A stretch of DNA of 64,000 nt, taken from IMG/VR virus record IMGVR_UViG_3300032312_001225, positions 1,187 through 65,186 of that record. One strand, given 5' to 3'. A program made the translations under genes and the position numbers. Positions 1 through 64,000 of this stretch are shown here, piece by piece. Origin of the DNA: a virus. Lineage: Duplodnaviria; Caudoviricetes. Positions within the stretch are counted from its first letter, which is position 1, and every line of letters starts with the position of its first letter. The notes below the pieces were generated by a model, which saw only the letters and a program-made list of their open reading frames with translations, did not search any database and was not told where the DNA came from.

Positions 1-19
1 CTTAGGCGACAGTGATACT

Positions 20-574
20 ATGGGTAGAGGTGTTCGTTATCACGATATGTATTCTTCTAAAATAATCAAAAATATTGACAACTATTATGTAGTAAATTTG
101 GGAATAGCAAGTGCTAGTGGTGACGCCATGACCAGAGTTGGAATACAAACCATGTTGGCACTAACCACAGCAGTAAAGCATGTGTGTACGCTTTGGCCAA
201 GTTTGTCCAACAGAGAATTTGTAAGTAAAAAGTTTACATCGGGTACCCATACAGCAAGTACACACGTTCCTTATGTTGACTGGTATGATCATATTGATTG
301 GGTAAGCAATAATTACAATTATCAAAAAAATCATATCATGTTAATGCAAGCAACACAATCGTTTGGGGCACAGTACCACGAACTTATAGTAAATAGATAC
401 GATAAGAATTCAAACATAAGTTATCAAACGGTAAGATCACCTGCAACAGAAAACGCAAAAGAAACAGAATTTACAGAATTTACCCCTGAGTCGCATACTG
501 CTATAGCCAACTATTTTTTACGTAAAATTAACAATCAACCCAGTTTATTTGAACAACTAAAAACGCAGTCGTAG
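20..574 (+). CDS. hypothetical protein (possibly 5'-truncated, weak SGNH-like resemblance)
   Basis: ORF track 184 aa; 'VVNLGIASASGD' resembles the N-x-G/A block of the SGNH-like paralogues in this window; may start left of the window. Confidence 0.4.
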   Translation: MGRGVRYHDMYSSKIIKNIDNYYVVNLGIASASGDAMTRVGIQTMLALTTAVKHVCTLWPSLSNREFVSKKFTSGTHTASTHVPYVDWYDHIDWVSNNYNYQKNHIMLMQATQSFGAQYHELIVNRYDKNSNISYQTVRSPATENAKETEFTEFTPESHTAIANYFLRKINNQPSLFEQLKTQS

Positions 575-637
575 TTTAACCCGGTAAAACACAGCACCCC
601 GCTGAGAAGAAGGTTCGAAGCCTGCCCGACTGCTCCA
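565..637 (+). tRNA. aberrant tRNA-Gly-like element with a 5-nt anticodon loop (ACCCC)
   Basis: Perfect acceptor GCAGTCG/CGACTGC, U73, encoded CCA; D-arm GTTT..AAAC; T-loop TTCGAAG; anticodon arm only CAGC-ACCCC-GCTG; overlaps the stop codon of the upstream ORF. Confidence 0.65.
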
Positions 638-643
638 AACTCG

Positions 644-650
644 ATAAATA
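644..650 (+). promoter_or_regulatory. T4-late-like promoter ATAAATA
   Basis: ATAAATA 5 nt upstream of the ATG at 656; the same motif precedes several other genes. Confidence 0.6.
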
Positions 651-655
651 ATACT

Positions 656-1030
656 ATGAAGATTACAGAGATTATCCAAGAAGGTCAAGTAAAAACAGGT
701 CGCGAAAAATTGCGTCCCAGTGCCAAACGTTCTATCCCAAATTTAAAAACCTGGGACGAACTGGACAACAACAACAATGCTTACGGTGCTTACCGTTACG
801 GCATTGCGTTGGCCGGTGCACCCGACCTTCCGTTGAAACCGTATGGTCCAATTGGTGGAAGATTCACCACCATTGGTTATAGCGATGCTGACAATGACAA
901 AATACGAGCCGCACAGAATTACCTGGGTATAACACCCGAACAACAATCCGGTGACGGATCATTTGAAACAGACTTGATCAACATCAAGAGCCCGGTCAAG
1001 TCCCGCCCACCAATACGTAAACCAAAATGA
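656..1030 (+). CDS. hypothetical protein, putative capsid-internal protein (paralogue of 1027-1374)
   Basis: Begins MKITEIIQEG; collinear similarity to the next ORF (AYRYG/AYRFG, GPIG, INxxSPV). Confidence 0.6.
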   Translation: MKITEIIQEGQVKTGREKLRPSAKRSIPNLKTWDELDNNNNAYGAYRYGIALAGAPDLPLKPYGPIGGRFTTIGYSDADNDKIRAAQNYLGITPEQQSGDGSFETDLINIKSPVKSRPPIRKPK

Positions 1031-1374
1031 AAATCACAGAAATTGTTCAAGAAGGTAAATTTCGTAAATCTGCTGAGAACGCAATTCCTGATCTAGCCAG
1101 TTGGCCAGAAACCTACAACAATCCATATTCTGCTTATAGATTTGGTCTTAGCATGGCAGCACAACCACATCGCGACTCAGATACAGAAGGACCAATTGGA
1201 CCAGAAATGGTCACAGTAGCATACACTGATGCTGAACGTGAGATAATCCAAGGAGCTGCTAAAAACATGGGTTACACCAGTAGAAACAACACTGGCAAAG
1301 AATCAACTGAATTGGACAGTATCAATCATCAAAGCCCTGTGTCAGCACGTGGACCTATCCGTAAACTAAAATGA
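1027..1374 (+). CDS. hypothetical protein, putative capsid-internal protein (paralogue of 656-1030)
   Basis: Begins MKITEIVQEG; ATGA overlap with the previous gene. Confidence 0.6.
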   Translation: MKITEIVQEGKFRKSAENAIPDLASWPETYNNPYSAYRFGLSMAAQPHRDSDTEGPIGPEMVTVAYTDAEREIIQGAAKNMGYTSRNNTGKESTELDSINHQSPVSARGPIRKLK

Positions 1375-1766
1375 AACAGTATCGTATAACACAAGCAGAT
1401 TTTGTATTGCCCGGTGAGTCTGGAGAATCCGATGCGGTTATGGACACTACAGACTTAGCAGAAATCAAACGTTTGGCAGGTATCACAGGTCTATTAGAAG
1501 CTGGTGCTGGCATGTACACAGGACACAACACAGTACCACAAGCCGCTGAAACAGGCATACAAAGTCCTGTGGGTAGCAATATCAGTTATACAGCCAAAGA
1601 ACGCAACGACCTATTAAAAGAATATCATGTGATGCCTGGAACTGATCTATGGTTCCTGATCAATTTTAGTTTGCCTTACATGACAGGCAGTTTGCGAGAC
1701 AAAGTAGAAGAATATTTAGACAAGCATCCTGAATATCGCCCACGCAGTTTCCCCAACAACAACTAA
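1371..1766 (+). CDS. hypothetical protein
   Basis: 131-aa ORF, ATGA-coupled; contains DLAEIKRLAGI, similar to the C-terminus of 3878-5347. Confidence 0.6.
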   Translation: MKQYRITQADFVLPGESGESDAVMDTTDLAEIKRLAGITGLLEAGAGMYTGHNTVPQAAETGIQSPVGSNISYTAKERNDLLKEYHVMPGTDLWFLINFSLPYMTGSLRDKVEEYLDKHPEYRPRSFPNNN

Positions 1767-2290
1767 GCCACTTGCTTATCTAATCCCAAGTATTGATTCC
1801 ACGACGTCTGTTTGACTGTGAACGGCATCTTCTTCCACTGATTGACAAGACTGTAGTAATCAGGACGATACGGTTTGGTCTTGGGCAACAACAAATGACT
1901 GCCCTTGGCATGATTACAAGTTTTGCAACTGGTAACACAGTTTTCCCATACAGTTTTGCCACCTAGGCTACGAGGCGTCACATGATCAATGGTTAAATCT
2001 TCGTAGTCAAACACATCGTCACAATACTGGCACTTGAATAGATCTCGCATGTAAAGATTATATCTGCTAAATTTAACTGCCTGTTTGTAGTGAAAGTAGT
2101 CTCGGGTCACACAAACACTGGGCACATTCAGGGCCAAGCGTTCGCTGTGTACTATCCAATTGGGATAGGTTTCCAGCACATGAACACGACCCAGATACAT
2201 GAGTTTGATTGCGTGTTGCCAATTGATAACACTTAGGGGTAGCACACTTATTGGTTGGTAATTTTGATTGAGTAACAATGTATCTGACAT
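1763..2290 (-). CDS. HNH endonuclease
   Basis: CQYC...TIDHVTPRSLGGKTVWENCVTSCKTCNHAKG. Confidence 0.9.
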   Translation of the reverse strand: MSDTLLLNQNYQPISVLPLSVINWQHAIKLMYLGRVHVLETYPNWIVHSERLALNVPSVCVTRDYFHYKQAVKFSRYNLYMRDLFKCQYCDDVFDYEDLTIDHVTPRSLGGKTVWENCVTSCKTCNHAKGSHLLLPKTKPYRPDYYSLVNQWKKMPFTVKQTSWNQYLGLDKQVA

Positions 2291-2303
2291 TAAATATACT
2301 TAT

Positions 2304-3866
2304 ATGAGTAAAGAGTTAGAGACTGCAATTATCAAGGCACCGTACAAACGGATGTCTTATACTGAGCAACAGATCTTAGAGTTAGCCCGCTGTGCTGATC
2401 CTGTAACAGGCCCAGATTACTTTATGAAGAACTATTTCTTTATACAGCACCCCACCCGCGGCGCCATACAATATCATCCTTTTGAATATCAAGAACGATT
2501 AATTAATTCTTATCATCATTATAGATTCAGTATCAGCCTAATGCCAAGACAAACGGGCAAATCAACCACTGCCGCCGGATACTTGTTGTGGTATGCTATG
2601 TTTGTGCCAGACACAACCATTCTAGTGGCTGCTCACAAGTACTTGGGTGCCCAAGAGATCATGCAACGTGTTCGTTATGCTTATGAAAACTGTCCGGATC
2701 ATATTAGAGCAGGTGTAACCAGTTACAACAAAGGTAGTTTGGACTTTGAAAACGGTAGTCGCATAGTAAGTCAAACCACAACAGAAAACACCGGACGAGG
2801 TATGAGTATATCATTGTTATATTGTGATGAGTTTGCCTTCGTTCGCCCTACCATTGCCACAGACTTTTGGACTTCCATTACTCCTACACTGGCCACTGGT
2901 GGTAAATGTATTATCACATCAACACCCAACTCAGACGAAGATCAATTTGCACAAATTTGGCGAGGAGCCAACAAGTGCATAGACATCAATGGCAATGAAA
3001 CAGAAGTGGGTGTCAACGGATTTAAAGCATTCCGTAGCAAATGGGAAGAACATCCTGAACGAGATGAAGCCTGGGCTGCAAACATGCGAGCACAGCTGGG
3101 CGAAGAACGTTTCCGTCGTGAGATGGAATGTGAATTTATTATCTTTGATGAAACCCTAATCAATCCCTTACACTTGGCCGAGATGTCGGGCATTGATCCG
3201 TTTGAGCGCCAGGGACAGGTGCGTTGGTATAAAAAGCCTGAACGAGATCACACTTACTTTGTGGCACTTGATCCCAGCCTAGGCACTGGAGGAGATCCAG
3301 CAGCCATGCAAGTGTTTGAAATGCCTGGTCTCAAACAGGTAGCCGAATGGCGCGACAACAAAACTCCTATACAACGTCAAGTGCGTATCTTGCAAGAACT
3401 TTGCCAGTACATATCTGATGCCACTGGATCTCCAAACAATGTTTATTATAGTGTAGAAAATAATACCTTAGGCGAAGCTGCACTGGTGGTAATTGAAGAA
3501 ATTGGAGAAGAAAACATGCGTGGGGTATTCCTAAGTGAATCGGCCCGGGCAGGCAATGTACGCAGATTTCGCAAGGGATTTAATACCACAAACAAATCAA
3601 AATTAACTGCCTGTAGCAAACTCAAAAGTTTGATAGAAACTCGCAGAATGATCATAGCCAGTAAAGCCTTGATTTCAGAATTGAAAACCTTTGTTGCACA
3701 CGGCAATAGTTTTGCAGCCAAGATAGGCGAAACCGATGACTTGGTTATGGCAACGCTGTTGGCTCTACGCATGATGCAAACACTACAAAACTATGATGCC
3801 AATTTGGATGCAGAAATCAAAGACTCCGGCGAATTTATTGAACCTATGCCGTTTATAATGATCTGA
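2304..3866 (+). CDS. terL: terminase large subunit (T4 gp17-like)
   Basis: Walker A MPRQTGKSTT, Walker B LYCDEFAF, TSTP coupling motif, nuclease ALDPS...DDLVMA; start placed at ATG 2304 behind TTAAATA (2290-2296); ORF track start is 2268. Confidence 0.95.
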   Translation: MSKELETAIIKAPYKRMSYTEQQILELARCADPVTGPDYFMKNYFFIQHPTRGAIQYHPFEYQERLINSYHHYRFSISLMPRQTGKSTTAAGYLLWYAMFVPDTTILVAAHKYLGAQEIMQRVRYAYENCPDHIRAGVTSYNKGSLDFENGSRIVSQTTTENTGRGMSISLLYCDEFAFVRPTIATDFWTSITPTLATGGKCIITSTPNSDEDQFAQIWRGANKCIDINGNETEVGVNGFKAFRSKWEEHPERDEAWAANMRAQLGEERFRREMECEFIIFDETLINPLHLAEMSGIDPFERQGQVRWYKKPERDHTYFVALDPSLGTGGDPAAMQVFEMPGLKQVAEWRDNKTPIQRQVRILQELCQYISDATGSPNNVYYSVENNTLGEAALVVIEEIGEENMRGVFLSESARAGNVRRFRKGFNTTNKSKLTACSKLKSLIETRRMIIASKALISELKTFVAHGNSFAAKIGETDDLVMATLLALRMMQTLQNYDANLDAEIKDSGEFIEPMPFIMI

Positions 3867-3872
3867 TAAATA
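3866..3872 (+). promoter_or_regulatory. T4-late-like promoter ATAAATA
   Basis: ATAAATA 5 nt upstream of the ATG at 3878. Confidence 0.55.
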
Positions 3873-3877
3873 TAACT

Positions 3878-5347
3878 ATGAAAGAAATTGAATCAATCTC
3901 CTCTGCACTATTTGACAAAATTCGCTCACGCTTCAGCAATGTAACGCTGGGCGACGAAAAAGCCAAGGCTAGCTCAGACCCTTCTAAGGCTCGTTTTTTT
4001 AACTTTACCTATACCGGCGAAGATGGTGCAGAATTTGGAACAGTGACTATTAGTCTTATTGATGAAACCACACTAAAAGTATATTTTGGACAGAATATCT
4101 CAGGCGAGATGGATCGCGAACAACGCAAAGAATGGTACACATTCTTACGTGGCCTACGCAAGTTTGCCAAGCGTAACTTGCTGACATTTGATACACGTGA
4201 CATCAACAAGAGCAACTTGGATCTCAAAGACGTTAAACAACAAAGCAAAGCCGATGACACATTCTCAAGTAAGGATGTTGCAGTAACAGAAAGTAGACTA
4301 TACGGCACACCGGGTCGCCCGTATAACAGCTTTGCTGACAAAGGCGCTACTAAAATTTTAATTCGTCACAAAGACAAAGTAAACGATGACATACATGGTG
4401 CCCGCTCAAGACGCATACAAGAAATCTTTTTAGAAACCGAACGCGGCGAACGCTTTTTATTAAATCATACAAATTTGCATGGTGCCTACGCCATGGCCGA
4501 ACACCTAAATGCTGGCGGCACCATGCACGATGAAATAGCCGAACACATCAACAGTATTGTAAAAGAAATGGCCGACATGCGTCATTTTGTTCGTAGTACC
4601 AAACATCGTCAGTTTGAAGATGCTGAAACAGCCAACATGACTCGTAGTGCTGTACATCACTATGACCAACAAAGAAGAACTTTACGTCGTATGCGTGGAG
4701 CACGTGGCTATCGTAGTTATTTTGAAAATTGGCAAGCAGATAATACCATCATTGAAGATGACGTGGATGTAGATGCCCTGCGTGAACGTTTTGTTAAGAA
4801 GGTCTACGATGATCGTTTTACCGAAGCACTTCCTATTGTATTCAAAGCCTACAAAAAATACAAGTCAGAATCAGCCGAACAGTTGGGTGCTGAATTGGAA
4901 GAGTGGGCCGACACAGTCACAGAAGGCACTTGGGCCACTCCCGATAACAAAGATAAAGTTTTGGCATTAAAAGCATTGTTGCAGTCCAGTGTGCCTGTTG
5001 GCATAGACGGAGTTGATGCAGTAGCTTCATTGGAACTGCTGATTGGTGATGATGATCTACACGATGCCATATATCATTTGGCAGATAGTCAAGGGCCCGA
5101 TGCTGATGCAAGACCCTTGATCAAAACCTGGATCAACGACAACATGCCTGCATTGTTAAATCAAATTGAATTTGGTCGCAACAACGCAGATGACGCACAA
5201 ACATCTCAAACATTGCCAGTAAGTCCAAGCCAATCTGATCCACAAGATCAATACGGATCACAACCTGATCATCCAAATGTCAACAACATGACCATGGAAA
5301 ACACTGACCTAGATTTTATTCGCAGTCTAGCAGGAATTCGTAAATAA
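3878..5347 (+). CDS. hypothetical protein, possibly head-morphogenesis/scaffold related
   Basis: 489-aa acidic ORF directly after terL with a late-type promoter; ends DLDFIRSLAGIRK. Confidence 0.55.
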   Translation: MKEIESISSALFDKIRSRFSNVTLGDEKAKASSDPSKARFFNFTYTGEDGAEFGTVTISLIDETTLKVYFGQNISGEMDREQRKEWYTFLRGLRKFAKRNLLTFDTRDINKSNLDLKDVKQQSKADDTFSSKDVAVTESRLYGTPGRPYNSFADKGATKILIRHKDKVNDDIHGARSRRIQEIFLETERGERFLLNHTNLHGAYAMAEHLNAGGTMHDEIAEHINSIVKEMADMRHFVRSTKHRQFEDAETANMTRSAVHHYDQQRRTLRRMRGARGYRSYFENWQADNTIIEDDVDVDALRERFVKKVYDDRFTEALPIVFKAYKKYKSESAEQLGAELEEWADTVTEGTWATPDNKDKVLALKALLQSSVPVGIDGVDAVASLELLIGDDDLHDAIYHLADSQGPDADARPLIKTWINDNMPALLNQIEFGRNNADDAQTSQTLPVSPSQSDPQDQYGSQPDHPNVNNMTMENTDLDFIRSLAGIRK

Positions 5348-5369
5348 CTTATTAAACAAGTTATCCAAA

Positions 5370-6398
5370 ATGCAAATTATCAAAGATACCAACGGGTTTC
5401 CCTATGCATGGAAAGCCGGCCGAGTTGAACAATTAATACGTAACATACTAGAAAACAAAGCACAACAACAGCTTGGCTGTGAACGTGTGATGTTTATCAA
5501 TCCTACCTGGCTACACGAAAACGACATAGCCAAAAAAATTGAAGCAGCCAACCCTGATTTTATTATCTGTCATAATTTTGTAGATCCTGCTGTGCCAAGA
5601 ATATTTAGAACCATTGAGCAATCAGGTCGTCCTTATCTTATCTTGGGCAATGCTGATCAATATCGCCTGGACTTTTGGGCCATGGTATGCGATTTGTATT
5701 TTCAAAACTACGAAGAATATCATGTGCCTGTTATGGATACTGCACGTAAGTTTATATGCTTGAATCGTAAACCACATCCGCACAGAGTATCGCTTGTGAA
5801 CGAATTGCTAGCAGCCGGTTTGCAAGAACAAGGATTTGTGAGCTTGGGCTTGCCTGGAGATCGTGCCATAGTGCTAGATGAAACATTTGATGGCGCCCAA
5901 GGTATCCATGACGAATACGGACAACTTGGCGCCGACGAAACTTGGGTCAGTCATAAAATACGCAACGATATTTTTAGCCTAGGTGACATGAATATATGGC
6001 AGAACAGTTTGTTGTGTCTAGTTACAGAAACAGAATTTAATAACCGTTATCCTAAGAATTTTTTTGCCAGTGAAAAAACATTCAAACCCATACTTGGCAT
6101 GCGACCATTTTTTGTCTACGGTCAGGCACCCTTGCGTGAACATCTCAAACAGCAAGGATTTGATGTGTTTGATGATGTGTTCAATTATGCCACCATTGAT
6201 GAAAGCACCGGAGATCCACGTAGGCAGTGGCAGTATGCTCAAGTGGCCATTGCTGCCATAAATGCAGTTGGTAATCCTGCTCATGAATATCAACAAAAAT
6301 ACTTTGGTCGTTGCCAATACAATAAAAATCATTTTAGAAACTATGCATACAATCAGTGGAAAAGATTGTATGACTTAGATTTAACCAACTATGTTTAA
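5370..6398 (+). CDS. putative glycosyltransferase (GT10/fucosyltransferase-like C-terminal motif)
   Basis: KFICLNRKPHPHR and LVTETE...SEKTFKPILGMRPF...GFDVF; shared with 7152-8126 and 30303-31382. Confidence 0.5.
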   Translation: MQIIKDTNGFPYAWKAGRVEQLIRNILENKAQQQLGCERVMFINPTWLHENDIAKKIEAANPDFIICHNFVDPAVPRIFRTIEQSGRPYLILGNADQYRLDFWAMVCDLYFQNYEEYHVPVMDTARKFICLNRKPHPHRVSLVNELLAAGLQEQGFVSLGLPGDRAIVLDETFDGAQGIHDEYGQLGADETWVSHKIRNDIFSLGDMNIWQNSLLCLVTETEFNNRYPKNFFASEKTFKPILGMRPFFVYGQAPLREHLKQQGFDVFDDVFNYATIDESTGDPRRQWQYAQVAIAAINAVGNPAHEYQQKYFGRCQYNKNHFRNYAYNQWKRLYDLDLTNYV

Positions 6399-7155
6399 CA
6401 CTATAGTTGATATTCCCAAATGGTCTCAAGTCAATAATCCGTATCATTATCGTTGTGTCAACAGCGAACAACTACTTATAACTGTGGGTGACAGTTGGAC
6501 CTATGGCGATAGCCTGGGACAAACACAAGTGCGTGATGGTCGCGATGATCCAGAACATAGACTGTCTCATGTGTACGGTAGTTTGATAGCAGAAGAACTC
6601 AAAGCAGATTGGATCAATCTGGCCTTGCCAGGTATTAGTAATCATATGATGTGCAACTGGTTGGCACAACTGTTGTCAAGGCATGTACATGGCAAAAATA
6701 CTGTGTGTGTTATTACCTTAACAGAATCAGGACGTCACGAAGAAATAAATTGGTTAAAACCAGACCTAAACATATTACACAACAATTTGATTGCAATGGT
6801 GGATCGCACTTATAATGACATTGAACAATTGGCAAAAAAATATCCCAGTATAAAATTTGTTGTAGCACACAACTTTACCGACGGCCGCCCAACAAAATTA
6901 AACATGTGTGATCGTAATTGGCTAGAAGTTATGACCAATTCCCATATACAAAATAACACGCATATAGTAGTCAGTGAGCATATTGAACAATTAAACTATC
7001 ATTACACTTACCCAGACACTTTATCAGTAATTGACCAAGCATTGGCCAGAGTTGAAATTTTAGACTCTTGTAAATACACTTACAAACAAGACAGTCGTCA
7101 CCCCACAGAGTATGGTCATGAGCTTTGGGCCAACTACTTGCTGAGTCAGATATGA
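6391..7155 (+). CDS. SGNH/GDSL hydrolase-like protein
   Basis: GDSWTYG (block I), NLALPGISN (block II), DSRHPTEYGHELWA (DxxHP, block V). Confidence 0.75.
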   Translation: MFNTIVDIPKWSQVNNPYHYRCVNSEQLLITVGDSWTYGDSLGQTQVRDGRDDPEHRLSHVYGSLIAEELKADWINLALPGISNHMMCNWLAQLLSRHVHGKNTVCVITLTESGRHEEINWLKPDLNILHNNLIAMVDRTYNDIEQLAKKYPSIKFVVAHNFTDGRPTKLNMCDRNWLEVMTNSHIQNNTHIVVSEHIEQLNYHYTYPDTLSVIDQALARVEILDSCKYTYKQDSRHPTEYGHELWANYLLSQI

Positions 7156-8126
7156 TGGAACAAGCAGTTACCATAACAGACACAGACATTGTAATCCTTG
7201 GACAATTTTTTGTACACAAGGATTATTCCATAACCAGAAAAGACATACTGTTGGATATTTTAGGCAAACAGTACGCAGGACAACAGATCCTAATTAGATT
7301 ATGGGACGGAGAAAATTTTGATTTTAGTGGGTTTGATCACTATGTAAAATTTTTGTGCGACACAGTTCAAATACCATATACCAACATCACAATAGAAACA
7401 CATAATCCTTCGCCCAGCAGCAATTTTAAAACCAATTGTTTGTCATTGGGTATTTTTGTCAGTGTTAATCAATACTTGCCCAGAGATATTAATCGAGATA
7501 TCAGTAACGCAAAGTTTGTAGGCAGCTTGCTTGGTCGGTACAATTTAAATAGATTTCGTTTGGCCTATGAATTAGACCAAGCCTTTCCCAATGATACTTA
7601 CATAACATTTCAGCCTAAAGTTTCGTTTATCCAAGATTCATTAAAACATTTTAGTAGTCAGTATGATAAAGAATTGACTTGGCTCAAACAAAAAACATTT
7701 GATCAAGATTTAAACAGTACTCATTTTATGGGCATGATTGATTGGTATGATGCTTGTCGCAACTATAACAATGTGTGGAACCAATATCAAATTGAAATTG
7801 TAAGCGAAACAGACAGCATCAGTGATTTTTGGTTTACCGAAAAGACTGCCAATTGTTTAGCAACCGGGAAACCGTTTGTGCTAGTTGGCGGCGAAGGCAG
7901 TTTGGCTAGACTGCGAGATATGGGATTCCAAACATTTGATTCCATAATAGATGAATCATATGATTTAGCCAAACATCCATATGATCGAATAAAGAGGTTG
8001 ATTTCTAGCCTACAAGTATTGTATAATAGTTCTAGTAGACAACAACAAATGGACAGCTTGTATCAATTGGCATCCAAAAATTGTGAGCTCTACAACAAAT
8101 ATATCCAAACTGTAAAAAAGTCTTAA
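7152..8126 (+). CDS. putative glycosyltransferase (GT10-like motif)
   Basis: IVSETD...FTEKTANCLATGKPFVLVG...GFQTFDSIIDESYD; start at ATGA overlap (ORF track 7125). Confidence 0.5.
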   Translation: MMEQAVTITDTDIVILGQFFVHKDYSITRKDILLDILGKQYAGQQILIRLWDGENFDFSGFDHYVKFLCDTVQIPYTNITIETHNPSPSSNFKTNCLSLGIFVSVNQYLPRDINRDISNAKFVGSLLGRYNLNRFRLAYELDQAFPNDTYITFQPKVSFIQDSLKHFSSQYDKELTWLKQKTFDQDLNSTHFMGMIDWYDACRNYNNVWNQYQIEIVSETDSISDFWFTEKTANCLATGKPFVLVGGEGSLARLRDMGFQTFDSIIDESYDLAKHPYDRIKRLISSLQVLYNSSSRQQQMDSLYQLASKNCELYNKYIQTVKKS

Positions 8127-8133
8127 AAAACAT

Positions 8134-8163
8134 TTGACAGGACTAAATATATTAGCATATACT
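8134..8163 (+). promoter_or_regulatory. sigma70-like promoter
   Basis: TTGACA-18-TATACT upstream of gp32. Confidence 0.6.
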
Positions 8164-8227
8164 GTGGTATGTGCAACATGGCAAAGCAGTAAAAATATTA
8201 TGGCACATTTTATAAAAGGAAATTATC

Positions 8228-9202
8228 ATGGCTACAACATTAGCAGAAATCAGAGCAAAGCTCCAAGCATCAGAAGGCGGTAAAGGCGGTAACAAACAAT
8301 CAGGTGGCGACAACGCTATCTATCCACACTGGAACATTGCAGAAGGTTCCACAACACGCATTAGATTCCTACCAGACGGCAATACCAAGAACAGCTTCTT
8401 TTGGGCTGAACGTGCAATGATCCGTTTATCATTTGCTGGCGTAAAAGGTCAAGCAGATAGTAAACCAGTTGTAGTTCAAGTTCCATGTATGGAAATGTAT
8501 GGCGAAGCTTGCCCAATTTTAGCTGAGGTACGTCCTTGGTTTAAAGATCCTAGCCTAGAGGAAATGGGTCGTAAGTACTGGAAGAAAAAATCTTATGTGT
8601 TCCAAGGCTTTGTGCGTGAGAACGCACTGAGTGACGACAAGGTTCCAGCCAACCCAATCCGTCGCTTTACAATTAGCCCACAGATTTTTAACATCATCAA
8701 AGCTGCACTGATGGATCCAGAAATGGAAGAATTGCCAACAGACTTGCAACGTGGTTTGGATTTCCAAATCGTTAAAACAAGCAAAGGTGGCTATGCAGAC
8801 TACTCAACTTCAAAGTGGTCACGCAAAGAGTCAGCGTTGACAGCAGAAGAACAAGCGGCCATTGATGAGCATGGCTTGTTTAATTTGTCAGACTTCTTGC
8901 CTAAGAAACCCAGCGAAGTTGAACTCAAGGTTCTTAAAGAAATGTTTGAAGCATCAGTAGACGGCCAACCATACGATCCAGATCGTTGGGGTGCTTACTA
9001 CAAGCCATATGGTTTAGATGTTCCTAACGCTGCTCCAGCCGCAACAAGTGCTCCGGCACCAGCCGTAGTGGCAGAACCAGTAGAAGAAGATGATGTACCT
9101 GCTCCAACTGCACCAGTAGCAACTCCGGCTGCAGAAGCCAAACCATCCAGCCAACGTGCTGAAGATATTTTGGCAATGATTCGTAACCGTCAGAAACAGT
9201 AA
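8228..9202 (+). CDS. gp32: single-stranded DNA-binding protein (T4 gp32-like)
   Basis: MATTLAEIRAKL, IRFLPDGN..FFW, CPI, GLDFQIVKTSKGGYADYSTSKW, Pro/Ala/acidic tail; AAGGA RBS. Confidence 0.85.
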   Translation: MATTLAEIRAKLQASEGGKGGNKQSGGDNAIYPHWNIAEGSTTRIRFLPDGNTKNSFFWAERAMIRLSFAGVKGQADSKPVVVQVPCMEMYGEACPILAEVRPWFKDPSLEEMGRKYWKKKSYVFQGFVRENALSDDKVPANPIRRFTISPQIFNIIKAALMDPEMEELPTDLQRGLDFQIVKTSKGGYADYSTSKWSRKESALTAEEQAAIDEHGLFNLSDFLPKKPSEVELKVLKEMFEASVDGQPYDPDRWGAYYKPYGLDVPNAAPAATSAPAPAVVAEPVEEDDVPAPTAPVATPAAEAKPSSQRAEDILAMIRNRQKQ

Positions 9203-9216
9203 TATTGCTTGTGTCA

Positions 9217-9236
9217 GTGGGGGAGACGGTCCCCCA
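9217..9236 (+). terminator. GC-rich hairpin after gp32 (terminator or processing site)
   Basis: GTGGGG-AGACGGTC-CCCCAC followed by only a short T-run. Confidence 0.4.
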
Positions 9237-9244
9237 CATTTCCC

Positions 9245-9856
9245 ATGCTGACTTTTCTAGACCCCATACTCTTTCCGGACCAGTGTCAGATCCTTGAAGT
9301 AGGACCTGATCGCTATGTCTATCCTATTTTTAAAAATGGTAGCAGTAGTTTACTTGCCGCCAATCCACGAGCACTCAACTACTTTGAAATGCGGGAGTTG
9401 CGTACAGTTGAAGTATTTTTACGTGAACCTTTTGAACGTTATATCAGCGGAGTGCAAACATACTTACGGCAAAATACACATCTTGATCGTGCAACAGCAT
9501 TGACCATGATTGATGAGTATTTGTTTTTAAATAGTCATTTCAGTTTACAGTTTCATTGGATTGTCAATCTACAGAAGTTCACCGACGCTTGGATGTATTT
9601 TAGGCCCATCGAAGAATTACACACAGCCACAGAACACACGTGGAATGTGCTGGCCCGAGACGAAGTGTTAGTCGATTACTTTGGCAATAATCAAAAACTA
9701 AAATACTACCTACAATTAGATAAAATACTCTACGAAGATTTTATGGGCAAAACTGTGCCACTCAAACAGATCATTAGATTTATTCGAGACAATCATAATA
9801 CCTTGTACAATGAAGTTATTGATCGGAGCATTCAGATATGCAATGCCCTAGGCTAG
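9245..9856 (+). CDS. sulfotransferase family 2-like protein
   Basis: 5'-PSB-like PIFKNGSSS and 3'-PB-like FLREPFERYISG; HFSLQ. Confidence 0.6.
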   Translation: MLTFLDPILFPDQCQILEVGPDRYVYPIFKNGSSSLLAANPRALNYFEMRELRTVEVFLREPFERYISGVQTYLRQNTHLDRATALTMIDEYLFLNSHFSLQFHWIVNLQKFTDAWMYFRPIEELHTATEHTWNVLARDEVLVDYFGNNQKLKYYLQLDKILYEDFMGKTVPLKQIIRFIRDNHNTLYNEVIDRSIQICNALG

Positions 9857-10722
9857 ACCACTTTGTTCGCTTTAATCCCAACGGCACAGTGAGTCGTTGT
9901 GGTCACATGGTCAATGCTCCGCAGTATAAGTCTTTGGAACAAATGGAAGCCAGCTCTTGGCTAGCCAACACAAAAGCATTGTTTAGATTTGACACATGGC
10001 CCAAAGAATGTGTGCGGTGTCAAGAAGTTGAACAACAAAGCCCCAGCAGCATAAGAATACATGCTATTGCCGTAGACGCATTAGAGACACAAAGAGATTA
10101 TTTACAGGTGGGCGGAGTGCTAGACAATGTATGTAATGCCGCTTGTCAAACTTGTAGCCCTGAATGTAGCACAAGAATTGGTGCGTTAACCAGTAAAACT
10201 TTCCCTGTAGTAGATAATAGTAATCGCTTTTGGTCATTGCCACAGGACCGTATAAGACATTTAGATATCAACGGCGGTGAGCCCAGTTACAGTAAAAATT
10301 ATAAAAGATTATTAGCCAACTTGCCTCCAAACCTACGTACACTCAGACTCAATACCAATTGTAACGTGGTACTAGAAGAACTAACAGAGATTGCCAATCG
10401 TGGCATAGAAGTCACAGTTACAGTAAGTTGTGATGGCATTGGTGATGTACATGAATTTGTACGTTGGCCTATCAAGTGGGAAACATTTTATCAAAACTTA
10501 ATGCGATATAAAACCATGCCTGTTCGTTTAAATCTATGGACCACTGTTAGTGTGTTGAACTTGCACGACTTACCTAACATACAGAAGTTTGCTGAGGAAC
10601 ACAGAATCGACCATGGTTATGCTTATCTAAAAGAGCCCAAAGAGTTAGATGTCAATAACAAGAATCAAGAACAAGTACAAGCATATATACAACAACAAAA
10701 GCAATTGAGAGGCATTGAATGA
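9838..10722 (+). CDS. radical SAM protein with N-terminal Cys cluster
   Basis: CNAACQTC; INGGEP; N-terminal CP...RCGH...CVRC. Confidence 0.85.
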   Translation: MQCPRLDHFVRFNPNGTVSRCGHMVNAPQYKSLEQMEASSWLANTKALFRFDTWPKECVRCQEVEQQSPSSIRIHAIAVDALETQRDYLQVGGVLDNVCNAACQTCSPECSTRIGALTSKTFPVVDNSNRFWSLPQDRIRHLDINGGEPSYSKNYKRLLANLPPNLRTLRLNTNCNVVLEELTEIANRGIEVTVTVSCDGIGDVHEFVRWPIKWETFYQNLMRYKTMPVRLNLWTTVSVLNLHDLPNIQKFAEEHRIDHGYAYLKEPKELDVNNKNQEQVQAYIQQQKQLRGIE

Positions 10723-11258
10723 AAATAGCAATTACCGGACACAGCAAAGGCATAGGTCGGGCACTGGCAGATATCTATGAATCTCGCGGCCATGAAATTA
10801 TTGGACTGAGTCGATCAAACGGCTACAATATAAAAAGCATACCAAAGTGTGCCGATACCATTGAGCCCTGCGACATGTTCGTTAACAATGCACAAGCAGG
10901 TTTTGCACAGACAGAATTGCTGTTTGAAATGTTTCGTCGTTGGAAAGATCAAGACAAGACCATTATAAGCATTGGCAGTCAAATTACCAATTATCCTTGC
11001 ACCACTATAGAAGGATTAGAGGAGTACTGGCTACAAAAAAGTACGTTGGATCAAGCACATGTTCAGTTGCGTTACTTGAACCCGTTCCCTAGATTGATCA
11101 TGGTTAAGCCGGGTGACATTGCCACACAACCAGAAAAAACTTCGCCACCTTCGGCGCCTACTGTGCCTTGGGCTATGACCTTGGTCAATATGCTGGAACA
11201 AGCAGACCCTGTGTTAACTGTTGCAGATATTAGCTTAGGACCCAGGTATGACTCCTAA
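10719..11258 (+). CDS. short-chain dehydrogenase/reductase (compact)
   Basis: IAITGHSKGIG, VNNA, YWLQK (YxxxK). Confidence 0.8.
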   Translation: MKIAITGHSKGIGRALADIYESRGHEIIGLSRSNGYNIKSIPKCADTIEPCDMFVNNAQAGFAQTELLFEMFRRWKDQDKTIISIGSQITNYPCTTIEGLEEYWLQKSTLDQAHVQLRYLNPFPRLIMVKPGDIATQPEKTSPPSAPTVPWAMTLVNMLEQADPVLTVADISLGPRYDS

Positions 11259-12402
11259 AGAGGTCTTGACCAATTCTACCTTTTGTCCTATACCCTGGAC
11301 AGGACTTATGTACAACGGATTTGACGGTACAGTTAAAAATTGTATTCGTAGCGCCGGTACCATTGGCAACATTAATGAAACTCCGATAGAACGAGTAGTA
11401 CATGGTAATACCAACGTACTGATACAAAATAAAATTGTATCAGATGTTGCGGTACCTTCGTGCCGCACATGCTATGATCTAGAGCACGGTAAAAAAGGAT
11501 TTGACATTATCAGCGATCGTAAGTTTTATATACGAGAGTTAAAAAATGTCAGCTTGGATACATATCGTGCTGGAAACTTTGATTTAAAAACCATTGATGT
11601 ACGTTGGACCAACTTGTGTAACTTTGCTTGTGTATATTGTAATCCAGAGTTTAGCAGCCGTTGGGCAGATGAATTGGATATCAAACAACAAACACCAACA
11701 GAACAACAACGTGCCAATTTTAAACAATATATATTTGACCGTGCTGATCAACTTGAGCATGTTTATCTAGCTGGCGGAGAACCCTTGCTGATGAAGGAAA
11801 ATTTGGAGTTGTTGGATTTACTAGATCCTAACGTAAACTTACGCATTAACACAAATCTAAGTAAAGTAGATACCCGAGTATTTGAACGAGTATGTAAATT
11901 TAAAAATGTACACTGGACCGTGAGTGTAGAAACCATTGAAGATGAGTTTGAGTACATCCGACACGGTGGCCGTTGGCAAGATTTCCAGGACAATCTAACA
12001 TATATACAAGCACTCGGTCATAAAATCACGTTTAATATGTTACACTTTTTATTAAACTACCAATCCATATTTGGCTGTGTGGATTTCCTAAAGGCACAAG
12101 GATTTCATAATAACGCATTTGTAATTGGTGCTTTACTGGAGCCTGAATACCTAAATATTAGACATTTGCCGGACTCTGTGTTACAATCAGTTAAGAGTAT
12201 TTTGGAACAACGAATCAATGATAATCCTGGCTACTTGCTCGAAGACGGATATTGCAACATGTTACATTATATTGAGCAACCATTCAAAAAAGATTTTTTA
12301 GGTTCAATGAATGAGATACATACATTGGATCAAAGACGTAAAGTAGACAGCAGTAAAATATTTAAAGATTTATATAACATCAAGGAAAACTATCATGGCT
12401 AA
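11248..12402 (+). CDS. radical SAM protein with N-terminal SPASM/Twitch-like Cys cluster
   Basis: FCPIPW...NC...CRTC; CNFACVYC; YLAGGEP. Confidence 0.88.
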   Translation: MTPKEVLTNSTFCPIPWTGLMYNGFDGTVKNCIRSAGTIGNINETPIERVVHGNTNVLIQNKIVSDVAVPSCRTCYDLEHGKKGFDIISDRKFYIRELKNVSLDTYRAGNFDLKTIDVRWTNLCNFACVYCNPEFSSRWADELDIKQQTPTEQQRANFKQYIFDRADQLEHVYLAGGEPLLMKENLELLDLLDPNVNLRINTNLSKVDTRVFERVCKFKNVHWTVSVETIEDEFEYIRHGGRWQDFQDNLTYIQALGHKITFNMLHFLLNYQSIFGCVDFLKAQGFHNNAFVIGALLEPEYLNIRHLPDSVLQSVKSILEQRINDNPGYLLEDGYCNMLHYIEQPFKKDFLGSMNEIHTLDQRRKVDSSKIFKDLYNIKENYHG

Positions 12403-13519
12403 ACCATTCGACGTAAGCAAATTTCGCAAAAGCATTACCAAAAGTATTGACGGTATCAGTGTCGGCTTTACAGATCCCACAGACTGGATCAGCACAAACA
12501 ACTATGCTCTCAACTATCTAATCAGTGGAGACTTTAACAAGGGTGTTCCGCTAGGCAAAGTCACTGTGTTTGCTGGAGAGTCTGGCGCAGGTAAAAGTTT
12601 TATTTGTTCGGGTAACCTAGTTGCCAATGCACAAAAGCAAGGCATCTATGTTATCCTAGTAGACAGTGAAAACGCACTTGACGAAAAATGGTTACACGCA
12701 CTCAATGTAGATACCAGTGAGGACAAGCTTCTCAAACTCAACATGGCCATGATCGACGATGTGGGCAAGATGATTTCGGAGTTTGTTAAAGAATACAAAA
12801 CATTACCAGAGTTAGAAAGACCCAAAGTGTTGTTTGTAGTAGATTCGTTAGGTATGCTACTTACCCCAACGGATGTAAATCAATTCGAAGCAGGGGACAT
12901 GAAAGGTGACATGGGTCGTAAGCCCAAGGCACTGGCCGCCCTGGTACGTAATTGCGTAAACATGTTTGGTAGCTTGAATATTGGCCTAGTAACTACAGCA
13001 CACACATACGCTAGTCAAGATATGTTTGATCCAGACGACAAGATTAGCGGTGGACAGGGCTTTATCTACGCAAGTTCAATTGTTGTGGCAATGCGTAAGT
13101 TGAAGTTGAAAGAAGATGAGGATGGCAACAAGATTTCAGAAGTAAAAGGTATCCGTGCCGCCTGCAAAATTATGAAAACACGTTATGCTAAACCGTTTGA
13201 ATCAGTACAGGTTAAAATCCCTTATGAAGAAGGTATGAATCCTTACTCGGGCTTAGTTGACCTGTTCGAAGGCAAGGATCTACTTAAAAAAGAAGGCAAC
13301 AGTTTGGTATACACATTGGCCACAGGTGAAATCATCAAGAAGTTCCGCAAGGCATGGGAACGCAATGAGGACGGAGCACTTGACAAGGTCATGGTAGATT
13401 TTGTTGCTAACCCACACCAGAAGTCAGTGGACATCGAAGAACTTGAAGCAGCAGTAGAAGTTGTTGTTAATGAAGACAAATCAAAGAAGTCTAAAAAAGA
13501 GGTTGATGTCGCAGAGTAA
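12395..13519 (+). CDS. uvsX: RecA-like recombinase UvsX
   Basis: GESGAGKS Walker A, VDSENALD, GDMKGDMGRKPKAL, SGGQGFIYASS, KTRYAKPF. Confidence 0.92.
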   Translation: MAKPFDVSKFRKSITKSIDGISVGFTDPTDWISTNNYALNYLISGDFNKGVPLGKVTVFAGESGAGKSFICSGNLVANAQKQGIYVILVDSENALDEKWLHALNVDTSEDKLLKLNMAMIDDVGKMISEFVKEYKTLPELERPKVLFVVDSLGMLLTPTDVNQFEAGDMKGDMGRKPKALAALVRNCVNMFGSLNIGLVTTAHTYASQDMFDPDDKISGGQGFIYASSIVVAMRKLKLKEDEDGNKISEVKGIRAACKIMKTRYAKPFESVQVKIPYEEGMNPYSGLVDLFEGKDLLKKEGNSLVYTLATGEIIKKFRKAWERNEDGALDKVMVDFVANPHQKSVDIEELEAAVEVVVNEDKSKKSKKEVDVAE

Positions 13520-14642
13520 TTACTGCTCGCAAAAATTTTGGTGGTTAACTGTAGAGCCCGAACGAAGAACTATGAATTCGTGCTGTGCTGCTACAGCCAC
13601 CAAGATTGACTTGTCCTGGCTTAGAAATAACCCAGGACAGTTGTTTAACACGCCCGTACTGATACAAGAACGACAAGCAATGTTAAACAACGAACCGGTG
13701 GCAAGTTGCGAAGATACCTGCTGGTCTGCTGAACGTCGTGGATTACCTAGTCGCCGCACTTTGATGAATTCTAGAGAAAGAACACACACGGATATTCATG
13801 CTGGCCCTCAAGTGTTACATATCAACGTTGGAAGCGATTGTAATCTAACCTGTAGTTACTGTTGCAAACAGTACAGTACCGCTTGGTTGCGTGACGTCAA
13901 AGATCACGGAGCATATTTCGATGAACCAAGATATCAAATTACAGCCAACGACAGAATTGTATTACAACTAGGACAACCTGCTATAAAAGCCAGCGATAGT
14001 TACCAAACTATTTTGGCAGAAATAAAAAGATTTAAAACAGTCAAGCAGATAGAAATTACCGGTGGCGAACCATTTTTATACAATGGATTGGCAGAGTTAG
14101 TGACAGGACTAACAGGATCCATTGATATTTTTACAGGCCTGGGAGTTAATACTAAACGCCTGACACAAATATTGCCTCAACTGCCTCGAGAAACCACATT
14201 TACTATCAGTGCAGAAAACACAGATGCACTATACGAGTTTAATAGGTATGGCAACACCTGGGATCAGTTTAGACGTAACTTGGATTTGATCGCAACGCAA
14301 TTTGACTATAGATTTTGTAGTGTGCTGAGTAATTTAACTGTGCATGGATTCGATGATTTTCAGAAAAAGTATTCAACCAGTAAAGATTTGCTAAATCCTT
14401 GTAATGACCCTGCGTATCTAAGTGCCAGTGTGCTAGATCCAGAGTCTAAGGCACAGTTAACTCAAATTGAATATAAATATCATGACCAAGAAATCAAAGA
14501 AACGTTGGCAGTAGAATCAACAGTAGAACAAAAAACAAAGTTGAAACATTATCTAACAGAATTTGCTCGTCGCAGATCAGTGTCGTTAGATATATTTCCA
14601 GAAAATTTTATAAGTTGGATTAACAAAGAGGAAAAAGTATGA
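13506..14642 (+). CDS. radical SAM protein
   Basis: CNLTCSYC; ITGGEP; N-terminal C..NSCC...CEDTCW; likely start 13506 (ORF track 13461). Confidence 0.85.
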   Translation: MSQSNYCSQKFWWLTVEPERRTMNSCCAATATKIDLSWLRNNPGQLFNTPVLIQERQAMLNNEPVASCEDTCWSAERRGLPSRRTLMNSRERTHTDIHAGPQVLHINVGSDCNLTCSYCCKQYSTAWLRDVKDHGAYFDEPRYQITANDRIVLQLGQPAIKASDSYQTILAEIKRFKTVKQIEITGGEPFLYNGLAELVTGLTGSIDIFTGLGVNTKRLTQILPQLPRETTFTISAENTDALYEFNRYGNTWDQFRRNLDLIATQFDYRFCSVLSNLTVHGFDDFQKKYSTSKDLLNPCNDPAYLSASVLDPESKAQLTQIEYKYHDQEIKETLAVESTVEQKTKLKHYLTEFARRRSVSLDIFPENFISWINKEEKV

Positions 14643-14872
14643 CCATTGATGCAGAAGTTCTAAGCGAGCTATACACAATTATGAAACAATATGTTCCTGC
14701 AAAGGATCGTCAAGAGTGTGCTGATAATCTAATGAGTGTCATGGTAGATATGTTAGGAGACCAAGAACTCAAGGAGTTTGGCACAACAGACAGTACCCTA
14801 AAAAAAGCCCTCAAAGAATACACCGCCGATGACGAGCTTGAGGAAGATGACGGAGAAGATTCCGACTGGTAA
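14639..14872 (+). CDS. small acidic hypothetical protein
   Basis: 77-aa ORF coupled to both neighbours. Confidence 0.6.
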   Translation: MTIDAEVLSELYTIMKQYVPAKDRQECADNLMSVMVDMLGDQELKEFGTTDSTLKKALKEYTADDELEEDDGEDSDW

Positions 14873-16119
14873 TGCAACACAAGTATTTTCCAATACAGAC
14901 AGCGACTGCATGCCAACTCAAATGGACTTGGAGCAGTATCTATTTGTACGAAGGAACAACCAACAGTTGCCATAGAGTAGAAAAAAGTCCGTTATCAACC
15001 GGCTCGTTTGATCTTTTCCATAATACTGCTAAAAAATTACAGGATCGGCAAACCATGTTAGCAGGTGCATGGCCCACAGGTGGTTGCGACTACTGTGAAA
15101 AAATAGAACGTGCAGGTGGTAGTAGTGATCGTATGCTACACCTGGCAATACCAGATCTAACACCGCCCGAACTTGAAGTAGACCCCGAAGCTATCCTGGT
15201 AACTCCCAGAATTGTAGAAGTGTATTTTGACAATACCTGTAATCTACGATGTATATATTGCCATGATGGGTTTAGCAGTCGCATCAAACATGAAAATGAT
15301 CAACACGGCAGATTTGAATTGGGTGGTGTTGTAATTGACAATCAATATCGGCCGCATACAGACAAGGCCCTGCTGACCGAGCAGTTATGGTCCTGGCTAG
15401 ACGCCAATTATTTGACTGTACGCAGATTTCATGTGTTGGGTGGAGAACCATTTTATCAAGCACAATTTGACACTTGCTTGGATTTCCTGTATAATCATAG
15501 TAACAAAGATTTGGAATTTAATGTAGTAAGCAACTTGATGATTGATAATAAACGATTACAGGATCATGTAGAACGTATCAAACATCTGGTTGCCGAACGC
15601 AAGATCAAACGTTTTGAAGTGACTGCCAGTATAGATTGTTGGGGTCCAGAACAAGAGTATATTAGATCGGGCTTGGATTTAGAAAAATGGAAAAAGAATT
15701 TTGAATATTTGGTCAATCAACGCTGGATAACTTTGAACATAAACCAAGTGGTCACCGCACTAGCTGTGCCTACCATGCCAGCATTGATCAATTACATAAA
15801 CACATTTAGACCACAAAGAGAAATAGGGCATCATTTGATAACCGCAAACACACCCACTTACATGAATCCAGACATATTTGATGCTGACCTCTTAGATCCG
15901 CACTTTGCTCGAGTGTTAGCGGTCATGCCTGCAGACACTTGGCAACAACAAGAAGCACGTAAGTACATGCAAGGTGTTAGACAACAAATTGCCGCCACTA
16001 AAAAAAATCCTATAGAAATCAACAAATTGCGTACTTATCTTGACGAGATTGATCGTAGACGAAATACCAATTGGCGTGAAACTTTTCCTTGGTTAACCGG
16101 AGTACTTGATGTTTTATAA
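14872..16119 (+). CDS. radical SAM protein
   Basis: CQLKW...SCHR...CDYC; CNLRCIYC; VLGGEP. Confidence 0.88.
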   Translation: MQHKYFPIQTATACQLKWTWSSIYLYEGTTNSCHRVEKSPLSTGSFDLFHNTAKKLQDRQTMLAGAWPTGGCDYCEKIERAGGSSDRMLHLAIPDLTPPELEVDPEAILVTPRIVEVYFDNTCNLRCIYCHDGFSSRIKHENDQHGRFELGGVVIDNQYRPHTDKALLTEQLWSWLDANYLTVRRFHVLGGEPFYQAQFDTCLDFLYNHSNKDLEFNVVSNLMIDNKRLQDHVERIKHLVAERKIKRFEVTASIDCWGPEQEYIRSGLDLEKWKKNFEYLVNQRWITLNINQVVTALAVPTMPALINYINTFRPQREIGHHLITANTPTYMNPDIFDADLLDPHFARVLAVMPADTWQQQEARKYMQGVRQQIAATKKNPIEINKLRTYLDEIDRRRNTNWRETFPWLTGVLDVL

Positions 16120-16561
16120 TCGAATTGTAGCTGACCTAAGCGTTATTCCTGAATTCATCGACTACTACGAAGGAGAAATGACCTCAGCCAAAACAGAAAT
16201 TAAAATACGTGGTCGCGTAGAAAAAGAGTTATCGGACTTGCCTGGCATGACTGAGCACAGATTTAACCAACTGCAAGAGATTGAAGCTGTGCTAGAGTTC
16301 CTTAATATACAATTACGCAAGATTCGTCAACGCCATTATAAAAAATATTTAGAAGCCTATGCCAGAGCATTGACATCAAGAGATGCTGAAAAGTATGCTG
16401 AAGCTGAGGACGAAGTAGTTGACATGGAAACAATTATCAACGAAGTAGCACTACTACGCAATCGCTGGTTGGGGGTTATGAAGGGCATTGAATCAAAGAA
16501 CTTTATGTTGGGTCATGTGGTTCGACTCCGCACAGCAGGAATGGAAGACATTGTGGTATGA
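16106..16561 (+). CDS. uvsY: recombination mediator UvsY-like
   Basis: Helical 151 aa, YLEAYARALTSRDAEKY...KGIESKNFMLGHVVRLRTAG; located downstream of uvsX. Confidence 0.7.
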   Translation: MMFYNRIVADLSVIPEFIDYYEGEMTSAKTEIKIRGRVEKELSDLPGMTEHRFNQLQEIEAVLEFLNIQLRKIRQRHYKKYLEAYARALTSRDAEKYAEAEDEVVDMETIINEVALLRNRWLGVMKGIESKNFMLGHVVRLRTAGMEDIVV

Positions 16562-16812
16562 CGGATTGGCGTCAACGTGCCGACGAGTTGTTACGAGAGT
16601 TTGAGCTGTGTTGTCAGGCCAAGCCTCGACATGATGCTGTGAACATACAATTAGAAAAAGACACAGTGGCAAAGTTTGCATACCATTTAAATACACAGCG
16701 AGGTTGGGGCACAGATCATGAAGTGGCCGAAGCGTGTCATCAGTTTGAATCAAGACTCACTCAATTAAAAGAAAAATTAGTAATGGAAATCCTACAGCAT
16801 GGGTCTATTTAA
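16558..16812 (+). CDS. hypothetical protein
   Basis: 84-aa ORF coupled to neighbours. Confidence 0.55.
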   Translation: MTDWRQRADELLREFELCCQAKPRHDAVNIQLEKDTVAKFAYHLNTQRGWGTDHEVAEACHQFESRLTQLKEKLVMEILQHGSI

Positions 16813-17554
16813 AAATTCGTATTACAGTCACGAACACAGTTTAGAAGTGTTAAACCTGCTGTACGGATACGACAGTTTTCTTGACAGCCTTACCAGCATA
16901 GCAGACATGGGTTGTGGTGCAGGACTGGACGCAGAATGGTGGGCCAGCCTGACAACCAGAGATGAACCTCCTGAGCCTAGAAATTACACAGTCTATGCCA
17001 TAGATCAAGACCTAACCAAGATCGATCCTGACATACTGGCCCGTAACCCAAATTTGATTCCAATTGAAAGAAATTTTGAAGAACGAGTAGTACCTAGACA
17101 GGTAGATCTGATCTGGGCTCACGACAGTTTTCAGTATGCGTTAGATCCGTTTAAATGCTTGCGGATATGGAAAGAAACCTTGCAAAAAGATGGCATGTTA
17201 ATACTGACTGTTCCGCAAGGTACTTATGTCAAAAACAGTAGTTTAGTAGTGGAACAACACAATCATCAATACTACAACTACAACATATTGAATTTGATTT
17301 ACATGCTGGCCATTTCGGGGTTTGATTGTAGAGATGCGTATTTTTATCGTAAACGTGGTACTCCTTGGTTGTACGCTGCGGTGTATGCCAGTGAATACGA
17401 GCCCTTGACACAACAGGCCACCTGGTACGACTTGGCCGAACGTAACCTTGTCAATGACAGCATAATCAACAGCGTAAATCAACATGGATATGCCAGACTA
17501 GAAGATCTGGTAGTGACCTGGTTAGACAAAGACTACTATAAGATAACAGACTAA
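16799..17554 (+). CDS. class I SAM-dependent methyltransferase
   Basis: IADMGCGAG motif I, YAIDQD, DLIWAHDSFQY. Confidence 0.8.
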   Translation: MGLFKNSYYSHEHSLEVLNLLYGYDSFLDSLTSIADMGCGAGLDAEWWASLTTRDEPPEPRNYTVYAIDQDLTKIDPDILARNPNLIPIERNFEERVVPRQVDLIWAHDSFQYALDPFKCLRIWKETLQKDGMLILTVPQGTYVKNSSLVVEQHNHQYYNYNILNLIYMLAISGFDCRDAYFYRKRGTPWLYAAVYASEYEPLTQQATWYDLAERNLVNDSIINSVNQHGYARLEDLVVTWLDKDYYKITD

Positions 17555-18312
17555 TGAAAATTGTAATGGCAACCGGCGGGTTTGATCCTGTACACTCTGG
17601 GCATATTGCCTACTTCAAAGCAGCCCGAGCTCTAGGCGACATGCTGATCGTCGGTCTGAATAGCGACGAATGGCTGGAACGCAAGAAGGGTCGTGCATTT
17701 ATGCCCTGGACAGAGCGCCTGTGTATTATAAATAATCTTGCTGTGGTCGATGAAGTTTATACCTTTGATGATGAAGACGGATCAGCTAGGCATTTTATAC
17801 AACAAGTGCGAGCACACTACCCCACTGCAGAATTGATTTTTGCCAATGGCGGAGACCGCACACAAGAAAACATTCCCGAAATGGATGTGTCAGATTCAAA
17901 TCTTAAATTTGTGTTTGGAGTAGGCGGTAACAACAAGGCCAATAGTAGTAGCTGGATCCTTGAGGAGTGGAAAGCACCCAAGACTCTACGTCCCTGGGGC
18001 TATTACCGCGTGTTACACGAAGTTGCGGGTACCAAAGTTAAAGAACTTACAGTAGAGCCGGGGCAAAGTCTAAGTATGCAACGCCACGCAGACCGTGCTG
18101 AACATTGGTTAGTTACCAGCGGACAAGCCGTAGTAAATTCTGCTATGGAAAATGGATATTCATTACCACCCAAACATCTACATACACACGATACCTACCG
18201 GGTGGGAGTCAGAGAGTGGCATCAGCTGACCAACCCATTTGCAGAGCCTTGCAAACTGGTGGAAATACAGTACGGCACAGCCTGTGTGGAACAAGATATC
18301 GAGCGTAGATAA
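17554..18312 (+). CDS. cytidylyltransferase (TagD/RfaE-like) fused to a mannose-6-phosphate isomerase type II-like cupin
   Basis: GGFDPVHSGH (HxGH), VGLNSD, FANGGDR; then RPWGYY, LSMQRH..RAEHW, VEIQYG..EQDIER. Confidence 0.85.
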   Translation: MKIVMATGGFDPVHSGHIAYFKAARALGDMLIVGLNSDEWLERKKGRAFMPWTERLCIINNLAVVDEVYTFDDEDGSARHFIQQVRAHYPTAELIFANGGDRTQENIPEMDVSDSNLKFVFGVGGNNKANSSSWILEEWKAPKTLRPWGYYRVLHEVAGTKVKELTVEPGQSLSMQRHADRAEHWLVTSGQAVVNSAMENGYSLPPKHLHTHDTYRVGVREWHQLTNPFAEPCKLVEIQYGTACVEQDIERR

Positions 18313-18315
18313 ATA
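18309..18315 (+). promoter_or_regulatory. T4-late-like promoter ATAAATA
   Basis: ATAAATA 7 nt upstream of the ATG at 18323. Confidence 0.55.
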
Positions 18316-18322
18316 CTACACT

Positions 18323-20053
18323 ATGAGATACAAACAAATTTTACCCGAAGCCGCAATAAATTTAGAAAATTTTGAATCACGAAATCCTAATTACTGGCGG
18401 AATCTAATCAATCTTATTAAAAATAAACAGCCAGTCACCTTGAGAATTAAAAAAGGTAAAGGTATCCCCGATGAGATTATTGATGTAACATTCCCTGCTC
18501 CTGTCGCCAAACAACTAGAAAACATTTGGAATCCAACCGGCACAGATCCAAAAGAAACAGCAACGCCAAACCAAATATCTCAAATGCAAGCATTCCGCAT
18601 GATAGATTCCGCTGGTGACGCATATAAATTAAATCAAATTGAAAAAACCAAAGATATAAAACAAAAAATTGGTGCTGAAGGCGAAGAATCAAATAGTAAA
18701 TGGTGGAACAAAGGTAACGTTGCAGAAGGTATTATGAGTTGTGCGGTCATTACCAAATTTGAAAATCCCACTAAACAGTTGCAAGGCCAGGATGTATTTA
18801 AAACTGTGCAAAAAATAACAGAAGGTAACTATCTTACAAAATCATTTGGTAAAAAATTACAATTACGTATTGTTTTAAGTCGCAATGATTATCGTGCATT
18901 AGAGATGTCGGCTAAGCAACCTCAAGAGTTTATTAAATTTGAAAACTCAACTGAAATATACAGGTTGTACGAAGATTGTGCAACTTATGTAAACGATTCG
19001 TCAAATGTTTTTACCGCTATAGAAAAAATACGACAGGCAAATACAAACGATGTGATTGAAGTCACTGCCGATGGCGCTACAGCTGAAGCTCAACACAGTA
19101 CTAAAGCAGATTTATGGATCGCTCTTGGTGGAAAGAAAGAACGACTATTAAGTATTAAAACCGCAACAGTAAAACATATTGGTGCAGTAAGTGGATACGA
19201 ATTTGATCACGTTGATAAATTCTTTAGAAGTGTAGTTAATTTTGATTTGCCGGACGAGTTCCGTAAAAAATTTAAAAAAGCTCCTCCAACACAATACCTA
19301 CCCGGCCCAGATGGCAAAGCAGACAAGACTCAGCCAAACCCAGAATATGTTAAGATGTCTCAAGCTGAACGCTCGGCAGTAATTCAAACAGCAATGAATT
19401 ATAACTATACAGCACTTAAAGCTGTTTATACTTGGGTGTATAAGGAAATTAATCGTCGTCTCAAAGGCGATAATACCAAGAGCGAGTACGACTTTGTGAC
19501 AGAAGTCACCAAAGGAGTTGTACACCATGCTACCTTGGGTGAGGATATCAGAGTTGTAGTTATTAGTCCCAGTGCAAAAAAAGCCTATACAGAATTACAA
19601 TTTGGTACAGAGTTATACAAAGCATTAGAGTCCTATGATCTAGTTCCTGTGCTCGATGTAGAAAAAACCAATTATAAATTATTAGTTTATGGCTATCCAA
19701 AAGATCAAAAAGCCAAACGAGTCAACAATGATAAAAGTATGTTTGTACAAATGCGTTCCTATTTGCAAGATGGTGCAGCTAGAAACGTAGTTGAAATTGG
19801 TGGTCTTTTAAAAGATCTTGCTGATGTTCAAAAATTAGAAACGCCACAAGTTCAAGCCACACCAGCACCGCAACAAAAAGTTGCTCCAACAAAAATACCC
19901 GCTAAGGCAACACCAGAACCGGTTGCACCAGCAATGCCAACACCAGCTGTTCCCGATATTGAGCCAGACGTAGAAGAACCAGAAATTGATTCAACAACAC
20001 CTGCGCCAAGACAACGTAGAACTGCTACTCAACCGGTTAGACCGCGCCGTTAA
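18323..20053 (+). CDS. large hypothetical protein, putative internal head protein with a PD-(D/E)xK-like motif
   Basis: Starts MRYKQILPEAA; GNVAEG...TKADLW...LSIK; Pro/Thr-rich tail; start 18323 (ORF track 18239). Confidence 0.5.
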   Translation: MRYKQILPEAAINLENFESRNPNYWRNLINLIKNKQPVTLRIKKGKGIPDEIIDVTFPAPVAKQLENIWNPTGTDPKETATPNQISQMQAFRMIDSAGDAYKLNQIEKTKDIKQKIGAEGEESNSKWWNKGNVAEGIMSCAVITKFENPTKQLQGQDVFKTVQKITEGNYLTKSFGKKLQLRIVLSRNDYRALEMSAKQPQEFIKFENSTEIYRLYEDCATYVNDSSNVFTAIEKIRQANTNDVIEVTADGATAEAQHSTKADLWIALGGKKERLLSIKTATVKHIGAVSGYEFDHVDKFFRSVVNFDLPDEFRKKFKKAPPTQYLPGPDGKADKTQPNPEYVKMSQAERSAVIQTAMNYNYTALKAVYTWVYKEINRRLKGDNTKSEYDFVTEVTKGVVHHATLGEDIRVVVISPSAKKAYTELQFGTELYKALESYDLVPVLDVEKTNYKLLVYGYPKDQKAKRVNNDKSMFVQMRSYLQDGAARNVVEIGGLLKDLADVQKLETPQVQATPAPQQKVAPTKIPAKATPEPVAPAMPTPAVPDIEPDVEEPEIDSTTPAPRQRRTATQPVRPRR

Positions 20054-20058
20054 ATCGT

Positions 20059-20087
20059 TTGACCTTTAATCACAATTAGTATATAAT
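20059..20087 (+). promoter_or_regulatory. sigma70-like promoter
   Basis: TTGACC-17-TATAAT directly before tRNA-Ile2. Confidence 0.75.
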
Positions 20088-20095
20088 ACAAGCAT

Positions 20096-20174
20096 GGGCC
20101 TTTAGCTCACGCTTGGTTAGAGCACCCGACTCATAATCGGTAGGTACTGTGTTCGACTCACAGAAGGCCCACCA
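20096..20174 (+). tRNA. tRNA-Ile2 (CAU, lysidine type)
   Basis: GGGCCTT/AAGGCCC acceptor, CCGA-CTCATAA-TCGG anticodon arm, A73, CCA; body resembles bacterial ileX-type rather than Met tRNAs. Confidence 0.8.
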
Positions 20175-20190
20175 GATTAAGCATTAACAC

Positions 20191-20275
20191 GCCCAGATGG
20201 TGGAATTGGTATACACGCTGGTCTTAGAAGCCAGTGCCGCAAGGCTTAAGAGTTCGAGTCTCTTTCTGGGCACCA
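20191..20275 (+). tRNA. tRNA-Leu (UAG)
   Basis: CTGGT-CTTAGAA-GCCAG, long variable arm, A73, CCA. Confidence 0.92.
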
Positions 20276-20311
20276 ATCAAAATAATTTCATATTAACTTA
20301 AGGAGAAGTAC

Positions 20312-20851
20312 ATGAAAACAGTAGGACATAAAATTGAACCGTTTGTAGTAACCGGAGTCCGGCCAGGACAACCAGAAGACGCTTTCTTTGACATCACAGA
20401 GAAGTCATTTGAAGGCAAGTGGAAAGTGATCGTTTACTATCCAAAAGATTTTACATTTGTATGCCCAACAGAAATTGTTGCATACGATAAACTAACAGGT
20501 GACTTCGCCGACCGTGATGCTGTATTGCTCACAGGTAGCACAGACAACGAGTTCTGCAAAGTCAGCTGGCAAACAGCACACAGTGATTTGAAGAAGATTA
20601 CACACAATCAGTTCGCAGACACACAGCGTGGTGAGTTGAGCTTGATTGAACAGCTGGGTGTGTTCTATGCTCCAGCAGGTGCCGCACTTCGTGCAACGTT
20701 CATTGTGGATCCAGACAACGTTATCCAGCACGTTACTGTCAACAACTTGAACGTGGGTCGTAGCCCAGAAGAAACTCTGCGTGTATTAGACGCATTGCAA
20801 ACTGGCGAGCTATGTGCTTGTAACCGTACAGTTGGCGGCGCGACACTTTGA
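20312..20851 (+). CDS. ahpC: alkyl hydroperoxide reductase C (2-Cys peroxiredoxin)
   Basis: YPKDFTFVCPTEI, GRSPEETLRVLDALQTGELC; AAGGAG RBS. Confidence 0.93.
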   Translation: MKTVGHKIEPFVVTGVRPGQPEDAFFDITEKSFEGKWKVIVYYPKDFTFVCPTEIVAYDKLTGDFADRDAVLLTGSTDNEFCKVSWQTAHSDLKKITHNQFADTQRGELSLIEQLGVFYAPAGAALRATFIVDPDNVIQHVTVNNLNVGRSPEETLRVLDALQTGELCACNRTVGGATL

Positions 20852-21051
20852 TGGAAACCAGGACAAGGACTTTAGTTAAAACTGTCATCTATAGGATTTG
20901 GGTCATATGCTCAACCTACGTGATGCTGTTGATAACAGGACAAAGTCTGACACAGGCCCTTGTTCCTACTATTGTTATAAATTGTGTCTGGATGACATCA
21001 TACTATCTGTATGATAGACTTTGGGCACATATTACTTGGGGAAGAAAATGA
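20848..21051 (+). CDS. small membrane protein (DUF2061-like)
   Basis: ETRTRTLVKTVIYRIW...YYLYDRLWAHITWG; two hydrophobic segments. Confidence 0.6.
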   Translation: MMETRTRTLVKTVIYRIWVICSTYVMLLITGQSLTQALVPTIVINCVWMTSYYLYDRLWAHITWGRK

Positions 21052-21557
21052 GTTTTATTGAAACAGTAAAAGGCGCATTACCAGACTACGCCAAAGACAC
21101 CAAGTTAAATCTTGATGCTGTTCTTTTGCGTAGTACATTGGATGCAGATGTGGCCATGGGCTGTGCTGTGGCCGCACTGGCCGCAACAGGCAACGGAAAG
21201 GTACTTGCTGTCATGTTGGCCGATGCTCCTGTCCACGCAGACTCTGCAATGACGGCGGCCTCAATCATGGCACAGAACAATGTATGGTATCCATATGTTG
21301 AAATGGCTGATGATCCCAACCTCACTGGCCTGCCAGCACAGTTGCGTATGAATGCTATTGCCAGCCACGGCGGAACTACCAAGGCAAACTTTGAAGCGTT
21401 TAGTCTTGCTGCCAGTATTGTGGGCAAGTGCCACTTTTGTGTTCGATCACATTACGAAACACTGAAGAACGCTGAAGGCTACACAGTGGAACAACTTCGT
21501 GACATCGGCCGTATTGCGTCAGTTATGAACAGCGTAGCAAAAGTTTTAAACAGTTAA
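21048..21557 (+). CDS. ahpD: alkylhydroperoxidase AhpD
   Basis: LPDYAKDTKLNL, MAQNNVWY, SIVGKCHFCV (CxxC). Confidence 0.9.
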   Translation: MSFIETVKGALPDYAKDTKLNLDAVLLRSTLDADVAMGCAVAALAATGNGKVLAVMLADAPVHADSAMTAASIMAQNNVWYPYVEMADDPNLTGLPAQLRMNAIASHGGTTKANFEAFSLAASIVGKCHFCVRSHYETLKNAEGYTVEQLRDIGRIASVMNSVAKVLNS

Positions 21558-21565
21558 TTCTATAA

Positions 21566-22756
21566 TTGATGCAGTACACCATTGAACAAAATCCCAAATT
21601 AGGCTTTTACCAAGTTGGAGATACTAGATATTACAGCAAGGTAGAAGCCCTAATAGCAGGCACAAAAGCCAACACCTTTCCTGAGTGGCATTTTAATCGT
21701 ACAGTATTTGATGCTCATAATTGGCTAGCAGAACCCGAAACTGATCTACAACAGTTGTATCGACAACGAGCACAACAAATTAGAGATGAATACGATTACA
21801 TTCGTTTAGAGCTTAGTGGCGGTGCCGATGGCAACACAGTATTGTATGCATTTTTACTCAACAACATTCACCTGGACGAAGTGGTATTTCGTTATCCCAA
21901 GACAGGTGAAAAGAATGTATCAGCAGACCCTTTCAATACCAAACCAGAAAATACTCTAAGCGAGTGGCAGTATGCAGCCAAGCCCACACTAGATTGGATT
22001 GCTACCAATTACCCTCAAGTTAAAATCACTGTACACGACTATAGTGAAGACATGCTAGCCAGTGAGCATGATGAGTCATGGGTGTTTAAGACCAGAGATT
22101 ATTTTCAACCTGGGCATCCTTTCAAACATACAGTTGATGCAGTACATGAACACAAAATACTGTTAGACTCCGGTCAACGTGTGTGTATGCTGTGGGGTGT
22201 TGACAAGCCCAAAGTGTGTATTAAGGATAGTAAGTGGTACCTGTACTTCATGGACATCCAGGCCAATGCTGCCAACCCTGACATCAAGCACTATACCAAT
22301 ATTGCCAATGTGTATTTCTTTTGGGCACCAGACTTGCCCGATCTAGTTTGTAAACAGGCACACACAATAAAAAACTGGTTCAATCAAGAATCAAATAAAT
22401 ATCTACAGCACTTGGTACGTTGGCCCAACTACAGTTTTGCACAGCGTACCACATTCGAACACATTGTTAAACCCCTAATTTATCCCGACTACGATCCCAC
22501 AACGTTTCAAACCAGCAAGCCCACAAACAGTTTTTACAACGAAATGGACTATTGGTTTTACACAAACTTTCAGGATACTCATGCGTATCGAGCATGGCAA
22601 GCCGGACATAAATTATTAACTGATTCGATAGATGCCAAGTATTTCAATTACGAAATGGGTCGAGCAGTGGGCTTTGTGGGATTTATCAGTCCATTTTATT
22701 ACTTGGGCGATGCAGCATATCAAGAATCTGGACGTAACGTACATTACAAATTTTAA
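21566..22756 (+). CDS. PP-loop (adenine nucleotide alpha-hydrolase-like) protein of unknown function
   Basis: LELSGGADG PP-loop variant; full-length paralogue of 28954-30249. Confidence 0.6.
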   Translation: MMQYTIEQNPKLGFYQVGDTRYYSKVEALIAGTKANTFPEWHFNRTVFDAHNWLAEPETDLQQLYRQRAQQIRDEYDYIRLELSGGADGNTVLYAFLLNNIHLDEVVFRYPKTGEKNVSADPFNTKPENTLSEWQYAAKPTLDWIATNYPQVKITVHDYSEDMLASEHDESWVFKTRDYFQPGHPFKHTVDAVHEHKILLDSGQRVCMLWGVDKPKVCIKDSKWYLYFMDIQANAANPDIKHYTNIANVYFFWAPDLPDLVCKQAHTIKNWFNQESNKYLQHLVRWPNYSFAQRTTFEHIVKPLIYPDYDPTTFQTSKPTNSFYNEMDYWFYTNFQDTHAYRAWQAGHKLLTDSIDAKYFNYEMGRAVGFVGFISPFYYLGDAAYQESGRNVHYKF

Positions 22757-22764
22757 GGAAAAAA

Positions 22765-23679
22765 ATGAAAAAACTATTAGCAGTTGTATTAGCAACACTT
22801 TCTCTGTCAGTGTCGGCACAAAAAGAAACAATCACCATGTACTACTCATGGACCGCCGCAGACACAGCCGCAAACTTTTATCGCACCTTAGCAGATGAAA
22901 GTAACAAACTTCAAAACAAATACAATTTTATCTTTGATGCCAAACCTGGTGCAGGTGGCACAGTTGCGGCTGCAGCAACATTAAACAATCCCAACTCAAT
23001 CTGGATCAATAGTTCGGCGGCGTTTATCCGCCCTAACCTGTTCCCAAACGAAAGTCACGACATGAGTCAGTTTAGAAGTCTAATGCCCATGTGTGTTGCT
23101 CCGTTTGTGGTTACAAGCACAAAGTATAAATCTTGGAAAGATGTTCCTCAAGATGCCAAGTTAAGCATTGGTATCAGTGGATTGGGTGCAACCACTCACT
23201 TGGTAGCATTGCAAGTGGCCACGCAGTATCCAAACATGCAGATTGTGCCGTTCAAGAGTACCAGCGAAGCATTGTTGTCTACGCTATCCGGTAACACCGA
23301 TTTTGCTGTGGGTTTTATTGGTGATAGTGAACAGTACACCAAACCCGATGCCTCCAAGCGTGTGTACCAATTGGGCATGACTGGCAAACAAAGCATCAAA
23401 GGCATTCCGTTGTTAAAAGATCAGGGTTTTCCAGCAGTGATATCAGACATGAGCACACCGCAACAGATCTTTATCCCACGCAAATTCCCAGAAGAAAAGT
23501 TCCTGGAAATTCGCAAGATTTTTGTAGAAGCTGCACGTAGCAAAAGTGTACGTGATGCCAATGCCGCAGATAACTGTGTGCCCAACAATCAGATTCCCAC
23601 AGCTGAGCTAGACAACTGGTACAACAGTCAGCTGGTGCTATGGCGCCGTTTGAGTGCCACAGTTAAACTGGACAAATAA
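22765..23679 (+). CDS. Bug/TctC-type tripartite tricarboxylate transporter substrate-binding protein
   Basis: Signal peptide MKKLLAVVLATLSLSVSA; KPGAGG; SGLGATTHL; VPFKS...LSGNTD. Confidence 0.8.
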   Translation: MKKLLAVVLATLSLSVSAQKETITMYYSWTAADTAANFYRTLADESNKLQNKYNFIFDAKPGAGGTVAAAATLNNPNSIWINSSAAFIRPNLFPNESHDMSQFRSLMPMCVAPFVVTSTKYKSWKDVPQDAKLSIGISGLGATTHLVALQVATQYPNMQIVPFKSTSEALLSTLSGNTDFAVGFIGDSEQYTKPDASKRVYQLGMTGKQSIKGIPLLKDQGFPAVISDMSTPQQIFIPRKFPEEKFLEIRKIFVEAARSKSVRDANAADNCVPNNQIPTAELDNWYNSQLVLWRRLSATVKLDK

Positions 23680-23803
23680 AAAAAAAAGCTAAATAATTAA
23701 AGCAACGCCGACATTCAGTTGACGTCAGACGCCTAGGGTAACTACCCTTTTACCGGTGTGTTACACTGGAACGCCGCCAAAAAAAATTATAAAGGAAATA
23801 CAC

Positions 23804-24289
23804 ATGAAAACTACTAAAATCCGTTGGGTAATCGCACACGAGCCACTGAGCCTATTTGTACGTGCAGCAGAAGACTTCCAACGCTTTGTAAACGAAGCTC
23901 AAAGTGCAGAAAAGATCGAAGTTGAAGTTATGACACTGAGCGAGTACAGCATGAAGTACAATGACGGCGTCATGGTTACCAAACACGATCTACTAGACCT
24001 AATGGAACAGGGCAAGATTGAAATGAGCCAAATGTACACCACATGGTTGGCTGAAGATATCGAGCACGATATGTTGGCCCTAGAAATGCCATTTATTTTT
24101 GAAGATCACGACCATGCAACTCGTGTGTTAGAGGGTGAAGTTGGCGAGTATCTACTAGACAAGATTACAGAAAAATCCAATGTTCGCGGTATGGCATTTA
24201 CATACTCAGGCGGTTTCCGTAATGTTATTGCTAACAAAAAGGTAAGTACTCTAAAAGATCTAGCTGGTAAAGATGAAGATCAGAACTAA
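23804..24289 (+). CDS. DctP-like TRAP solute-binding protein, N-terminal half (no signal peptide)
   Basis: LALEMPFIFEDHDHA, YSGGFRNV...TLKDLAG, then out of frame with the C-half; AAGGA RBS before 23804. Confidence 0.75.
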   Translation: MKTTKIRWVIAHEPLSLFVRAAEDFQRFVNEAQSAEKIEVEVMTLSEYSMKYNDGVMVTKHDLLDLMEQGKIEMSQMYTTWLAEDIEHDMLALEMPFIFEDHDHATRVLEGEVGEYLLDKITEKSNVRGMAFTYSGGFRNVIANKKVSTLKDLAGKDEDQN

Positions 24290-24761
24290 TCGTAATCCTG
24301 TGGCCCAGGACACGTTTCGGGCAATAGGGATTGAAGATCCCTTTGTTTGCGAAATAGAAGATCTTGGAAAACATATAGAAGCAGGTGACTGTGAAGGCGG
24401 AGAAGGTATATACAGTCGTATCTATCCTTTGGGTCAAGACCGAGTCACCAAATCAGTTTTAAATACTGAGCATAGCTTGTTCCTGACCACCATGATCATG
24501 CGTGACGACTTCTGGCAAACATTAAGTCCAGAAGTTCGTGCAGTGATCAAAGAAGCAGCAATCCGAGCTGGTCGCAAGGAACGATTGACAACAATCGAAG
24601 ATGGACTTGACGCTAGAGCCAAACTGATTGCCGACGGAATTGAAGTTCATGAACTAAGTGACGAAGAACGTGCTGAGTTTAAATCAAAAACCCGGGTAGT
24701 ATATGACAAGCATGAGCCAACATTTACACCCGGTCTAATTGATCGAATCAAAAAGGCATAG
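24273..24761 (+). CDS. DctP-like protein, C-terminal half, copy 1
   Basis: MKIRTNRNPVAQ...HSLFLTTMIMRDDFWQTLSPEVRAVIKEAA; starts exactly at the DctP 'KIR' hinge motif. Confidence 0.75.
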   Translation: MKIRTNRNPVAQDTFRAIGIEDPFVCEIEDLGKHIEAGDCEGGEGIYSRIYPLGQDRVTKSVLNTEHSLFLTTMIMRDDFWQTLSPEVRAVIKEAAIRAGRKERLTTIEDGLDARAKLIADGIEVHELSDEERAEFKSKTRVVYDKHEPTFTPGLIDRIKKA

Positions 24762-24762
24762 A

Positions 24763-25248
24763 ATGAAGATCAGAACCAATCGTAATCCTGTGGCACAAGA
24801 AACAATGCGAGTGTTGGGTGCTGATATATTTGTTTGCGAAACAGAAGACACTCGTGCCCATATCATTGATGGCGACTGTGATGGCGGAGAAACTGTTTAC
24901 AGTCGTATCTATCCATTAGGACAAAATGACGTAAGCAAAACAGTATTAGACACCAAACACAGTTTATTTTTAACCACCATGATCATGCGTGATGACTTCT
25001 GGAAGACATTGAGTCCAGAAGTTCAAGCTGTGATCAAGGATTCTGCTATCAAGGCAGGACGTAGAGAACGTGAAGTAACTATACAAGATGGTGAGGATGC
25101 CAAACAGCAATTGGTTGCTGATGGTATTGATGTTATTGAACTTTCCAAAGAAGAAACAGCCGAGTGGAAGGAAAAAGCTCAAGCAGTTTATGAAAAGTTT
25201 GAACCAACATTCTCACCTGGCTTGATTGATAAAATTAAAAAGGCTTAA
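24763..25248 (+). CDS. DctP-like protein, C-terminal half, copy 2
   Basis: MKIRTNRNPVAQ...HSLFLTTMIMRDDFWKTLSPEVQAVIKDSA; diverged tandem copy of 24273-24761. Confidence 0.75.
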   Translation: MKIRTNRNPVAQETMRVLGADIFVCETEDTRAHIIDGDCDGGETVYSRIYPLGQNDVSKTVLDTKHSLFLTTMIMRDDFWKTLSPEVQAVIKDSAIKAGRREREVTIQDGEDAKQQLVADGIDVIELSKEETAEWKEKAQAVYEKFEPTFSPGLIDKIKKA

Positions 25249-25251
25249 ATT

Positions 25252-25548
25252 ATGTTTACAAAAAAAGTTATAATTAAATGGCAAAGAGATCGGTATCTTA
25301 ACACCGGCATAGCGGATAGAGACGGTGATCAAACTGAGGCTTTGGCCGAACTTGATGCAAAAACTACTGAAATGGTTGCTGAGGGAAAAATGTCCGCGGA
25401 TGTCGTAGTTGGTGGAGAAGGTTCAACATTAATTTCAACTCGACTTGTAACCGATCAAGCAACTGCTGAGGAATGGATTTCTTTTAACGATACCTTTGCT
25501 ACCACATATGGATTTGTTAAAATCAGTTCAGAAATTAAGCCCAACTAA
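25252..25548 (+). CDS. hypothetical protein
   Basis: 98-aa ORF following the DctP halves. Confidence 0.5.
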   Translation: MFTKKVIIKWQRDRYLNTGIADRDGDQTEALAELDAKTTEMVAEGKMSADVVVGGEGSTLISTRLVTDQATAEEWISFNDTFATTYGFVKISSEIKPN

Positions 25549-25551
25549 CGG

Positions 25552-25581
25552 TTGACAATAAAGATAAATAATTGTATAATA
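25552..25581 (+). promoter_or_regulatory. sigma70-like promoter
   Basis: TTGACA-18-TATAAT. Confidence 0.75.
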
Positions 25582-25590
25582 TGAAAACTA

Positions 25591-25641
25591 TGAAACATTG
25601 CCTCTATTCAATTTATTCAACACTGGTGCTGTGTGTGCTAG
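25591..25641 (+). CDS. putative leader peptide MKHCLYSIYSHWCCVC
   Basis: Manual translation; begins ~9 nt after the -10 box; 4 Cys, 2 His, 2 Tyr, 1 Trp in 16 aa; upstream of alternative hairpins. Confidence 0.5.
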
Positions 25642-25715
25642 GCCGTTGGATTGACCGTAATTTAGAGCACATGAAGGGTTTTGGATAGAATTATACATAT
25701 TACCGTATTTTAATC

Positions 25716-25748
25716 AAAACCCTGGAACTAAACACTCCGGGGTTTTTT
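25716..25748 (+). terminator. intrinsic terminator (attenuator candidate)
   Basis: AAAACCCTGGA-ACTAAACAC-TCCGGGGTTTT plus T-run; the 5' arm can instead pair with AGGGTTTTG at 25675-25683. Confidence 0.75.
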
Positions 25749-25767
25749 GTTTATAAAGGAGAAGCAA

Positions 25768-25935
25768 ATGGAACGTAAAAGTAAAAAAGAGTTTTCGCAT
25801 TTTGTCCTCTCACACGAAGATAAAGCGGCGTTGATAGAAGCAAAGGTAGCAAGAGTAGAAGCACAAGCTAAGGCGTTGGCAGAACTTGCGAAAGCAAAGA
25901 ATTCTGCAAGGGGGTCGAAATACCCCACACGCTGA
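25768..25935 (+). CDS. small Lys/Ala-rich hypothetical protein
   Basis: AAGGAG RBS before the ATG at 25768; MERKSKKEF...AKALAELAKAK. Confidence 0.5.
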   Translation: MERKSKKEFSHFVLSHEDKAALIEAKVARVEAQAKALAELAKAKNSARGSKYPTR

Positions 25936-26097
25936 CAAATGGATCGAAGTCATGAAGGCAACTGGTACATTTTTTGGGCAGACTATTTACGATAAGCAGT
26001 AAGTATTGACGGGAAACGAGGTCCTGTGCCATACTATAAACAAGCACAAACGGGCGGAACTAGGGATGGAGCACTTCTTGTAGTGTGAAAAATCTAG

Positions 26098-26188
26098 TTA
26101 TAGTAAAGTGCTTTGGAGGAAACACAGCCAATACATACGCAGGTTCTCCTGATAAGAACTGAAACAGTACCAGAGTACTTTACTATAA
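26098..26188 (+). ncRNA. long hairpin enclosing an anticodon-arm-like element
   Basis: 19-bp stem TTATAGTAAAGTGCTTTGG / CCAGAGTACTTTACTATAA (2 G-U pairs) with internal GTTCT-CCTGATA-AGAAC; ends 3 nt before tRNA-Tyr. Confidence 0.45.
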
Positions 26189-26191
26189 AAC

Positions 26192-26275
26192 GGAGAAGAA
26201 GCATCAATGGTGATGCAGTGGACTGTAAATCCGCCGCCTATGGCACGACTGGTTCAATCCCAGTATTCTCCACCA
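26192..26275 (+). tRNA. tRNA-Tyr (GUA)
   Basis: GTGGA-CTGTAAA-TCCGC, long variable arm, A73, CCA. Confidence 0.9.
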
Positions 26276-26277
26276 AT

Positions 26278-26931
26278 TTATAAGTAACCGGGAGTGTCCA
26301 GGTTATAGTTTTTTAAATATTCTTTGCAATCTTGATATGTGCTATCAAACAACAAAATCTGTAGTATGTATCTATGTTGATTGGTCAAATTAATAATGCA
26401 ATGATCAATTCTGGTGTTAAACAACAATGGATAATACAAACGATACTCAGTTACCTCAACCTGATAATTAAGCCTGCATTCGGTGGGAAATCTGTGCAAT
26501 GTTTTTGAATTTGGCGTATCAGTAAGTAAAAAATTAATACAGCTTTTGTGTCCAGCCAGGTCCTGATGCCAATCATACAATGACCAGGGCGGGTTGTATA
26601 AGTAACGAGTTTTAATTTTACCAAGACTTTTTTGTAAATCGCTGGCAAATTTTGTGTTAATAAAACTACTTGATTGAATACATTGTATGGTTCTGGATGT
26701 AAGTGTATGTCTTTGTCCGTTTATCGGAATACCGTGTTGAACACAGTTGGGAGTTGGTGTTGGTGTTCCGTGATCTTTTAAATTTCCCATGCTGTCTTGA
26801 CTTGTAATGGGGTGACCCGGCGGATAATCAACACTGGGCCAAGAATAAACAGCATTTTGTGCTTCATTGATAAAATATTGATCAATTGGCGGCAAATGAT
26901 TCAAATGAAAATGTGTTTCTGATAGACTCAT
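26278..26931 (-). CDS. putative 2OG-Fe(II) dioxygenase/cupin-fold protein
   Basis: YDWHQD...DHCIIN...RYILQI (HxD...H); paralogue of 26935-27438. Confidence 0.5.
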   Translation of the reverse strand: MSLSETHFHLNHLPPIDQYFINEAQNAVYSWPSVDYPPGHPITSQDSMGNLKDHGTPTPTPNCVQHGIPINGQRHTLTSRTIQCIQSSSFINTKFASDLQKSLGKIKTRYLYNPPWSLYDWHQDLAGHKSCINFLLTDTPNSKTLHRFPTECRLNYQVEVTEYRLYYPLLFNTRIDHCIINLTNQHRYILQILLFDSTYQDCKEYLKNYNLDTPGYL

Positions 26932-26934
26932 AAA

Positions 26935-27438
26935 TTAATATTTCTCAATGTTGATAGATTTTAAAAATGCAAGTACGTCAGCATAAGAATGACCGTCTAA
27001 GATTGAAACAGAAAGTATTATACGTTCTTCCGAGTGATTATTAATTACACAATGTTCTTGAGTGGTGTCTAATAGGGTTGGGCAAGACGCATGGTATACT
27101 ACTTCTTCTAAATCCCATAAAAATTTATCATGGTTGTTGCTACGATAAAAAGTTTTTGCACCAGGATTGGTCTTAATTATCCAATTCAATGAGCAGTTTC
27201 TTATTTTATCTGTATGCCAATCGTAAAAACTATTAGGCGAATTTTTAAGATATTTAGCACCAATGGTACCAAATTGATGTTTGAGTAATTTAGAAAATTC
27301 AGTTTCATGAAAAAGTGCAGCTCGTTTAGCATGAGCATACGGGCTTTCTGTGTATTCAAATCCGTTGGCCAATCCATCTGCGATAATTTCTGTTGGTAAA
27401 GTTGGTAAATTTATTAATTGATAAAACTTATTTGACAT
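26935..27438 (-). CDS. putative 2OG-Fe(II) dioxygenase/cupin-fold protein
   Basis: YDWHTD...EHCVIN..ERIILSVS; likely start 27438 (ORF track 27462). Confidence 0.5.
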   Translation of the reverse strand: MSNKFYQLINLPTLPTEIIADGLANGFEYTESPYAHAKRAALFHETEFSKLLKHQFGTIGAKYLKNSPNSFYDWHTDKIRNCSLNWIIKTNPGAKTFYRSNNHDKFLWDLEEVVYHASCPTLLDTTQEHCVINNHSEERIILSVSILDGHSYADVLAFLKSINIEKY

Positions 27439-27463
27439 AACAGTACTTATTGAAATTTGCAAG

Positions 27464-27492
27464 TTGACAATAAAAAATGTTTAATGTATAAT
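27464..27492 (+). promoter_or_regulatory. sigma70-like promoter for the tRNA array
   Basis: TTGACA-17-TATAAT. Confidence 0.8.
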
Positions 27493-27507
27493 AGCAGTAT
27501 AGTAAAT

Positions 27508-27584
27508 GGTCTGGTAGTTCAATTGGTTAGAGTACCTGCCTGTCACGCAGGACGTTGCGGGTTCGAGTCCCGTCCAGACCGCCA
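27508..27584 (+). tRNA. tRNA-Asp (GUC)
   Basis: CCTGC-CTGTCAC-GCAGG, G73, CCA. Confidence 0.93.
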
Positions 27585-27590
27585 AATTAG

Positions 27591-27666
27591 GCTCCCGTCG
27601 TCTAGAGGCCTAGGACATCGCCCTTTCACGGCGAGTACACCGGTTCGAATCCGGTCGGGAGCGCCA
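27591..27666 (+). tRNA. tRNA-Glu (UUC)
   Basis: TCGCC-CTTTCAC-GGCGA, G73, CCA. Confidence 0.93.
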
Positions 27667-27673
27667 AGATTAT

Positions 27674-27747
27674 GGGTTGCTAGTTTAGTGGCAGAACAGC
27701 GGTCTCCAAAACCGCGGGTAGAGGTTCGATTCCTTTGCGACCCGCCA
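27674..27747 (+). tRNA. tRNA-Trp (CCA)
   Basis: GCGGT-CTCCAAA-ACCGC, G73, CCA. Confidence 0.92.
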
Positions 27748-27762
27748 AGCAGTAAATCCTCA

Positions 27763-27836
27763 GCGGGATTAGTTAAATGGTATAACAGCAGATTTCCAAT
27801 CTTCGGTCAAGGGTTCGATTCCCTTATCCCGCTCCA
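27763..27836 (+). tRNA. tRNA-Gly (UCC)
   Basis: GCGGGAT/ATCCCGC acceptor, loop TTTCCAA, U73, CCA. Confidence 0.9.
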
Positions 27837-27842
27837 AACAAC

Positions 27843-27920
27843 GCAACGGTGGCAGAGAGGCCCAATGCAAGGGATTGCAAATCCCTAAAACCGTCAGTTC
27901 GAATCTGACCCGTTGTTCCA
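27843..27920 (+). tRNA. tRNA-Cys (GCA)
   Basis: AGGGA-TTGCAAA-TCCCT, U73, CCA. Confidence 0.9.
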
Positions 27921-27947
27921 TAAATCCATTTAATGTATAATATAGAT

Positions 27948-28253
27948 ATGCAAAAATTAATACGTGATGACAAAGTAGCCGTACTAGTAAGCCCTGGTTA
28001 TGGTGCGGGCTGGTATAGTTGGCATTTTATTGAAGAACTTATATATGACCCTAGTGTAGTAGAATGGGTAGAGAAGCAAGAGTTAGATAAGATTCAAGCC
28101 TACATGGAATTAAAATATCCCGACGCATATTGTGGAGGATTGGAAGATTTAGAAGTAAACTGGGTACCAGTGGGCACAAAGTTTCGTATAGATGAATACG
28201 ATGGAGCAGAGAGCCTGGTACTTGAATCGGAAGAACGCTGGATGACAGCATAA
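27948..28253 (+). CDS. hypothetical phage protein
   Basis: VAVLVSPGYGAGWYSW...FRIDEYDGAES; start placed after TATAAT at 27936-27941. Confidence 0.6.
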   Translation: MQKLIRDDKVAVLVSPGYGAGWYSWHFIEELIYDPSVVEWVEKQELDKIQAYMELKYPDAYCGGLEDLEVNWVPVGTKFRIDEYDGAESLVLESEERWMTA

Positions 28254-28274
28254 CATAAAAGAAAGGAGGCGAAT

Positions 28275-28871
28275 ATGCCAGCAGTATTTTTAGTAAGCGA
28301 CACTCACTTTGGACACGCAGGTGTATGTCGCTTCACACGTAACGATGGTTGCACACCGCTTCGTCCTTGGGATGATCCTGCGGAGATGGATGAAGCTATG
28401 GTTGCGGCCTGGAATGATCGTGTTCGTCCCAATGACAAAGTTTATCACCTGGGCGATGTTGTTATCAACCGCAGAGCCCTGAGTACTCTTGCTAGGCTCA
28501 ATGGCGACAAAGTTCTTATCCGCGGTAACCACGACATTTTCCGTGATGATGAATATCGCAAGTACTTCCGTGAACTTCGTGCATACCACGTTATGAACGG
28601 AATGATCTTAAGCCATATTCCTATTCACACAGAAAGTCTGGGTCGCTTTGGTGTAAACATTCACGGACACTTGCATGCCAATCGTGTCATGTTGCCAGGA
28701 TTCAATGGCAAGACCACTGACATTGTTGACACAAGATATCATTGTGTATGTGTAGAACAAACTCCTGATTTTGCTCCTATTTTGTTTGAAGATGTTATCA
28801 AGCGAATCGAAGCAGAAGGTGGTGTAGTAGGTTTCCAAAACGGTAACGGTACCACGCAAGTGGCTATGTAA
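28275..28871 (+). CDS. calcineurin-like metallophosphoesterase
   Basis: SDTHFGH, LGDV, RGNHD, HGHLH; AAAGGAGG RBS. Confidence 0.9.
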   Translation: MPAVFLVSDTHFGHAGVCRFTRNDGCTPLRPWDDPAEMDEAMVAAWNDRVRPNDKVYHLGDVVINRRALSTLARLNGDKVLIRGNHDIFRDDEYRKYFRELRAYHVMNGMILSHIPIHTESLGRFGVNIHGHLHANRVMLPGFNGKTTDIVDTRYHCVCVEQTPDFAPILFEDVIKRIEAEGGVVGFQNGNGTTQVAM

Positions 28872-28876
28872 GGTCA

Positions 28877-28953
28877 ACCCCGGTGGCGCAACAGGTAGAC
28901 GCACTCTCCTCAGAAGGGAGCTGTTGAAGGTTCGAGTCCTTCCCGGGGCACCA
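28877..28953 (+). tRNA. tRNA-Leu (CAG) with a short variable loop
   Basis: Leu-type D-arm GCG-CAACAGGTAGA-CGC, CTCTC-CTCAGAA-GGGAG, only 5 nt (CTGTT) before the T-arm, A1:C72 mismatch, A73, CCA; 77 nt. Confidence 0.8.
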
Positions 28954-30249
28954 CTAATACAAAACTATTTTTCCATTGATTACGTGTCTATGTTCTCGGC
29001 CGGATTCTACCTTATGGTCTCGTAACATGGCACCGGTGCTGAGTGGTATTGCAGGTGTTTGTATAGAACTTTCACCAAAATAATACAACGGAGTTTCGTA
29101 CATGGTAATATCACGAGCTTGACCTTGTACTAATCCTACAAAGCCGGGATCAAGATTGTTTATTAGATAGTCAATACCCGATTGCCATACTTGATAAGGT
29201 CGGGTACCTTGGAAGTTATGATGAAACCAATGGTCCATTTCGTTCCAGATATTATTAGTAGGTTTAAATGTTTGAAATGTACTCAAGTCGTAGTCGGTGT
29301 AAATCAAGGCCTTGACCACTTGTTCGTAGATGGTTCTATTGCTAAAGTTAGCATTGGGCCAATGTAATACACTTTGCATGTTGGCATGTTCGGGCTGTTC
29401 AAACCAGTTCTTGATTGTATGAGCTTGTTTGGCCAACAAACGACAAGCATCCGGACTCCAGTAAAAGAATTCGTTGGTGATGTTTGTATATTCGCCAATT
29501 GCTTGGTCGCTGTGACTGGCCTGCCCGTCGTTAAAATACAAAAACCATTTGTTATCTTTGACACAGACTTTGGGCTTGTCAACTCCCCACAGCACACAAA
29601 TACGCAAATTGCGTTCGGCCAACTGTTTATGGTCTTGGTGTCCAAGTATTTGATACTTGTTAACATGTCCGGGTTGTAAATAATGCCTGGTACGAAAAAT
29701 CCAACTCTCATCTTTTTCTTCAGCTTCATCAACAAGATTTTCTGTGTAGTCATGCACAGTAATTTTGACAGCTGGATAATTGGTAGCAATCCAATCTAAC
29801 AGGGGTTTGGCTGCAAATTCCCATTCACTTAATGTATTTTCGCTTCGTAAATCTCTAGCATTACCCACTACATCTTTATCGCCACCTTTGGGATAACGAA
29901 ATACCACTTCGTCAAGTGCTATGTTGTTAAGCAAAAAACTAAAAATGACGGTGGTACTGTCACTGCCACCACTGGCCTCAACTCTGATATAATCGTATCG
30001 ATCTCTAAGTTGCTGTGCTCGTTGTCGATACAATTCTTTCAATGACTCTTCTGGTTCGGTGCTCCATGTAAATGACACAAAAGCATCTTCGTTAAAAAAC
30101 CAACGAACCTGCTGATTGGTTTTACTAGCATCTATTAGTGCATGATATTTGTTATAGTAGATTTGATTATTAACCAAATAGTAGCCCAGTTTTTTATTGG
30201 GCTCAAAGTTAACACCGGCAATGGAGGTATGTTCTATTTTGTTTTGCAT
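28954..30249 (-). CDS. PP-loop protein of unknown function (paralogue of 21566-22756)
   Basis: VEASGGSDS; shared ENTLSEW..AAKP, WGVDKPKVC, FQTxKPTN..xNEMDxWF; start 30249 behind minus-strand ATAAATA at 30260-30266. Confidence 0.65.
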   Translation of the reverse strand: MQNKIEHTSIAGVNFEPNKKLGYYLVNNQIYYNKYHALIDASKTNQQVRWFFNEDAFVSFTWSTEPEESLKELYRQRAQQLRDRYDYIRVEASGGSDSTTVIFSFLLNNIALDEVVFRYPKGGDKDVVGNARDLRSENTLSEWEFAAKPLLDWIATNYPAVKITVHDYTENLVDEAEEKDESWIFRTRHYLQPGHVNKYQILGHQDHKQLAERNLRICVLWGVDKPKVCVKDNKWFLYFNDGQASHSDQAIGEYTNITNEFFYWSPDACRLLAKQAHTIKNWFEQPEHANMQSVLHWPNANFSNRTIYEQVVKALIYTDYDLSTFQTFKPTNNIWNEMDHWFHHNFQGTRPYQVWQSGIDYLINNLDPGFVGLVQGQARDITMYETPLYYFGESSIQTPAIPLSTGAMLRDHKVESGREHRHVINGKIVLY

Positions 30250-30302
30250 GGGAATTACATATTTATTGCCCATAGGTATTAACAAAGTAAATACTATACC
30301 AT

Positions 30303-31382
30303 ATGTTATACCTAATATTACATCCACTCAAAAGACCCGCAGAAAAACAAGCAGAACTACTAACTGCTACTCTAGATATGCATGGTATAGAATATATCAA
30401 GTGCAACATTACAGCAGTACCCGATGGCGCTACCATTATTACCGACTGTTTTGTTATGGAAACTCCGTGCGGCGATCCAGGGCACGATATTGCCCTGGCC
30501 ATAATTGATCGCGCCGCCGGACACAATAACAAGATTGTATTTTATTATCCAAGTGAAAGCTACGCAACCTTATCAGCAAGTTTTTGCCCAACCGCAGAGC
30601 AACTGCAAGCAAAAAACATTGATGGATACTTAATCAAGTGCGGCAATTGGGACATACCCGGTTATGTAAAGAACTATAACATGCCCGAGTTCTTTGCGTG
30701 GATTATCAACAATGAGTTTAATCGTGCTAGATTAGAATACACATGCAATCAAATTGATACAGCCGTAAAGACACATAAGTTTTTGTTCTTAAATGGGGAA
30801 TGGCGCACCAACAGAGAACGATTCTTTGAGCTATTTAAAGATGCTGGGCTACTTGATGCCAGTATATGGAGTCATAGATCGGGCAAAAGTGCAGAGGGGT
30901 TTGGTCCAGATTCTGATTGGCCAGATCCATTCGTACATCCTGATTTCCGTTTCTATGCCTACTACCCCAGTCACTACTACCAAACTCACATAAGCATAGC
31001 AAGTGAAACCACACAGAACGAATGGTTCCCAACTGAAAAGACCTACAAGAGCCTGATGCTGGGACACCCATTTGTGGTCTACGGTGGACAGCACAGTTTG
31101 GCCAAGATCCAAGAGTTGGGATTTGAAACCTTTGGATCTTGTATTGATGAAAGTTATGATAGTGTACCATATCCGCAAGAACGTGCGGATCATCTGGTAC
31201 AAAGTCTGCGTACAGCCGGCGTGCCTGAACCTAGCCGCCATAATCGGTTGCACTTCCAAAAAGTGGCTAATTCAGCATACAGTAATTTAATAAAGATCTT
31301 GCAAGATATAGATAATAATGTTATAATAAAAGAGAACTTTGCAGTAGACAACACCATTTTAACCAAATATTTTTTAAACTAA
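30303..31382 (+). CDS. putative glycosyltransferase (GT10-like motif)
   Basis: KFLFLNGEWRTNR; IASETT...PTEKTYKSLMLGHPFVVYG...GFETFGSCIDESYD. Confidence 0.5.
   Translation: MLYLILHPLKRPAEKQAELLTATLDMHGIEYIKCNITAVPDGATIITDCFVMETPCGDPGHDIALAIIDRAAGHNNKIVFYYPSESYATLSASFCPTAEQLQAKNIDGYLIKCGNWDIPGYVKNYNMPEFFAWIINNEFNRARLEYTCNQIDTAVKTHKFLFLNGEWRTNRERFFELFKDAGLLDASIWSHRSGKSAEGFGPDSDWPDPFVHPDFRFYAYYPSHYYQTHISIASETTQNEWFPTEKTYKSLMLGHPFVVYGGQHSLAKIQELGFETFGSCIDESYDSVPYPQERADHLVQSLRTAGVPEPSRHNRLHFQKVANSAYSNLIKILQDIDNNVIIKENFAVDNTILTKYFLN
31299..31327 (+). promoter_or_regulatory. sigma70-like promoter upstream of rpoZ
   Basis: TTGCAA-17-TATAAT inside the 3' end of the upstream gene. Confidence 0.5.
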
Positions 31383-31389
31383 GGCAACC

Positions 31390-31608
31390 ATGATAAAAGA
31401 AACTCGTGCATCAGAAGTAGACGTTGAGAAGTGTATTGCAAAAACAGGTTTTGGTCGGTTTGATCTAGTGGTTGCAGCCGCCCAGCGTGTGCGTGAACTT
31501 AAAATACGTGCTAGAGAATCTGGACAACATATATCGGCAGTAGACGCATTGCTAGAAGCACAAAACGGTCAGCTGAATGTGGTTGATTATATGGCCAAGG
31601 TAAAATGA
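31390..31608 (+). CDS. rpoZ: RNA polymerase omega subunit-like protein
   Basis: 72 aa: DVEKCIAKTGFGRFDLVVAAAQRVREL...SAVDALLEAQNG matches the omega pattern (RF.LV..AA.RAR.L...AL.EI..G). Confidence 0.75.
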   Translation: MIKETRASEVDVEKCIAKTGFGRFDLVVAAAQRVRELKIRARESGQHISAVDALLEAQNGQLNVVDYMAKVK

Positions 31609-32081
31609 AATCCAAGTTGGTCAAAGCATATATGAAGACTGCAGAAACATTCGCAGAGCTCAGTCATGCTAGGCGCTTGCATGTAGGTGCTATTGTGGTC
31701 AAGGATGATAGAATTATCAGTATTGGCTACAATGGCATGCCGGCAGGGTGGAATAACAACTGCGAAGATAAGATATACTCCAATGATTACACAGACAACA
31801 TTGGTTACTGGGAATATCAAGAGGAAGACGGCACCGCATACAACTTAAAAACTAAACCAGAGGTATTACATGCTGAAACAAATGCTATTGCAAAACTGGC
31901 GAGAAGCAGTGACAGTGGCTTGGGTGCTGATTTGTTTGTCACTCATAGTCCTTGCTTGGACTGCGCCAAACTCATTTATCAGTCAGGTATTAGTCGTGTT
32001 TGGTATGGTGTTGAATATCGTAGTAGCGACGGACCTGATTTTCTTAGACGATCAGGTGTAGAAGTAAATCGAGTAGACTAG
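31605..32081 (+). CDS. dCMP deaminase
   Basis: VGAIVVKDDRIISIGYNG, HAETNAI, SPCLDCAK. Confidence 0.9.
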   Translation: MKSKLVKAYMKTAETFAELSHARRLHVGAIVVKDDRIISIGYNGMPAGWNNNCEDKIYSNDYTDNIGYWEYQEEDGTAYNLKTKPEVLHAETNAIAKLARSSDSGLGADLFVTHSPCLDCAKLIYQSGISRVWYGVEYRSSDGPDFLRRSGVEVNRVD

Positions 32082-32087
32082 TAATAC

Positions 32088-32177
32088 GGAGAGCTGGCCG
32101 AGCGGCTGAAGGCACCGGTCTACTAAACCGGCATAGTGGCAACATTATCTAGGGTTCGAATCCCTAGCTCTCCGCCA
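32088..32177 (+). tRNA. tRNA-Ser with ACU anticodon
   Basis: GGAGAGC/GCTCTCC, CCGGT-CTACTAA-ACCGG, long variable arm ATAGTG-GCAA-CATTAT, G73, CCA. Confidence 0.85.
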
Positions 32178-32182
32178 AATAT

Positions 32183-33478
32183 ATGTTAAAAAACACATTC
32201 TGTTCAAGCCCGTGGTTTCATATTAGATTAACTTACGATGGTAGTTATGATGTGTGTCGCTGGAGTAAAAACGGAGTCACTGATTTTAACATACGTACAA
32301 CATCATTGATGCAGTTTTACAACAGTGAACCTATGCGAGACTTGCGAGAACAACTGTTGGCAGGCAACAGGCCACAGGCTTGTGAGCCCTGTTATTATCA
32401 AGACAGTTTTGGTAAACTATCAGGACGTGTTAGACAACTTAACAAAAGTGCTATCACAATGCAGGAGTTTCCGTTAACTTTTCGCTCAAGCCCTCACTTG
32501 CCTGTGTTTGAATACAGCAACGATAACAAGGGTGCATCGAGTCATTTTCCTACAGACTTACAAATAGACCTAGGCAACACTTGTAATAGTGCTTGCATCA
32601 TGTGTGACCCTACTGCAAGCAGTCGACTGGTAGCAGACTATAAAAAACTAAACAAGTTAGATAACAAGTTATTTGCAGAACCTCAATTGTATCGATCTTG
32701 GACAGAAGATCAGCAGGTAGTTGATCGTTTTGTTGCAGAGCTGCAATCATTCCCATACATACGTTACATACACTTCTTGGGAGGTGAAACCTTATACAAT
32801 CAAGCCTTTTACGACATCTGCGAGAACTTAGATGGTCAAGACCTTATAGTTGGTACAACTACCAACGGCACCATATACGACGAACGCATTGAACAGTTGA
32901 TACCTAGATTCAAAGAGTTTCACTTGGGTATCAGCATAGAGTCAGTTACTGGTTTAAATGACTATGTACGTTACCCAGGCCCTACCGATCAGATTTTGAC
33001 AAACATTCTCAAATTTGTTTCCTTGCGTGATCGTAATCCCAGCCTCAAACTAGAACTCAGAATAACTCCTAACTTGTTTACTATCAGTGAATTGGATCAA
33101 GTGTTTGAGTTCATGATCCGGCATGACATCATTGCAGAGAGTTGTAACATCTTACACCAACCCAGAAGCCTACGCATGGAGCTCATGCCAGAAGATATTA
33201 GACAAGAGACTATTAGCAAGTTACAGGCCGTAGTTGATCGCTTGGGCAAGTACACTCCGCAAGTTAATACTCGTAGATCAGATTTAAGTCAGCAGATCAT
33301 TGCACAATTAGCAAATGAGTATTTGGAGTTTGTTAAAACATATACTCGACCTGCTGACGCTGAAGAATCACTAACAGAATTAGTCACGTTTTTAAAAAGT
33401 TTTGAATCAATCAGGAATAACACAATACTAGATTATGCACCAAGATATACAGACTTTCTCAGACATATTGGATATTGA
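32183..33478 (+). CDS. radical SAM protein
   Basis: FCSSPW...VCRW...CEPC; CNSACIMC; FLGGE. Confidence 0.88.
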   Translation: MLKNTFCSSPWFHIRLTYDGSYDVCRWSKNGVTDFNIRTTSLMQFYNSEPMRDLREQLLAGNRPQACEPCYYQDSFGKLSGRVRQLNKSAITMQEFPLTFRSSPHLPVFEYSNDNKGASSHFPTDLQIDLGNTCNSACIMCDPTASSRLVADYKKLNKLDNKLFAEPQLYRSWTEDQQVVDRFVAELQSFPYIRYIHFLGGETLYNQAFYDICENLDGQDLIVGTTTNGTIYDERIEQLIPRFKEFHLGISIESVTGLNDYVRYPGPTDQILTNILKFVSLRDRNPSLKLELRITPNLFTISELDQVFEFMIRHDIIAESCNILHQPRSLRMELMPEDIRQETISKLQAVVDRLGKYTPQVNTRRSDLSQQIIAQLANEYLEFVKTYTRPADAEESLTELVTFLKSFESIRNNTILDYAPRYTDFLRHIGY

Positions 33479-33818
33479 CACTTGTGATCAATTGCAAGTG
33501 CAATTGGTTGTTGAGCCTCACGGCTCCGTACATTATCGTATGCGTCTTAACGGGCATTTGATATCTGATCTAGACACAACATATAACTTGAGTCTTTTCA
33601 GCGTGGTCAAACTGCGTTGCGAGATTTTTGATACTGCCCAGGGTGCTGTAGAAATCAAACTGTTGAGCATAAATGGGCAAGAAATATTACCACGATATCA
33701 GCATTTGGCCACGCCACCGACAGCATGGATTGATCAAACTGGCACATGGGAATTTGATATCTGTGGCCCATTTTATCCGTGGTTTCATAGGATTTCTGGG
33801 CAGGGTTGGGTTGCGTAA
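33435..33818 (+). CDS. hypothetical protein
   Basis: 127-aa ORF overlapping the end of the radical SAM gene. Confidence 0.5.
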   Translation: MHQDIQTFSDILDIDTCDQLQVQLVVEPHGSVHYRMRLNGHLISDLDTTYNLSLFSVVKLRCEIFDTAQGAVEIKLLSINGQEILPRYQHLATPPTAWIDQTGTWEFDICGPFYPWFHRISGQGWVA

Positions 33819-33839
33819 CATAGATTTATAGTGTATACT
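33811..33839 (+). promoter_or_regulatory. sigma70-like promoter for the putative ncRNA
   Basis: TTGCGT-17-TATACT. Confidence 0.6.
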
Positions 33840-33841
33840 AG

Positions 33842-34112
33842 TATACGAGTTAACAAGTTTGGGCACATGGTGTGGCGACCATCTGATACTTGTGGTAGTC
33901 CTGTTGTAGTAGGCAGTATTGGCCCCGTGGCATGGAAATGTTAAATCGGGTACTCCCGAGGGTACAAGCAATTTTAAAACAGCAACAGTGATCAAGATTC
34001 CATGAAAAAGCCTGGGAAGGCGAGCCTTTTAGTGCGGGATAGCGACCCGTAGGCATTGTGGTCCACAGTCGAAAAGCAGATTTTAGTGTGCCTAAACTTG
34101 TTGTCTTGTATA
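33842..34112 (+). ncRNA. unidentified ~265-nt structured RNA
   Basis: Ends pair: TATACGAG..AACAAGTTTGGGCAC with GTGCCTAAACTTGTT..CTTGTATA; several internal helices; fills the whole intergenic gap. Confidence 0.65.
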
Positions 34113-34116
34113 AATA
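34109..34116 (+). promoter_or_regulatory. T4 late promoter consensus TATAAATA
   Basis: Exact consensus upstream of the DctP paralogue; GGAG RBS follows. Confidence 0.65.
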
Positions 34117-34144
34117 CTCTATATAGTCCATATCGGAGATCCCC

Positions 34145-35131
34145 ATGAATCAAAAGAAAAAAATCACCTGGTTAATAGCACACGAACCTGTAAATTTGTT
34201 TTTACGTACTGCCGAAGCATTCAAAGAAAAAATTGCTGAATTGACTGATGGCAAATTTGAAGTGGAAATCTATACACCATCTGAAATTGAATCTAAAGTT
34301 ACTAACAAGGATCTAAAAGATTCAAGTTTGTCGTATAAAACAGATCCAATGGTCCTATTAGATTCAGAAGATATTCAGATGAGCCAGTTGCATATTACCG
34401 AACTAGCACGTTGGCACAGCCCAGAATTTTTAGCACTTGAAATGCCATTTATTTTTCAAAGTCACGAACATGCAACTCGTGTATTAGAAGGCCCAATTGG
34501 CCGTAAAATGTTAGATGACCTAAAAGACAAAAGTCCGGCACGAGGAATGGAATTTACCTACTCAGGTGGCTTCCGTTGTATGGCTAGTGAAAACCCAATT
34601 AATAATCTAGCAGGACTTGCAGGACTTGAATTTGCTACTACTTACAATCCTGTAACTATGGATACTTGCGAAGCAATTGGCGCCGTACCAAAAATATTTG
34701 CAATAAAAGATATGTATGTTAATAGAGAATTTTTTAAGCAAGAAGGTAATAATGCTGATGTATTAGAAACAACTATTCCTCGTTACCTTGCCCAATTTAA
34801 AGATTCAAGCAAGAAATATTTAATCAACACCAAACATAATTTATTTCTAACAAGTATTATTATTGGCAATACCTTTTGGGACACACTAAGTGCAGACGAA
34901 CAATCTAAATTTAGCGAGGCATGTGCCTATGCAAGTAGATTAGAACGTAAGTGGTCTGTTGAAGAAGCTGAAGAATTTGCTGCTAAAAAAGATCACAGTG
35001 ACATAGGTGTAGTTTATACAGAACTAAGTGAGGAAGATACTGCTAAGTTCAAACAGGCAACAGCTTCACTGTACGACAAATATCGAGACTTCTTCTACCC
35101 AGGACTCATTGACGGAATTATTAAATCCTAA
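34145..35131 (+). CDS. DctP-like TRAP solute-binding protein, intact, no signal peptide
   Basis: ITWLIAHEP, LALEMPFIFQSHEHA, YSGGFR, HNLFLTSIII..FWDTLS; aligns with 23804-24289 plus the C-halves. Confidence 0.8.
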   Translation: MNQKKKITWLIAHEPVNLFLRTAEAFKEKIAELTDGKFEVEIYTPSEIESKVTNKDLKDSSLSYKTDPMVLLDSEDIQMSQLHITELARWHSPEFLALEMPFIFQSHEHATRVLEGPIGRKMLDDLKDKSPARGMEFTYSGGFRCMASENPINNLAGLAGLEFATTYNPVTMDTCEAIGAVPKIFAIKDMYVNREFFKQEGNNADVLETTIPRYLAQFKDSSKKYLINTKHNLFLTSIIIGNTFWDTLSADEQSKFSEACAYASRLERKWSVEEAEEFAAKKDHSDIGVVYTELSEEDTAKFKQATASLYDKYRDFFYPGLIDGIIKS

Positions 35132-35135
35132 TCTT

Positions 35136-35663
35136 GTGAATTCACCGTTTCAAGAAACAATCAAAACAATAAAATTCAAAACATTTTATCATAATCAGAC
35201 AGTAACATTTGATTATGATAATCTGTTTTATGAACGACGTGTTGTTGTGTTTTCGTTAACACAGTTTCGGACTATCTGCTCGGGGCGATATTTACAAGGT
35301 TATATAGACAATTATAGATGCCTTTTAAAAAAAGGAATAGACGACGTTTATGTAGTTGACTCCACTGACAGATTAATTGGTCCATACATGGACAAAAAAA
35401 CAAACTTAATAAAATCTTTACCTGATAGTGACATGCTATTTGTTAGTGCTCTAGCCAAACATTACAATTATCAAAAAACAGCAACAGATCTAGCTAGATT
35501 TTGGCAGTATATTGTAGTAGTTAACAATGGAGAACCAGAAAAACTCTGGCACAATCCTTTTAAAGAAGGAGCCAAGTTAGCTGCTCTAAAGAACCAAGAA
35601 TACCGATATAGAAAATTATCAGCTGACGTTGTTTTAAACTATCTCGTTGACAATCAAACATAA
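35136..35663 (+). CDS. redoxin / peroxiredoxin-5-like protein (divergent)
   Basis: VVVFSLTQFRTICS (cf. PGAFTPTCS), GIDDVYVV, LPD, WQYIVVVNNG; probable GTG start at 35136. Confidence 0.55.
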   Translation: MNSPFQETIKTIKFKTFYHNQTVTFDYDNLFYERRVVVFSLTQFRTICSGRYLQGYIDNYRCLLKKGIDDVYVVDSTDRLIGPYMDKKTNLIKSLPDSDMLFVSALAKHYNYQKTATDLARFWQYIVVVNNGEPEKLWHNPFKEGAKLAALKNQEYRYRKLSADVVLNYLVDNQT

Positions 35664-35675
35664 AAAAAGTATAAT
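35647..35675 (+). promoter_or_regulatory. sigma70-like promoter
   Basis: TTGACA-17-TATAAT before tRNA-Thr. Confidence 0.8.
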
Positions 35676-35689
35676 ATAGTTTTACAACA

Positions 35690-35763
35690 GCCCCTTTAGT
35701 TAAATGGTATAACAGTTGATTTGTAATCATCAATTAGCAGTTCGATTCTGTTAAGGGGCACCA
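35690..35763 (+). tRNA. tRNA-Thr (UGU)
   Basis: GCCCCTT/AAGGGGC, loop TTTGTAA, A73, CCA. Confidence 0.9.
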
Positions 35764-35776
35764 AACTAGAGATAAT

Positions 35777-35953
35777 ATGACTGAAATTAAAAAATCCAAA
35801 AATCCTTTTATCAACATGGCCAACGCAGCAAAAGCTGTAGCCGCCAATCCACGAGTGCCAGAGACCACAACAGCACAAGTGCAAAAGGCCAAAGCCGCCA
35901 CACAAGTCAGCACAAACAAACCAGCCAAAAAGTCCGCAGGTCGCGGCAGATAA
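35777..35953 (+). CDS. small basic Lys/Ala-rich protein
   Basis: Manual translation MTEIKKSKNPFINMANAAKAVAANPRVPETTTAQVQKAKAATQVSTNKPAKKSAGRGR (58 aa, below the ORF-track cutoff). Confidence 0.55.
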   Translation: MTEIKKSKNPFINMANAAKAVAANPRVPETTTAQVQKAKAATQVSTNKPAKKSAGRGR

Positions 35954-35963
35954 CCAAAAGACA

Positions 35964-35992
35964 TTGACCTTTAATGGTAACTATGTTATACT
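35964..35992 (+). promoter_or_regulatory. sigma70-like promoter
   Basis: TTGACC-17-TATACT. Confidence 0.7.
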
Positions 35993-36024
35993 AGCTACTA
36001 GTCAACCCCTATTGGAGTAGTATA

Positions 36025-36186
36025 ATGTTTGAATCGCTTGAAATTCGCCGTGCGGCAAATGGTTTTATTTTGGTAGTCAATACCGAAGAAGAAGCCAAAG
36101 AGTTTGTTTATGATACTGAACGCAAATTGGTTCGTGTTGTCAAACAGTATCTAGGTGAGCGGGTTAGTGCCGCCGAAACAGAATAA
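36025..36186 (+). CDS. small hypothetical protein
   Basis: Manual translation MFESLEIRRAANGFILVVNTEEEAKEFVYDTERKLVRVVKQYLGERVSAAETE; GGAG RBS and own promoter. Confidence 0.6.
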   Translation: MFESLEIRRAANGFILVVNTEEEAKEFVYDTERKLVRVVKQYLGERVSAAETE

Positions 36187-37131
36187 TCACCAAACAAAGT
36201 TTCGAGCGTAGTGATCCACTATTGCTTGTAGTTCAGTATCAAAATTAGCCCGGGGCATCCAACCCAGGGCTTTTATTTTTGTGTCATCAATTGCGTAACG
36301 CACATCTTGACCTTGGCGCTTGATACCTGTGTCAAGATGCTCATCATACAATCCCTTACATCCACCCAAGTAGTACATGTCAATGATCTTTTTAGCAACC
36401 ACAATGTTTTGTTCTTCGTAGTTGCCCGAAATATTAAAGATATCGTTTTGCACACCGGCTTCAATTAGAGTAATAATGGCTTCGGCAGTATCACTTGCGT
36501 GTAGCCAAGTACGCTTGGGTAAACCAGCATCGTGCAAGGGAATTGGACGACCCAAGCTCAGTGCCTTGATACTGGTAGGAATAAATTTCTCAATGTATTG
36601 TCCAATACCATAGTTGTTGGTTGGACGCACAATCACATAAGGTACGTTGAATGTACGGGCCCAAGCCAGTATCAATTGATCTGCGGCTGCCTTGGTGGCG
36701 CTATAGGGATTACTTGGCTTGAGTAGGTCAGTTTCTCGGTGGAAACCGTCAACTAGATCGCCGTAAACTTCGTCTGTGCTAAAGTGTAGCAGAGTTGGCT
36801 TGTGTTTGGCTTCTTTGATTAGTTCTAGCAAATGGTGCACACCATTAATGTTGCTCTTTAGGAAAACATCACTAGAAAGGATGGAGTTGTCTACGTGTGT
36901 TTCGGCGGCTGTGTTAATAATGTAATCACAGTTGTACAATCGTTCGATGTCGTTGATATCTGACTCTTCAAACGTAAAATTTTCATAATCAAAAAATTCA
37001 TCTATGTTGGCAGTGGCCGCATAGGTAACGCTGTCTACTCCGCGAACATACCATCCTTTATTTAAACAAGCACGAGTCACGTGACTGCCTATCAATCCCA
37101 AACATCCGGTTACATATACTACACGTTTCAT
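36187..37131 (-). CDS. NDP-sugar 4,6-dehydratase (RmlB-like)
   Basis: TGCLGLIGSH, AAETHVDNS, STDEVYGD, NPYSATK, NNYG..Q..EKFIP. Confidence 0.88.
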   Translation of the reverse strand: MKRVVYVTGCLGLIGSHVTRACLNKGWYVRGVDSVTYAATANIDEFFDYENFTFEESDINDIERLYNCDYIINTAAETHVDNSILSSDVFLKSNINGVHHLLELIKEAKHKPTLLHFSTDEVYGDLVDGFHRETDLLKPSNPYSATKAAADQLILAWARTFNVPYVIVRPTNNYGIGQYIEKFIPTSIKALSLGRPIPLHDAGLPKRTWLHASDTAEAIITLIEAGVQNDIFNISGNYEEQNIVVAKKIIDMYYLGGCKGLYDEHLDTGIKRQGQDVRYAIDDTKIKALGWMPRANFDTELQAIVDHYARNFVW

Positions 37132-37709
37132 AAGGCCTCTTTAATAAAAACAGCAGTAGCTACATCTGCTATGGATTCAGTTTTTTCAATTCTATCTGTG
37201 TATTCAATTGTAAATTCATTGAGTGCCTGCCTGACACCATCGACTTGGATGTCATCAAACACAACCAATCCTTCTTTACGATCAATCACAGTCATGGCCA
37301 ACTGATAATCATTAACCACAAACTCGTAGTGATGATTTCCGTCAATCAGCACAACACCAATGTTTAATTTGGCAATCTTTACTGGTGTTAATTGTTTAAA
37401 ATATTCGTGACTGGTCATGATGTTAAGATTAACATTTTTACATTCTTTTACAAATGCCATGGTCGAATTTCTTTGTGCATCCATACCAGCACCAGTATTA
37501 CACCCCGATGACAGGGTAGTGTATCCATCCTCAATAAAAGGATCAACTGCTTCGCATAATTTTTTAGGATATGTGGTTGCCACGTTATGTAGGCCCACTC
37601 CGTTAAACACACCAATTTCTAAATAGTTACCCTTGCTTTTTTCAAGATATGCAATGATAGGAGAGTACACATGACTGCTCAATATATCTGTAAGTTTTAG
37701 CTCTGTCAT
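37128..37709 (-). CDS. class I SAM methyltransferase (Methyltransf_24-like)
   Basis: YLEIGVFNG, LIDGNHHYE..VNDY, GLVVFDD. Confidence 0.75.
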   Translation of the reverse strand: MTELKLTDILSSHVYSPIIAYLEKSKGNYLEIGVFNGVGLHNVATTYPKKLCEAVDPFIEDGYTTLSSGCNTGAGMDAQRNSTMAFVKECKNVNLNIMTSHEYFKQLTPVKIAKLNIGVVLIDGNHHYEFVVNDYQLAMTVIDRKEGLVVFDDIQVDGVRQALNEFTIEYTDRIEKTESIADVATAVFIKEAL

Positions 37710-38188
37710 ATTTTTCTTGTTAAATTTAAATAACCTGGCTTGGTGCTGTTGATCCATTGATCAAAATTCATATCAAGTTCTTCCAAATTGCCTGGCTTGT
37801 ACATTTCAATGTTTGGCAATGCCTGTAATACTTTTTCATCATCGTGTGCCCAATGGCTAATTCCATCATGACTGTAATCTTTGTTGCGACCTGATCCCAA
37901 CAGTTTGACATTGACGCCTTCGTAGTCAACATAATTACGCAGGAATTCAAATGGACGATACAATAAGAAACTACTCATTGAATAGCACACAGGTATCAAT
38001 CCATTCTCGGCCATGCCCACAGCCGCACCAATCATCAGCTGTTCGGCAGCACCCACGTTATAAAAACGATCCGGGTATGCATTACGGATATGATCCAATA
38101 TGCCGAATCCCAAGTCCGCAGTGACCACACGAATACGATCGTTCACACTCATTTCTTCCAGGAGTAACTGAGCACATTCTTTTCTCAT
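37706..38188 (-). CDS. transketolase-like protein, pyrimidine-binding subunit
   Basis: TADLG, RFYNVGAAEQLMIGAAVGMA, FEFLR, GISH. Confidence 0.85.
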   Translation of the reverse strand: MRKECAQLLLEEMSVNDRIRVVTADLGFGILDHIRNAYPDRFYNVGAAEQLMIGAAVGMAENGLIPVCYSMSSFLLYRPFEFLRNYVDYEGVNVKLLGSGRNKDYSHDGISHWAHDDEKVLQALPNIEMYKPGNLEELDMNFDQWINSTKPGYLNLTRKI

Positions 38189-38805
38189 CCGATGATCTCC
38201 TGATAATTTTCTTCATTTAATACATAGTAGTGTGTCAGCAAATCTTGGGCAAATGACCATTTCAGTGGATCACTTTGTTTGATGCGGATGCGTGGTAAAA
38301 AACATTGTAAGCGTTGAATTAGATACGCAGAGTCAATGCTATCGTATGCACCCAGTCCATTGACATTCACATACACTTCTAAATTATCAACTGGATGCTC
38401 GTTAATAAAACGTAAACTTTCCCAAATACTACCTTCGGCACACTCGCCGTCTGAAATCATACAGCAGACTTTCTTGTGTGGAGTAGCCAGTGCGTGTCCT
38501 ACAGCAATAGGCAATCCTGACCCCAAACTGCCTGTACTACAGTACAAATGATTTTCTAAATCTTTACCTGGGTGTATGCCGTGCTTGTGTAACAAGGCAA
38601 CAGGATCTACTCCGTAATATTTTTCTAACACAACATACAGGGCCAATCCAGCATGACCGTTGCTTAAAATGAATACTTCATCATCTTGTCGTTCAGCATA
38701 AATTTCTTCAATGATAGGCAAAGCACTCAAGGTTGAACTGAGATGACTCAGTCTTTCCTGATATGTAATGTCAACTACTCTGCGTTGTAACGGTGTCATT
38801 TCCAT
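38185..38805 (-). CDS. transketolase-like protein, ThDP-binding N-terminal subunit
   Basis: HLSSTLS, LSNGHAG, STGSLGSG, SDGECAEGSIWE...N (GDG..N motif variant). Confidence 0.85.
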   Translation of the reverse strand: MEMTPLQRRVVDITYQERLSHLSSTLSALPIIEEIYAERQDDEVFILSNGHAGLALYVVLEKYYGVDPVALLHKHGIHPGKDLENHLYCSTGSLGSGLPIAVGHALATPHKKVCCMISDGECAEGSIWESLRFINEHPVDNLEVYVNVNGLGAYDSIDSAYLIQRLQCFLPRIRIKQSDPLKWSFAQDLLTHYYVLNEENYQEIIG

Positions 38806-39506
38806 GCAAATATTTGATCGTGAATAATTGGTTCCGCTGAATATCCAGCGTTGCGTAAAACAGCAAGTAGTTGCTGTCTGTTATCTTCCAAGTTTCCAGG
38901 CCATGGTGCACCAGTGTTGCCATTGGTTTGATGCACTTCAATGAACCAACTACCAATCTTGTTCTTGACCGGATCAATTGTGGCTTTGGTAATGGCCAAC
39001 ATTTCTGAGCCTTCAATATCGCATTTGACAAAGTCCACCCAGTCAAGAGCCTGCTCTCGTAGCACAGTTTCAATGGTTCGAGCTTGTACTCGAACTTCTG
39101 TACCCGCTTGGTTGACCACGGAATTGATTGTGGGGTTTTCGTTGATGTAAAATGTAATTTCTCCGTCGCTGTCACTGAGAGCAACAGGTGCTATTTTAAT
39201 ACAGTCAATGCCGGCTGTGAGTTTTTCTAAAATGCCAAGTGTAACAGGAGTTGGTTCTAAGCAAATGATCTGTTTGGCGCTGTCCTGTGCATACAAACTA
39301 AACAGTCCTATATTTGCCCCAACATCAAGCATGATCAAATTTTCTTTGTTGGCCAGTACAGGATCGTACAATCGGTCAGTGTTGAGCTGATCCAGAATAC
39401 AGTCGGTCATGGTCACATCAGGGCGAGCAAACCAATCGACAATTTCTGCATCGTCAGTTTCAATATTGTGAATTCTATCTTTTGTTGTTTTAATTTGTTT
39501 TAACAT
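38796..39506 (-). CDS. FkbM-family methyltransferase
   Basis: LDVGANIGLFS, CLEP, VKCDIEGSE. Confidence 0.88.
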   Translation of the reverse strand: MLKQIKTTKDRIHNIETDDAEIVDWFARPDVTMTDCILDQLNTDRLYDPVLANKENLIMLDVGANIGLFSLYAQDSAKQIICLEPTPVTLGILEKLTAGIDCIKIAPVALSDSDGEITFYINENPTINSVVNQAGTEVRVQARTIETVLREQALDWVDFVKCDIEGSEMLAITKATIDPVKNKIGSWFIEVHQTNGNTGAPWPGNLEDNRQQLLAVLRNAGYSAEPIIHDQIFAWK

Positions 39507-40326
39507 TTTGCATTTTCTTTATAAAATCTTGTATGCCTGCGTCCAAGTCATATTGTAGTTGGACTCCACATCGCAGGCGTAATTTGGTGTTGTCACATAC
39601 CCATACTGTACTTTCGTAAGCCTTACTGAGTTGATCACGTTTTTCTACTGGTGCTGTACGTCCAGTAACTCGTTCCCAGGCTTCCAGCACTTCAAAATTG
39701 CTGTACTGTTTTCCAGAACCAAAGTTTATAATTTCACCTGGTGTCCATTGATAATCCTTGACTTGATCTATGGCACGTACAAAATCTTCAATATAGATAA
39801 AATCGTGATAGCCCTGATACAGAGTCATTGGCTCGTCGTTGAAAAATGCACGATATAGGGTAGGAAATAGTCTGTGTGGCCGCTCATGCACACCATAACC
39901 CGAGTATATGCGGGCCACCATGGTCTGCAATCCGTACTGACGAGCATAGGCCTGACACAACAGGGTGGCTGCACCTTTGGTAGCTTGGTACACGTCCACT
40001 GGATTGATTGGATCTGTTTCTGATGTAGCACGATTCATTGGGCCATATTCGGCGCTGCTACCTATTTGTATAACTCGGCATTTAGGGCAGTATTCTCTAA
40101 CACTTTCAAGTATTTCGTTGACCATGCCAACATTGGCATTGTACATGACGTCGGCCTTGTATATTTCGCCAGCACAATGAATGATTAGGTCGGGTTTGTG
40201 TATGTAAATGGCTCCACTGAGTCTAACGCTGTCTCTAGTGTGTTTGATCACTTCGTGCTCGGCACTGAAATAGTCAGCTAGACTGCGTCCTAAAAATCCT
40301 GTGGTTCCAGTAATTAAAATTTTCAT
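39490..40326 (-). CDS. NAD-dependent epimerase/dehydratase
   Basis: ITGTTGFLG, GSSAEYG, YQATK. Confidence 0.88.
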   Translation of the reverse strand: MKILITGTTGFLGRSLADYFSAEHEVIKHTRDSVRLSGAIYIHKPDLIIHCAGEIYKADVMYNANVGMVNEILESVREYCPKCRVIQIGSSAEYGPMNRATSETDPINPVDVYQATKGAATLLCQAYARQYGLQTMVARIYSGYGVHERPHRLFPTLYRAFFNDEPMTLYQGYHDFIYIEDFVRAIDQVKDYQWTPGEIINFGSGKQYSNFEVLEAWERVTGRTAPVEKRDQLSKAYESTVWVCDNTKLRLRCGVQLQYDLDAGIQDFIKKMQNVKTN

Positions 40327-41141
40327 TATTGTATTTCTTGTAAAAACGCTTCTAATTTTGTACGGTGTATCAATAACAAATCTTCACTGGGTTGAGCAGG
40401 ATCGGCCGGCTCAAATGTTTTTGGGTACAGGGCAACATAGTCCATGCTGGCAATGATATCAAACATACGCTGGACTTCTTCTGTGCCAAATCCACTGAAC
40501 CATTCTACAAATAGTTTTGGACGTAAGCTGTCAATGAAATCACGACTACTGTCTAATATTACAAAATCATGACCCTCGGTGTCAACCTTGATGAGATCAA
40601 TGCGGGCAATTTCTTCCGCATTCAAATATCGTCGGCACAGAGTTTCCAACCGGATACCTGGCACATCAATAGAACCTGATCCAGCGCCAATGCCCCAGTT
40701 ATGATTTACTAGTCCACCATTGCACATGCCGTTGTTATGATCACTAAATGTCACAGTGACATCATCTTCTGTGGTCACAGCTTCACTGGCAACTACAAAC
40801 TTGCCCAAGTGGCGATTCATGTTGCAGGCAAACTCCAACCAAGGATATATGGTAGGATTACATTCAACGGTGAGTACACAGTAACCACTCATGGCCATCA
40901 TGGGCACAGCAGTATCTCCACTGTGTGCGCCAATGTCTACTATGGTAGTGCCAGATTTGAGTATTTTACTCCAGTTGTAGTCATTTAGGTAGATATCTAG
41001 GGTTTGACTAAAATCTCTATGCCCTTCGTAGGGATGATCCATTTCAAACCAGTAGCCGATCACACCTGGACGACCATACTGGGTGTAATCGTTGCTGTAG
41101 GCCTGCCTGATAGGCGGCAGTTTAAAAATATGTTCAGTCAT
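40326..41141 (-). CDS. FkbM-family methyltransferase
   Basis: VDIGAHSGD, VECNP, IKVDTEGHD. Confidence 0.85.
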   Translation of the reverse strand: MTEHIFKLPPIRQAYSNDYTQYGRPGVIGYWFEMDHPYEGHRDFSQTLDIYLNDYNWSKILKSGTTIVDIGAHSGDTAVPMMAMSGYCVLTVECNPTIYPWLEFACNMNRHLGKFVVASEAVTTEDDVTVTFSDHNNGMCNGGLVNHNWGIGAGSGSIDVPGIRLETLCRRYLNAEEIARIDLIKVDTEGHDFVILDSSRDFIDSLRPKLFVEWFSGFGTEEVQRMFDIIASMDYVALYPKTFEPADPAQPSEDLLLIHRTKLEAFLQEIQ

Positions 41142-41779
41142 CTAACAATTTGTTTGGTCAGTTCTGTGGCACGGGCAATGCGAGCTGGCTTATATGTTCC
41201 AGGCCAGTGTACAATCCAGTCGCCTGGTTCCCATGCACCTGAGTTGCCCATGATGTCACGACTGGCATCACAGTAGTCATAAATTTGTGGCTCATAACTG
41301 TTCATGTAACGCTGTGGCACAATTTTAACAATAGCAGATAGGTCTGGTAGTGTATCAATGATAACTTGTTGTTCAGCCCACTCTACATTCTGGTAGCTTT
41401 CTTCCAAATCAATGATCATTTGTAAGTACGCACGACCTTCTTCACTGTTACGAGCTAGAAAGTTACCTGAGTTGATGTTTAATCTGTCCACAGGCACAAT
41501 AAAATGATAATCATTATCAATCTTATCTTCTATTCGGATAGTTAAATTGGTAACCATGGCATCGCATTCGCTGAACAACAACCATTCAATGTCTGGGCGT
41601 TGTTTAAAAATGTCTAATACATAGTGGATTTTATTGAAGCCCATGATAGGACTGTACCGAGTTTCTTTGAGTACATGGAATTCGTACCCGTGTAAGTCAC
41701 AGTATTCCTGTTTGGGTGCATCAGTTAAATCGGCTAAATCTTGATAGTCTAGTGTGTTGATACTTGCGACAGCGTACAT
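41138..41779 (-). CDS. glycosyltransferase, GT34 (galactosyl/xylosyltransferase)-like
   Basis: WLLFSECDAMVTN, INSGNFLARN, EQQVI, DWIVHWPG. Confidence 0.7.
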   Translation of the reverse strand: MYAVASINTLDYQDLADLTDAPKQEYCDLHGYEFHVLKETRYSPIMGFNKIHYVLDIFKQRPDIEWLLFSECDAMVTNLTIRIEDKIDNDYHFIVPVDRLNINSGNFLARNSEEGRAYLQMIIDLEESYQNVEWAEQQVIIDTLPDLSAIVKIVPQRYMNSYEPQIYDYCDASRDIMGNSGAWEPGDWIVHWPGTYKPARIARATELTKQIVR

Positions 41780-41806
41780 ATGATCCTTGAAAATTTGACA
41801 GTAAGG

Positions 41807-41825
41807 TATTTATTATGCTTAAATA
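41807..41825. promoter_or_regulatory. divergent late-type promoter pair
   Basis: ATAAATA on the minus strand (41807-41813) and TTAAATA on the plus strand (41819-41825) between divergent glycosyltransferase genes. Confidence 0.5.
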
Positions 41826-41830
41826 CAGCT

Positions 41831-42700
41831 ATGAAAATATATGATTGCTTTACATTTTACAATGAGCTTGACCTACTGGAACTGCGTTTAAGTGAATTAT
41901 ACGACAAAGTAGACCACTTTGTCATTGTTGAATCTAACCAAACCTTTACAAATCGCAATAAACCATTCAACTTGTACGATCATACCGACCGCTTCAAGCC
42001 ATATTTGGACAAAGTGATCTATGTACAAGTGACTGATATGCCAGCCAGTGCCAATCCTTGGGACAACGAACATCATCAGCGTAATGCCATTGTTCGCGGA
42101 CTAACCAAATCCGACGACAATGATATTGTCATTATTTCGGATGTTGATGAAATACCAAGAACACAGGCCGTTGATTACATGCGCCACAGCGATCAAACCA
42201 TATTTGCCATGCGTATGCCCATATTTAATTTTAAATTCAATTACATGAAGCTGAGTCCCGACAGATACAATATTTGGGGCATGGCTGCCAGATGCCGTGT
42301 GCTCAAAGACATCACAGCCAACAGCCTAAGAGACATGCGTTTTAGTTTTTTTGGCAGTGAGTATCAGTTTAGCAACAACGGATGTGAAGTGGTAGAACAC
42401 GCAGGATGGCATTTTGGTTACATGGGTGATCGAGACTATTTGATAGACAAAGCTCAAAGTTTCAGCCATCAGGAAGTAAACACACCAGAATTTTTGGCAC
42501 AAATTGATCCTGACGCCAGCATCGCCAAACGCACCAGTTGGAAACAAGACAGCGACGACAGTTACGAAATTGTGGAGTTGGACAACTACTTTCCAAAATA
42601 CCTGTGCGACAATCAGAATAAATATCAACAGTACATTTTGAATAATCCAGTTGCACAGGCCCGAGCCTTACTACCAGAGTTTCCATACACAATTAGATGA
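41831..42700 (+). CDS. glycosyltransferase, GT17 (beta-1,4-GlcNAc transferase)-like
   Basis: YDCFTFYNELDLLELRL, FVIVESNQTF, EHHQRN, SDVDEIP, GWHF. Confidence 0.8.
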   Translation: MKIYDCFTFYNELDLLELRLSELYDKVDHFVIVESNQTFTNRNKPFNLYDHTDRFKPYLDKVIYVQVTDMPASANPWDNEHHQRNAIVRGLTKSDDNDIVIISDVDEIPRTQAVDYMRHSDQTIFAMRMPIFNFKFNYMKLSPDRYNIWGMAARCRVLKDITANSLRDMRFSFFGSEYQFSNNGCEVVEHAGWHFGYMGDRDYLIDKAQSFSHQEVNTPEFLAQIDPDASIAKRTSWKQDSDDSYEIVELDNYFPKYLCDNQNKYQQYILNNPVAQARALLPEFPYTIR

Positions 42701-43554
42701 ACGCACAAACCTTAGAAATTACCACAATGATTGGTTGCCCATTGATGTGCAACTACTGTCCGCAGGACAGCCTACGAGATGCCTACGGCGATGATGTCAA
42801 GTACATGAGCTTGGCAGACTTCAAAACCATAGTGGACAAACTTCCACTGACGGTACGATTGGATTTTTCAGGACAGGCAGAACCTTGGGTCAATCCCGAT
42901 TGCACTGACATGTTTGAGTATGCCATGCAACGAGGATTCCGCACAGCAATCTTTACCACATTGTATAATTGGGACGAAGCAACTGTGCACCGCATGGGTG
43001 AATTGTTGTTTAATTATGCCAAACAAATTGACATTGTCAAAATACATTTCCCCGACGACCAAGGCAACATGAAAGGTTGGAAACCCAGTGAAGAATGGAA
43101 CTATGCATTTGCTGGTGTAACTGCTGTGGTACAAGTCGCTGGTATACATTACGAAGCAATGACCATGAGCGATCACGGAGTACATCCTGCAATTCAAAAT
43201 CTTCCCGGAGTTGGTGTCAGCCATTCATGGTCAATTGCTGCACACGATCGTGCTGGCACATTGGATACAGATTCGGTCAAAGAGCAACCAATTGCATTTA
43301 GTCCCAAACACAATTACCCCGTCAAGTGTAGCAAAACTGATTTGTATAATCAGGGAGTGTTGCTACCAAACGGCGAAGTATTATTGTGCTGTATGGACTA
43401 CGATAAAAAACACGTTATGGGCAATTTGCTCGAACATGAGTATGCGGATTTACAAACCAATCCAGCCATGACACGGTTATTGGAATTAAATGCTTTACCC
43501 TATTACACAGATGAAAGCCTGTGTAAAAGTTGCACAGATGCTTGTCGAGCTTGA
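42697..43554 (+). CDS. radical SAM / SPASM-Twitch protein
   Basis: CPLMCNYC; C-terminal C...LPNGEVLLCCMD..GNL...CKSC. Confidence 0.85.
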   Translation: MNAQTLEITTMIGCPLMCNYCPQDSLRDAYGDDVKYMSLADFKTIVDKLPLTVRLDFSGQAEPWVNPDCTDMFEYAMQRGFRTAIFTTLYNWDEATVHRMGELLFNYAKQIDIVKIHFPDDQGNMKGWKPSEEWNYAFAGVTAVVQVAGIHYEAMTMSDHGVHPAIQNLPGVGVSHSWSIAAHDRAGTLDTDSVKEQPIAFSPKHNYPVKCSKTDLYNQGVLLPNGEVLLCCMDYDKKHVMGNLLEHEYADLQTNPAMTRLLELNALPYYTDESLCKSCTDACRA

Positions 43555-43579
43555 CTTTGCATTTCAACTAGTATATAAT
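43551..43579 (+). promoter_or_regulatory. sigma70-like promoter
   Basis: TTGACT-17-TATAAT. Confidence 0.7.
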
Positions 43580-43601
43580 ATAAAATTCAATTAGGAACAA
43601 C

Positions 43602-44642
43602 ATGTCAAAGACAGTATTAATCACCGGCGGTGCCGGATTCATCGCACATCATGTAATTGATAAAATTTTAAACGACACAGACTGGAAGATTGTTTGTTTG
43701 GATCGTTTGGATATTTCGGGCAACCTAAATCGCCTACACGATATGCTACAGGACCACGATCCTGCCAAAGTAAGCAAGCGTATGCGTATCGTATTTCATG
43801 ATCTCAAAGCCGAACTAAATGAAATGATTGTCAAGGACATTGGCAACATTGACATTGTGCTACATTTGGCCGCCGGATCACATGTGGATCGCAGTATTCA
43901 GTACCCAATGGAGTTTGTGCAGGACAACGTGGTAGGCACAGTACACCTGTTGGACTATGCTCGCAAGTGTTTGCCCAACCTGGAACGTTTTGTTTATTTC
44001 TCCACAGATGAAATCTTTGGTGTGGCTCCTCCGGGTGTTAGCTATAAAGAGTACGATCGTTACAACAGTACCAACCCTTATTCGGCTAGTAAAGCAGCCG
44101 CAGAAGAGTTCTGTGTTGCATATGAAAACACCTACAAGATGCCTATTGTGGTAACACATACCATGAACGTGTTTGGTGAACGTCAGCATCCGGAGAAGTT
44201 TATTCCCATGTGTATCCAACGTGCCAGGGATGGCGAAAAAGTGTACATCCATGCCAACGAGGATTGCACAGAAGCTGGCACACGCATGTACATCCACGCC
44301 AAGGATGTGGCTGAAGGTTTGATGTTTATTCTTGAAACTCTACCAGCAGACTATAAACACACAGGCGACTATGGGTGGGCTCACTGCCCCAAGTTTAACT
44401 TGGTAGGCACAGAAGAAATTGACAACTTGACCTTGGCCCGGATGGTGGCTGCTGCACAAGGCAAGGAACTTGTTTACGAAATGGTTGACTTCCACGGAAG
44501 CAGACCTGGACACGACTTGCGTTATGCATTGGATGGCGGCCTGTTGAAAGAGCTAGGATGGGAGCCAAAGATTAAACTAAGTGAACGCATTACAGAAATG
44601 ACTAAATGGACTTTGGAGAACAATAGATGGCTCAGCAAGTAA
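43602..44642 (+). CDS. NDP-glucose 4,6-dehydratase (RmlB-like)
   Basis: TGGAGFIA, AAGSHVDRS, STDEIFG, NPYSASK, RPGHDLRY. Confidence 0.9.
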   Translation: MSKTVLITGGAGFIAHHVIDKILNDTDWKIVCLDRLDISGNLNRLHDMLQDHDPAKVSKRMRIVFHDLKAELNEMIVKDIGNIDIVLHLAAGSHVDRSIQYPMEFVQDNVVGTVHLLDYARKCLPNLERFVYFSTDEIFGVAPPGVSYKEYDRYNSTNPYSASKAAAEEFCVAYENTYKMPIVVTHTMNVFGERQHPEKFIPMCIQRARDGEKVYIHANEDCTEAGTRMYIHAKDVAEGLMFILETLPADYKHTGDYGWAHCPKFNLVGTEEIDNLTLARMVAAAQGKELVYEMVDFHGSRPGHDLRYALDGGLLKELGWEPKIKLSERITEMTKWTLENNRWLSK

Positions 44643-45352
44643 AACACGCATTTGTAGTAACAAGTGCTGTTAATAGTAAGTTTGGTGTGTTCTCTCCTGC
44701 AGAACGATTGCAACAAACACTTGATACAATCACCAGTATTCGAAGCAAGATACCCGATGCCAAAATCTTTATCATGGAATGCTGTGGTACCCCGGTAACC
44801 GAAGAGCAACTGATTGCCTTGGCCAAATCCTGTGACACAGTTATTAATTTTAGCACAGACCCAGACGTACAAGACATGTACGATAGCGACAACTGGGACG
44901 TGGTTAAAAACGGCACAGAAATCATGTGCTTTAGTCGTGCATTGACCATGCTAAAAGATTCTGGTCAATTTGCGGGTGTTGATCGTATACACAAAATGTC
45001 CGGGCGTTACATATTGAATGACATGTTTGATCCTGACACCTATGAACAAACTGACGTAGCCGACAAGTTTATCATTGGACCCAAATATAAAAGTCAATTC
45101 CCTATAGAAGTAACCACAGTTCCACTACAGTACATGGCACGCCTTTGGTCGTGGCCCGTGACAAGACTTGATGAAACTATACAAATTTATCAAGACAGTT
45201 TTGTGTTCTTTGCTCAACGTGTGGCTGCAGGCGGTTATGTGGACATTGAGCATGTGTTGTATAAATTTTTACCACAGGAACATGTACACGAAATACAAAA
45301 CCTGGGCGTAGAAGGTTGTATTGCACCCAACGGTACAGCAATCAAAAACTAA
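44627..45352 (+). CDS. hypothetical protein in the glycan cluster
   Basis: 241-aa ORF coupled to neighbours; HKMSGRY motif. Confidence 0.55.
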   Translation: MAQQVKHAFVVTSAVNSKFGVFSPAERLQQTLDTITSIRSKIPDAKIFIMECCGTPVTEEQLIALAKSCDTVINFSTDPDVQDMYDSDNWDVVKNGTEIMCFSRALTMLKDSGQFAGVDRIHKMSGRYILNDMFDPDTYEQTDVADKFIIGPKYKSQFPIEVTTVPLQYMARLWSWPVTRLDETIQIYQDSFVFFAQRVAAGGYVDIEHVLYKFLPQEHVHEIQNLGVEGCIAPNGTAIKN

Positions 45353-46575
45353 TGGAAAAATTTCGACCCATAACAGAATGTTTAGCATGTGGTCATCATG
45401 TGCTGACGCCTACCTTGAATTTTGAGCCGCAACCCTTGGCCAATGCTTTTAGAGAAATTCGTACCACTATACATGAATCACGCTATCCATTGAGCATTAA
45501 TCGTTGTGAGTCATGTGATCATCTACAACTTACTCATGCTGTCAACCCCGAATTGATCTACAAACATTATTTGTATGTATCAGGGACCAGTGCCACACTG
45601 AGAGAGTATAGTGCTTGGTATGCTTGGTTTGTGCGTGAGCAATTTGATTATTGGCCTACCACAGTCTTAGACATTGGGTGCAACGATGGCAGTCAACTTG
45701 ATGCATTTCGTCAGGCACAATTTAAAACCTGGGGCATAGACCCTGCAGAAAACTTGTATCCTATATCCAGTGCTAACCACACAGTGGTGTGCGGATTCTG
45801 GAATGCAGAAACAGCCAAGCAGTTAGGACAAGAAAGCTTTGATGCAATTACCAGTCAAAATGCTTTTAGTCATATCCCCGATCCCTTGAGTTATTTAAAG
45901 TTGGCTGCAGAATATCTGCGACCCGATGGGCGACTCTTTATCAGTACCAGTCAAGCTGACATGGTTGTCAATGGTGAGTTTGATACTATCTATCACGAAC
46001 ATATCAGTTACTACAATGCCGAAAGCATGCGACGCCTGGCGGAACGTGCTGGATTATTCTTAGTTGACGTTGTTAAAACTCCCATACATGGTACAAGTTA
46101 TATTTTTGTATTGGCTCGACAACCACGCAATGAGTACAGAGTAAAAAACATATTGGCTACAGAAACACGCTTGCACCAACCAGAAACATATCACACATGG
46201 TCCACCAATGTAAAAGATTTACTTACACGATTAAAAGATCAAATTGATGAGTATCGTGGATTTGGTTATACAGTGATAGGTTACGGGGCTGCGGCCAAGG
46301 GCATGACTTTGATCAATGCGTCGGGTATCAATCTTGATGTTGTGATAGACGATAATCCGCTCAAACAAGGATTGTACTGCCCAGGCACAGAAATACCTGT
46401 GGTCAGCGGTGATTATATTCAACAGATGCCTACAGATAAAAAAGTCATATTTGTTCCGTTGGCCTGGAATTTTTACACAGAAATTACAAACAAGATCAAG
46501 GCAGTCCGAAATCAACCCGGCGACGGATTTATGCGTTACTTCCCCAAATTAAAAACCGATTTCAATGACGACTGA
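45352..46575 (+). CDS. NDP-hexose 3-C-methyltransferase-like protein (Zn-binding, TylCIII/EryBIII type)
   Basis: CLACG...CESCDHLQL, LDIGCNDG, DTIYHEHISYY, YGAAAKG, PLAWNF. Confidence 0.85.
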   Translation: MEKFRPITECLACGHHVLTPTLNFEPQPLANAFREIRTTIHESRYPLSINRCESCDHLQLTHAVNPELIYKHYLYVSGTSATLREYSAWYAWFVREQFDYWPTTVLDIGCNDGSQLDAFRQAQFKTWGIDPAENLYPISSANHTVVCGFWNAETAKQLGQESFDAITSQNAFSHIPDPLSYLKLAAEYLRPDGRLFISTSQADMVVNGEFDTIYHEHISYYNAESMRRLAERAGLFLVDVVKTPIHGTSYIFVLARQPRNEYRVKNILATETRLHQPETYHTWSTNVKDLLTRLKDQIDEYRGFGYTVIGYGAAAKGMTLINASGINLDVVIDDNPLKQGLYCPGTEIPVVSGDYIQQMPTDKKVIFVPLAWNFYTEITNKIKAVRNQPGDGFMRYFPKLKTDFNDD

Positions 46576-46936
46576 GTTTGGTTTTCCTGTGATTGAGCTG
46601 GTTGACAGATATACTATAGCTCGTGTAAAATACGACAAAACCAGTGGAGCCAATGCAGCTGAGTTGGATTTCTACTCTGCACAAATAGCCAAGTTAGATG
46701 TCAAGTTAATACAAGCAGAGTTATTGGCATTAGAAGATATACATCGGCGCATTTGGGCCATGGAAGATGATTTTAAGAAATGTCGCATTGACGGCGCCGA
46801 TCTAAGTGAAATAGGACAACGTGCTTTGGACATACGAGATTTAAACAATTATAGAGTACAGTATAAAAATTCGATAGCAGACAAACTAAACGACCCTGTT
46901 CGAGAAATCAAACAAGATCATACCAGTGAAAATTGA
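46565..46936 (+). CDS. hypothetical helical protein
   Basis: PVIELVDRYTI..IWAMEDD..R...KNSI; 123 aa. Confidence 0.55.
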   Translation: MTTEFGFPVIELVDRYTIARVKYDKTSGANAAELDFYSAQIAKLDVKLIQAELLALEDIHRRIWAMEDDFKKCRIDGADLSEIGQRALDIRDLNNYRVQYKNSIADKLNDPVREIKQDHTSEN

Positions 46937-47816
46937 ACAACCGATAAACATTCTAGTACAACGACGTGCCGCAATTGGCGATGTTATCATGACCACGGGT
47001 GTGGTACGTGAGCTCAAACGTCAGTATGGTGACAATGCAAACATTGACATTGCCACAGACTTTGCTGAACCTTACCGCAACAATCCACATATACGTAACA
47101 TATTCCCTGTGGATCAAGTTCCCGATGTCAAAGATCGTTGGGACATATATTATAACCTAGATGATGCGTACGAACTCAATCCCACAGAGCACTATGTAAA
47201 AAACTATTTTTATCGTGTGTTTGCCGACACTACCAAAAACATGGCGGTTGAGTTATTCCCCACCGATGAAGATAAAGCGGCTGTAGATGCAGATTTAACG
47301 GATATCGGCGATCGGTTCATTGTGGTTCACATGCGTAACTGGCATTGGTCTGCCAAGAACATCACATTAGATGTTTGGCTTGATGTGTATGCTCGGCTAT
47401 TTGAATCTCGCACAGACTTTAAAGTGGTATGCGTAGGCGGAGCAACGGATCACTACATTGAACATCCATTGTTTGTTGATCTTCGTGCAAAATACAACAG
47501 CCAACAACTCAAGTATCTGTGTGATCATGCACAATGTTTTGTTGGCATTGACTCAGGTCCGTTCCAGTGTGCTGCGGCAAGTGACACTCACATTGTTGCT
47601 TTGCTAACACACCTGGATCCTGACTGTATTATGCCGTTACGATGGGTATGTTCCAGTAGAAACAGCACAGCTATTACAACCATGGAAGACTGTCGTGGGT
47701 GTAACAAGGATCAGGCTCGCCCAGTGCGCCAGCTGGTATGTAAAAAGGGTAACACACCGTGTAACAACAACTTTGACACAGAAAAAATTGCTACAGCTAT
47801 TTTAGGACAATTATGA
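46926..47816 (+). CDS. glycosyltransferase, GT9 (heptosyltransferase)-like
   Basis: RRAAIGDVIMTT, FVGIDSGP, C.GC. Confidence 0.75.
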   Translation: MKIEQPINILVQRRAAIGDVIMTTGVVRELKRQYGDNANIDIATDFAEPYRNNPHIRNIFPVDQVPDVKDRWDIYYNLDDAYELNPTEHYVKNYFYRVFADTTKNMAVELFPTDEDKAAVDADLTDIGDRFIVVHMRNWHWSAKNITLDVWLDVYARLFESRTDFKVVCVGGATDHYIEHPLFVDLRAKYNSQQLKYLCDHAQCFVGIDSGPFQCAAASDTHIVALLTHLDPDCIMPLRWVCSSRNSTAITTMEDCRGCNKDQARPVRQLVCKKGNTPCNNNFDTEKIATAILGQL

Positions 47817-48574
47817 AAACATACAGACATTCAGGTACTCTAGGCGACCTTATCTACAGCCTAAGCGTGGTAAAGAAAATGGAACCAGGACAGTTCTTGG
47901 TTGCGTTGAACAACATTGAAAATTGTGTCAGTCAATACGGATATAGACCTGACGAAGTAGATCCTGCACACAAGGGTCGCTTTACAGAACAAGACTTTGA
48001 ATGGCTTAAACCCCTGCTCAAACGTCAAAGTTATATTGACGCTGTGGGTACCTGGCGCCAAGGTGATGCTGAACCCACAGTGGACCTGGACCGGTTCCGT
48101 GGAACCTTGTTTCGTGGTTTTGAAGGTAACTATGTACAAGCATACCATATAGCATTTGGCTTGCCATTTACCATGGCAGACTATGATACTCCGTGGCTAG
48201 AAGCAGACCCAGTCACAATCAAACCCATGGTAGTAAGCCGTACGTTCCGTTATCGTGATCCTGCTGCCGATGCCACATGGAAAAAAATGGCCGAAGATGG
48301 TTTACTGGATCGGCTGGGTATTTTTGTAGGCACCGAAGCTGAACATGCGGATTTTGTACAGGTGACCGGAGTTGCCGTGCCTTATCACCCAGTCAATAAC
48401 TTTTTAGAACTGGCCAACATTGTGGCTGGCGCCAGCTTGATTATGGCCAATCAAAACTTTGTATACAGTTTGGCCATGGGCTTGGGCAAGCAAACTGTGT
48501 TGGAAACTATCAAAATTAAACCCCTACAAAATAACGAGTGTTTCTTCCCAAGAGCCAACGCCCAGTATTTTTAA
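47813..48574 (+). CDS. putative GT9-like glycosyltransferase
   Basis: HSGTLGDLIYSL, DLDRFR, FLELANIVAGASLIMANQ. Confidence 0.5.
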   Translation: MKTYRHSGTLGDLIYSLSVVKKMEPGQFLVALNNIENCVSQYGYRPDEVDPAHKGRFTEQDFEWLKPLLKRQSYIDAVGTWRQGDAEPTVDLDRFRGTLFRGFEGNYVQAYHIAFGLPFTMADYDTPWLEADPVTIKPMVVSRTFRYRDPAADATWKKMAEDGLLDRLGIFVGTEAEHADFVQVTGVAVPYHPVNNFLELANIVAGASLIMANQNFVYSLAMGLGKQTVLETIKIKPLQNNECFFPRANAQYF

Positions 48575-48599
48575 GAGGTAAATATTTTTGTGGTAGTTG

Positions 48600-48628
48600 T
48601 TGACAATGCCACAATCTTGTAGTACAAT
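48600..48628 (+). promoter_or_regulatory. sigma70-like promoter for groESL
   Basis: TTGACA-17-TACAAT. Confidence 0.75.
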
Positions 48629-48666
48629 AAACAAACTATTTTATATCATTTCATTTAAAGGAGATT

Positions 48667-48966
48667 ATGATGAATCTAAAACCGCTATCTGATAGGGTCG
48701 TAGTTCGCCGTGTTGACAGTGAAACTGTAACTAAGGGCGGCATCTTTATTCCTGATGCAGCCACAGAGAAAGCCGATCAAGGCACAGTACTTGCTGTTGG
48801 ACCAGGTAAACGCAATGCACAAACCAGTGAGCTAGTTGCTCTTGGTGTTGCTGTGAACGACCGAGTCTTATTTGGTAAATTTTCTGGACAGACTGTCAAA
48901 GTCGACGGAGAAGAGCTTTTAATTTTAAAAGAGGAAGATATCCTCGCTGTTATTCAAGGAGAATAA
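48667..48966 (+). CDS. groES: co-chaperonin GroES
   Basis: [40 protein letters not shown]. Confidence 0.96.
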
Positions 48967-50589
<1,623 letters not shown>

Positions 50590-50608
50590 GTTAGTGCGTA
50601 CTAACATC

Positions 50609-50631
50609 AAACCCGCTCCGGCGGGTTTTTT
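50609..50631 (+). terminator. intrinsic terminator
   Basis: AAACCCGC-TCCG-GCGGGTTT plus T-run. Confidence 0.85.
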
Positions 50632-50632
50632 G

Positions 50633-50661
50633 TTGACCGATAAATCTATTAAATGTATAAT
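50633..50661 (+). promoter_or_regulatory. sigma70-like promoter
   Basis: TTGACC-17-TATAAT. Confidence 0.75.
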
Positions 50662-50670
50662 AGCTTTACT

Positions 50671-51135
50671 ATGAAATATTTTGCATATGGTATGAATACC
50701 AACTTAGCCCAAATGGCCATACGATGTCCCCGAGCTCAAAGTTTGGGCAGAGCTACATTAATGGGTCATGAATTCCGTTTTGCACGTCATGCGGATATAA
50801 TCACTGATCCTGAATTTGTTACTCAAGGAGTATTATGGGAAATTACTCCTGATTGCGAACTGGCCTTAGACGCATTAGAAGGTTATCCCGCATATTATCT
50901 AAAGAAAATGGTTCGTGTATTACACAATGGTAAATCAGTAGAATGTATGACATATTATATGGCTGGTGATTTACCTGACGAATATCCTTCGGATGGATAT
51001 TTAGAAATGTTAATGGACGGATATAAAGAACACGGGGTAGATAATCGTCAATTATATTTTAGCCTGGCGGTAATTCAACAAATTGAAAAAAGACGGGCCG
51101 AAGCAGAAAAAGTCTACTTTCATTATTTTAATTAA
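50671..51135 (+). CDS. gamma-glutamylcyclotransferase (AIG2-like)
   Basis: YFAYGMN, GVLWEI, LDALEG..Y. Confidence 0.8.
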   Translation: MKYFAYGMNTNLAQMAIRCPRAQSLGRATLMGHEFRFARHADIITDPEFVTQGVLWEITPDCELALDALEGYPAYYLKKMVRVLHNGKSVECMTYYMAGDLPDEYPSDGYLEMLMDGYKEHGVDNRQLYFSLAVIQQIEKRRAEAEKVYFHYFN

Positions 51136-51357
51136 ATGAATACAGTTAATATAATAAAATGGACGGCTACCGCAGTGGTATTATTGGGTGCAGTATTGGC
51201 CAGTTTAGGAATATATCCATATTCGGCCATTGTATTAAATGCGGGTAGTTTTTTATTTTTAATATGGGCCATATTGATTCGTGACCGTGCAATGATCACA
51301 GTTAATTTTGGATTATTAATGATTTACTCAATTGGATTAACAATAAAACTATTATGA
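51136..51357 (+). CDS. small membrane protein
   Basis: Three hydrophobic segments, 73 aa. Confidence 0.6.
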   Translation: MNTVNIIKWTATAVVLLGAVLASLGIYPYSAIVLNAGSFLFLIWAILIRDRAMITVNFGLLMIYSIGLTIKLL

Positions 51358-51545
51358 AACTCAAGAATATGATTATCGACGAATATGAGCAGGCATTTCC
51401 TTTTGAATCAGAATACACTGATTGGATTAACTGCATGGAAACGGACTATTCCGCCGCTAAGTTAGTGGTCACTGACCGTACAAATATAGTGTTGCATAAA
51501 GACAACATGGAAGAATACAGCCCTTACGCTACTGTAAACAGTTGA
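51354..51545 (+). CDS. hypothetical protein
   Basis: 63-aa acidic ORF with ATGA coupling. Confidence 0.45.
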   Translation: MKLKNMIIDEYEQAFPFESEYTDWINCMETDYSAAKLVVTDRTNIVLHKDNMEEYSPYATVNS

Positions 51546-51570
51546 CCCATAATTCCATTTAATGTATAAT
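51542..51570 (+). promoter_or_regulatory. sigma70-like promoter
   Basis: TTGACC-17-TATAAT. Confidence 0.75.
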
Positions 51571-51601
51571 AGTTGTATTGTTAATAAAGAAGGAGCTAAG
51601 T

Positions 51602-52648
51602 ATGTCAGTATCATTTATTCGCATTAAGTCTGGCGCATATCGCACAACAGATGTGAGCGGTCAGGTATTCCAGTTGGTAGAACAATATAAATTCACAGCC
51701 AAAGGTGGTTATGTGACTGTAAAAAACGGTGGTAGATTCCCTGGCTTTCCAGAAGAAATCCGTGTCAAGGTTGATGGCATGAGCGATTACGACTTTGTAA
51801 CAGAAGCAGAATTTGTTGACGCTGGTAATACTCCGGTTAAAGAAGCCACAGCCCTAGAAGTGGCCAATGAAACGGACGAACAAGTTATTGAGCGTATTCG
51901 TCAGCGTTTTGAAATTCTAGACGAAATGACCACTGCCGCTACAAATGGCGAGATCCGTGCTATGATTGTATCAGGACCTCCGGGTGTTGGTAAGTCGTTT
52001 GGTGTAGAACGCATTGTGGAAAAGGCCTGTTTGTTTGATCAAATCTCAGGCAAGCGTCTCCGTGCAGAAGTTGTTAAAGGTTCGGCAACAGCACTTGGCC
52101 TATATTCGACACTTTACAAGTATAGTGATTCCAACTGTATGTTGGTGTTTGATGACTGTGATTCAATCTTGTTAGATGACGTCGCCCTGAACTTGCTCAA
52201 AGGTGCACTAGATTCAGGTAAGAAGCGTAAGATTTCGTGGTTGAGTGACAGCAGTTTATTGCGTCGCGAAGGCATTCCGGATAGCTTCAACTTCAACGGT
52301 AGTGTGGTGTTTATTACCAATCTCAAGTTTGATCAAATGAAATCACAGAAGTTGCGTGATCACTTGGATGCACTACAATCACGCTGTCACTATCTGGACT
52401 TGACCCTTGACACCATGCGTGACAAAGTGTTGCGTATCAAGCAGATTGCCAAAGACGGCGAACTGTTTGCCGAGTACGATTTTGCTCAATGCGAACAAGA
52501 TGAAATCATTGAGTTTCTTGAGTCTAACAAGAACAAGTTCCGTGAAATGAGTTTACGTATGGCTATCAAGATTGCAGACTTGCGTAAGAGTTTCCCACTC
52601 AAATGGAAGGCCATGGCTGAAGTAACTTGTATGAAGGCCGCGGCATAA
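51602..52648 (+). CDS. AAA+ family ATPase
   Basis: SGPPGVGKS, LVFDDCD, FITN, SRC; AAGGAG RBS before 51602. Confidence 0.85.
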   Translation: MSVSFIRIKSGAYRTTDVSGQVFQLVEQYKFTAKGGYVTVKNGGRFPGFPEEIRVKVDGMSDYDFVTEAEFVDAGNTPVKEATALEVANETDEQVIERIRQRFEILDEMTTAATNGEIRAMIVSGPPGVGKSFGVERIVEKACLFDQISGKRLRAEVVKGSATALGLYSTLYKYSDSNCMLVFDDCDSILLDDVALNLLKGALDSGKKRKISWLSDSSLLRREGIPDSFNFNGSVVFITNLKFDQMKSQKLRDHLDALQSRCHYLDLTLDTMRDKVLRIKQIAKDGELFAEYDFAQCEQDEIIEFLESNKNKFREMSLRMAIKIADLRKSFPLKWKAMAEVTCMKAAA

Positions 52649-52713
52649 ACGGTTTCCACAGTCACCTAGACTGTGGCCCATAACTCTTTTTAGCTCCTGA
52701 GTTATGGTTTGAC

Positions 52714-52746
52714 AATCCCCGGGTTTAATCGCTTGGGGATTTTTTT
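52714..52746 (+). terminator. intrinsic terminator (third of three consecutive hairpins)
   Basis: AATCCCC...GGGGATT plus T-run. Confidence 0.75.
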
Positions 52747-52748
52747 AT

Positions 52749-52777
52749 TTGATTTTGCTGACAATGTATGCTACAAT
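52749..52777 (+). promoter_or_regulatory. sigma70-like promoter
   Basis: TTGATT-17-TACAAT. Confidence 0.55.
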
Positions 52778-52783
52778 AGCAAC

Positions 52784-53974
52784 ATGGCGCCGACATTATT
52801 TAAACATCCTCATGTGGAAGATTACATCGAAATCATTGCTGGTTATCGCAAACCCGATGGTACACAAAACTACAGTATTTTCACAGTAGGCGAAAGCCCA
52901 ATTAGCCTGGCCAGATACGATATGAAAATTGTGCCCAGCTTGGCTGAACAAACTCTGGGACAAGGCAAAGGTTACACTGACAAGCAGGCTCGATTGGCCG
53001 CCGACTTGGTATTAAAATACGAACGACAGTTGTTTAAACTTGGCATTGATGTGGTACCGGTCCGTACACCCCAATACAGATTGCCTATTAGAACAATTGA
53101 TCGCAACACAGGAGTCTGGGTTGACAATGACGTAATCAAACTTAAATTTCCGTATGATACCGAGCTGATAGATACCGTGAGAACAGTTGCCAAAGAAAGC
53201 AAAGGATTGTTTAGGTTCAATCGCGATACCAGGATACACGAAGCCGCACTGACCGAATGGAATTTGAACTGGATCTACGAGTTTGCCCAACAACACAATT
53301 TTAACATTGATGCCAGCATCAAAGACCTAATGAAATTGGTTTTAGCAACAGAACAAACAGACTATAAAATTGAATTACAGTACGCCCAATCAGGATTGAC
53401 TGTTACCAACGCTGAAACAAGTTTGATAGATTATGTAAAACAATTCCTGGGTGGATTTGATCTAAGCAATATTCTTACCTTGTGTGACCATGCTCCTGTG
53501 CTGGGATATTCTGTACACAAAGACATTGAAACAGATGTAATTAGAAACTTTAATACCAGGTTATGGAGCCTGTGTGCCAATCGTCAGCTCAAGGTTGATC
53601 CTGGTACTGCTGATAACTTGATCAAAGACTTGGTTGACTACGCAGAACTTACCCGCAGGTTTCCTATATTTGTTTATGAACCAGACCTTAGTGGTAGACT
53701 GCTGGCAGAGTTTACAAAGTTCTTCCCCGACCAGATAGTTAATTTTACTAACAAGAGTGCAGACAATACCATTGACAGCAATACCAAAATTGTGTATACT
53801 ACTAAAATACCCAAACAACCAGTTGAGCGTATTCCACTCATGGTCAGCGGTGCTGGTATGCTGTACGGTGGCGACAGACAGATGTGGATACAAGCCGCCG
53901 AAAAGGTTGTGTACTTTACTAAAGATGTGTATAATAAAAACACTAAAGGACCAGAAGTTTGCAAGCTAAACTAA
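52784..53974 (+). CDS. hypothetical protein
   Basis: ~396-aa ORF upstream of uvsW; start 52784 (ORF track 52709). Confidence 0.6.
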   Translation: MAPTLFKHPHVEDYIEIIAGYRKPDGTQNYSIFTVGESPISLARYDMKIVPSLAEQTLGQGKGYTDKQARLAADLVLKYERQLFKLGIDVVPVRTPQYRLPIRTIDRNTGVWVDNDVIKLKFPYDTELIDTVRTVAKESKGLFRFNRDTRIHEAALTEWNLNWIYEFAQQHNFNIDASIKDLMKLVLATEQTDYKIELQYAQSGLTVTNAETSLIDYVKQFLGGFDLSNILTLCDHAPVLGYSVHKDIETDVIRNFNTRLWSLCANRQLKVDPGTADNLIKDLVDYAELTRRFPIFVYEPDLSGRLLAEFTKFFPDQIVNFTNKSADNTIDSNTKIVYTTKIPKQPVERIPLMVSGAGMLYGGDRQMWIQAAEKVVYFTKDVYNKNTKGPEVCKLN

Positions 53975-55416
53975 TTATACGTGATGAAGTCAATGTCAAA
54001 ATAGAAGGACTGGACCTGACCACACGTAAAAATCTTGTTAATAAATTCAAGTACGAAATTCCTGGGGCAAGATATCAGCCTAGTGTTCGACTTGGACGAT
54101 GGGATGGCAAAGTTGCGTTTTTTCAACTGGGCGGTAGTACTTATATTAATCTATTGCCAGAAATCTTATCTTATTTGGAAGAGCAAGGCTACGACATTGA
54201 AGTAGAAGACACTAGAGAATACTCAACGTCATTTGCATTTGATCAAATTGCAGAAGATACTTTTGCTGGTACAGCTTGGCCTGCGGGACACCCGCGAGCT
54301 GGCGAACCTATCATGTTGCGTGACTATCAGGTTGAAATTTTAAATAACTTCTTAAGCAATCCGCAAAGCATACAAGAAATTGCCACCGGAGCAGGTAAGA
54401 CTATCATGACTGCGGCCTTGAGTAAGAGTATAGAGCCCTATGGGCGTAGCATTATTATTGTTCCTAACAAGAGCCTGGTTACACAGACTGAAGATGATTA
54501 CAAAAACCTAGGCCTGGATGTGGGTGTATACTTTGGCGATAGAAAAGAGTGGGGCAAGACACACACTATTTGTACTTGGCAAAGCCTAAACATACTGTTA
54601 AAGAACACAAAGAATCACGAAGCTGACTGTACCATTGGTGACTTTATTGAAGATGTGGTATGTATTATGGTGGATGAAGTGCATATGGCCAAGGCCGATG
54701 CATTAAAGACCTTGCTTACAGGTGTGTTCAGTCATGTACCTATCCGTTGGGGACTGACAGGCACTATTCCCAAAGAAGACTATGCCGCAGTCAGTATTTT
54801 TTGTAGCCTGGGCAATGTGGTAGGCAAACTCAGTGCAAGTGAACTTCAAGAAGCCGGCCATCTTGCCAACTGTCATGTAAATATAGTACAGCTGGTTGAT
54901 CATGTGGAGTACACAAATTATCAAACAGAATTAAAATATCTAGTAGAAACATCCGAGCGATTGGATTACATCGCTGATTTGGTCACTCGGGTCAACGGCA
55001 CAGGCAATACTTTGGTCTTGGTAGATCGTATTGCCACAGGCAAATTGCTAGTAGAAAAGTTGGGAGACCGAGCAGTATTTGTATCGGGTGCTACCAAAGC
55101 CAAAGACAGGAAAGACGAATATGATGAAGTTGCAATCAGTAGTGATAAGATTATTGTGGCTACCTATGGTGTTGCTGCTGTGGGTATTAATATCCCTAGG
55201 ATTTTTAATCTTGTGCTTGTTGAGCCCGGTAAGTCTTTTGTTCGCGTCATCCAATCAATCGGTCGCGGCATACGCAAGGCGGAAGACAAAGATCACGTCC
55301 AAATCTGGGACATAACCAGTACCTGCAAGTTTGCCAAACGACACCTAACAAAACGCAAGGCTTTTTACAAAGAAGCCAACTACCCATTTACATTAGAGAA
55401 GGCCGATTGGCAATGA
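53959..55416 (+). CDS. uvsW: SF2 DNA helicase UvsW-like
   Basis: LRDYQ, IATGAGKT, DEVH, GLTGT, GINIPR, QSIGRGIR. Confidence 0.9.
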   Translation: MQAKLIIRDEVNVKIEGLDLTTRKNLVNKFKYEIPGARYQPSVRLGRWDGKVAFFQLGGSTYINLLPEILSYLEEQGYDIEVEDTREYSTSFAFDQIAEDTFAGTAWPAGHPRAGEPIMLRDYQVEILNNFLSNPQSIQEIATGAGKTIMTAALSKSIEPYGRSIIIVPNKSLVTQTEDDYKNLGLDVGVYFGDRKEWGKTHTICTWQSLNILLKNTKNHEADCTIGDFIEDVVCIMVDEVHMAKADALKTLLTGVFSHVPIRWGLTGTIPKEDYAAVSIFCSLGNVVGKLSASELQEAGHLANCHVNIVQLVDHVEYTNYQTELKYLVETSERLDYIADLVTRVNGTGNTLVLVDRIATGKLLVEKLGDRAVFVSGATKAKDRKDEYDEVAISSDKIIVATYGVAAVGINIPRIFNLVLVEPGKSFVRVIQSIGRGIRKAEDKDHVQIWDITSTCKFAKRHLTKRKAFYKEANYPFTLEKADWQ

Positions 55417-55913
55417 GAATATTAACCTTAGACAACACCAGTTACAGCATGGATGCAATTCCAGACGAGATAGACGAAGTAAGATTTTGTGTACTGGACA
55501 ATTCAGATCCCAAAGATCCTGATTACTTTTATATACCGCTAATCTTTTTAGAAAGTTTTAACAGTCCTGCCCTGGTTTTAAAGATTGGCAACAATACTGT
55601 TCGCATGCCTGTGGATTGGCAAATCTTGATTGGTGAGCCGGACTTTGGAGACCTAGAAGTAGTGCCATTGACCAGTATCAACGATCGTGGGTTTAATGTG
55701 TTTACGTTTAATCCCTTGACCAGCTTCAGACCTGAATTTCATCCAGTAGAAATCATCGACATTTATCAAGATGTCAAATGGTATTTCCCAAAGTTAAAAC
55801 CTGGACAACTGTTGGCCATACCCTTAACAGAAGGCCCAGAACCCATGTGTGCTTTCTTTATCAAAGACATCAGTCGTCAAAGTGAAGTACTCGATTACGC
55901 AAAAGTATGGTGA
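55413..55913 (+). CDS. hypothetical beta-rich protein
   Basis: 166-aa ORF coupled to uvsW. Confidence 0.6.
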   Translation: MRILTLDNTSYSMDAIPDEIDEVRFCVLDNSDPKDPDYFYIPLIFLESFNSPALVLKIGNNTVRMPVDWQILIGEPDFGDLEVVPLTSINDRGFNVFTFNPLTSFRPEFHPVEIIDIYQDVKWYFPKLKPGQLLAIPLTEGPEPMCAFFIKDISRQSEVLDYAKVW

Positions 55914-55914
55914 T

Positions 55915-56190
55915 ATGGGACAACTCAAGCCAGGTGCCACATACATTTACGAACATGCAGATGGTGTGACCTATGCTAGAGAAGCCGGCGCCCATCCCGG
56001 TGATAGAATAGCCATTGGCTGGACTTATGATCGTTTGGAGAAAGATGCAAGAGCCCAGCGTATCACATTGTGGGATCAAATACATCTTGCCGCCAAAACA
56101 AATCCTGCTTTACAAGAAGCTATAGAACGTGTTATAGTTATATATGAATTACAACGAGGCGAAGATCCGCCCGGATGGCATCCAGTTTAA
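55915..56190 (+). CDS. hypothetical protein
   Basis: YIYEHADGVTYAREAG...W; start 55915. Confidence 0.55.
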   Translation: MGQLKPGATYIYEHADGVTYAREAGAHPGDRIAIGWTYDRLEKDARAQRITLWDQIHLAAKTNPALQEAIERVIVIYELQRGEDPPGWHPV

Positions 56191-56199
56191 GGAGACAAT

Positions 56200-56484
56200 A
56201 TGAGCAAAGAAGAAGACAAAATCAAACATGGCGATCGTATGCATCGTGCGTGGACTGCAATTAAAAAGCAACTTAACATTATCAAAGCACACAAGAACTT
56301 TGGTGAAGCTTCAAAACGTATTGATGAAGCACAGCCGCATAGGTTGGCCAAACATCATGCAATGGATTGCGGACAAGCACATTGTACCCTATGCGGTAAT
56401 CCAAGACACAACAAACGTACCAAAGGCGAAGAAAAGTTAACCATCCAAGAACGTCGTAACAATCAAAAAGCCCAAGATGAGTGA
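56200..56484 (+). CDS. small basic protein with a Cys/His cluster
   Basis: KHHAMDCGQAHCTLCGNPR; AAGGAG RBS. Confidence 0.6.
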   Translation: MSKEEDKIKHGDRMHRAWTAIKKQLNIIKAHKNFGEASKRIDEAQPHRLAKHHAMDCGQAHCTLCGNPRHNKRTKGEEKLTIQERRNNQKAQDE

Positions 56485-56947
56485 AGATAAGTTAAGCATC
56501 AAGAGTGAAATGTCTGCATTTGATCGCAAAGACAGAAACTTTTACGACAGTTTAACTGACGAAGAAAAGAAAAAGTTCAGCCCATTCTTGATGATTCGTT
56601 ACGGTGCAACTGTTACAGGCAACGCCGACCTACAGGCCTACTACTTGATGAGTTGCAACGAACGTCTTAACAAGCATTTCTTTGATGTAAACACAGCACA
56701 ACATAAAAAACTACAGTGGTTACTGGCCACCACAGTCAGTCCCGGCATGGGCAATCAGTATCATCAGTGGATAGCTCCAAAAAAGAAAACCAACGACAAC
56801 AAGTCAATCAAGTTTTTGCGTGAACTGTATCCGCATTTGAAAGAAGATGATCTCAAGCTGATGAGTGAACTCAACGACAAAGATGATCTCAAAGCCTATG
56901 CCAAAGGCCTAGGTTGGGCAGACAAAGATATCAAGAAAGAGCTATGA
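56477..56947 (+). CDS. clamp loader small subunit (T4 gp62)-like
   Basis: FSPFLMIRY...CNE..NK...LQW...HQWI.PKKK...IKFLRELYP pattern recalls gp62; located among replication genes. Confidence 0.5.
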   Translation: MSEDKLSIKSEMSAFDRKDRNFYDSLTDEEKKKFSPFLMIRYGATVTGNADLQAYYLMSCNERLNKHFFDVNTAQHKKLQWLLATTVSPGMGNQYHQWIAPKKKTNDNKSIKFLRELYPHLKEDDLKLMSELNDKDDLKAYAKGLGWADKDIKKEL

Positions 56948-57585
56948 ACATTTTGATCAATGGCTGTAGTTTTATGGACAGCTATCACTATCAAAATCAG
57001 TTTGGTCAACTACTTGGCGGTTCGGCTGTAAACATAGCTTGTGCTGGCAGTAGCAACCGTCGTATCATTCGTACCACAGTAGACTACATAGAACACAATC
57101 CTGTAGATTTTGTTGTCTTGGGATTGACTTTTTACGATCGGCAGGAAAGTCCCATATCAAATTGTGCAGATCCCTGGGTCAGTTACAACAGTCAAGGTAT
57201 GCAGGCTGTGTTCGCTGATATAGCTGACTTTGACAGCGTTGAACAACACCGGCAACTGGGAGAATACATTTTAAGTCGTTATCGTTACGACATCAATGAG
57301 CATTACCTAGATGCATTGTATTTAGATTTGCGTATGTTTGTTGCATACCTGACGCAAAAAGGTATCAAGTTTTGTATATTCAATACCTGCGATCGTCACC
57401 ATAAACAAATTGATTTGGGTGCAGGATTTGTGCCATTTTCTTTTATTGGCAACGAGTATTTGGAACAAAATGGATCAGTGTGTATGGAACAGGACAAAGA
57501 CCTACCTGCCAATGCTCGACATCACTACGGCGAAGATGTTATAATACTAGTTCAGTATCTGGTGGATTACGTAAAGAATGTATAA
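56944..57585 (+). CDS. SGNH hydrolase-like protein
   Basis: INGCSF, NIACAGSSNRRI, RHHYG. Confidence 0.6.
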   Translation: MNILINGCSFMDSYHYQNQFGQLLGGSAVNIACAGSSNRRIIRTTVDYIEHNPVDFVVLGLTFYDRQESPISNCADPWVSYNSQGMQAVFADIADFDSVEQHRQLGEYILSRYRYDINEHYLDALYLDLRMFVAYLTQKGIKFCIFNTCDRHHKQIDLGAGFVPFSFIGNEYLEQNGSVCMEQDKDLPANARHHYGEDVIILVQYLVDYVKNV

Positions 57586-58258
57586 GTGTCGTTATTGCGA
57601 AAAAGATTTCAGCAAGGAAAGTACCTTGGCTGTGCATCTGTGTGAACCCAAGCGACGTTGGCAACAGGAACGAGAAACAGGTGTGCAGTTAGGGCTCAGG
57701 GCTTACTTGCGTTTTTACGAAATAACACAGGGTAGTGCCAAGCTAAAGAGCTATGACGACTTTGTCAAGAGTCCTTATTACAATGCGTTTGTTAAATGGG
57801 GTAGACACATGGTGGGCATTCGTGGTATCAATCCACCACAGTTCTTAGAATGGTTGTTAAAGAACAATAAGAAAATAGATCAATGGCTCAAAGACGATTT
57901 TTATGTTGAGTACTTGCACGAGTACCTACGCAGAGAAGCCACACAAGATGCACTTGAACGTGCCCTAAAGGAAATGCAAGATTATGCAGACGATCATCCA
58001 GAACTCAAAAACGGTTTTAGTGATTATTTTCGCTATGGCAATAGCAATCGTATCTGTCATCATATTGCTACTGGCCGCATTAGTCCTTGGATTGTGTTTA
58101 ATGCCCAGTCAGGGGTGGAATGCTTGGAAAATCTTACCGAGGAGCAAGTGGGAATGATTCTACCTTGGATCGATCCTGACCATTGGCAACGCAAATTCAA
58201 AGACTATCTGGCGGATACCGAATGGGTCAAAGATATATTGGCAAAGGCTGGCTTATGA
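57578..58258 (+). CDS. hypothetical protein with an N-terminal zinc finger
   Basis: YKCRYCEKDF....LAVHLC (CxxC...HxC). Confidence 0.6.
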   Translation: MYKCRYCEKDFSKESTLAVHLCEPKRRWQQERETGVQLGLRAYLRFYEITQGSAKLKSYDDFVKSPYYNAFVKWGRHMVGIRGINPPQFLEWLLKNNKKIDQWLKDDFYVEYLHEYLRREATQDALERALKEMQDYADDHPELKNGFSDYFRYGNSNRICHHIATGRISPWIVFNAQSGVECLENLTEEQVGMILPWIDPDHWQRKFKDYLADTEWVKDILAKAGL

Positions 58259-58389
58259 AGTGGGATGAAATTTACTTTTGGCTATTGGGTATACTGGCAA
58301 TCATGGCATTTTATTTTGCAGTGACAAACATGCCAATATCCATGTTAGATGCAATAAGGTTACAATATGAAATTCAAATCAGACATTGA
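58255..58389 (+). CDS. small membrane protein
   Basis: MKWDEIYFWLLGILAIMAFYFAV; ATGA coupling. Confidence 0.4.
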   Translation: MKWDEIYFWLLGILAIMAFYFAVTNMPISMLDAIRLQYEIQIRH

Positions 58390-58948
58390 CATAGATTTTG
58401 CGGATCGTACTCAAGCATTACGATTGCTTGAGCATACGCCTGCCAGCATCAACCGGGCCGGCGTCTGGGTGGCGCACAACACAGGTGTTTATGTCACAGA
58501 CATTCCCATGGATCCTTTTACAGGCCGTGCCAGCATTGATTATGAAAGTGCCGAGGCACGTGGTTATACAAAGTTGGACTTCTTAAACGTATCATTATAT
58601 ACGCAGATAAAGAATGAAGCACATTTACAGCAATTGATGACCCAAGAACCCGAATGGGATCGATTGTATGATCCTGAGTTCTGTGGAAAATTAATACACA
58701 TTGGCAATCATTATAAAACCTTAATACAAATGCCCGAAGCAGTAAACTCAATACCCAGACTAATGATGTTTATGGCCATAATCCGTCCGGCCAAGCGACA
58801 TCTAATCGGAAAGCCTTGGCGGGAAGTTGCAGAAACTATCTGGGATCAAACAGATGACGGGCAGTATGCGTTCAAGAAGAGCCACAGTTGTGCGTACAGC
58901 CATTTAGTTGTGGTCAACATGAATTTGTTAACTAACCTTGCGAACTAG
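58367..58948 (+). CDS. minimal DNA polymerase III alpha (DnaE)-like catalytic fragment
   Basis: SDIDIDF, HNTGVYV, GYTKLDFLN, AIIRP, YAFKKSHSCAY; only 193 aa. Confidence 0.75.
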   Translation: MKFKSDIDIDFADRTQALRLLEHTPASINRAGVWVAHNTGVYVTDIPMDPFTGRASIDYESAEARGYTKLDFLNVSLYTQIKNEAHLQQLMTQEPEWDRLYDPEFCGKLIHIGNHYKTLIQMPEAVNSIPRLMMFMAIIRPAKRHLIGKPWREVAETIWDQTDDGQYAFKKSHSCAYSHLVVVNMNLLTNLAN

Positions 58949-59302
58949 GGTTATTGATTTGCGTTTGCTACGTTTGGTAGCCATTTCTTTTAGGCTCACA
59001 TAAGGGCCCATTTTGATTTCTACGTCCTTGCTGTTCATGGTACGTAGACACACTCGAAATACACTCCAATCCTGCTTTAAAAACACATTGATGGGCATGA
59101 GCCTGTTGCTTTCCCACCACCATGTTTCTCCCAAACTCAAGAAGGTCTTCTTGACTTCAGTGTCCTTGAGTAGACCAAAATCATAAAGTGTAGTTATAAC
59201 TTCGTCTGAATTTTGTATGATGCCAATGTAGTCATTACCGCCATAGGTGATATGGCTTAGGTATGGGTATTGTGCGAGCAGTTGCTTGTAGTGTTCTTCC
59301 AC
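58928..59302 (-). CDS. hypothetical protein
   Basis: 124 aa; WWWESNRLMPINVFLK. Confidence 0.6.
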   Translation of the reverse strand: MEEHYKQLLAQYPYLSHITYGGNDYIGIIQNSDEVITTLYDFGLLKDTEVKKTFLSLGETWWWESNRLMPINVFLKQDWSVFRVCLRTMNSKDVEIKMGPYVSLKEMATKRSKRKSITLVRKVS

Positions 59303-59310
59303 GTTGTCCG

Positions 59311-59317
59311 ATAAATA
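59311..59317 (+). promoter_or_regulatory. T4-late-like promoter ATAAATA
   Basis: Upstream of the tail-gene block. Confidence 0.55.
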
Positions 59318-59337
59318 TGTTAAAGACGAGCAAATAA

Positions 59338-59847
59338 ATGATTACTGTCAAAGCATATTTATATCCAAATCTTGCCGAGGTGCAGGTTTTTGACCCCGCA
59401 ATATTTACAACAAGGAACCGCCAAGTGTACAGCCGCCCAATCAAAGTCTACCAAGGTGTAGACAATCCTATCCAAGTTATCATACGAAATCAAGACCAGA
59501 AAAAAGTTGATTTGACTGGCAGTAGTGTTACTGCAAGTATACAAGATCCAACCAATCAATTGACTGTTAAAAGCTATCCTGTGTTGTTTGGCGCTAACGT
59601 GGGCGGAAATATCCAGCTGGGACAGGGCACATTTACCTTTGATGCCAACACTATTAACGGCCTAGAACAGCGTTTTTACAAGCTGGCATTTAGTACCACA
59701 GTTACCAGCACAGACGTGACACGTCCGGTATATATTGATGACAATTATGGAGTTCCGCTGGATTTAGAAGTGTTACCGGCTTATTATGCCAACTCAACGC
59801 CGCCTGCAGAATCAGACACTTACACCTTAGACGGCGGATCAATCTAA
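59338..59847 (+). CDS. putative tail/baseplate-associated structural protein
   Basis: Late promoter; beta-rich; directly precedes the tail fibre; ends YTLDGGSI. Confidence 0.45.
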   Translation: MITVKAYLYPNLAEVQVFDPAIFTTRNRQVYSRPIKVYQGVDNPIQVIIRNQDQKKVDLTGSSVTASIQDPTNQLTVKSYPVLFGANVGGNIQLGQGTFTFDANTINGLEQRFYKLAFSTTVTSTDVTRPVYIDDNYGVPLDLEVLPAYYANSTPPAESDTYTLDGGSI

Positions 59848-59848
59848 G

Positions 59849-62800
59849 ATGGCACGTATCAATATATCACAGATTTTAATGAAGCGTGGTAATACTACCG
59901 CGGCAAATACCTACGTGGGTCCATTGGGTGAATTGGTTGTAGACACTGGATTGCGTACTGTGCGTGTACAGGATGGCGTAACTCCAGGCGGTATGAGCAC
60001 CCTGGCTACCAATGTACAATTACAAGCACTAGGAACCTATGCCAATGCCACATTTGGAACCAGCAGTTATGGCAATGCCAACGTGGCCTTGTATCTGTCA
60101 ACATCCAGCATTATCAGTAACATCAACGCAAACATCACAGCGGCCAATGCGGCCATAACCAGTTTGACATCAAATGCGGCTACACAGACCACGTTGATCA
60201 ATGCCATTAATGCTAACGTCACTGCGGCCAATGCGGCCATAACCAGTCTAACATCAAATGCTGCCATCCAGGCCAGTCTATTAGACACACTTACAGGCAA
60301 TGCGGCCACACAGTCTACTGTGTTAGATACCCTAACATCAAATGCGGCCGCACAAGCCACATCACTTACAACACTATTAAGTAATGCAGCAACACAGCAA
60401 ACAAGTTTGACGGATTTGGTGGCCAATGCGGTTGTACAGGCCCAGGCCATTGCCAACGCAGCTGGAACGTACGGCAACGCCAATGTTGAATCTTACATTG
60501 GTGCCAACATTGGCACATTGCATACCAATGCGGCCACACAAGCCACCAGCATCAATGCCATCACGGCCAACATTGGCAGTTTCTATACCTATGCCAACTT
60601 GAACTATGGTACCAGCAGTTATGCCAATGCCAATGTGTCTGCTTATTTGACAGAACAGAGTATTACCAGTGCCAACATTGGTGGCAGCCAGACTTACGCA
60701 AACACACAAGTTAATACCGTATCGGCCAACTTGGGTGCATATCAAACCTATGGTAATTTAACTTTTAGTACCGTGGCCAATGCCGCAACACAAGCCACAA
60801 GTATAAACTCAATTAATGCTAACCTAGGTGCTTACCAAACTTATGGTAACTTAACATTTAGTACTGTGGCCAATGCGGCCACACAGGCCACAAGTATTGC
60901 CACATTACAAACACAAGTTTATGCCAATGCCAATGTAAACACATACCTATCATCCAGCGTGATTGGATCATTGTCAACCAGTGGTAACTTGACAGTGGGC
61001 GGTAACTTGATTGTGAATGGCAATATCACTGTTATCAATACTGCCAGTTATACGGTTGATGATAACATCATACAGATGGCAGATGGCAATCCAGCCGACA
61101 CACTAGACCTGGGCTTTGTTGGTCATCGCACAGCGGGTGCTGTATTACAACATACCGGCTTGGTACGTGACGCCAGTGCCGGCAACTGGCGACTGTTTAG
61201 CAATGTAACAGCACAGCCTGGCGCCACTGTTGATTTTACCAATGCTGTATACGATGATTTGGTAGTTGGTAATATTTCTGCCAACATTGTCAAGAATGGC
61301 TACAACTGGAACTTTGGCACAAATGGCACAACAGCATTTCCTAATAGCTTAATACTAGCACCAGCTGGTCAAAGTATCACTATGCAGAGTGATCAATATT
61401 CACAGTTGATGTGGGAAAACGCCAATGTAACCGTGGCCCCAAATATGCCCATTAACTCAAACTTCTATGTAGCACAAGATATTGCTACCTTGGACATTGG
61501 CTATCGCGACGGTAGTAGTACCCAAGTAATCAAATCGTGGTATTGGAGTGCAGATGGCACCCTGACATTACCAACCGCTGGTCGAATAAATTTTGATTAT
61601 CTTTCTATCAGCAGTGATGCCAATGTTTCTGCATTTTATGCTCCATCTGGAAATGTTCAACTTGCTGCCGGTATTGGTAATGCACGAATAGTTGCAAGTT
61701 CTCTAAGTGATTCTAAAATCTGGAACTTTGACGCAAATGCCAATTTAACACTACCGTCGGCGAATTTTGATGCTAGTGCCGGACCGGTAAGTTCTCCGTC
61801 AATTGTTTTTCCATCGGAAGGGTACTTTGGCGCTTCGTTAGAAACCGCATCTGAAAAATTTCTAATAAAATCCGAAGGTAAAACTTGGACTTTTGATGGC
61901 AGCTACGAAGATTTAACATTTCCGGGCGGAACCGTTTTTAGTAACCAAAGTATAGTCGTAGCAGCAAACACAGGCTTTACAGTTACTACTTTTAATGGAG
62001 AGAGTAATTATGTGACATTTGGATCGGATGGTACTCTCAACGCCAATCGATACAACTTTGCCAACGGTGTAAACATCTTGAGCACAGTAGCAGGCACATA
62101 CGGCAACACACAAGTGGCCACATATCTGTCCAACTATAATGGCGACATCAACTTTACTTCAAGTACTGCAATTATCAGTAACGTAGATGTGATCACAGTG
62201 ATGGACAGCGTACGAAGTCCTGCTTACCAATTCAGCAACGGTACAAGTATTTTTGATGGTATAACCAGTGGCGGCAGTACATATTCAAATGCCAACGTGG
62301 TCTCATTATTGGCGGCCAACACCGCAGTATTTGTTGGAAACGTGGGTAATGTTGCTACATTTTCTTTACAGGCCAACAACACACAGGTGTTCATTGGTGG
62401 CAACGCTGTCATTGCATCAGGCAATGCCAACGTAACAAATTCAACAACGTTGTTGCACAACATGTACTTTGCGGCCAATGGTACCAGATTGGTTCGTAAT
62501 ACTGGTGCTGGAGTAGGCACGCTGTCATTTGATCCAACTGGCTTTACGGTCAGTGGACTGGTCACTGTACAGACGGCAAATAGTGTACCAGCCTTGCCCA
62601 TATGGATAAAGGCCAACACCAGCGGTTTGTTTGCCCCTAGTGGGTTCACCACCAGCACCATGACAGCCAGCGGCATAGTAGCAGTCAATGGCGCAAATGG
62701 TATAACAACCACACAAACCACATTCCCGTTGGTCAATGCCACTGCAACCACAATCAACATGGGTGGTGCCGCAACCAACACATTTATTGGTGCCAATAGT

Positions 62801-64000
62801 GCTGGTACTGGTAGTAACGTATTTGTTGGTAACACCGTGGGAACTCTATACGGCAATTTAATAGTACGTGCTCGAGGCGTATATAACCAACCCTTAAACG
62901 GTGCAGTAGCCAGCGGTGGCGGATATCCTGGCACCTTCTATACCAACGTGGCCACCACCGGCGGGTCAGGCACAGGAATGATTGTAACTATTCAAGGTGG
63001 AGCCAGTGGATATCTCCAAGGCGCCAATGTGACCAATCCGGGTACTGGATATCGAAATGGTGATACCATAACCATACCAGCAGGATCTGTCCCAGACGCA
63101 CAGTCCGGTGGTAGTGGTGCTTCATTTACTTTGACCAATTACGATGCCAGCCGCAGCGGTGTTAGCCAGGCCGACTACTTGTTTGGTATAGACGGTAACT
63201 TGACATTGCCAGGAAATGTAACAATAGCCAGCGTTGGCAGCATACGTTATGCCAATGGTGTAAACTACGCATCAACTGTGACTGGCACATACAGCAACAC
63301 CAACGTGGCCTCATACTTGACCACTGCCACAATCACAACCACAGGCAACGTCACTGCTGGCAACTTGATAACCACTGGTGCGTATGGTAACATCACTGGT
63401 GCCAACGTAATCAGTGCCAACACCGTCAGTGCCACAAACTACCTGTTTGCCAATGGTGTAAACATCTTATCAACCGTGGCAGGTACATATGGTAATGCCA
63501 ATGTGACCAGCTATTTCCAAAGTCTAACATCACTGGCACTTGGCTCAGGTGCAGGTGCTACAGCACAAGGCGTCGGCTCTGTTGCACTGGGCGTCAACGC
63601 TGGCAATGATCAAGGCTATTACGCAGTAGCCATTGGTATTGGTTCCGGCAGAGTTGCACAAGCTGACAGCACAGTGGCCATTGGTGGCGAAGCAGGTTGG
63701 GTCAGTCAAGGCATTAACTCTGTTGCTGTTGGATACCGTGCCGGTACAACCAATCAACCCAACAGCTCAATTATATTGAACGCAACTGGTGCTAATCTAA
63801 ATGCAACCACAGCCAACACATTCACTGTGGCACCTGTCAGAAATGATGTGGCCAATGTGGCTCAGGTCATGTTCTACAACACCACATCAAAAGAAATCAC
63901 ATACGGCAACACTATCAGCATTGCTGGTAATCTTTCAGTTGCTGGCAATGTGGTACAGCAAAGTGCCTACTATGAAACCTATGCCAATGTCACAAACTCA
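59849..64000 (+). CDS. long tail fibre / adhesin with an Mtd_N-like N-terminus (3'-incomplete)
   Basis: ATG at 59849 gives MARINISQILMKRGNTTAANTYVGPLGELVVDTGLRTVRVQDGVTPGG; the same frame reads YGNANV-type repeats at spot checks (60062, 61322, 62102, 63482, 63962); absent from the ORF track, consistent with no stop before the window end. Confidence 0.85.
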   Translation, partial: MARINISQILMKRGNTTAANTYVGPLGELVVDTGLRTVRVQDGVTPGGMSTLATNVQLQALGTYANATFGTSSYGNANVALYLSTSSIISNINANITAANAAITSLTSNAATQTTLINAINANVTAANAAITSLTSNAAIQASLLDTLTGNAATQSTVLDTLTSNAAAQATSLTTLLSNAATQQTSLTDLVANAVVQAQAIANAAGTYGNANVESYIGANIGTLHTNAATQATSINAITANIGSFYTYANLNYGTSSYANANVSAYLTEQSITSANIGGSQTYANTQVNTVSANLGAYQTYGNLTFSTVANAATQATSINSINANLGAYQTYGNLTFSTVANAATQATSIATLQTQVYANANVNTYLSSSVIGSLSTSGNLTVGGNLIVNGNITVINTASYTVDDNIIQMADGNPADTLDLGFVGHRTAGAVLQHTGLVRDASAGNWRLFSNVTAQPGATVDFTNAVYDDLVVGNISANIVKNGYNWNFGTNGTTAFPNSLILAPAGQSITMQSDQYSQLMWENANVTVAPNMPINSNFYVAQDIATLDIGYRDGSSTQVIKSWYWSADGTLTLPTAGRINFDYLSISSDANVSAFYAPSGNVQLAAGIGNARIVASSLSDSKIWNFDANANLTLPSANFDASAGPVSSPSIVFPSEGYFGASLETASEKFLIKSEGKTWTFDGSYEDLTFPGGTVFSNQSIVVAANTGFTVTTFNGESNYVTFGSDGTLNANRYNFANGVNILSTVAGTYGNTQVATYLSNYNGDINFTSSTAIISNVDVITVMDSVRSPAYQFSNGTSIFDGITSGGSTYSNANVVSLLAANTAVFVGNVGNVATFSLQANNTQVFIGGNAVIASGNANVTNSTTLLHNMYFAANGTRLVRNTGAGVGTLSFDPTGFTVSGLVTVQTANSVPALPIWIKANTSGLFAPSGFTTSTMTASGIVAVNGANGITTTQTTFPLVNATATTINMGGAATNTFIGANSAGTGSNVFVGNTVGTLYGNLIVRARGVYNQPLNGAVASGGGYPGTFYTNVATTGGSGTGMIVTIQGGASGYLQGANVTNPGTGYRNGDTITIPAGSVPDAQSGGSGASFTLTNYDASRSGVSQADYLFGIDGNLTLPGNVTIASVGSIRYANGVNYASTVTGTYSNTNVASYLTTATITTTGNVTAGNLITTGAYGNITGANVISANTVSATNYLFANGVNILSTVAGTYGNANVTSYFQSLTSLALGSGAGATAQGVGSVALGVNAGNDQGYYAVAIGIGSGRVAQADSTVAIGGEAGWVSQGINSVAVGYRAGTTNQPNSSIILNATGANLNATTANTFTVAPVRNDVANVAQVMFYNTTSKEITYGNTISIAGNLSVAGNVVQQSAYYETYANVTNS
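60122..60460 (+). repeat. 14-residue coiled-coil repeats in the tail fibre
   Basis: LTSNAATQxxLxxx / LTGNAATQ / LTSNAAAQ / LLSNAATQ units at a 42-nt period. Confidence 0.7.
60731..60895 (+). repeat. tandem 90-nt (30-aa) duplication
   Basis: LGAYQTYGNLTFSTVANAATQATSI encoded twice with synonymous differences. Confidence 0.8.

Follow-up and report, generated by a model that had tools for sequence, protein, structure and literature searches.

Organisation of the DctP locus

The stretch of DNA analysed here (the window, 64,000 nucleotides) makes up most of a 65-kb IMG/VR viral record and carries ten tRNA genes. Its source is an uncultured freshwater jumbo phage, and the related jumbo-phage contigs reach lengths of up to 357 kb. 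CheckV puts the completeness of the 65-kb record at 5%, and comparison with the closest syntenic relative (357 kb) would imply a value of about 18%. Within the window, three consecutive open reading frames on the plus strand divide between them the profile of a DctP-type solute-binding protein (PF03480), and an intact copy of such a protein is encoded elsewhere in the window:

23804–24289, plus strand: N, the N-half gene, 161 aa, with its ATG at 23804 and a C-terminal tail that reads ...LAGKDEDQN before the stop
24273–24761, plus strand: C1, the first C-half gene, 162 aa, with its ATG 17 nt inside the tail of N, in the +1 frame
24763–25248, plus strand: C2, the second C-half gene, 161 aa, with its ATG 1 nt past the C1 stop
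34145–35131, plus strand: an intact, signal-less DctP-like paralogue, 328 aa, matching PF03480 over profile positions 13–283 (127.6 bits)

In a Pfam search, N matches PF03480 over profile positions 11–136 (58.4 bits), C1 over positions 138–281 (76.3 bits) and C2 over positions 138–284 (87.7 bits), all of them above the Pfam gathering cut-off for this family (23.4 bits). None of the three polypeptides holds the complete two-domain DctP fold; the profile is divided at 136/138 between separate open reading frames. N contains the strands of domain I, the first hinge strand and the arginine of a GGFR motif, and the odd residues of its tail (DEDQN and the like) arise because the conserved start of the C-half is read there in another frame. 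At the protein level C1 and C2 share 70% identity and 85% similarity (their DNA is also 70% identical), and both terminate in PGLID(R/K)IKKA. The coordinates of the three genes, the +1 frame, the 1-nt gap, the shared C-termini and the intact paralogue had all been noticed in an earlier, model-made reading of the sequence alone (the sequence-only reading), and each was found as it had been described.

A scan for sigma-70 promoters and terminators found no promoter-like or terminator-like sites at the N/C1 and C1/C2 junctions. The same scan placed a terminator-like hairpin within C1 (24326–24342, plus strand, 7 bp ahead of a T-rich tail) and a promoter-like site across the end of C2 (25226–25253, 9 of 12 matches), and the counts of such sites in the region do not exceed those in shuffled sequence. 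A blastn search of 50,697 GenBank phage records returned no counterpart of the locus.

Conservation of the split and design of the junctions

Searches of viral and metagenome contigs with N, C1 and C2 yielded about 60 loci, the junctions of which were read. The split is present in about 45 related phage loci, with no internal stops. Neither of the outcomes that the sequence-only reading had named as refuting (reads in support of a single fused gene with one C-half, or a split unique to this assembly) is borne out. At least four junction designs occur among the split loci, and a fifth state is seen in fused genes:

Type A (the type of the window): a +1 overlap, with an ATG or GTG within a short N tail
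Type B: an ATGA stop/start overlap
Type S: TAA TAA ATG, in frame
Type D: a spacer of 19–85 nt
Fifth state: truly fused genes, 316–320 aa

Types A and B lie one base apart, and in every split form the C-half has its own start codon directly ahead of MK[ILV]R, the motif that contains the conserved arginine. Stand-alone C-halves of 161–162 aa fall into at least 294 clusters at 90% identity (from separate gene calls in JGI, ENA, Logan and NCBI assemblies), and the fused form is likewise abundant. In a tree of the concatenated halves (a quick search with SH-aLRT support only, rooted on cellular homologues with signal peptides), all of the split forms make up one clade (SH-aLRT 85) that is sister to the fused phage forms, which argues for a single old fission. 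The simplest history would be one fission followed by small indels that reshaped the junction.

A search of 1.84 billion proteins also returned representatives of about 178 aa that resembled independent splits. One of these (P0248) turned out to be a fused gene of 321 aa that had been called from an internal start by mistake, and another short representative (P0309) is without a viral locus; since P0248, the one traceable case, is really fused, independent splits elsewhere are not claimed. One contig (L035:3995–7123) contains three tandem DctP-like loci, namely two split pairs, the first with an overlap and the second with a 19-nt spacer, and a fused paralogue of 350 aa.

Recurrence of the doubled C-half and selection on its copies

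The order N-C1-C2 with a 1-nt gap recurs in three further assemblies (L060, L061 and L077), which come from different projects and show overall identities to the window of 84–97%. The N, C1 and C2 proteins of the window are 97%, 95% and 86% identical, respectively, to those of L060 and 94%, 91% and 89% identical to those of L061, while L077 is a partial contig containing the end of C1 together with C2. The bases running from the C1 stop to the C2 start vary among the assemblies (TAG-A-ATG, TAA-C-ATG, TAA-T-ATG), which indicates diverged strains and not copies of a single artefact, and the exact words shared at the C1/C2 junction span only 14 and 17 nt.

All three genes are under strong purifying selection. 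Across the comparisons of N-C1-C2 contigs, for which dS is 0.84–2.8 (above 1 in all but one), dN/dS is 0.034–0.048 for N, 0.025–0.049 for C1 and 0.024–0.061 for C2; between C1 and C2 it is 0.117. The full ranges obtained for N and C2 are 0.03–0.09 and 0.024–0.085, respectively. Mean column identity across 29 N-halves is 85%.

The syntenic 357-kb relative (L017, CheckV 100% complete) has the same neighbouring genes, and in it N is followed by one C2-type half through a type B junction, so C1 is dispensable in some lineages. The C2 of the window is 91% identical to this single C-half and is nested within that clade in the tree, where C1 forms a separate lineage together with its counterparts from L060 and L061. 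Two further contigs (L029 and L046) carry a tandem pair of C-halves of their own, of independent origin, with dN/dS of 0.055 and 0.072 per copy. Taken with the pair of the window type, these imply that doubling of the C-part arose at least twice.

Position of the cut and composition of the ligand pocket

The position of the cut was examined on an AlphaFold model of a fused relative (L078:1575–2528; pLDDT 91.7), which resembles solved TRAP binding proteins, with a TM score of 0.87 to IseP (8t9t). The cut maps to the loop 155–157, between a short helix (151–154) and the arginine-bearing strand (158–161), and follows the long first hinge strand (128–144) by about 12 residues. The gene had been described from the sequence as split at its hinge into lobes; the split itself is borne out, but the model places it beyond the hinge strand instead of exactly at the hinge, and the predicted lobes are interleaved. 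In this model the first strand of domain II comes from N, and the C part also carries the second hinge strand (224–232) and the C-terminal helices, which run back to domain I. With strands and helices crossing between the halves, the chains would be intertwined and would not form two clean lobes, and this argues for obligate co-folding.

The GGFR arginine, which from family motifs we take to occupy the position of SiaP R127, is invariant in the N-halves. The arginine at residue 4 of the C-half, presumably at the position of SiaP R147 and TeaA R144 by the same motifs, does not vary among 34 C-halves and corresponds in the alignment to the KIR/KVR arginine of 4p47, 8t9t and 2vpn. No residue of DctP-type binding proteins is more highly conserved than this KIR/KVR arginine, which 98% of them carry (PMC4646407). 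The intact paralogue, which falls in a separate fused clade of the tree, has an alanine at the family arginine position (LEFA aligned against the MKIR of C1); as this alanine replaces the carboxylate-binding arginine, the ligand of the paralogue may not be a carboxylate.

The C1 and C2 lineages are separated by 19 fixed differences, 14 of them within residues 1–66, which form the core of domain II. One of the differences is a glycine in C1 against a threonine in C2, at the position that aligns with the ligand-contacting asparagine of the DGxEN motif in solved relatives. The fixed differences would fit different ligand preferences for the two C-halves.

Neighbouring genes, export signals and an upstream RNA leader

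Two genes and two further features lie directly upstream of N:

21566–22756, plus strand: a 396-aa protein with a PP-loop-like SGGxD motif, a conserved neighbour
22765–23679, plus strand: a TctC/Bug-like binding protein, with a sub-threshold score of 22.2 bits against PF03401 (cut-off 27)
23690–23696, plus strand: a putative TAAATAA box that resembles a T4-type late promoter and is conserved in upstream alignments of the relatives
23722–23785, plus strand: a structured RNA leader, supported by covariation

The SGGxD motif is invariant in relatives of the 396-aa protein at 18–74% identity. The Pfam matches of this protein are weak (argininosuccinate synthase N-terminal domain, E 0.0012; Asn_synthase, E 0.32), the Atlas leads are QueC and Asn_synthase, and its AlphaFold model (pLDDT 44.9) is too poor for a fold search; we regard the putative PP-loop assignment as weak. 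In many phage loci the genes for the 396-aa and TctC-like proteins accompany the DctP-like gene, and the TctC-like gene adjoins it in L017, L022, L024 and L083.

The TctC-like protein has a clear Sec signal peptide and is encoded directly upstream of the signal-less DctP genes. No signal peptide was found on N or on any phage DctP-like protein examined: N starts 7 residues ahead of the WVIAHEP strand, with an in-frame stop upstream. The cellular homologues P0257 and P0261, by contrast, do carry signal peptides. As to transporter partners, DctM and DctQ (PF06808 and PF04290) gave no match in the record of the window or in its relatives of 316–357 kb, one of which is CheckV 100% complete, and no TctA is present in the window or in a complete relative (G001); membrane subunits of the host might still serve as DctQ/DctM partners. 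A different arrangement is seen in fused-lineage phages, where the genes around the DctP-like gene encode a TctA homologue, an MFS transporter and a secreted protein of 276 aa. In one such jumbo phage (G002; L039:1552–6352) the DctP-like gene is flanked by TctA (PF01970, 101.9 bits) and an MFS/Sugar_tr transporter, and TctA is also found in G003 (476 bits).

The RNA leader consists, from 5' to 3', of a GACGCC box, a 5-bp hairpin, the sequence UUUAC, a 6-bp hairpin and a GAACGCC box, and 22 distinct variants of it were collected upstream of split or fused orthologues. Compensatory changes are present at 8 of its 11 base pairs and 99.6% of cells are paired, a level reached by none of 500 shuffles. 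The fold of the single sequence is no better than that of shuffled sequences (z −0.33), and the structure is accepted on the covariation and not on the single-sequence fold. A covariance model of the leader matches once in the window (76.8 bits) and once in each large relative genome, ahead of the DctP-like gene; L039 has copies at L039:2897–2960 and L039:3885–3948, one of them an additional copy that precedes the gene for the secreted 276-aa protein beside TctA. Rfam contains no family for the leader, the best match being DUF2815 RNA at 16.2 bits (E 1.6) against a gathering threshold of 41.2. We consider it a candidate riboswitch or protein-binding site. The neighbouring genes, the leader and the absent signal peptide point to a possible role in intracellular organic-acid handling, under dedicated RNA-level control.

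A proposed two-chain binding protein with alternative C chains

The locus is, we think, probably the result of an ancient fission, and would encode a signal-less, two-chain carboxylate binder of the DctP family, with C1 and C2 as competitors for a single N chain. N, C1 and C2 would be made as separate chains by coupled translation (through the 17-nt overlap and the 1-nt gap), and N would co-fold with a C chain to give the two-domain structure usual for the family. This would make the ligand pocket composite, with the GGFR arginine supplied by N and the key carboxylate-binding arginine by residue 4 of each C chain. Since the window encodes a single N chain and a pair of diverged C chains, the expected products are the heterodimers N+C1 and N+C2, which would have domain I in common, would differ at pocket positions of domain II, and so would probably differ in ligand or affinity. 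Since it lacks a signal peptide, the protein may act inside the infected cell, or at least not be Sec-exported, and would do so without the TRAP membrane subunits. The split DctP would thus belong to a conserved phage organic-acid module.

A combinatorial two-chain protein with swappable specificity lobes was among the mechanisms offered by the sequence-only reading, and the conserved layout and the purifying selection favour it. We infer the association of N with the C chains, their alternative pairing and, from alignment positions, a difference in specificity, together with the class of ligand and the cellular role. Two points weigh against this two-chain reading: N is the sole common partner, so that if the three chains were made in equal amounts, one C chain in two would have no N to pair with, and the complete relative L017 manages with N and a C2-type half alone. 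A fuller version, to which we give rather less than even weight, is that N alternates between C1 and C2, so that 1.4 kb of DNA would provide two cytoplasmic receptors for organic acids, each with a different pocket, and that the uncatalogued RNA leader, acting as a riboswitch or as a site to which the protein itself binds, sets their expression.

It is unlikely, though the alternative deserves weighing, that the halves do not reassemble and instead have separate functions, or that the C chains pair among themselves, as C1 with C2 or each with its own kind, into a pseudo-two-lobed protein. The presence of two C chains per N chain would fit this, as would the retention of each half as its own gene since the fission. 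However, N and C genes invariably lie side by side in a constant order and are usually coupled by an overlap, the two pocket arginines are on different chains, and neither half is a self-contained domain in the AlphaFold model, where C completes domain I and N gives the first strand of domain II.

Far less credible is a regulated switch in which recombination at the conserved 5' stretches deletes, swaps or inverts the C-halves, an idea prompted by the near-identical 32-mers at 24273 and 24763. These do match at 31 of 32 positions in the window, relatives exist with one C-half (L017) or two, and C2 sits in a clade of single-C phages. Yet any two C-half genes, whatever their lineage, have 25–31 of these 32 bases in common, and C1 and C2 share only 27–28 of them in L060 and L061, which have the same layout as the window. 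The stretch is conserved because it encodes the nearly invariant peptide MK[IL]RTNRNPVA, and the repeat thereby loses its special status; judged on these sequences, the 32-mer is no evidence for a recombination device. Nor is there a recombinase or an inverted repeat at the locus, the layout of which has been stable over dS above 1.

A programmed +1 ribosomal frameshift that fuses N to C1, also raised from the sequence, would be a considerable surprise. It would exploit the +1 frame of C1, as skipping one base after AAA gives an in-register LAGK-MKIR fusion. The junction types, however, differ and have no conserved slippery site: the pre-shift codon varies among type A relatives (AAA, ACT, GCT, GTT, ACG), type B would need the opposite shift, type S has two in-frame stops and type D has a spacer with stops. 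In all types the C-half has its own ATG or GTG start, and no conserved stall codon or stimulatory element was found. Genes with +1 frameshifts of the prfB type have a conserved site and a stimulator and have no independent downstream start, and the split DctP differs from them on each count.

We give just as little credence to a decaying pseudogene, broken by a frameshift mutation and followed by a duplicated fragment. Starting from the fused forms, a 1-nt indel would indeed yield the junction of the window, but dN/dS is 0.02–0.12 on all three open reading frames at saturating dS, there are no internal stops in the roughly 45 loci, and hundreds of stand-alone C-halves are intact. Least probable of all is an assembly artefact joining two strain alleles of the C-half, which the sequence-only reading had listed as a real alternative: C1-type and C2-type halves do occur singly at the same position in different phages, and one contig (L016) breaks inside C1, but the C1-stop/C2-start junction with its 1-nt gap recurs in three other, diverged assemblies, with differing bases and with proteins 84–95% identical to those of the window.

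If the two-chain reading with alternative C chains is correct, the locus encodes a natural combinatorial two-chain solute-binding protein. Solute-binding proteins are the textbook single-chain, two-lobe fold and a common biosensor scaffold. A natural two-chain version would demonstrate that this fold can withstand being cut at a defined loop and, with one chain present in two alternative forms, that the pocket halves may be exchangeable, an idea that protein engineers pursue. It would also add to a growing picture in which large aquatic phages encode 'transporter' binding proteins that lack both an export signal and a transporter. The location of the DctP-like gene beside enzymes of acid-activating type, and behind a structured RNA of its own, points to intracellular organic-acid handling during infection.

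Comparison with known systems

The DctP-family binding proteins of TRAP transporters (PF03480; SiaP, TeaA 2vpn, IseP 8t9t, 4p47 and 4xfe) belong to the same sequence family as the split DctP, and have in common with it the two-domain fold, as modelled in the fused relative (TM 0.87), the carboxylate-binding arginine and the second pocket arginine. Unlike these proteins, the split DctP is encoded by two to three genes, has no signal peptide and has two alternative C parts; DctQ and DctM are absent from the window and from the CheckV-complete phage relative, and the asparagine of the DGxEN motif is replaced by glycine in C1 and threonine in C2. The fused, signal-less phage DctP-like proteins (phrog_31178 and P0142, the NCBI 'uncultured Caudovirales phage' DctP) occur in related jumbo phages, are 316–320 aa long and are 74–78% identical to N. 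These fused forms share their clade, RNA leader and neighbouring genes with the split form, but are single chains, whereas the split form is divided and has its C part doubled.

The DctP family and annotated fused, signal-less phage copies (P0142, phrog_31178) were therefore already known. What is new is the occurrence of one N with two diverged C-halves that are under selection and conserved across assemblies, the range of junctions, and a phylogeny that suggests a single fission. A search of the literature on phage DctP, split solute-binding proteins and gene fission in binding proteins found nothing relevant, and we know of no solute-binding protein that is split in this way, nor of one in which one part exists as two diverged alternatives.

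Other phage genes have been divided in a similar manner. The large subunit of T4 topoisomerase II is split into gp39 and gp60, and jumbo phages have split RNA polymerase subunits. In these cases likewise, the ancestor was one gene that was cut into adjacent, co-expressed genes, the products of which are thought to reform the fold; they are enzymes with one copy of each part, whereas the split DctP has two C parts. Engineered split maltose- and ribose-binding proteins undergo fragment complementation, in which this class of fold reassembles from two chains. The splits in those periplasmic binding proteins are artificial, whereas that of the phage DctP is natural, old and selected.

Follow-up and report, generated by a model that had tools for sequence, protein, structure and literature searches.

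How a virus might control the expression of its own tRNA genes is the question raised by a compact cassette in which a consensus promoter, a short leader open reading frame (ORF) and an intrinsic terminator precede a tRNA region. The cassette lies in a 64,000-nucleotide stretch of DNA (the window) that is part of a 65-kb IMG/VR virus record. Comparison with related loci makes it probable that the cassette is a ribosome-mediated transcription attenuator heading a phage unit of a small ORF and tRNA genes, with read-through when translation lags. An attenuator layout had been proposed from the window itself (hereafter the original prediction), and its promoter, leader ORF, antiterminator and terminator, and downstream RNA and tRNA genes all find comparative support, but the regulatory run of codons that it included is absent. 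Likewise, the proposal that the cassette senses charged tRNA or translation is supported by the comparative evidence, although its stated basis, a run of Cys and Trp codons, was wrong and arose from a slip of the reading frame. The features of the cassette and of the adjacent genes are as follows:

25552-25580, + strand: sigma-70 consensus promoter (TTGACA at 25552-25557, 17-nt spacer, TATAAT at 25575-25580; 12/12 consensus match)
25564-25570, + strand: ATAAATA motif, similar to a T4-type late promoter, within the promoter spacer; shared by 63 of 70 cassette promoters
25590-25688, + strand: leader ORF of 32 codons plus a TAG stop, as translated in the true frame; no Shine-Dalgarno sequence; ATG about 3 nt from the predicted 5' end
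25647-25649, + strand: single mid-peptide Trp codon, invariant in the family; 3' foot of the most stable intra-ORF hairpin
25675-25691, + strand: antiterminator 5' arm in predicted folds, holding the leader stop codon (25686-25688)
25707-25723, + strand: antiterminator 3' arm, overlapping the terminator 5' arm at 25716-25723
25716-25748, + strand: intrinsic terminator (11-bp stem formed by 25716-25726 with 25736-25746, 9-nt loop, T run to 25748)
25756-25935, + strand: Shine-Dalgarno sequence AAGGAG (25756-25761) and 55-codon ORF (25768-25935), the first gene behind the terminator
26006-26190, + strand: structured region devoid of any credible ORF, with a weak promoter-like site (9/12) ahead of it; no Rfam family
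26192-26272, + strand: tRNA-Tyr (GTA), Rfam tRNA score 35.4 bits; first tRNA of the downstream unit

Distribution, promoter and leader reading frame

The proteins flanking the cassette (98-aa and 55-aa ORFs), when used as queries, led to no related viral loci. The terminator itself was more productive: a 31-mer was found in one viral contig, a 19-mer in 9 viral and 37 metagenome contigs, and a stem-only pattern with a free loop in 42 viral contigs. Three matches to the 19-mer in cellular genome bins were set aside as chance occurrences, being located inside coding regions and unaccompanied by a cassette. As a control for bias, an alignment of the 57-aa ORF found 3' of the terminator was used as a query independent of both leader and terminator; the cassette was present in 43 of the 44 loci obtained in this way, several of them with quite different terminators. 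Altogether 70 distinct cassettes were collected, all in uncultured, mostly freshwater, large phages, and many come from lake-metagenome contigs 220-357 kb in length. Among cultured-phage records, the search in near mode matched only the tRNA-Tyr gene, which is 90% identical to that of Limnohabitans phage DC31 and constitutes the only link to a cultured phage; the cassette was absent from these records, in distant mode as well. At one locus, L092 (IMGVR_UViG_3300017917_002248, approximately 1400-1520), the 57-aa ORF comes immediately after the cassette promoter, with neither leader ORF nor terminator between them; this natural 'deletion' variant, the sole locus of its kind, could be used as a control.

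The sigma-70-like promoter of the original prediction was borne out as a perfect match to consensus. Within the 18 kb scanned there are only 3 such 12/12 sites (25552, 27464 and 35647), and the other two, together with an 11/12 site at 20059, are each directly 5' of tRNA genes: the promoters at 20059, 27464 and 35647 precede tRNA-Met, a tRNA Asp-Glu-Trp-Gly-Cys cluster and tRNA-Thr, respectively, by 8-15 nt. Thus, these tRNAs would be transcribed almost without a 5' leader and not from behind an attenuator. A promoter of the form GGTTGACA...TATAAT is common to all 70 related cassettes, and in the window its transcript is predicted to start at about 25587. The ATAAATA motif of the spacer is absent from the other consensus promoters of the window. 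Elsewhere in the window it was noted at 644, 3866, 18309, 34110 and 59311 on the + strand and at 41807 on the - strand, often just 5' of ORF starts, and its total count (13, with 16 expected) is not above chance. A late promoter nested at this motif would yield a longer 5' end without a Shine-Dalgarno sequence, perhaps giving an untranslated, read-through form of the transcript.

The leader ORF is not the one described originally. A 16-codon ORF at 25591-25641 ending in HWCCVC does not exist in the sequence: one base had been skipped near 25620, and the ATG is at 25590 rather than 25591. The run of Cys and Trp codons at the end of the peptide was an artefact of this slip, the true frame having no terminal run of either, and the stop codon, formerly placed 35 nt before the antiterminator arm, is actually inside it. 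An in-frame ATG at 25581, from which the ORF would have 35 codons, adjoins the -10 box and cannot belong to a transcript initiated from the promoter at 25552-25580.

An ORF occupies the same position in 70 of 70 cassettes, in agreement with the expectation that a short ORF would be conserved across relatives; the biased codon run that was also expected was not seen, the leader of the window having one Trp codon and no repeats and the peptides of the family being diverse instead of skewed towards one residue. The length of the ORF varies from 32 to 49 codons, and its stop falls 8-22 nt into the antiterminator arm in every cassette. In shuffled sequence the chance of such an open frame is 0.05-0.23 per family, with a product of approximately 1e-9 over the nine peptide families. 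Of the codon differences in family A, 35-39% are synonymous in frame and 10-21% out of frame; in family D, to which the window belongs, the values are 24% and 11-16%, respectively, so that synonymous differences are two- to threefold more frequent in the leader frame than in the other two. These comparisons indicate that the leader ORF is under selection.

The start of the ORF is unusual in that the ATG lacks a Shine-Dalgarno sequence in all 70 cassettes and follows the -10 box at a distance of 7 nt (23 cassettes), 8 nt (21), 10 nt (14), 11 nt (11) or 12 nt (1). As the ATG is located at the expected start of transcription or a few bases after it, with no room for a Shine-Dalgarno sequence, the transcript would be an mRNA of the leaderless type. 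The spacing of 10-12 nt in 26 of the 70 cassettes, the window's included, implies an untranslated 5' end of 3-5 nt, from which initiation without a Shine-Dalgarno sequence may be poor; this counts against the model.

Peptides can barely be aligned between families, and their C-terminal residues are dictated by the sequence of the hairpin. Some members of family A have a 1-nt insertion or deletion that shifts the frame a few codons before the end, and the stop remains in the same motif, with TGA replacing TAG. Stops in two frames, TGA and TAG, are found in a TGAATAG-like motif within the distal part of the antiterminator 5' arm (its distal half, 25683-25691 in the window), and thus frameshifted leaders still end at the same place. 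From this pattern, the conserved feature appears to be a ribosome start at the 5' end combined with a stop inside the hairpin arm, and not the C-terminal sequence. Strong conservation inside families extends to parts of the peptide and even to synonymous sites, which points to added constraints (from RNA structure, for instance, or from a nascent peptide that is itself active) beyond those required by a simple model of this kind.

The terminator and antiterminator helices

The intrinsic terminator that had been proposed is evident in the sequence as an 11-bp stem and a T run. It was missed by the terminator scanner, which has a loop limit of 8 and so does not accept the 9-nt loop, and the stem was read from the sequence. 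Within the family, terminator stems vary by compensatory changes, and the loop hardly differs between members. As originally noted, the 9-mer at 25675-25683 is perfectly complementary to 25715-25723, and the pairing extends to approximately 17 bp in the centroid fold. This complementarity, the loss of which in homologues would have spoken against a switch, is preserved: an antiterminator folds in 70 of 70 cassettes and in each of them takes 3-8 nt of the terminator 5' arm. The mean folding energies over the 70 cassettes are -17.0 kcal/mol for the antiterminator and -10.8 kcal/mol for the terminator.

Covariation of the antiterminator and terminator stems, which the original prediction had suggested looking for by alignment, was found. 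Antiterminator arms paired with their cognate partners have a folding energy of -18.5 kcal/mol, versus -12.0 kcal/mol with arms swapped in from other peptide families, and when arms were permuted at the level of families only the true assignment was that good (1/720). A plain MAFFT alignment has 72.5% of its cells paired in the named structure, a value reached by 0 of 500 shuffles, and a covariation score that 2 of 500 shuffles attain and that is higher than in any slid control. In loci L084, L095, L097 and L099, which have variant terminators, the antiterminator 5' arm is altered to match. The switch helices are, by these comparative measures, under selection. An additional 8-bp helix of the original prediction (25632-25639 with 25666-25673) exists as a complementarity of 6 Watson-Crick and 2 G-U pairs, but it is absent both from the predicted folds and from the conserved switch.

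A helix that clearly sequesters the antiterminator had been sought in the window without success, and it is absent from the family as well: pairing of the upstream ORF region with the arm, as in an anti-antiterminator (1:2) helix, is no better than that of shuffled upstream sequence (family-level p = 0.41). A helix of 25603-25611 with 25681-25689, present in the minimum-energy fold of the window, was considered as a sequestering element and rejected, not being conserved. Of the paired bases of the arm, 99% are within the footprint of a ribosome that has the stop codon in its A site. Considering this footprint and the lack of a conserved sequestering helix, the ribosome would be the only plausible agent to block the antiterminator, and because there is no anti-antiterminator, a leader that is untranslated or slowly translated should be read through rather than terminated. 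RNAalifold applied to 23 family A leaders yielded only one covarying pair inside the ORF region, and thus a conserved aptamer-like domain is unsupported.

Genes behind the terminator

The terminator is followed either by a small ORF led by a Shine-Dalgarno sequence or directly by tRNA genes. Small ORFs homologous to the 55-codon ORF of the window follow the terminator in related loci, and these small ORFs have no match in Pfam or PHROG. Two unrelated families of small ORFs, of 51-58 residues, alternate behind the terminators of loci L014-L125, approximately 40-55 nt after each; both families look helical. A given leader family is not strictly tied to one downstream ORF family, a pattern suggestive of modules being exchanged at the terminator.

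A same-strand tRNA gene is present 3' of the cassette, within approximately 0.13-1.8 kb, in 64 of the 65 loci that have enough sequence, and 49 of these 64 have no strong promoter-like site between cassette and tRNA. The first downstream tRNA of the 64 loci is variously Met (13 loci), Trp (9), Cys (9), Tyr (8), Ser (6) or another. In the window it is Tyr, as had been recognized; this gene was missed by ARAGORN and has a mismatch at the foot of its acceptor stem. The original prediction was also right in placing the Trp and Cys tRNAs further on behind a promoter of their own, for they belong to the cluster at 27508-27920 served by the 12/12 promoter at 27464.

In the closest relatives (L041, L046 and L063), the cassette is followed by the 55-codon ORF and then by tRNA Asp-Glu-Trp-Gly-Cys. 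The window and L035 have extra sequence between the 55-codon ORF and this cluster, consisting in the window of the structured RNA at 26006-26190, tRNA-Tyr, two minus-strand genes (26278-27462) and the consensus promoter at 27464. On account of this extra sequence and of the cluster's own promoter, the switch of the window would govern only the ORF at 25768-25935, the structured RNA and tRNA-Tyr. An element homologous to the structured RNA is found directly behind the attenuator terminator in L038. The weak promoter-like site at 26006 could drive tRNA-Tyr independently; this site, the shortness of the unit in the window and the separate promoter of the main tRNA cluster weigh against the attenuator model.

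Proposed mechanism and alternative explanations

From the arrangement of these elements we infer a start of transcription, initiation of the leaderless, 70S type, translation of the leader, a direction of the switch and a physiological signal. Host RNA polymerase would start at the consensus promoter and produce a transcript beginning at the AUG or within a few bases of it, so that a ribosome, needing no Shine-Dalgarno sequence, could enter at the 5' end and read the 32-codon leader up to the stop inside the antiterminator 5' arm. The antiterminator 3' arm would double as the terminator 5' arm. A ribosome that keeps up and has arrived at the end of the ORF would cover the first arm, allowing the terminator to form and an RNA of approximately 160 nt to be released at 25748. 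If, instead, no ribosome is present, or the ribosome lags or has stalled (a Trp, Cys or His codon, or the lack of any charged tRNA, might be the cause), the first hairpin to form would be the antiterminator, and transcription would continue into the 55-codon ORF, the structured RNA and tRNA-Tyr, and in relatives into whole tRNA arrays. A pause of the polymerase at the most stable hairpin inside the ORF may bring it into step with the ribosome.

The composition of the leader peptides bears on what such a switch might sense. The 68 distinct peptides, with a mean length of 35 residues and in nine families, contain on average 17.9 distinct amino acids, compared with 16.0 expected from composition and 15.6 in windows of real proteins of this phage; all nine family means are above expectation (t = 6.9, p = 1e-4, family-level test). 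Among the peptides of at least 40 residues, 11 of 12 hold all 20 amino acids, for which the expectation is 0.5-2%. Rare residues account for the excess of diversity: of the 68 peptides, 100% contain Trp (40% expected), 97% contain Cys (39% expected) and 88% contain His (56% expected), and the residues often missing from versions of 32-34 residues are Phe, Tyr and Ala. The peptide of the window is unremarkable by itself, with 17 of 20 amino acids (Ala, Pro and Gln are lacking) and only one Trp codon. The initial impression of a peptide rich in Cys, His and Trp is thereby partly echoed in the true composition of the family, but by coincidence, the peptide then described being unreal.

An invariant Trp codon invites a narrower explanation, in which the single UGG senses charged tRNA-Trp and turns on arrays that carry a phage tRNA-Trp. 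Apart from the initiator Met, no residue but Trp is invariant at a set position in the middle of the peptide (codon 17-23) in every family, and in every case its codon precedes the antiterminator arm by 22 nt or more, so that a ribosome stalled there would leave the arm free; moreover, tRNA-Trp is present in most of the arrays, and it comes first in the 9 loci mentioned above. However, known attenuators use runs of the cognate codon and here there is one, Cys and His are also enriched and the long versions are complete in amino acids, and the first tRNA is more often Met, with Cys and Tyr about as frequent as Trp. The UGG may also be constrained as RNA, since it is at the foot of a conserved hairpin, occupying the 3' foot of the most stable intra-ORF hairpin in 8 of 9 families. 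A Trp-specific attenuator is therefore considered unlikely.

Slightly less likely again is a stand-alone micro-gene or small RNA gene with a leaky terminator, of which the product would be the peptide or the RNA of approximately 160 nt and in which the hairpin would serve stability. A strong promoter separated by approximately 160 nt from a terminator is how small RNA genes are usually built, and the peptide families are well conserved internally. The terminated RNA of one attenuator, rnTrpL, reportedly acts in trans. However, between families the peptides share little beyond composition, and their C-terminal residues follow the hairpin sequence and change frame. The covarying hairpin always overlaps the terminator arm, as a stabilising hairpin need not, and the cassette is always 5' of same-strand genes that mostly lack a promoter themselves.

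A sensor based on an arrest peptide, as in TnaC or SecM, in which a nascent peptide with the invariant Trp would stall the ribosome under the influence of a small molecule or of the state of the cell, could account for the fixed distance of this Trp from the N-terminus, for N-terminal halves that are strongly conserved within families, and for the frequent Q-P before the Trp and acidic residues after it. It is improbable, considering that no motif apart from the Trp is common to all families, that the distance from Trp to stop varies from 11 to 25 residues, that the terminal Pro-stop of TnaC is missing, that the terminator is intrinsic whereas the TnaC type is Rho-dependent, and that raised amino-acid diversity would not be expected. 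Least probable is a leader RNA that binds a ligand, tRNA or protein (riboswitch, T-box-like or TRAP/PyrR-like) and in which the ORF is secondary, for although the ORF region is structured, a long-range helix with one covarying pair encloses a hairpin in family A and the terminator loop hardly varies, covariation inside the ORF region is weak, the region 5' of the antiterminator cannot be aligned between families and yet the ORF is always kept, and Rfam gave only tRNAs at gathering score and, at E values up to 10, only weak terminator-driven matches and no T-box.

Ribosome-mediated attenuation, the preferred explanation of the cassette, is textbook knowledge from the trpL, hisL, leuL, thrL and pheL leaders of E. 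coli, in which a promoter-proximal mini-ORF is followed by mutually exclusive antiterminator and terminator hairpins and the position of the ribosome decides between them. The phage cassette resembles these leaders in having a mini-ORF, mutually exclusive hairpins and an intrinsic terminator before the putatively regulated genes. Unlike them, it has neither a run of cognate codons nor a conserved 1:2 helix, its stop codon is inside the antiterminator arm, its initiation would be of the leaderless type, and its targets are tRNAs and a small ORF instead of biosynthetic enzymes. Lacking the 1:2 helix, an untranslated phage leader should be read through instead of super-attenuating as in the trpL type; the two designs can thus be distinguished by loss of the start codon, which should raise read-through in the phage cassette and not lower it.

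Other known systems share single aspects with the cassette. The cI mRNA of phage lambda transcribed from PRM is a leaderless phage mRNA, translated from a 5'-terminal AUG without a Shine-Dalgarno sequence, as the phage leader would be; however, cI is an ordinary protein gene, and the ORF here is a regulatory leader coupled to a terminator. T-boxes likewise are leaders that report the state of tRNA through a choice between antiterminator and terminator, but they are untranslated and bind uncharged tRNA directly, and the cassette matches none of those in Rfam. T4-type promoter/stem-loop shuffling cassettes may also be related, and they are not known to contain a leader ORF.

The closest parallel in logic is the short, amino-acid-diverse upstream ORF (uORF) of whiB7 (wblC) in mycobacteria and other actinobacteria, efficient translation of which allows a Rho-independent terminator to form (PMC10274678). 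Experiments support the converse as well: slow translation, caused by antibiotics, amino-acid shortage or knock-down of tRNAs or synthetases, leads to the antiterminator and to read-through (PMC10274678). The phage cassette would work by the same logic with a similarly broad uORF, as its high average amino-acid diversity illustrates, but there is no relation in sequence: whiB7 is cellular and its uORF controls the gene of a transcription factor, whereas the phage cassette heads tRNA genes; the whiB7 uORF is enriched in alanine, whereas the phage leaders are enriched in Trp, Cys and His; and the phage ORF begins at the 5' end of its transcript. No WhiB7/WblC regulator gene is present downstream, where the 55-codon ORF without a family match and phage tRNA genes are found.

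In comparison with these precedents, the new elements of the cassette would be its viral setting, its leaderless start, its two-helix design, a diverse leader in which one Trp never varies, and its tRNA gene targets. Nothing in the full-text literature searched describes an attenuator that precedes tRNA genes in a phage, or a leaderless attenuator of this type. In its minimal two-helix form, the ribosome alone would replace the anti-antiterminator, and a compact reporter of approximately 200 bp could be made from it.

Why tRNA genes are carried by phages, and when they are put to use, is an old open question. Tentatively, large freshwater phages are suggested to gate their tRNA arrays by means of a leaderless mini-gene that is rich in the rarest amino acids, and in its long versions contains all twenty, and that acts as a general sensor of the speed of translation, such that the phage's own tRNAs are made only when host decoding falls short, for example through codon mismatch, host shut-off or tRNA-cleaving defence systems. 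Phage tRNAs would then be deployed on demand, in feedback on decoding capacity that is coupled to the speed of the ribosome. The late-type promoter nested in the spacer, if it is active, may bypass the switch by way of its longer, untranslated 5' end.

Several other genes of the window were noted. Three adjacent genes at 23756-25248 match halves of DctP, a TRAP solute-binding protein (the N-terminal half at 23756-24289, the C-terminal half at both 24273-24761 and 24739-25248), and a TctC-like gene is located at 22765-23679. The window also encodes a GroEL-like chaperonin (48970-50589), two radical-SAM proteins (14872-16119 and 32183-33478) and a large terminase (2268-3866), genes that fit a large phage with many auxiliary functions.

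Follow-up and report, generated by a model that had tools for sequence, protein, structure and literature searches.

Structure and setting of the tRNA gene

The stretch of DNA analysed here, referred to below as the window, is 64 kb of a 65-kb virus contig from IMG/VR and has 41.9% GC. ARAGORN calls ten tRNA genes in it, one of which, on the + strand at positions 32088-32177, is a tRNA-Ser(act). Its assignment as a class II serine tRNA gene is supported by Rfam (RF00005, 53 bits against a gathering score of 29), by conservation and by its MFE fold, a cloverleaf with a long variable arm. The 7-bp acceptor stem (GGAGAGC/GCTCTCC) is followed by G73 and an encoded CCA, the D stem has three pairs, and the anticodon and T stems have five each, with TAGGG-TTCGAAT-CCCTA as the T arm and TTCGAAT as its loop. 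The variable arm (32132-32149, +; ATAGTG-GCAA-CATTAT) has a stem of six pairs, where at least four mark the long type, and is closed by a GCAA loop; both the fold and covarying pairs support it. A long variable arm is the main identity feature for SerRS, and the gene in addition carries G1-C72, G2-C71 and C11-G24. The original prediction, made from the letters of the sequence, had described a serine tRNA body with G73, a long variable arm, a GCAA loop and the anticodon ACU, and ARAGORN, Rfam and the cloverleaf fold bear this out; its mention of 'perfect stems' needs correction, since the stem of the variable arm contains one G.T wobble.

The distinctive part of the gene is its anticodon arm. 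The anticodon ACT (A34 C35 U36; 32122-32124, +), which ARAGORN puts at gene position 35, lies in the loop CTACTAA (32120-32126), so that A stands at 32122 where a tRNA-Ser(GCU) isoacceptor has G34. The whole arm (32115-32131, +; CCGGT-CTACTAA-ACCGG) has the pairs G30-C40 and U31-A39 in place of the C30-G40 and C31-G39 typical of GCU tRNAs, and its stem is thus of the type found in UCN readers. The loop CUACUAA on a serine body with G30-C40 is what we use below to define the ACU class, and the window tRNA has all of these features. Judged by its sequence, it is an ordinary serine tRNA in every feature save A34 and the stem type.

The gene is closely flanked by two protein genes on the same strand. 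A dCMP deaminase of the ComEB type (31605-32081, +; NCBIfam ComEB, 81 bits; Pfam PF00383) ends 6 nt before the tRNA, and a twitch-domain radical SAM protein (32183-33478, +; NF033640, 233 bits) starts 5 nt after the CCA. Because of this spacing, tRNA-Ser(ACU) would probably be cut from a polycistronic transcript. The best sigma-70-like promoter match, TTGCAA-17-TATAAT with a TG (31299-31327, +), comes from a consensus scan in which the number of such sites upstream of the tRNA is not above that in shuffled sequences; it is a candidate start for a transcript that would comprise a small ORF, the deaminase, the tRNA and the radical SAM gene. The small ORF (31390-31608, +; 72 aa) has weak matches to RNA polymerase omega/Rpb6, both below cut-off (TIGR00690, E=0.0012; PF01192, E=0.0005), and is kept at 88% in three related contigs (L005, L006 and L008). 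Excision of the tRNA would leave the radical SAM mRNA nearly leaderless, with no visible Shine-Dalgarno sequence; the 6-nt and 5-nt spacing around the tRNA (32081-32183 in the window) is also found in L006.

The upstream deaminase is the sole deaminase-domain ORF in the contig. It scores 28.8 bits with the TadA model NF008113, for which the cut-off is 150 bits, and its orthologues score 23.9 bits; a search for TadA in the contig and in a complete relative of the phage lineage found none. We reject the upstream gene as a dedicated tRNA deaminase, given its ComEB/dCMP type and a complete relative that is devoid of TadA. Since the phage lineage has no TadA, any inosine at position 34 would need an enzyme of the host.

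Conservation of A34 in related phages

A scan of viral contigs with an anticodon-arm pattern that had N at position 34 returned 12 loci, 11 of which are serine tRNAs. Position 34 is A in all 11 and G in none, and their acceptor, T and variable stems differ from one another by paired changes. The syntenic relatives of the window, L005 (357 kb), L006 and L008 (220 kb), are all related jumbo-phage contigs with A34. Each has the same gene order (a 359-aa ORF, a small ORF, the dCMP deaminase, tRNA-Ser(ACU) and the twitch radical SAM gene), with flanking proteins that are 72-89% identical to those of the window; the radical SAM orthologue that follows the tRNA is 88-89% identical. In an alignment of 29 diverse ACU tRNAs, RNAalifold identified compensatory changes in 22 of 26 stem pairs and returned a serine cloverleaf as the consensus, with G30-C40 invariant and G73 in 28 of the 29.

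By these sequence comparisons the window tRNA-Ser(ACU) is far beyond chance, and an assembly error at position 34 is ruled out by A34 in the orthologues, by the independent assemblies and by the compensatory stem changes. The original prediction had proposed a look at position 34 in related phages, with a misassembled G34 or relatives carrying GCU as the outcomes that would count against it. Neither applies, because the syntenic relatives keep A34; the close relatives are all ACU and none is GCU. Megablast of the tRNA region against cultured phages gave no near matches.

A recurrent tRNA in phages that is rare in bacteria

A generic pattern for viral contigs (CTACTAA, 20-34 nt, GTTCRAATC), with calls confirmed by ARAGORN, widened the search. 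The combined pattern scans yield at least 61 distinct ARAGORN-called tRNA-Ser(act) sequences in IMG/VR contigs. The only unbiased pointer to the ratio of ACU to GCU comes from a D-arm pattern with N at position 34, which matched 14 A and 43 G, and we treat this ratio as a hint.

Cultured phages also carry the tRNA. The GenBank note of Rhizobium phage RHph_TM30 reads 'tRNA-Ser(act)', an identical ACU tRNA is common to the Salmonella phages 7t3, SE_PL, Munch and PHA46 and to Klebsiella phage fENko-Kae01, and Erwinia phage Hallingskeid carries the tRNA at 97.8% identity. In the related phages RaK2 and PBECO4 the anticodon is GCT and not ACT. The tRNAs of RHph_TM30, 7t3, Munch, SE_PL, PHA46 and fENko-Kae01 are like that of the window in the loop CUACUAA, in G30-C40 and in the long variable arm, but they are 73-79% identical to it and belong to phages of other hosts. 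We found no paper that describes a phage tRNA-Ser(ACU), although GenBank annotations do show the tRNA.

For bacteria, one genome per species (185,579 species) was searched for the 17-mer of the anticodon arm, and true tRNA-Ser(ACU) was found almost only in Polynucleobacter and in betaproteobacterial MAGs. Its occurrence there is sporadic: 3 of 401 sampled genomes of the Polynucleobacter family match the ACU pattern, one of them doubtfully. The description of the anticodon as 'near-absent' in the original prediction therefore holds for cellular genomes but not for phages, and ACU is no peculiarity of one phage, given that it forms a recurrent class in phages, cultured ones included, and is present on Polynucleobacter chromosomes.

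The contigs with the bacterial ACU genes are large and chromosomal, and the gene order is often Ser(ACU)-Gly(CCC)-Thr(CGT). A normal tRNA-Ser(GCU) matching the pattern is present in four of the five ACU-bearing genomes checked. A true TadA (187-206 bits; cut-off 150) is encoded by all five, which comprise four Polynucleobacter genomes and one Burkholderiaceae MAG, so that tRNA-Ser(ACU) coexists with the wobble deaminase. To judge from its surroundings, the bacterial ACU gene is evidently a hot integration site: one chimeric copy adjoins a tyrosine integrase, and others lie beside panD or an oxidoreductase gene. The chimera, in L014 and next to the integrase, combines a 5' acceptor strand of the host type with a 3' strand of the phage type, and the copy in L015 has a broken 3' end; among the Polynucleobacter loci (L014, L015, L043, L045 and L049) is one strain with four tRNA-Ser(ACU) copies. 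The chromosomal copies argue for an ordinary decoding role. The D arm and the anticodon arm of these bacterial tRNAs are identical to those of the window tRNA, and this identity is the only pointer to a possible link between the phage and Polynucleobacter. A host link sought through the Bug-type protein of the phage failed, as the identity of this protein with its Polynucleobacter counterparts reaches only some 25%.

The anticodon stem of the ACU class is that of UCN readers

ACU and GCU tRNAs were gathered with symmetric patterns, which gave 61 and 97 unique tRNAs, respectively, among the matches listed, and 41 UGA tRNAs were included for comparison. Among these listed matches, G30-C40 is present in 89% of the ACU tRNAs and in 38 of the 41 UGA tRNAs (93%), but in 9-12% of the GCU tRNAs, 79% of which have C30-G40 instead. 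The 31-39 pair is U-A in 57% and C-G in 38% of the ACU tRNAs, U-A in 34 of the 41 UGA tRNAs, and C-G in 79% of the GCU tRNAs. By sequence type, then, the ACU anticodon stem is that of phage tRNA-Ser(UGA) and tRNA-Ser(CGA) and not that of GCU, while all three anticodon bases differ between ACU and these UCN readers. The closest E. coli tRNA to the window tRNA is likewise tRNA-Ser(CGA) (L352), at 78-79% over the full length. The difference in stem type rules out that the class arose by a simple recent G34A change from a GCU tRNA.

In a FastTree phylogeny built with the anticodon masked, the anticodon labels cluster strongly, with 34 changes compared to a shuffle mean of 93. The nearest non-ACU neighbour is of the UCN type for 38 of the 61 ACU tRNAs among the matches listed, in a tree for which the GCU pool was twice as large as the UCN pool. 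Whole-body identity of the ACU tRNAs is about equal to GCU and UCN types and favours neither a GCU nor a UCN ancestry. tRNA-Ser(GCU) is like the window tRNA in being a class II tRNA of the same codon box with the loop C32 U33 N C35 U36 A37 A38 and a long variable arm, and the ACU tRNA of 7t3, in its 3' half, shares 97% identity with the GCU tRNAs of RaK2 (L233) and PBECO4 (L234). It differs in having G34 rather than A34 and, in 79% of the matches listed, C30-G40 with C31-G39, compared to G30-C40 with either U31-A39 or C31-G39 in ACU tRNAs.

ACU stands in for GCU among the tRNAs of phages

ARAGORN finds no GCU tRNA in the 64-kb window. In G406, a 357-kb relative rated 100% complete by CheckV, ACU is the only serine tRNA among 12 tRNA matches. 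Among the matches listed, GCU co-occurs in 2 of 71 ACU loci, and within the 12 listed ACU loci that have arrays of at least ten tRNAs, UGA is present in nine and GCU in two. From this near-absence of GCU beside ACU it follows that ACU stands in for GCU in phage tRNA sets. What is new here is an ACU class with a UCN-type stem that is near-exclusive with GCU; annotations of such tRNAs were already in GenBank.

A34 is infrequent in other split boxes, with 5 cases in 219 bystander tRNAs for Phe, Tyr, His, Asn, Asp, Cys and Ile together among the matches listed. tRNA-Leu(AAG), which also has A34, is as common as Leu(GAG) in the bystander tRNAs of the listed ACU loci (seven each), and among the matches listed it occurs in 5 of 71 ACU loci (for example L060, 9585-9661) and in none of 105 GCU-only loci. 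SerRS and leucyl synthetase ignore the anticodon. This suggests that the anticodon-blind synthetases of Ser and Leu may explain why A34 is allowed, and serine is probably the split-box amino acid for which A34 is tolerated, because SerRS does not read the anticodon.

Several other tRNA genes in these sets are unusual. The window has an eleventh tRNA-like gene (26192-26272, +; Rfam, 35.4 bits) that ARAGORN missed, with the acceptor GGAGAAG/ATTCTCC, the loop CTGTAAA (GTA, a Tyr-like anticodon), an extra arm and an odd D region; its counterpart in G406 lies at 196576-196656 (35.3 bits). In L006 (4705-4780) and in G406 (L353, 298-373), ARAGORN reports a 'tRNA-???' with a two-base anticodon (ac) beside tRNA-Met, which may have an abnormal loop; it makes no such call in the window. 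Viral tRNA-Ser(GCU) genes in L054, L059, L070, L071, L073-L075, L079-L081, L085, L088 and L089 are interrupted right after CTGCTAAG, most of them after CTGCTAAGG, that is, just 3' of the anticodon loop; several different inserts recur, and the interruptions could be integration junctions or introns. Finally, tRNA arrays of two isolate-genome proviral contigs contain an ARAGORN-called tRNA with the amber-reading anticodon CTA (L068, 14018-14099; L077, 2060-2141), a possible suppressor.

Codon usage

In the 18,306 codons of long ORFs in the window, AGT is the top serine codon (388 of 986, 39% of Ser, 21.2 per 1000), so AGU is as common in the phage as had been supposed; AGC makes up 24% of the Ser codons, and AGA 21% of the Arg codons (10.4 per 1000). 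Among the matches listed, none of the 49 ACU loci that offer enough coding sequence reaches 50% GC, whereas 23 of 76 GCU loci exceed it. To allow for this, a GC-matched comparison at 30-45% GC was made between 45 ACU and 40 GCU loci from the matches listed. The AGT share of AGY codons is equal in these (0.68 for ACU, 0.70 for GCU), and we reject an excess use of AGT by ACU-bearing phages for their GC content. 'More AGU' alone therefore does not explain A34: codon supply accounts for a serine tRNA of the AGY box, not for A34 over G34.

AGA, on the other hand, is rarer in the ACU than in the GCU loci at matched GC among the matches listed, at 13.8 vs 16.9 per 1000 (p=0.007), and at 12.9 vs 16.9 per 1000 (p=0.003) after collapsing identical tRNAs. 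This depletion of about 20% is exploratory, because it is one of several measures tried and the data come from short flanks, crudely called ORFs and contigs that are related to one another.

Decoding by tRNA-Ser(ACU) and the state of A34

The explanation that best fits these data, to which we assign a probability of roughly 70%, is that a SerRS-charged phage tRNA-Ser(ACU) reads AGU in place of GCU. The window gene would then encode a functional serine tRNA of a freshwater jumbo phage that has not been cultured, and would belong to a distinct, recurrent phage class that is rare in bacteria and replaces tRNA-Ser(GCU) among the tRNAs of phages. SerRS recognises its substrate by the long variable arm and the acceptor end, not by the anticodon, and the host enzyme would for this reason be expected to charge the tRNA with serine; the ACU anticodon would pair by Watson-Crick pairing with AGU, the most used serine codon of the phage. 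We infer expression, charging and decoding of the window tRNA from its sequence, and charging from identity elements only. Against this explanation count the AGT use at matched GC, which is no greater in ACU-bearing than in GCU-bearing phages, and the supply of AGC: if ACU replaces GCU yet reads AGU only, AGC, with 24% of the Ser codons, is left to a host tRNA.

How far AGC would be covered depends on position 34. Unmodified A34 would read AGU and perhaps, weakly, AGC, whereas I34 would read AGU, AGC and, wrongly, AGA. Our rough odds lean towards an adenosine that stays as it is, give inosine a substantial minority chance and leave a small share to some other modification. TadA needs YUACGAA in a stem-loop, and any single-position change abolishes or nearly abolishes mRNA editing (PMC12255301). 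The loop of the window tRNA, CUACUAA, departs from this motif by U in place of G36 and matches it at six of seven positions. With the TadA substrate tRNA-Arg(ACG) it has in common A34, six of seven loop positions (CUAC-AA) and a stem of the G30-C40 type; it differs by its serine-type body and by U36 instead of G36, a change that abolishes editing in the tested mRNAs (PMC12255301).

It is possible, if tentatively so, that host TadA does deaminate A34, since the loop differs from that of a TadA substrate only at position 36; the tRNA would then read AGU and AGC, fully replace GCU and put some Ser at AGA. About a quarter of natural TadA sites (26%) are off the motif at a single position, and more such sites are seen when TadA is overexpressed (PMC12255301); I34 has also been found on an engineered Phe-tRNA(AAA) in E. 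coli (bioRxiv 10.64898/2026.05.15.725136). The true TadA in all five ACU-bearing bacterial genomes, the replacement of GCU by ACU rather than an addition to it, the lower AGA in GC-matched ACU loci (12.9 vs 16.9 per 1000) and the restriction of Leu(AAG) to ACU loci (5/71 vs 0/105), the last two among the matches listed, all fit such a conversion. Against it stand the absence of TadA from the phage lineage itself, the exploratory nature of the AGA signal, and an AGA share that in the window is still 21% of Arg codons, or 10.4 per 1000. The concern in the original prediction that I34 could misread AGA was in any case reasonable, with a loop one base off the TadA motif and AGA somewhat depleted in ACU-bearing loci. 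A more specific version, in which partial deamination of CUACUAA in TadA-containing hosts would let one tRNA read AGU and AGC, make GCU dispensable and push AGA out of genes, is more speculative still.

Decoding of AGU by a serine-charged tRNA also has to be weighed against two explanations that leave codon reading aside. Some phage tRNAs are known to evade defences directed at tRNAs by means of a changed anticodon loop, and ACU departs from GCU at position 34 as well as in its stem and replaces GCU in phage arrays; A34 and the different stem might thus shield the phage tRNA from an anticodon nuclease, or another defence directed at tRNAs, by which host tRNA-Ser(GCU) is destroyed, as the original prediction had suggested for anticodon nucleases. 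We consider this unlikely. To our knowledge there is no nuclease specific for tRNA-Ser(GCU), and the literature consulted yielded none; the same tRNA is present on Polynucleobacter chromosomes beside normal GCU, where it is an integration site; and the confinement of the class to phage loci below 50% GC, among the matches listed, fits codon logic better than defence logic. Equally improbable is a neutral variant, in which A34 persists without specific benefit only because SerRS ignores the anticodon and the harm is small: E. coli takes no harm from an engineered Ser-tRNA(ACU), and ACU-bearing phages prefer AGT no more than GCU-bearing ones do, but A34 is kept across at least 61 divergent sequences with turnover of their stems, the class has its own anticodon stem and clusters on the anticodon-masked tree (34 changes, shuffle mean 93), and ACU is the sole serine tRNA among the 12 tRNAs of a complete jumbo phage.

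Relation to known A34 tRNAs and implications

According to a 2021 review, no A34 occurs anywhere in the Ser-Arg box, and the tRNAs that bacteria lack are lacking in phages too (PMC8007984). Natural precedents in bacteria are Leu(AAG) and Thr(AGU) of Lactobacillales, Leuconostocaceae and Mollicutes, in which A34 replaces G34 in AT-rich genomes (PMC8007984; bioRxiv 10.64898/2026.05.15.725136). Leu(AAG) is like tRNA-Ser(ACU) in having an anticodon-blind synthetase. However, Leu(AAG) and Thr(AGU) belong to four-fold boxes, where misreading is silent, whereas ACU belongs to the split Ser/Arg box. An overexpressed Ser-tRNA(ACU) is tolerated by E. coli, with better growth parameters in at least two media (Raval et al. 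2026, bioRxiv 10.64898/2026.05.15.725136). That tRNA has the same anticodon as the one in the window, but is a synthetic G34A change on a native E. coli backbone, and its modification state was not measured there.

It is a long-standing question why cells avoid wobble A34, most of all in split codon boxes. While the 2026 preprint had to engineer such tRNAs, tRNA-Ser(ACU) is natural, conserved and widespread and offers a ready test system, and its presence in cultured Salmonella, Klebsiella and Rhizobium phages makes direct tests possible. It can now be asked whether A34 stays bare in a cell that has TadA, whether AGC or AGA is read, and what the tRNA costs or gains the phage. If the inosine reading were true, tRNA-Ser(ACU) would exemplify a naturally occurring inosine tRNA of a split codon box that shapes codon usage.

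Follow-up and report, generated by a model that had tools for sequence, protein, structure and literature searches.

Positions 33849–34105 on the + strand of the window, the 64,000-nucleotide stretch of viral DNA analysed here (IMGVR_UViG_3300032312_001225:1187-65186), are, judged by comparison with related sequences, a genuine gene whose predicted product is a multi-helix non-coding RNA of about 257 nt rather than a protein. As modelled, the RNA is 257 nt long with 13 helices, and it is very probably a stable, independently folding, trans-acting RNA that one clade of uncultured freshwater jumbo phages carries in its tRNA expression module. Among the genes of the window are those for a T4-type large terminase, GroEL, a helicase and ten tRNAs, and its terminase is nearest to those of the jumbo phages PA5oct, Phosso and Atu_ph07 (about 54% identity). 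The features that characterize the new family are a score above 220 bits with the covariance model R1, the P1 clamp, the GUGGCG loop, the bulged-U P3, the CGAAAAG loop and the tRNA-Ser/tRNA-Thr position; the window copy scores 269 bits (E=1e-75) and shows each of these features of structure and synteny. The family appears to be new, with neither an Rfam 15 family nor a motif-matching paper found: for the RNA, Rfam 15 gave no match in a search of the whole window at the gathering score or of 33700–34250 at E<=10, and none at E<=5 in four relatives, and a full-text literature search with two invariant motifs returned no paper describing the RNA. The preliminary description of this DNA had called the class of the RNA unknown, and the Rfam search bears this out.

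The first relatives came from a search anchored on the DctP gene, which gave three related contigs, and further ones from scans for invariant-block patterns in IMG/VR and, once, in JGI metagenomes, giving 20 distinct sequences. They originate from freshwater metagenomes or IMG/VR phage contigs (108–357 kb), and the lowest pairwise identity among these homologues is 62%. The DNA of the RNA gap is 92% and 80% identical to that of two relatives, against 78% and 63% for the neighbouring DctP protein, and this higher conservation of the gap counts in favour of an RNA gene. Model R1 finds exactly one copy in each of five large contigs, two of which are 98–100% complete genomes of about 355 kb. A blastn search with the RNA element against 50,697 GenBank phage records gave zero matches, and on the cultured jumbo phages nearest by terminase (PA5oct, Phosso, Atu_ph07 and Vibrio 2.275.O) R1 returned noise of at most 11.5 bits. 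A search for relatives through the 127-aa protein of the upstream reading frame found none, and a scan with a two-anchor core pattern added zero members. Among the pattern hits, L012, L015, L021, L025, L053, L054 and L057 fell in coding DNA by chance and were dropped, and a scan of genome contigs with a 23-nt invariant pattern gave a single hit, likewise by chance, within a coding region of a Pyrinomonadaceae MAG.

The RNA lies in a gap of 326 nt that separates the 127-aa ORF (33435–33818) from the DctP-like gene (34145–35131). No open reading frame is common to all 20 homologues, their lengths range from 257 to 268 nt with differences that are not multiples of three, and codon periodicity is slight, with 44, 44 and 54 variable columns at the three positions. 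A 98-aa ORF on the minus strand (33850–34146) was considered as a coding gene and rejected, as it is not conserved in the relatives. In the alignment of the 20 sequences G.U or U.G occupies 155 cells and A.C or C.A only 2, which identifies the + strand as that of the RNA. The same asymmetry bears on a DNA-level element, that is a miniature inverted-repeat transposon, a replication origin or a recombination site with 18-bp inverted repeats, which would account for the perfect terminal inverted repeats and the conserved sequence. Such an element is refuted by the strand-asymmetric wobble pairs, and the covarying internal helices, the single copy per 355-kb genome, the fixed syntenic position and a promoter sitting exactly at the 5' end also speak against it, leaving it with practically no probability.

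The fold model was built by hand from compensatory changes and was tested on a MAFFT alignment and on alignments fitted to the model, the final one being A6. In A6, with 20 sequences and the 13-helix model, 97.2% of 1,477 cells form standard pairs, and changes on both sides are seen in 32 of the 74 pairs, corresponding to 124 compensatory cells. Homologues with covarying helices, on which the preliminary description had let its proposal depend, are thus at hand (20 collected, 32 compensatory pairs). Not one of 500 shuffled controls reached the pairing and compensatory values of the model, sliding the partners by 1–3 columns lowered the pairing to 36–40%, and 95.7% pairing with 27 compensatory pairs was already obtained with the MAFFT alignment, in which no fitting to the model is involved. 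Every modelled pair is canonical in the window sequence, for which the energies are -72.9 kcal/mol (model), -79.7 (constrained optimum) and -82.8 (unconstrained MFE), and the unconstrained MFE structure has few pairs in common with the model. Single-sequence folding gave -92.2 kcal/mol (z = -3.5) for the + strand and z = -2.2 for the - strand; this beats chance modestly and is suggestive only, and the comparative data carry the case. Single-sequence folding is in fact misleading for this RNA, which explains why about half of the helices first proposed from the window alone are wrong.

The architecture consists of P1, P2 and the bulged-U helix P3 stacked in series, leading to a three-way junction and from there to two branched domains. 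The closing clamp P1 (33851–33868 with 34086–34103, helix 1) has 18 bp, is 99.4% paired and contains 8 pairs changed on both sides; its outer 10 bp are almost invariant in sequence and the inner 7 covary freely. A pairing of the ends over about 23 bp had been proposed from the window, of which these 18 bp with their 8 compensatory pairs stand, and the outer 8 bp (TATACGAG/CTTGTATA) do not, being mostly upstream of the expected transcription start. P1 is followed by the hairpin P1a (GGU-GUGGCG-ACC, 33869–33880, helix 2), with two of its three pairs compensatory and with a GUGGCG hexaloop that is invariant across the members; this is what remains of the helix first read as ATGGT/ACCAT, the outer two pairs of which belong to P1 and P2. 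P2 (33881–33885 with 34077–34081, helix 3) and P3 (33888–33895 with 34063–34069, helix 4) are both defined comparatively and are separated by an internal loop of invariant columns, in which AU between the 5' strands of P2 and P3 faces CGAAAAG at 34070–34076. The bulged U of P3, at 33891, is invariant. The helix had been noticed earlier as a possible long-range pairing of TGTGG with CCACA, and it is now documented with its bulged U and with pair 42:237, which occurs as UA in 8, AU in 7, CG in 1 and GC in 1 of the sequences.

Helix P3, with 3 bp, a bulged U and 4 bp, has the same shape as helix P4 of RNase P, and a loose resemblance to RNase P RNA had been noted at the outset from size, closing stem and a bulged pairing. 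The reading that corresponds to it is a strongly reduced RNase P RNA acting on the many pre-tRNAs of the phage. The RNA has in common with RNase P RNA the association with tRNA genes, here a tRNA cluster, the single-bulged-U helix with A-rich joiners beside it and a length in the range of minimal forms, and a UGG-containing loop could pair with CCA. The P4 of RNase P is a long-range pseudoknot between CR-I and CR-V that crosses P2. The bulged-U helix of the present RNA (A6 columns 40–47/233–239) is instead nested within P2 (33–37/247–251) with no such P2/P4 crossing, the CR-I, CR-IV and CR-V motifs and a specificity domain are absent, and the CR-I-like GGUAGUCC of the window is not conserved in the relatives. 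In addition, the Rfam models of RNase P (bacterial A/B, archaeal, type T and nuclear) and MRP are silent at E<=10 for the window RNA and at E<=5 for four relatives, and the five related contigs have no gene for a C5-type protein. The RNase P reading is thereby largely refuted and retains very little probability.

The rod formed by P1, P2 and P3 could also recall a 6S-like RNA that would sequester the RNA polymerase of the host as a decoy, the second class named at the outset, for which an abundant early σ70 expression would be plausible and a long terminal rod is at hand. An omega gene (rpoZ) had been placed 2.3 kb upstream of the RNA. An ORF of 72 aa is present at this distance (31390–31608), but its match to Pfam RNA_pol_Rpb6 is sub-threshold (20.4 bits, where 26 is the cut-off; E=5e-4) and it has no PHROG, so that it is at most possibly omega-like. 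There is no Rfam 6S hit, the only interruption of the rod is an internal loop of 2/7 nt instead of the large central bubble by which 6S RNA mimics an open promoter, and beyond the rod comes a three-way junction whose two branched domains are invariant in sequence, while what 6S RNAs conserve is their shape and not their sequence. A 6S-like function is accordingly very improbable, though marginally less so than an RNase P.

P4 (33898–33910 with 33979–33992) comprises helices 5 and 6, and all 5 pairs of helix 6 are compensatory. It carries AGUA/GAA in 16 of the 20 sequences, and since AGUA opposite GAA is the signature of the loop-E or sarcin-ricin bulged-G motif, we infer that P4 contains a motif of this type. 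The window and the three relatives nearest to it have Watson-Crick GUU/AAC in place of AGUA/GAA; this clade has lost the signature, and the motif can therefore not be essential. P5 (33922–25 with 33960–63) encloses two hairpins, together helices 7–9: P6 (33930–33 with 33938–41), with a GGAA tetraloop and 3 compensatory pairs, and P7 (33946–50 with 33955–59), with an invariant UACU loop. The domain had first been drawn with GTACTC/GGGTAC inside CATGGAA/TTCCATG, and neither helix survives. For the former the hairpin is actually UCGGG-UACU-CCCGA, in which G-C changes to A-U in 5 sequences, and of the latter the 5' part forms the GNRA-capped P6 and CCAUGA pairs with UUGUGG in P8, with two compensatory changes. 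P5 is followed by the single-stranded joiner ACAAGNAAUUUUAAA (33964–33978), which is highly conserved with invariant columns and for which no pairing partner could be shown.

The other domain is closed by P8 (34000–05 with 34056–61), which encloses P9, P10 and P11 (helices 10–13 together). P8 was invariant in the first 18 sequences and was confirmed by the addition of L058 (CCGUGA/UUGCGG, A-U to G-C) and L055 (CUAUGA/UUGUAG, C-G to U-A). P9 (34010–13 with 34018–21) is capped by a GGGA tetraloop, and its hairpin GCCU-GGGA-AGGC takes the place of a GCCT/AGGC junction with an AAGG-CGAG-CCTT hairpin in the preliminary description. P10 (34024–26 with 34052–54) and P11 (34034–38 with 34046–50, loop U-N-G-C-N) are likewise comparative, and P11 is the GCGGG/CCCGT hairpin recognized from the start. 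Two more of the early helices have no counterpart in the fold: TGATACT/AGTATTG enclosing CCTG/TAGG is not confirmed by the comparative model, and for AGTC(C)TGT with GCAGATT the 5' partner is not conserved. In all, the fold has two to three GNRA-capped hairpins. A GCAA-capped hairpin is found in L008/L013/L018, L026 and L055 at one site after P4 (A6 columns about 66–86), and its occurrence in three separate lineages would point to a peripheral tetraloop arm that was either gained more than once or lost several times.

Several further readings of the conserved elements were tried and dropped: a K-turn or box C/D motif in CUGA...GAAAAG, since G37 is bound to C244 within P2; a hammerhead core, since CUGAUAC is without G8 A9; pairing of the UACU loop of P7 with AGUA, which is broken in L004 and L058; pairing of the P1a loop with the P11 loop, which is inconsistent across members; and an in-frame AGU repeat of some members, which is not conserved. 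An all-against-all listing of column pairs in 18 sequences was too noisy and revealed no tertiary pairs. As many as 45 of the 109 unpaired columns are invariant, which together with the invariant outer 10 bp of P1 suggests specific contacts and a conserved partner.

A σ70-type promoter (TTGCGT-17-TATACT) can be read at 33811–33816 and 33834–33839 on the + strand, and transcription is expected to start at about 33845–33847, 2–6 nt before P1. The promoter was missed by a simple scanner because this requires 4/6 matches per hexamer and 9/12 overall. The site is the one given in the preliminary description, and equivalents with TTGNNN-16..18-TATAAT/TATACT are located at the same distance from the closing helix, ending 6–9 nt before it, in 15 of the 20 members. 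The remaining five lack a promoter and have the CCA of tRNA-Ser 2–13 nt upstream of the RNA start. Wherever genes separate tRNA-Ser from the RNA, the latter has its own promoter.

The conserved neighbours are, according to ARAGORN, tRNA-Ser(ACU) upstream (32088–32177, +) and tRNA-Thr(UGU) downstream (35690–35763, +). A tRNA-Ser(GCU or ACU) is found upstream in every member except the L008 group, and tRNA-Thr(UGU) downstream in 13 of the 17 members outside that group, which are all those whose DNA reaches that far, so that the order outside the L008 group is tRNA-Ser(GCU/ACU), RNA, tRNA-Thr(UGU) where the DNA extends far enough. In seven sequences (six distinct) tRNA-Thr(UGU) starts about 15–22 nt past P1; in other members a DctP-like or another protein gene comes next, and in the L008 group it is a different gene again; a product beginning MKIGLFGDSY... 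is encoded where the next gene is neither tRNA-Thr nor DctP. The window has a radical SAM/SPASM gene (32183–33478) and the family-less 127-aa ORF (33435–33818) between tRNA-Ser and the RNA, and the DctP-like gene followed by a peroxiredoxin-like gene (block 34145–35663) between the RNA and tRNA-Thr. The unit of tRNA-Ser, RNA and tRNA-Thr is tight in L010 and L032 and near-tight in L031, and in the window protein genes are inserted.

The tRNA genes themselves show some peculiarities. The tRNA-Ser has the anticodon ACU (A34) in the window and in L002, L010, L014, L020, L022, L028, L031, L033 and L058, and GCU at this locus in other members, and tRNA-Phe(AAA) and tRNA-Leu(AAG) are present in L031 and tRNA-Leu(AAG) in L055. 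The several A34 tRNAs suggest an A34-to-inosine deaminase of wide specificity, phage-borne or from the host. The window encodes a 158-aa deaminase with a CDA fold (31605–32081), labelled dCMP deaminase in PHROGs and dCMP_cyt_deam_1 in Pfam, that ends 7 nt before tRNA-Ser(ACU). L020 has at 5988–6063 a tRNA with a two-base 'anticodon' (ac) according to ARAGORN, which may be an odd or degenerate tRNA.

Downstream of the RNA, the T4-late-promoter-like motif TATAAATA (34109–34116, +) precedes the DctP-like gene. Already proposed as the late promoter of the next gene, it gains support from the TAAATA-type motif that recurs 3' of the RNA in most homologues, before a tRNA or a protein gene alike; its presence before tRNA-Thr implies late-phase transcription of this tRNA too. 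No terminator was found after the RNA in the window, and with neither a terminator nor an adjacent tRNA the 3' end in the window needs some cleavage, or the RNA stays on the DctP message. A cis-acting leader, riboswitch-like or a processing element for the downstream DctP mRNA or tRNA-Thr, would be consistent with this arrangement, as the element always immediately precedes a gene or tRNA on the same strand and no terminator intervenes, and the early promoter of the window would transcribe DctP too. The downstream partner, however, varies between tRNA-Thr, DctP and a different gene, and these changing neighbours show that the RNA is not a fixed DctP leader. Moreover, P1 closes the fold and leaves no alternative expression platform or terminator, the ribosome-binding site of DctP lies unsequestered about 30 nt past P1, the late-type promoter motif separates the RNA from the next gene, and 257 nt with 13 helices far exceed what processing needs. 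A leader function is hence improbable, and the stand-alone, promoter-driven multi-helix RNA of the preliminary description is upheld, with no conserved ORF and with a downstream gene that differs between members.

Our best guess from these sequences is that a stable trans-acting RNA is matured together with the tRNAs and binds a conserved partner. Host RNA polymerase would make the RNA early, alone or co-transcribed with the tRNAs, and tRNA-processing nucleases would then release it, RNase P through its 5' cut on the next tRNA, with endo- and exonucleases trimming back to P1, where the long, fully paired clamp should shield the ends from exonucleases. P2, the AU/CGAAAAG loop, the bulged-U P3, P8 and the GUGGCG loop would make up the invariant core. 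Provided that the RNA is real, this core might, as a tentative proposal, be the docking surface for a conserved partner, a protein or a tRNA 3' end, that takes part in translation or tRNA metabolism, and the RNA would then be a scaffold or decoy during host take-over and not a cis regulator. T-box RNAs and L15 of RNase P bind NCCA ends by base pairing, and in a similar way UGGC of the invariant P1a loop may pair with the 3' end GCCA that G73 tRNAs carry, the adjacent tRNA-Ser among them. In five related contigs Ro/TROVE (PF05731) is absent, with positive controls that matched, and genes for RNase III, a CCA-adding enzyme and the RNase P protein were likewise not found; DUF2828 (PF11443) gave no match there either, a weak result as no positive control matched. 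No phage-encoded candidate partner was thus found, which makes a host component or the tRNAs the likelier targets.

Less likely than docking to a partner, though not negligible, is an RNA-only machine of the phage tRNA module, which might be a ribozyme or tRNA-binding RNA of a new kind or else a small particle of the ROOL/GOLLD type that assembles itself. In the former version the bulged-U helix and the CGAAAAG and GUGGCG loops would capture or act on tRNA 3' ends. In either version an RNA-only machine, if it proves true, would give phage RNAs a new functional class. To our knowledge RNAs that combine a large, intricate fold with an invariant core are rare. Those large ornate RNAs that are understood have turned out to be ribozymes, riboswitches or the cores of RNA-protein machines.

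Among the known RNAs, the Y RNA/Ro60 system was rejected for want of a TROVE gene in the five related contigs and of an Rfam hit, tmRNA as ARAGORN finds none in the window and Rfam gives no hit, and SRP RNA as it has no Rfam hit. A screen for structured RNAs in IMG/VR phage contigs has yielded 8,495 candidates from DNA viruses (PMC10690425); a 257-nt RNA linked to tRNA-Ser/Thr is not described in the text of that paper, and the locus may be among its 8,495 unnamed candidates.

In phage T4, rnaC (species 1, 139 nt) and rnaD (species 2, 119 nt) are also small stable RNAs, encoded inside a tRNA cluster and on its strand and presumably freed by tRNA-processing enzymes, and T4 also has adjacent tRNA-Ser and tRNA-Thr. 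The two are adjacent and together span 264 nt (L059 1409–1672), which is near the size of the RNA described here. They differ from it in that they are located after tRNA-Arg and not between Ser and Thr, and rnaC ends in the T-arm-like GGGTTCGAATCCC, a sequence not present in our RNA, which is one 257-nt unit with an 18-bp clamp. With filters off, R1 gave at best 12 bits in T4 69500–74500, from a trivial hairpin, and at most 7.5 bits for rnaC and rnaD.

ROOL and GOLLD are elaborately folded RNAs known from phages and prophages, often encoded close to tRNA islands; they assemble into multimeric cages made of RNA alone and have no known protein partner (bioRxiv 10.1101/2024.12.08.627333). A self-assembling ornate RNA like these, with its function residing in a homo-oligomer that possibly holds tRNAs or ribosomal parts, would fit the niche shared by all three, next to phage tRNA islands (bioRxiv 10.1101/2024.12.08.627333), and also the many GNRA loops, the invariant joiners without an intramolecular partner and the failure to find a partner protein gene in the related contigs. 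A conserved self-complementary UUUUAAAA tract, of which the self-pairing is kept through G.U in L004, would fit as well, but part of this tract is already taken by P4. The present RNA has 257 nt, which is less than half the size of ROOL (ROOL and GOLLD are 2–3 times larger), and Rfam gives no match and no similarity to either in sequence or structure, the folds being unrelated. Such self-assembly is therefore unlikely, although somewhat less so than a cis-acting leader. What the stable trans-acting RNA that we favour adds to these systems is a compact RNA of 257 nt that is defined by covariation and has a precise niche between tRNA-Ser and tRNA-Thr of freshwater jumbo phages. Together with rnaC and rnaD of T4, ROOL and GOLLD, it adds to the indications that structured RNAs still lacking an explanation are frequent in phage tRNA islands, and its small size suits in-vitro transcription, probing, cryo-EM and binding assays, so that the role of tRNA-island RNAs becomes more directly testable.
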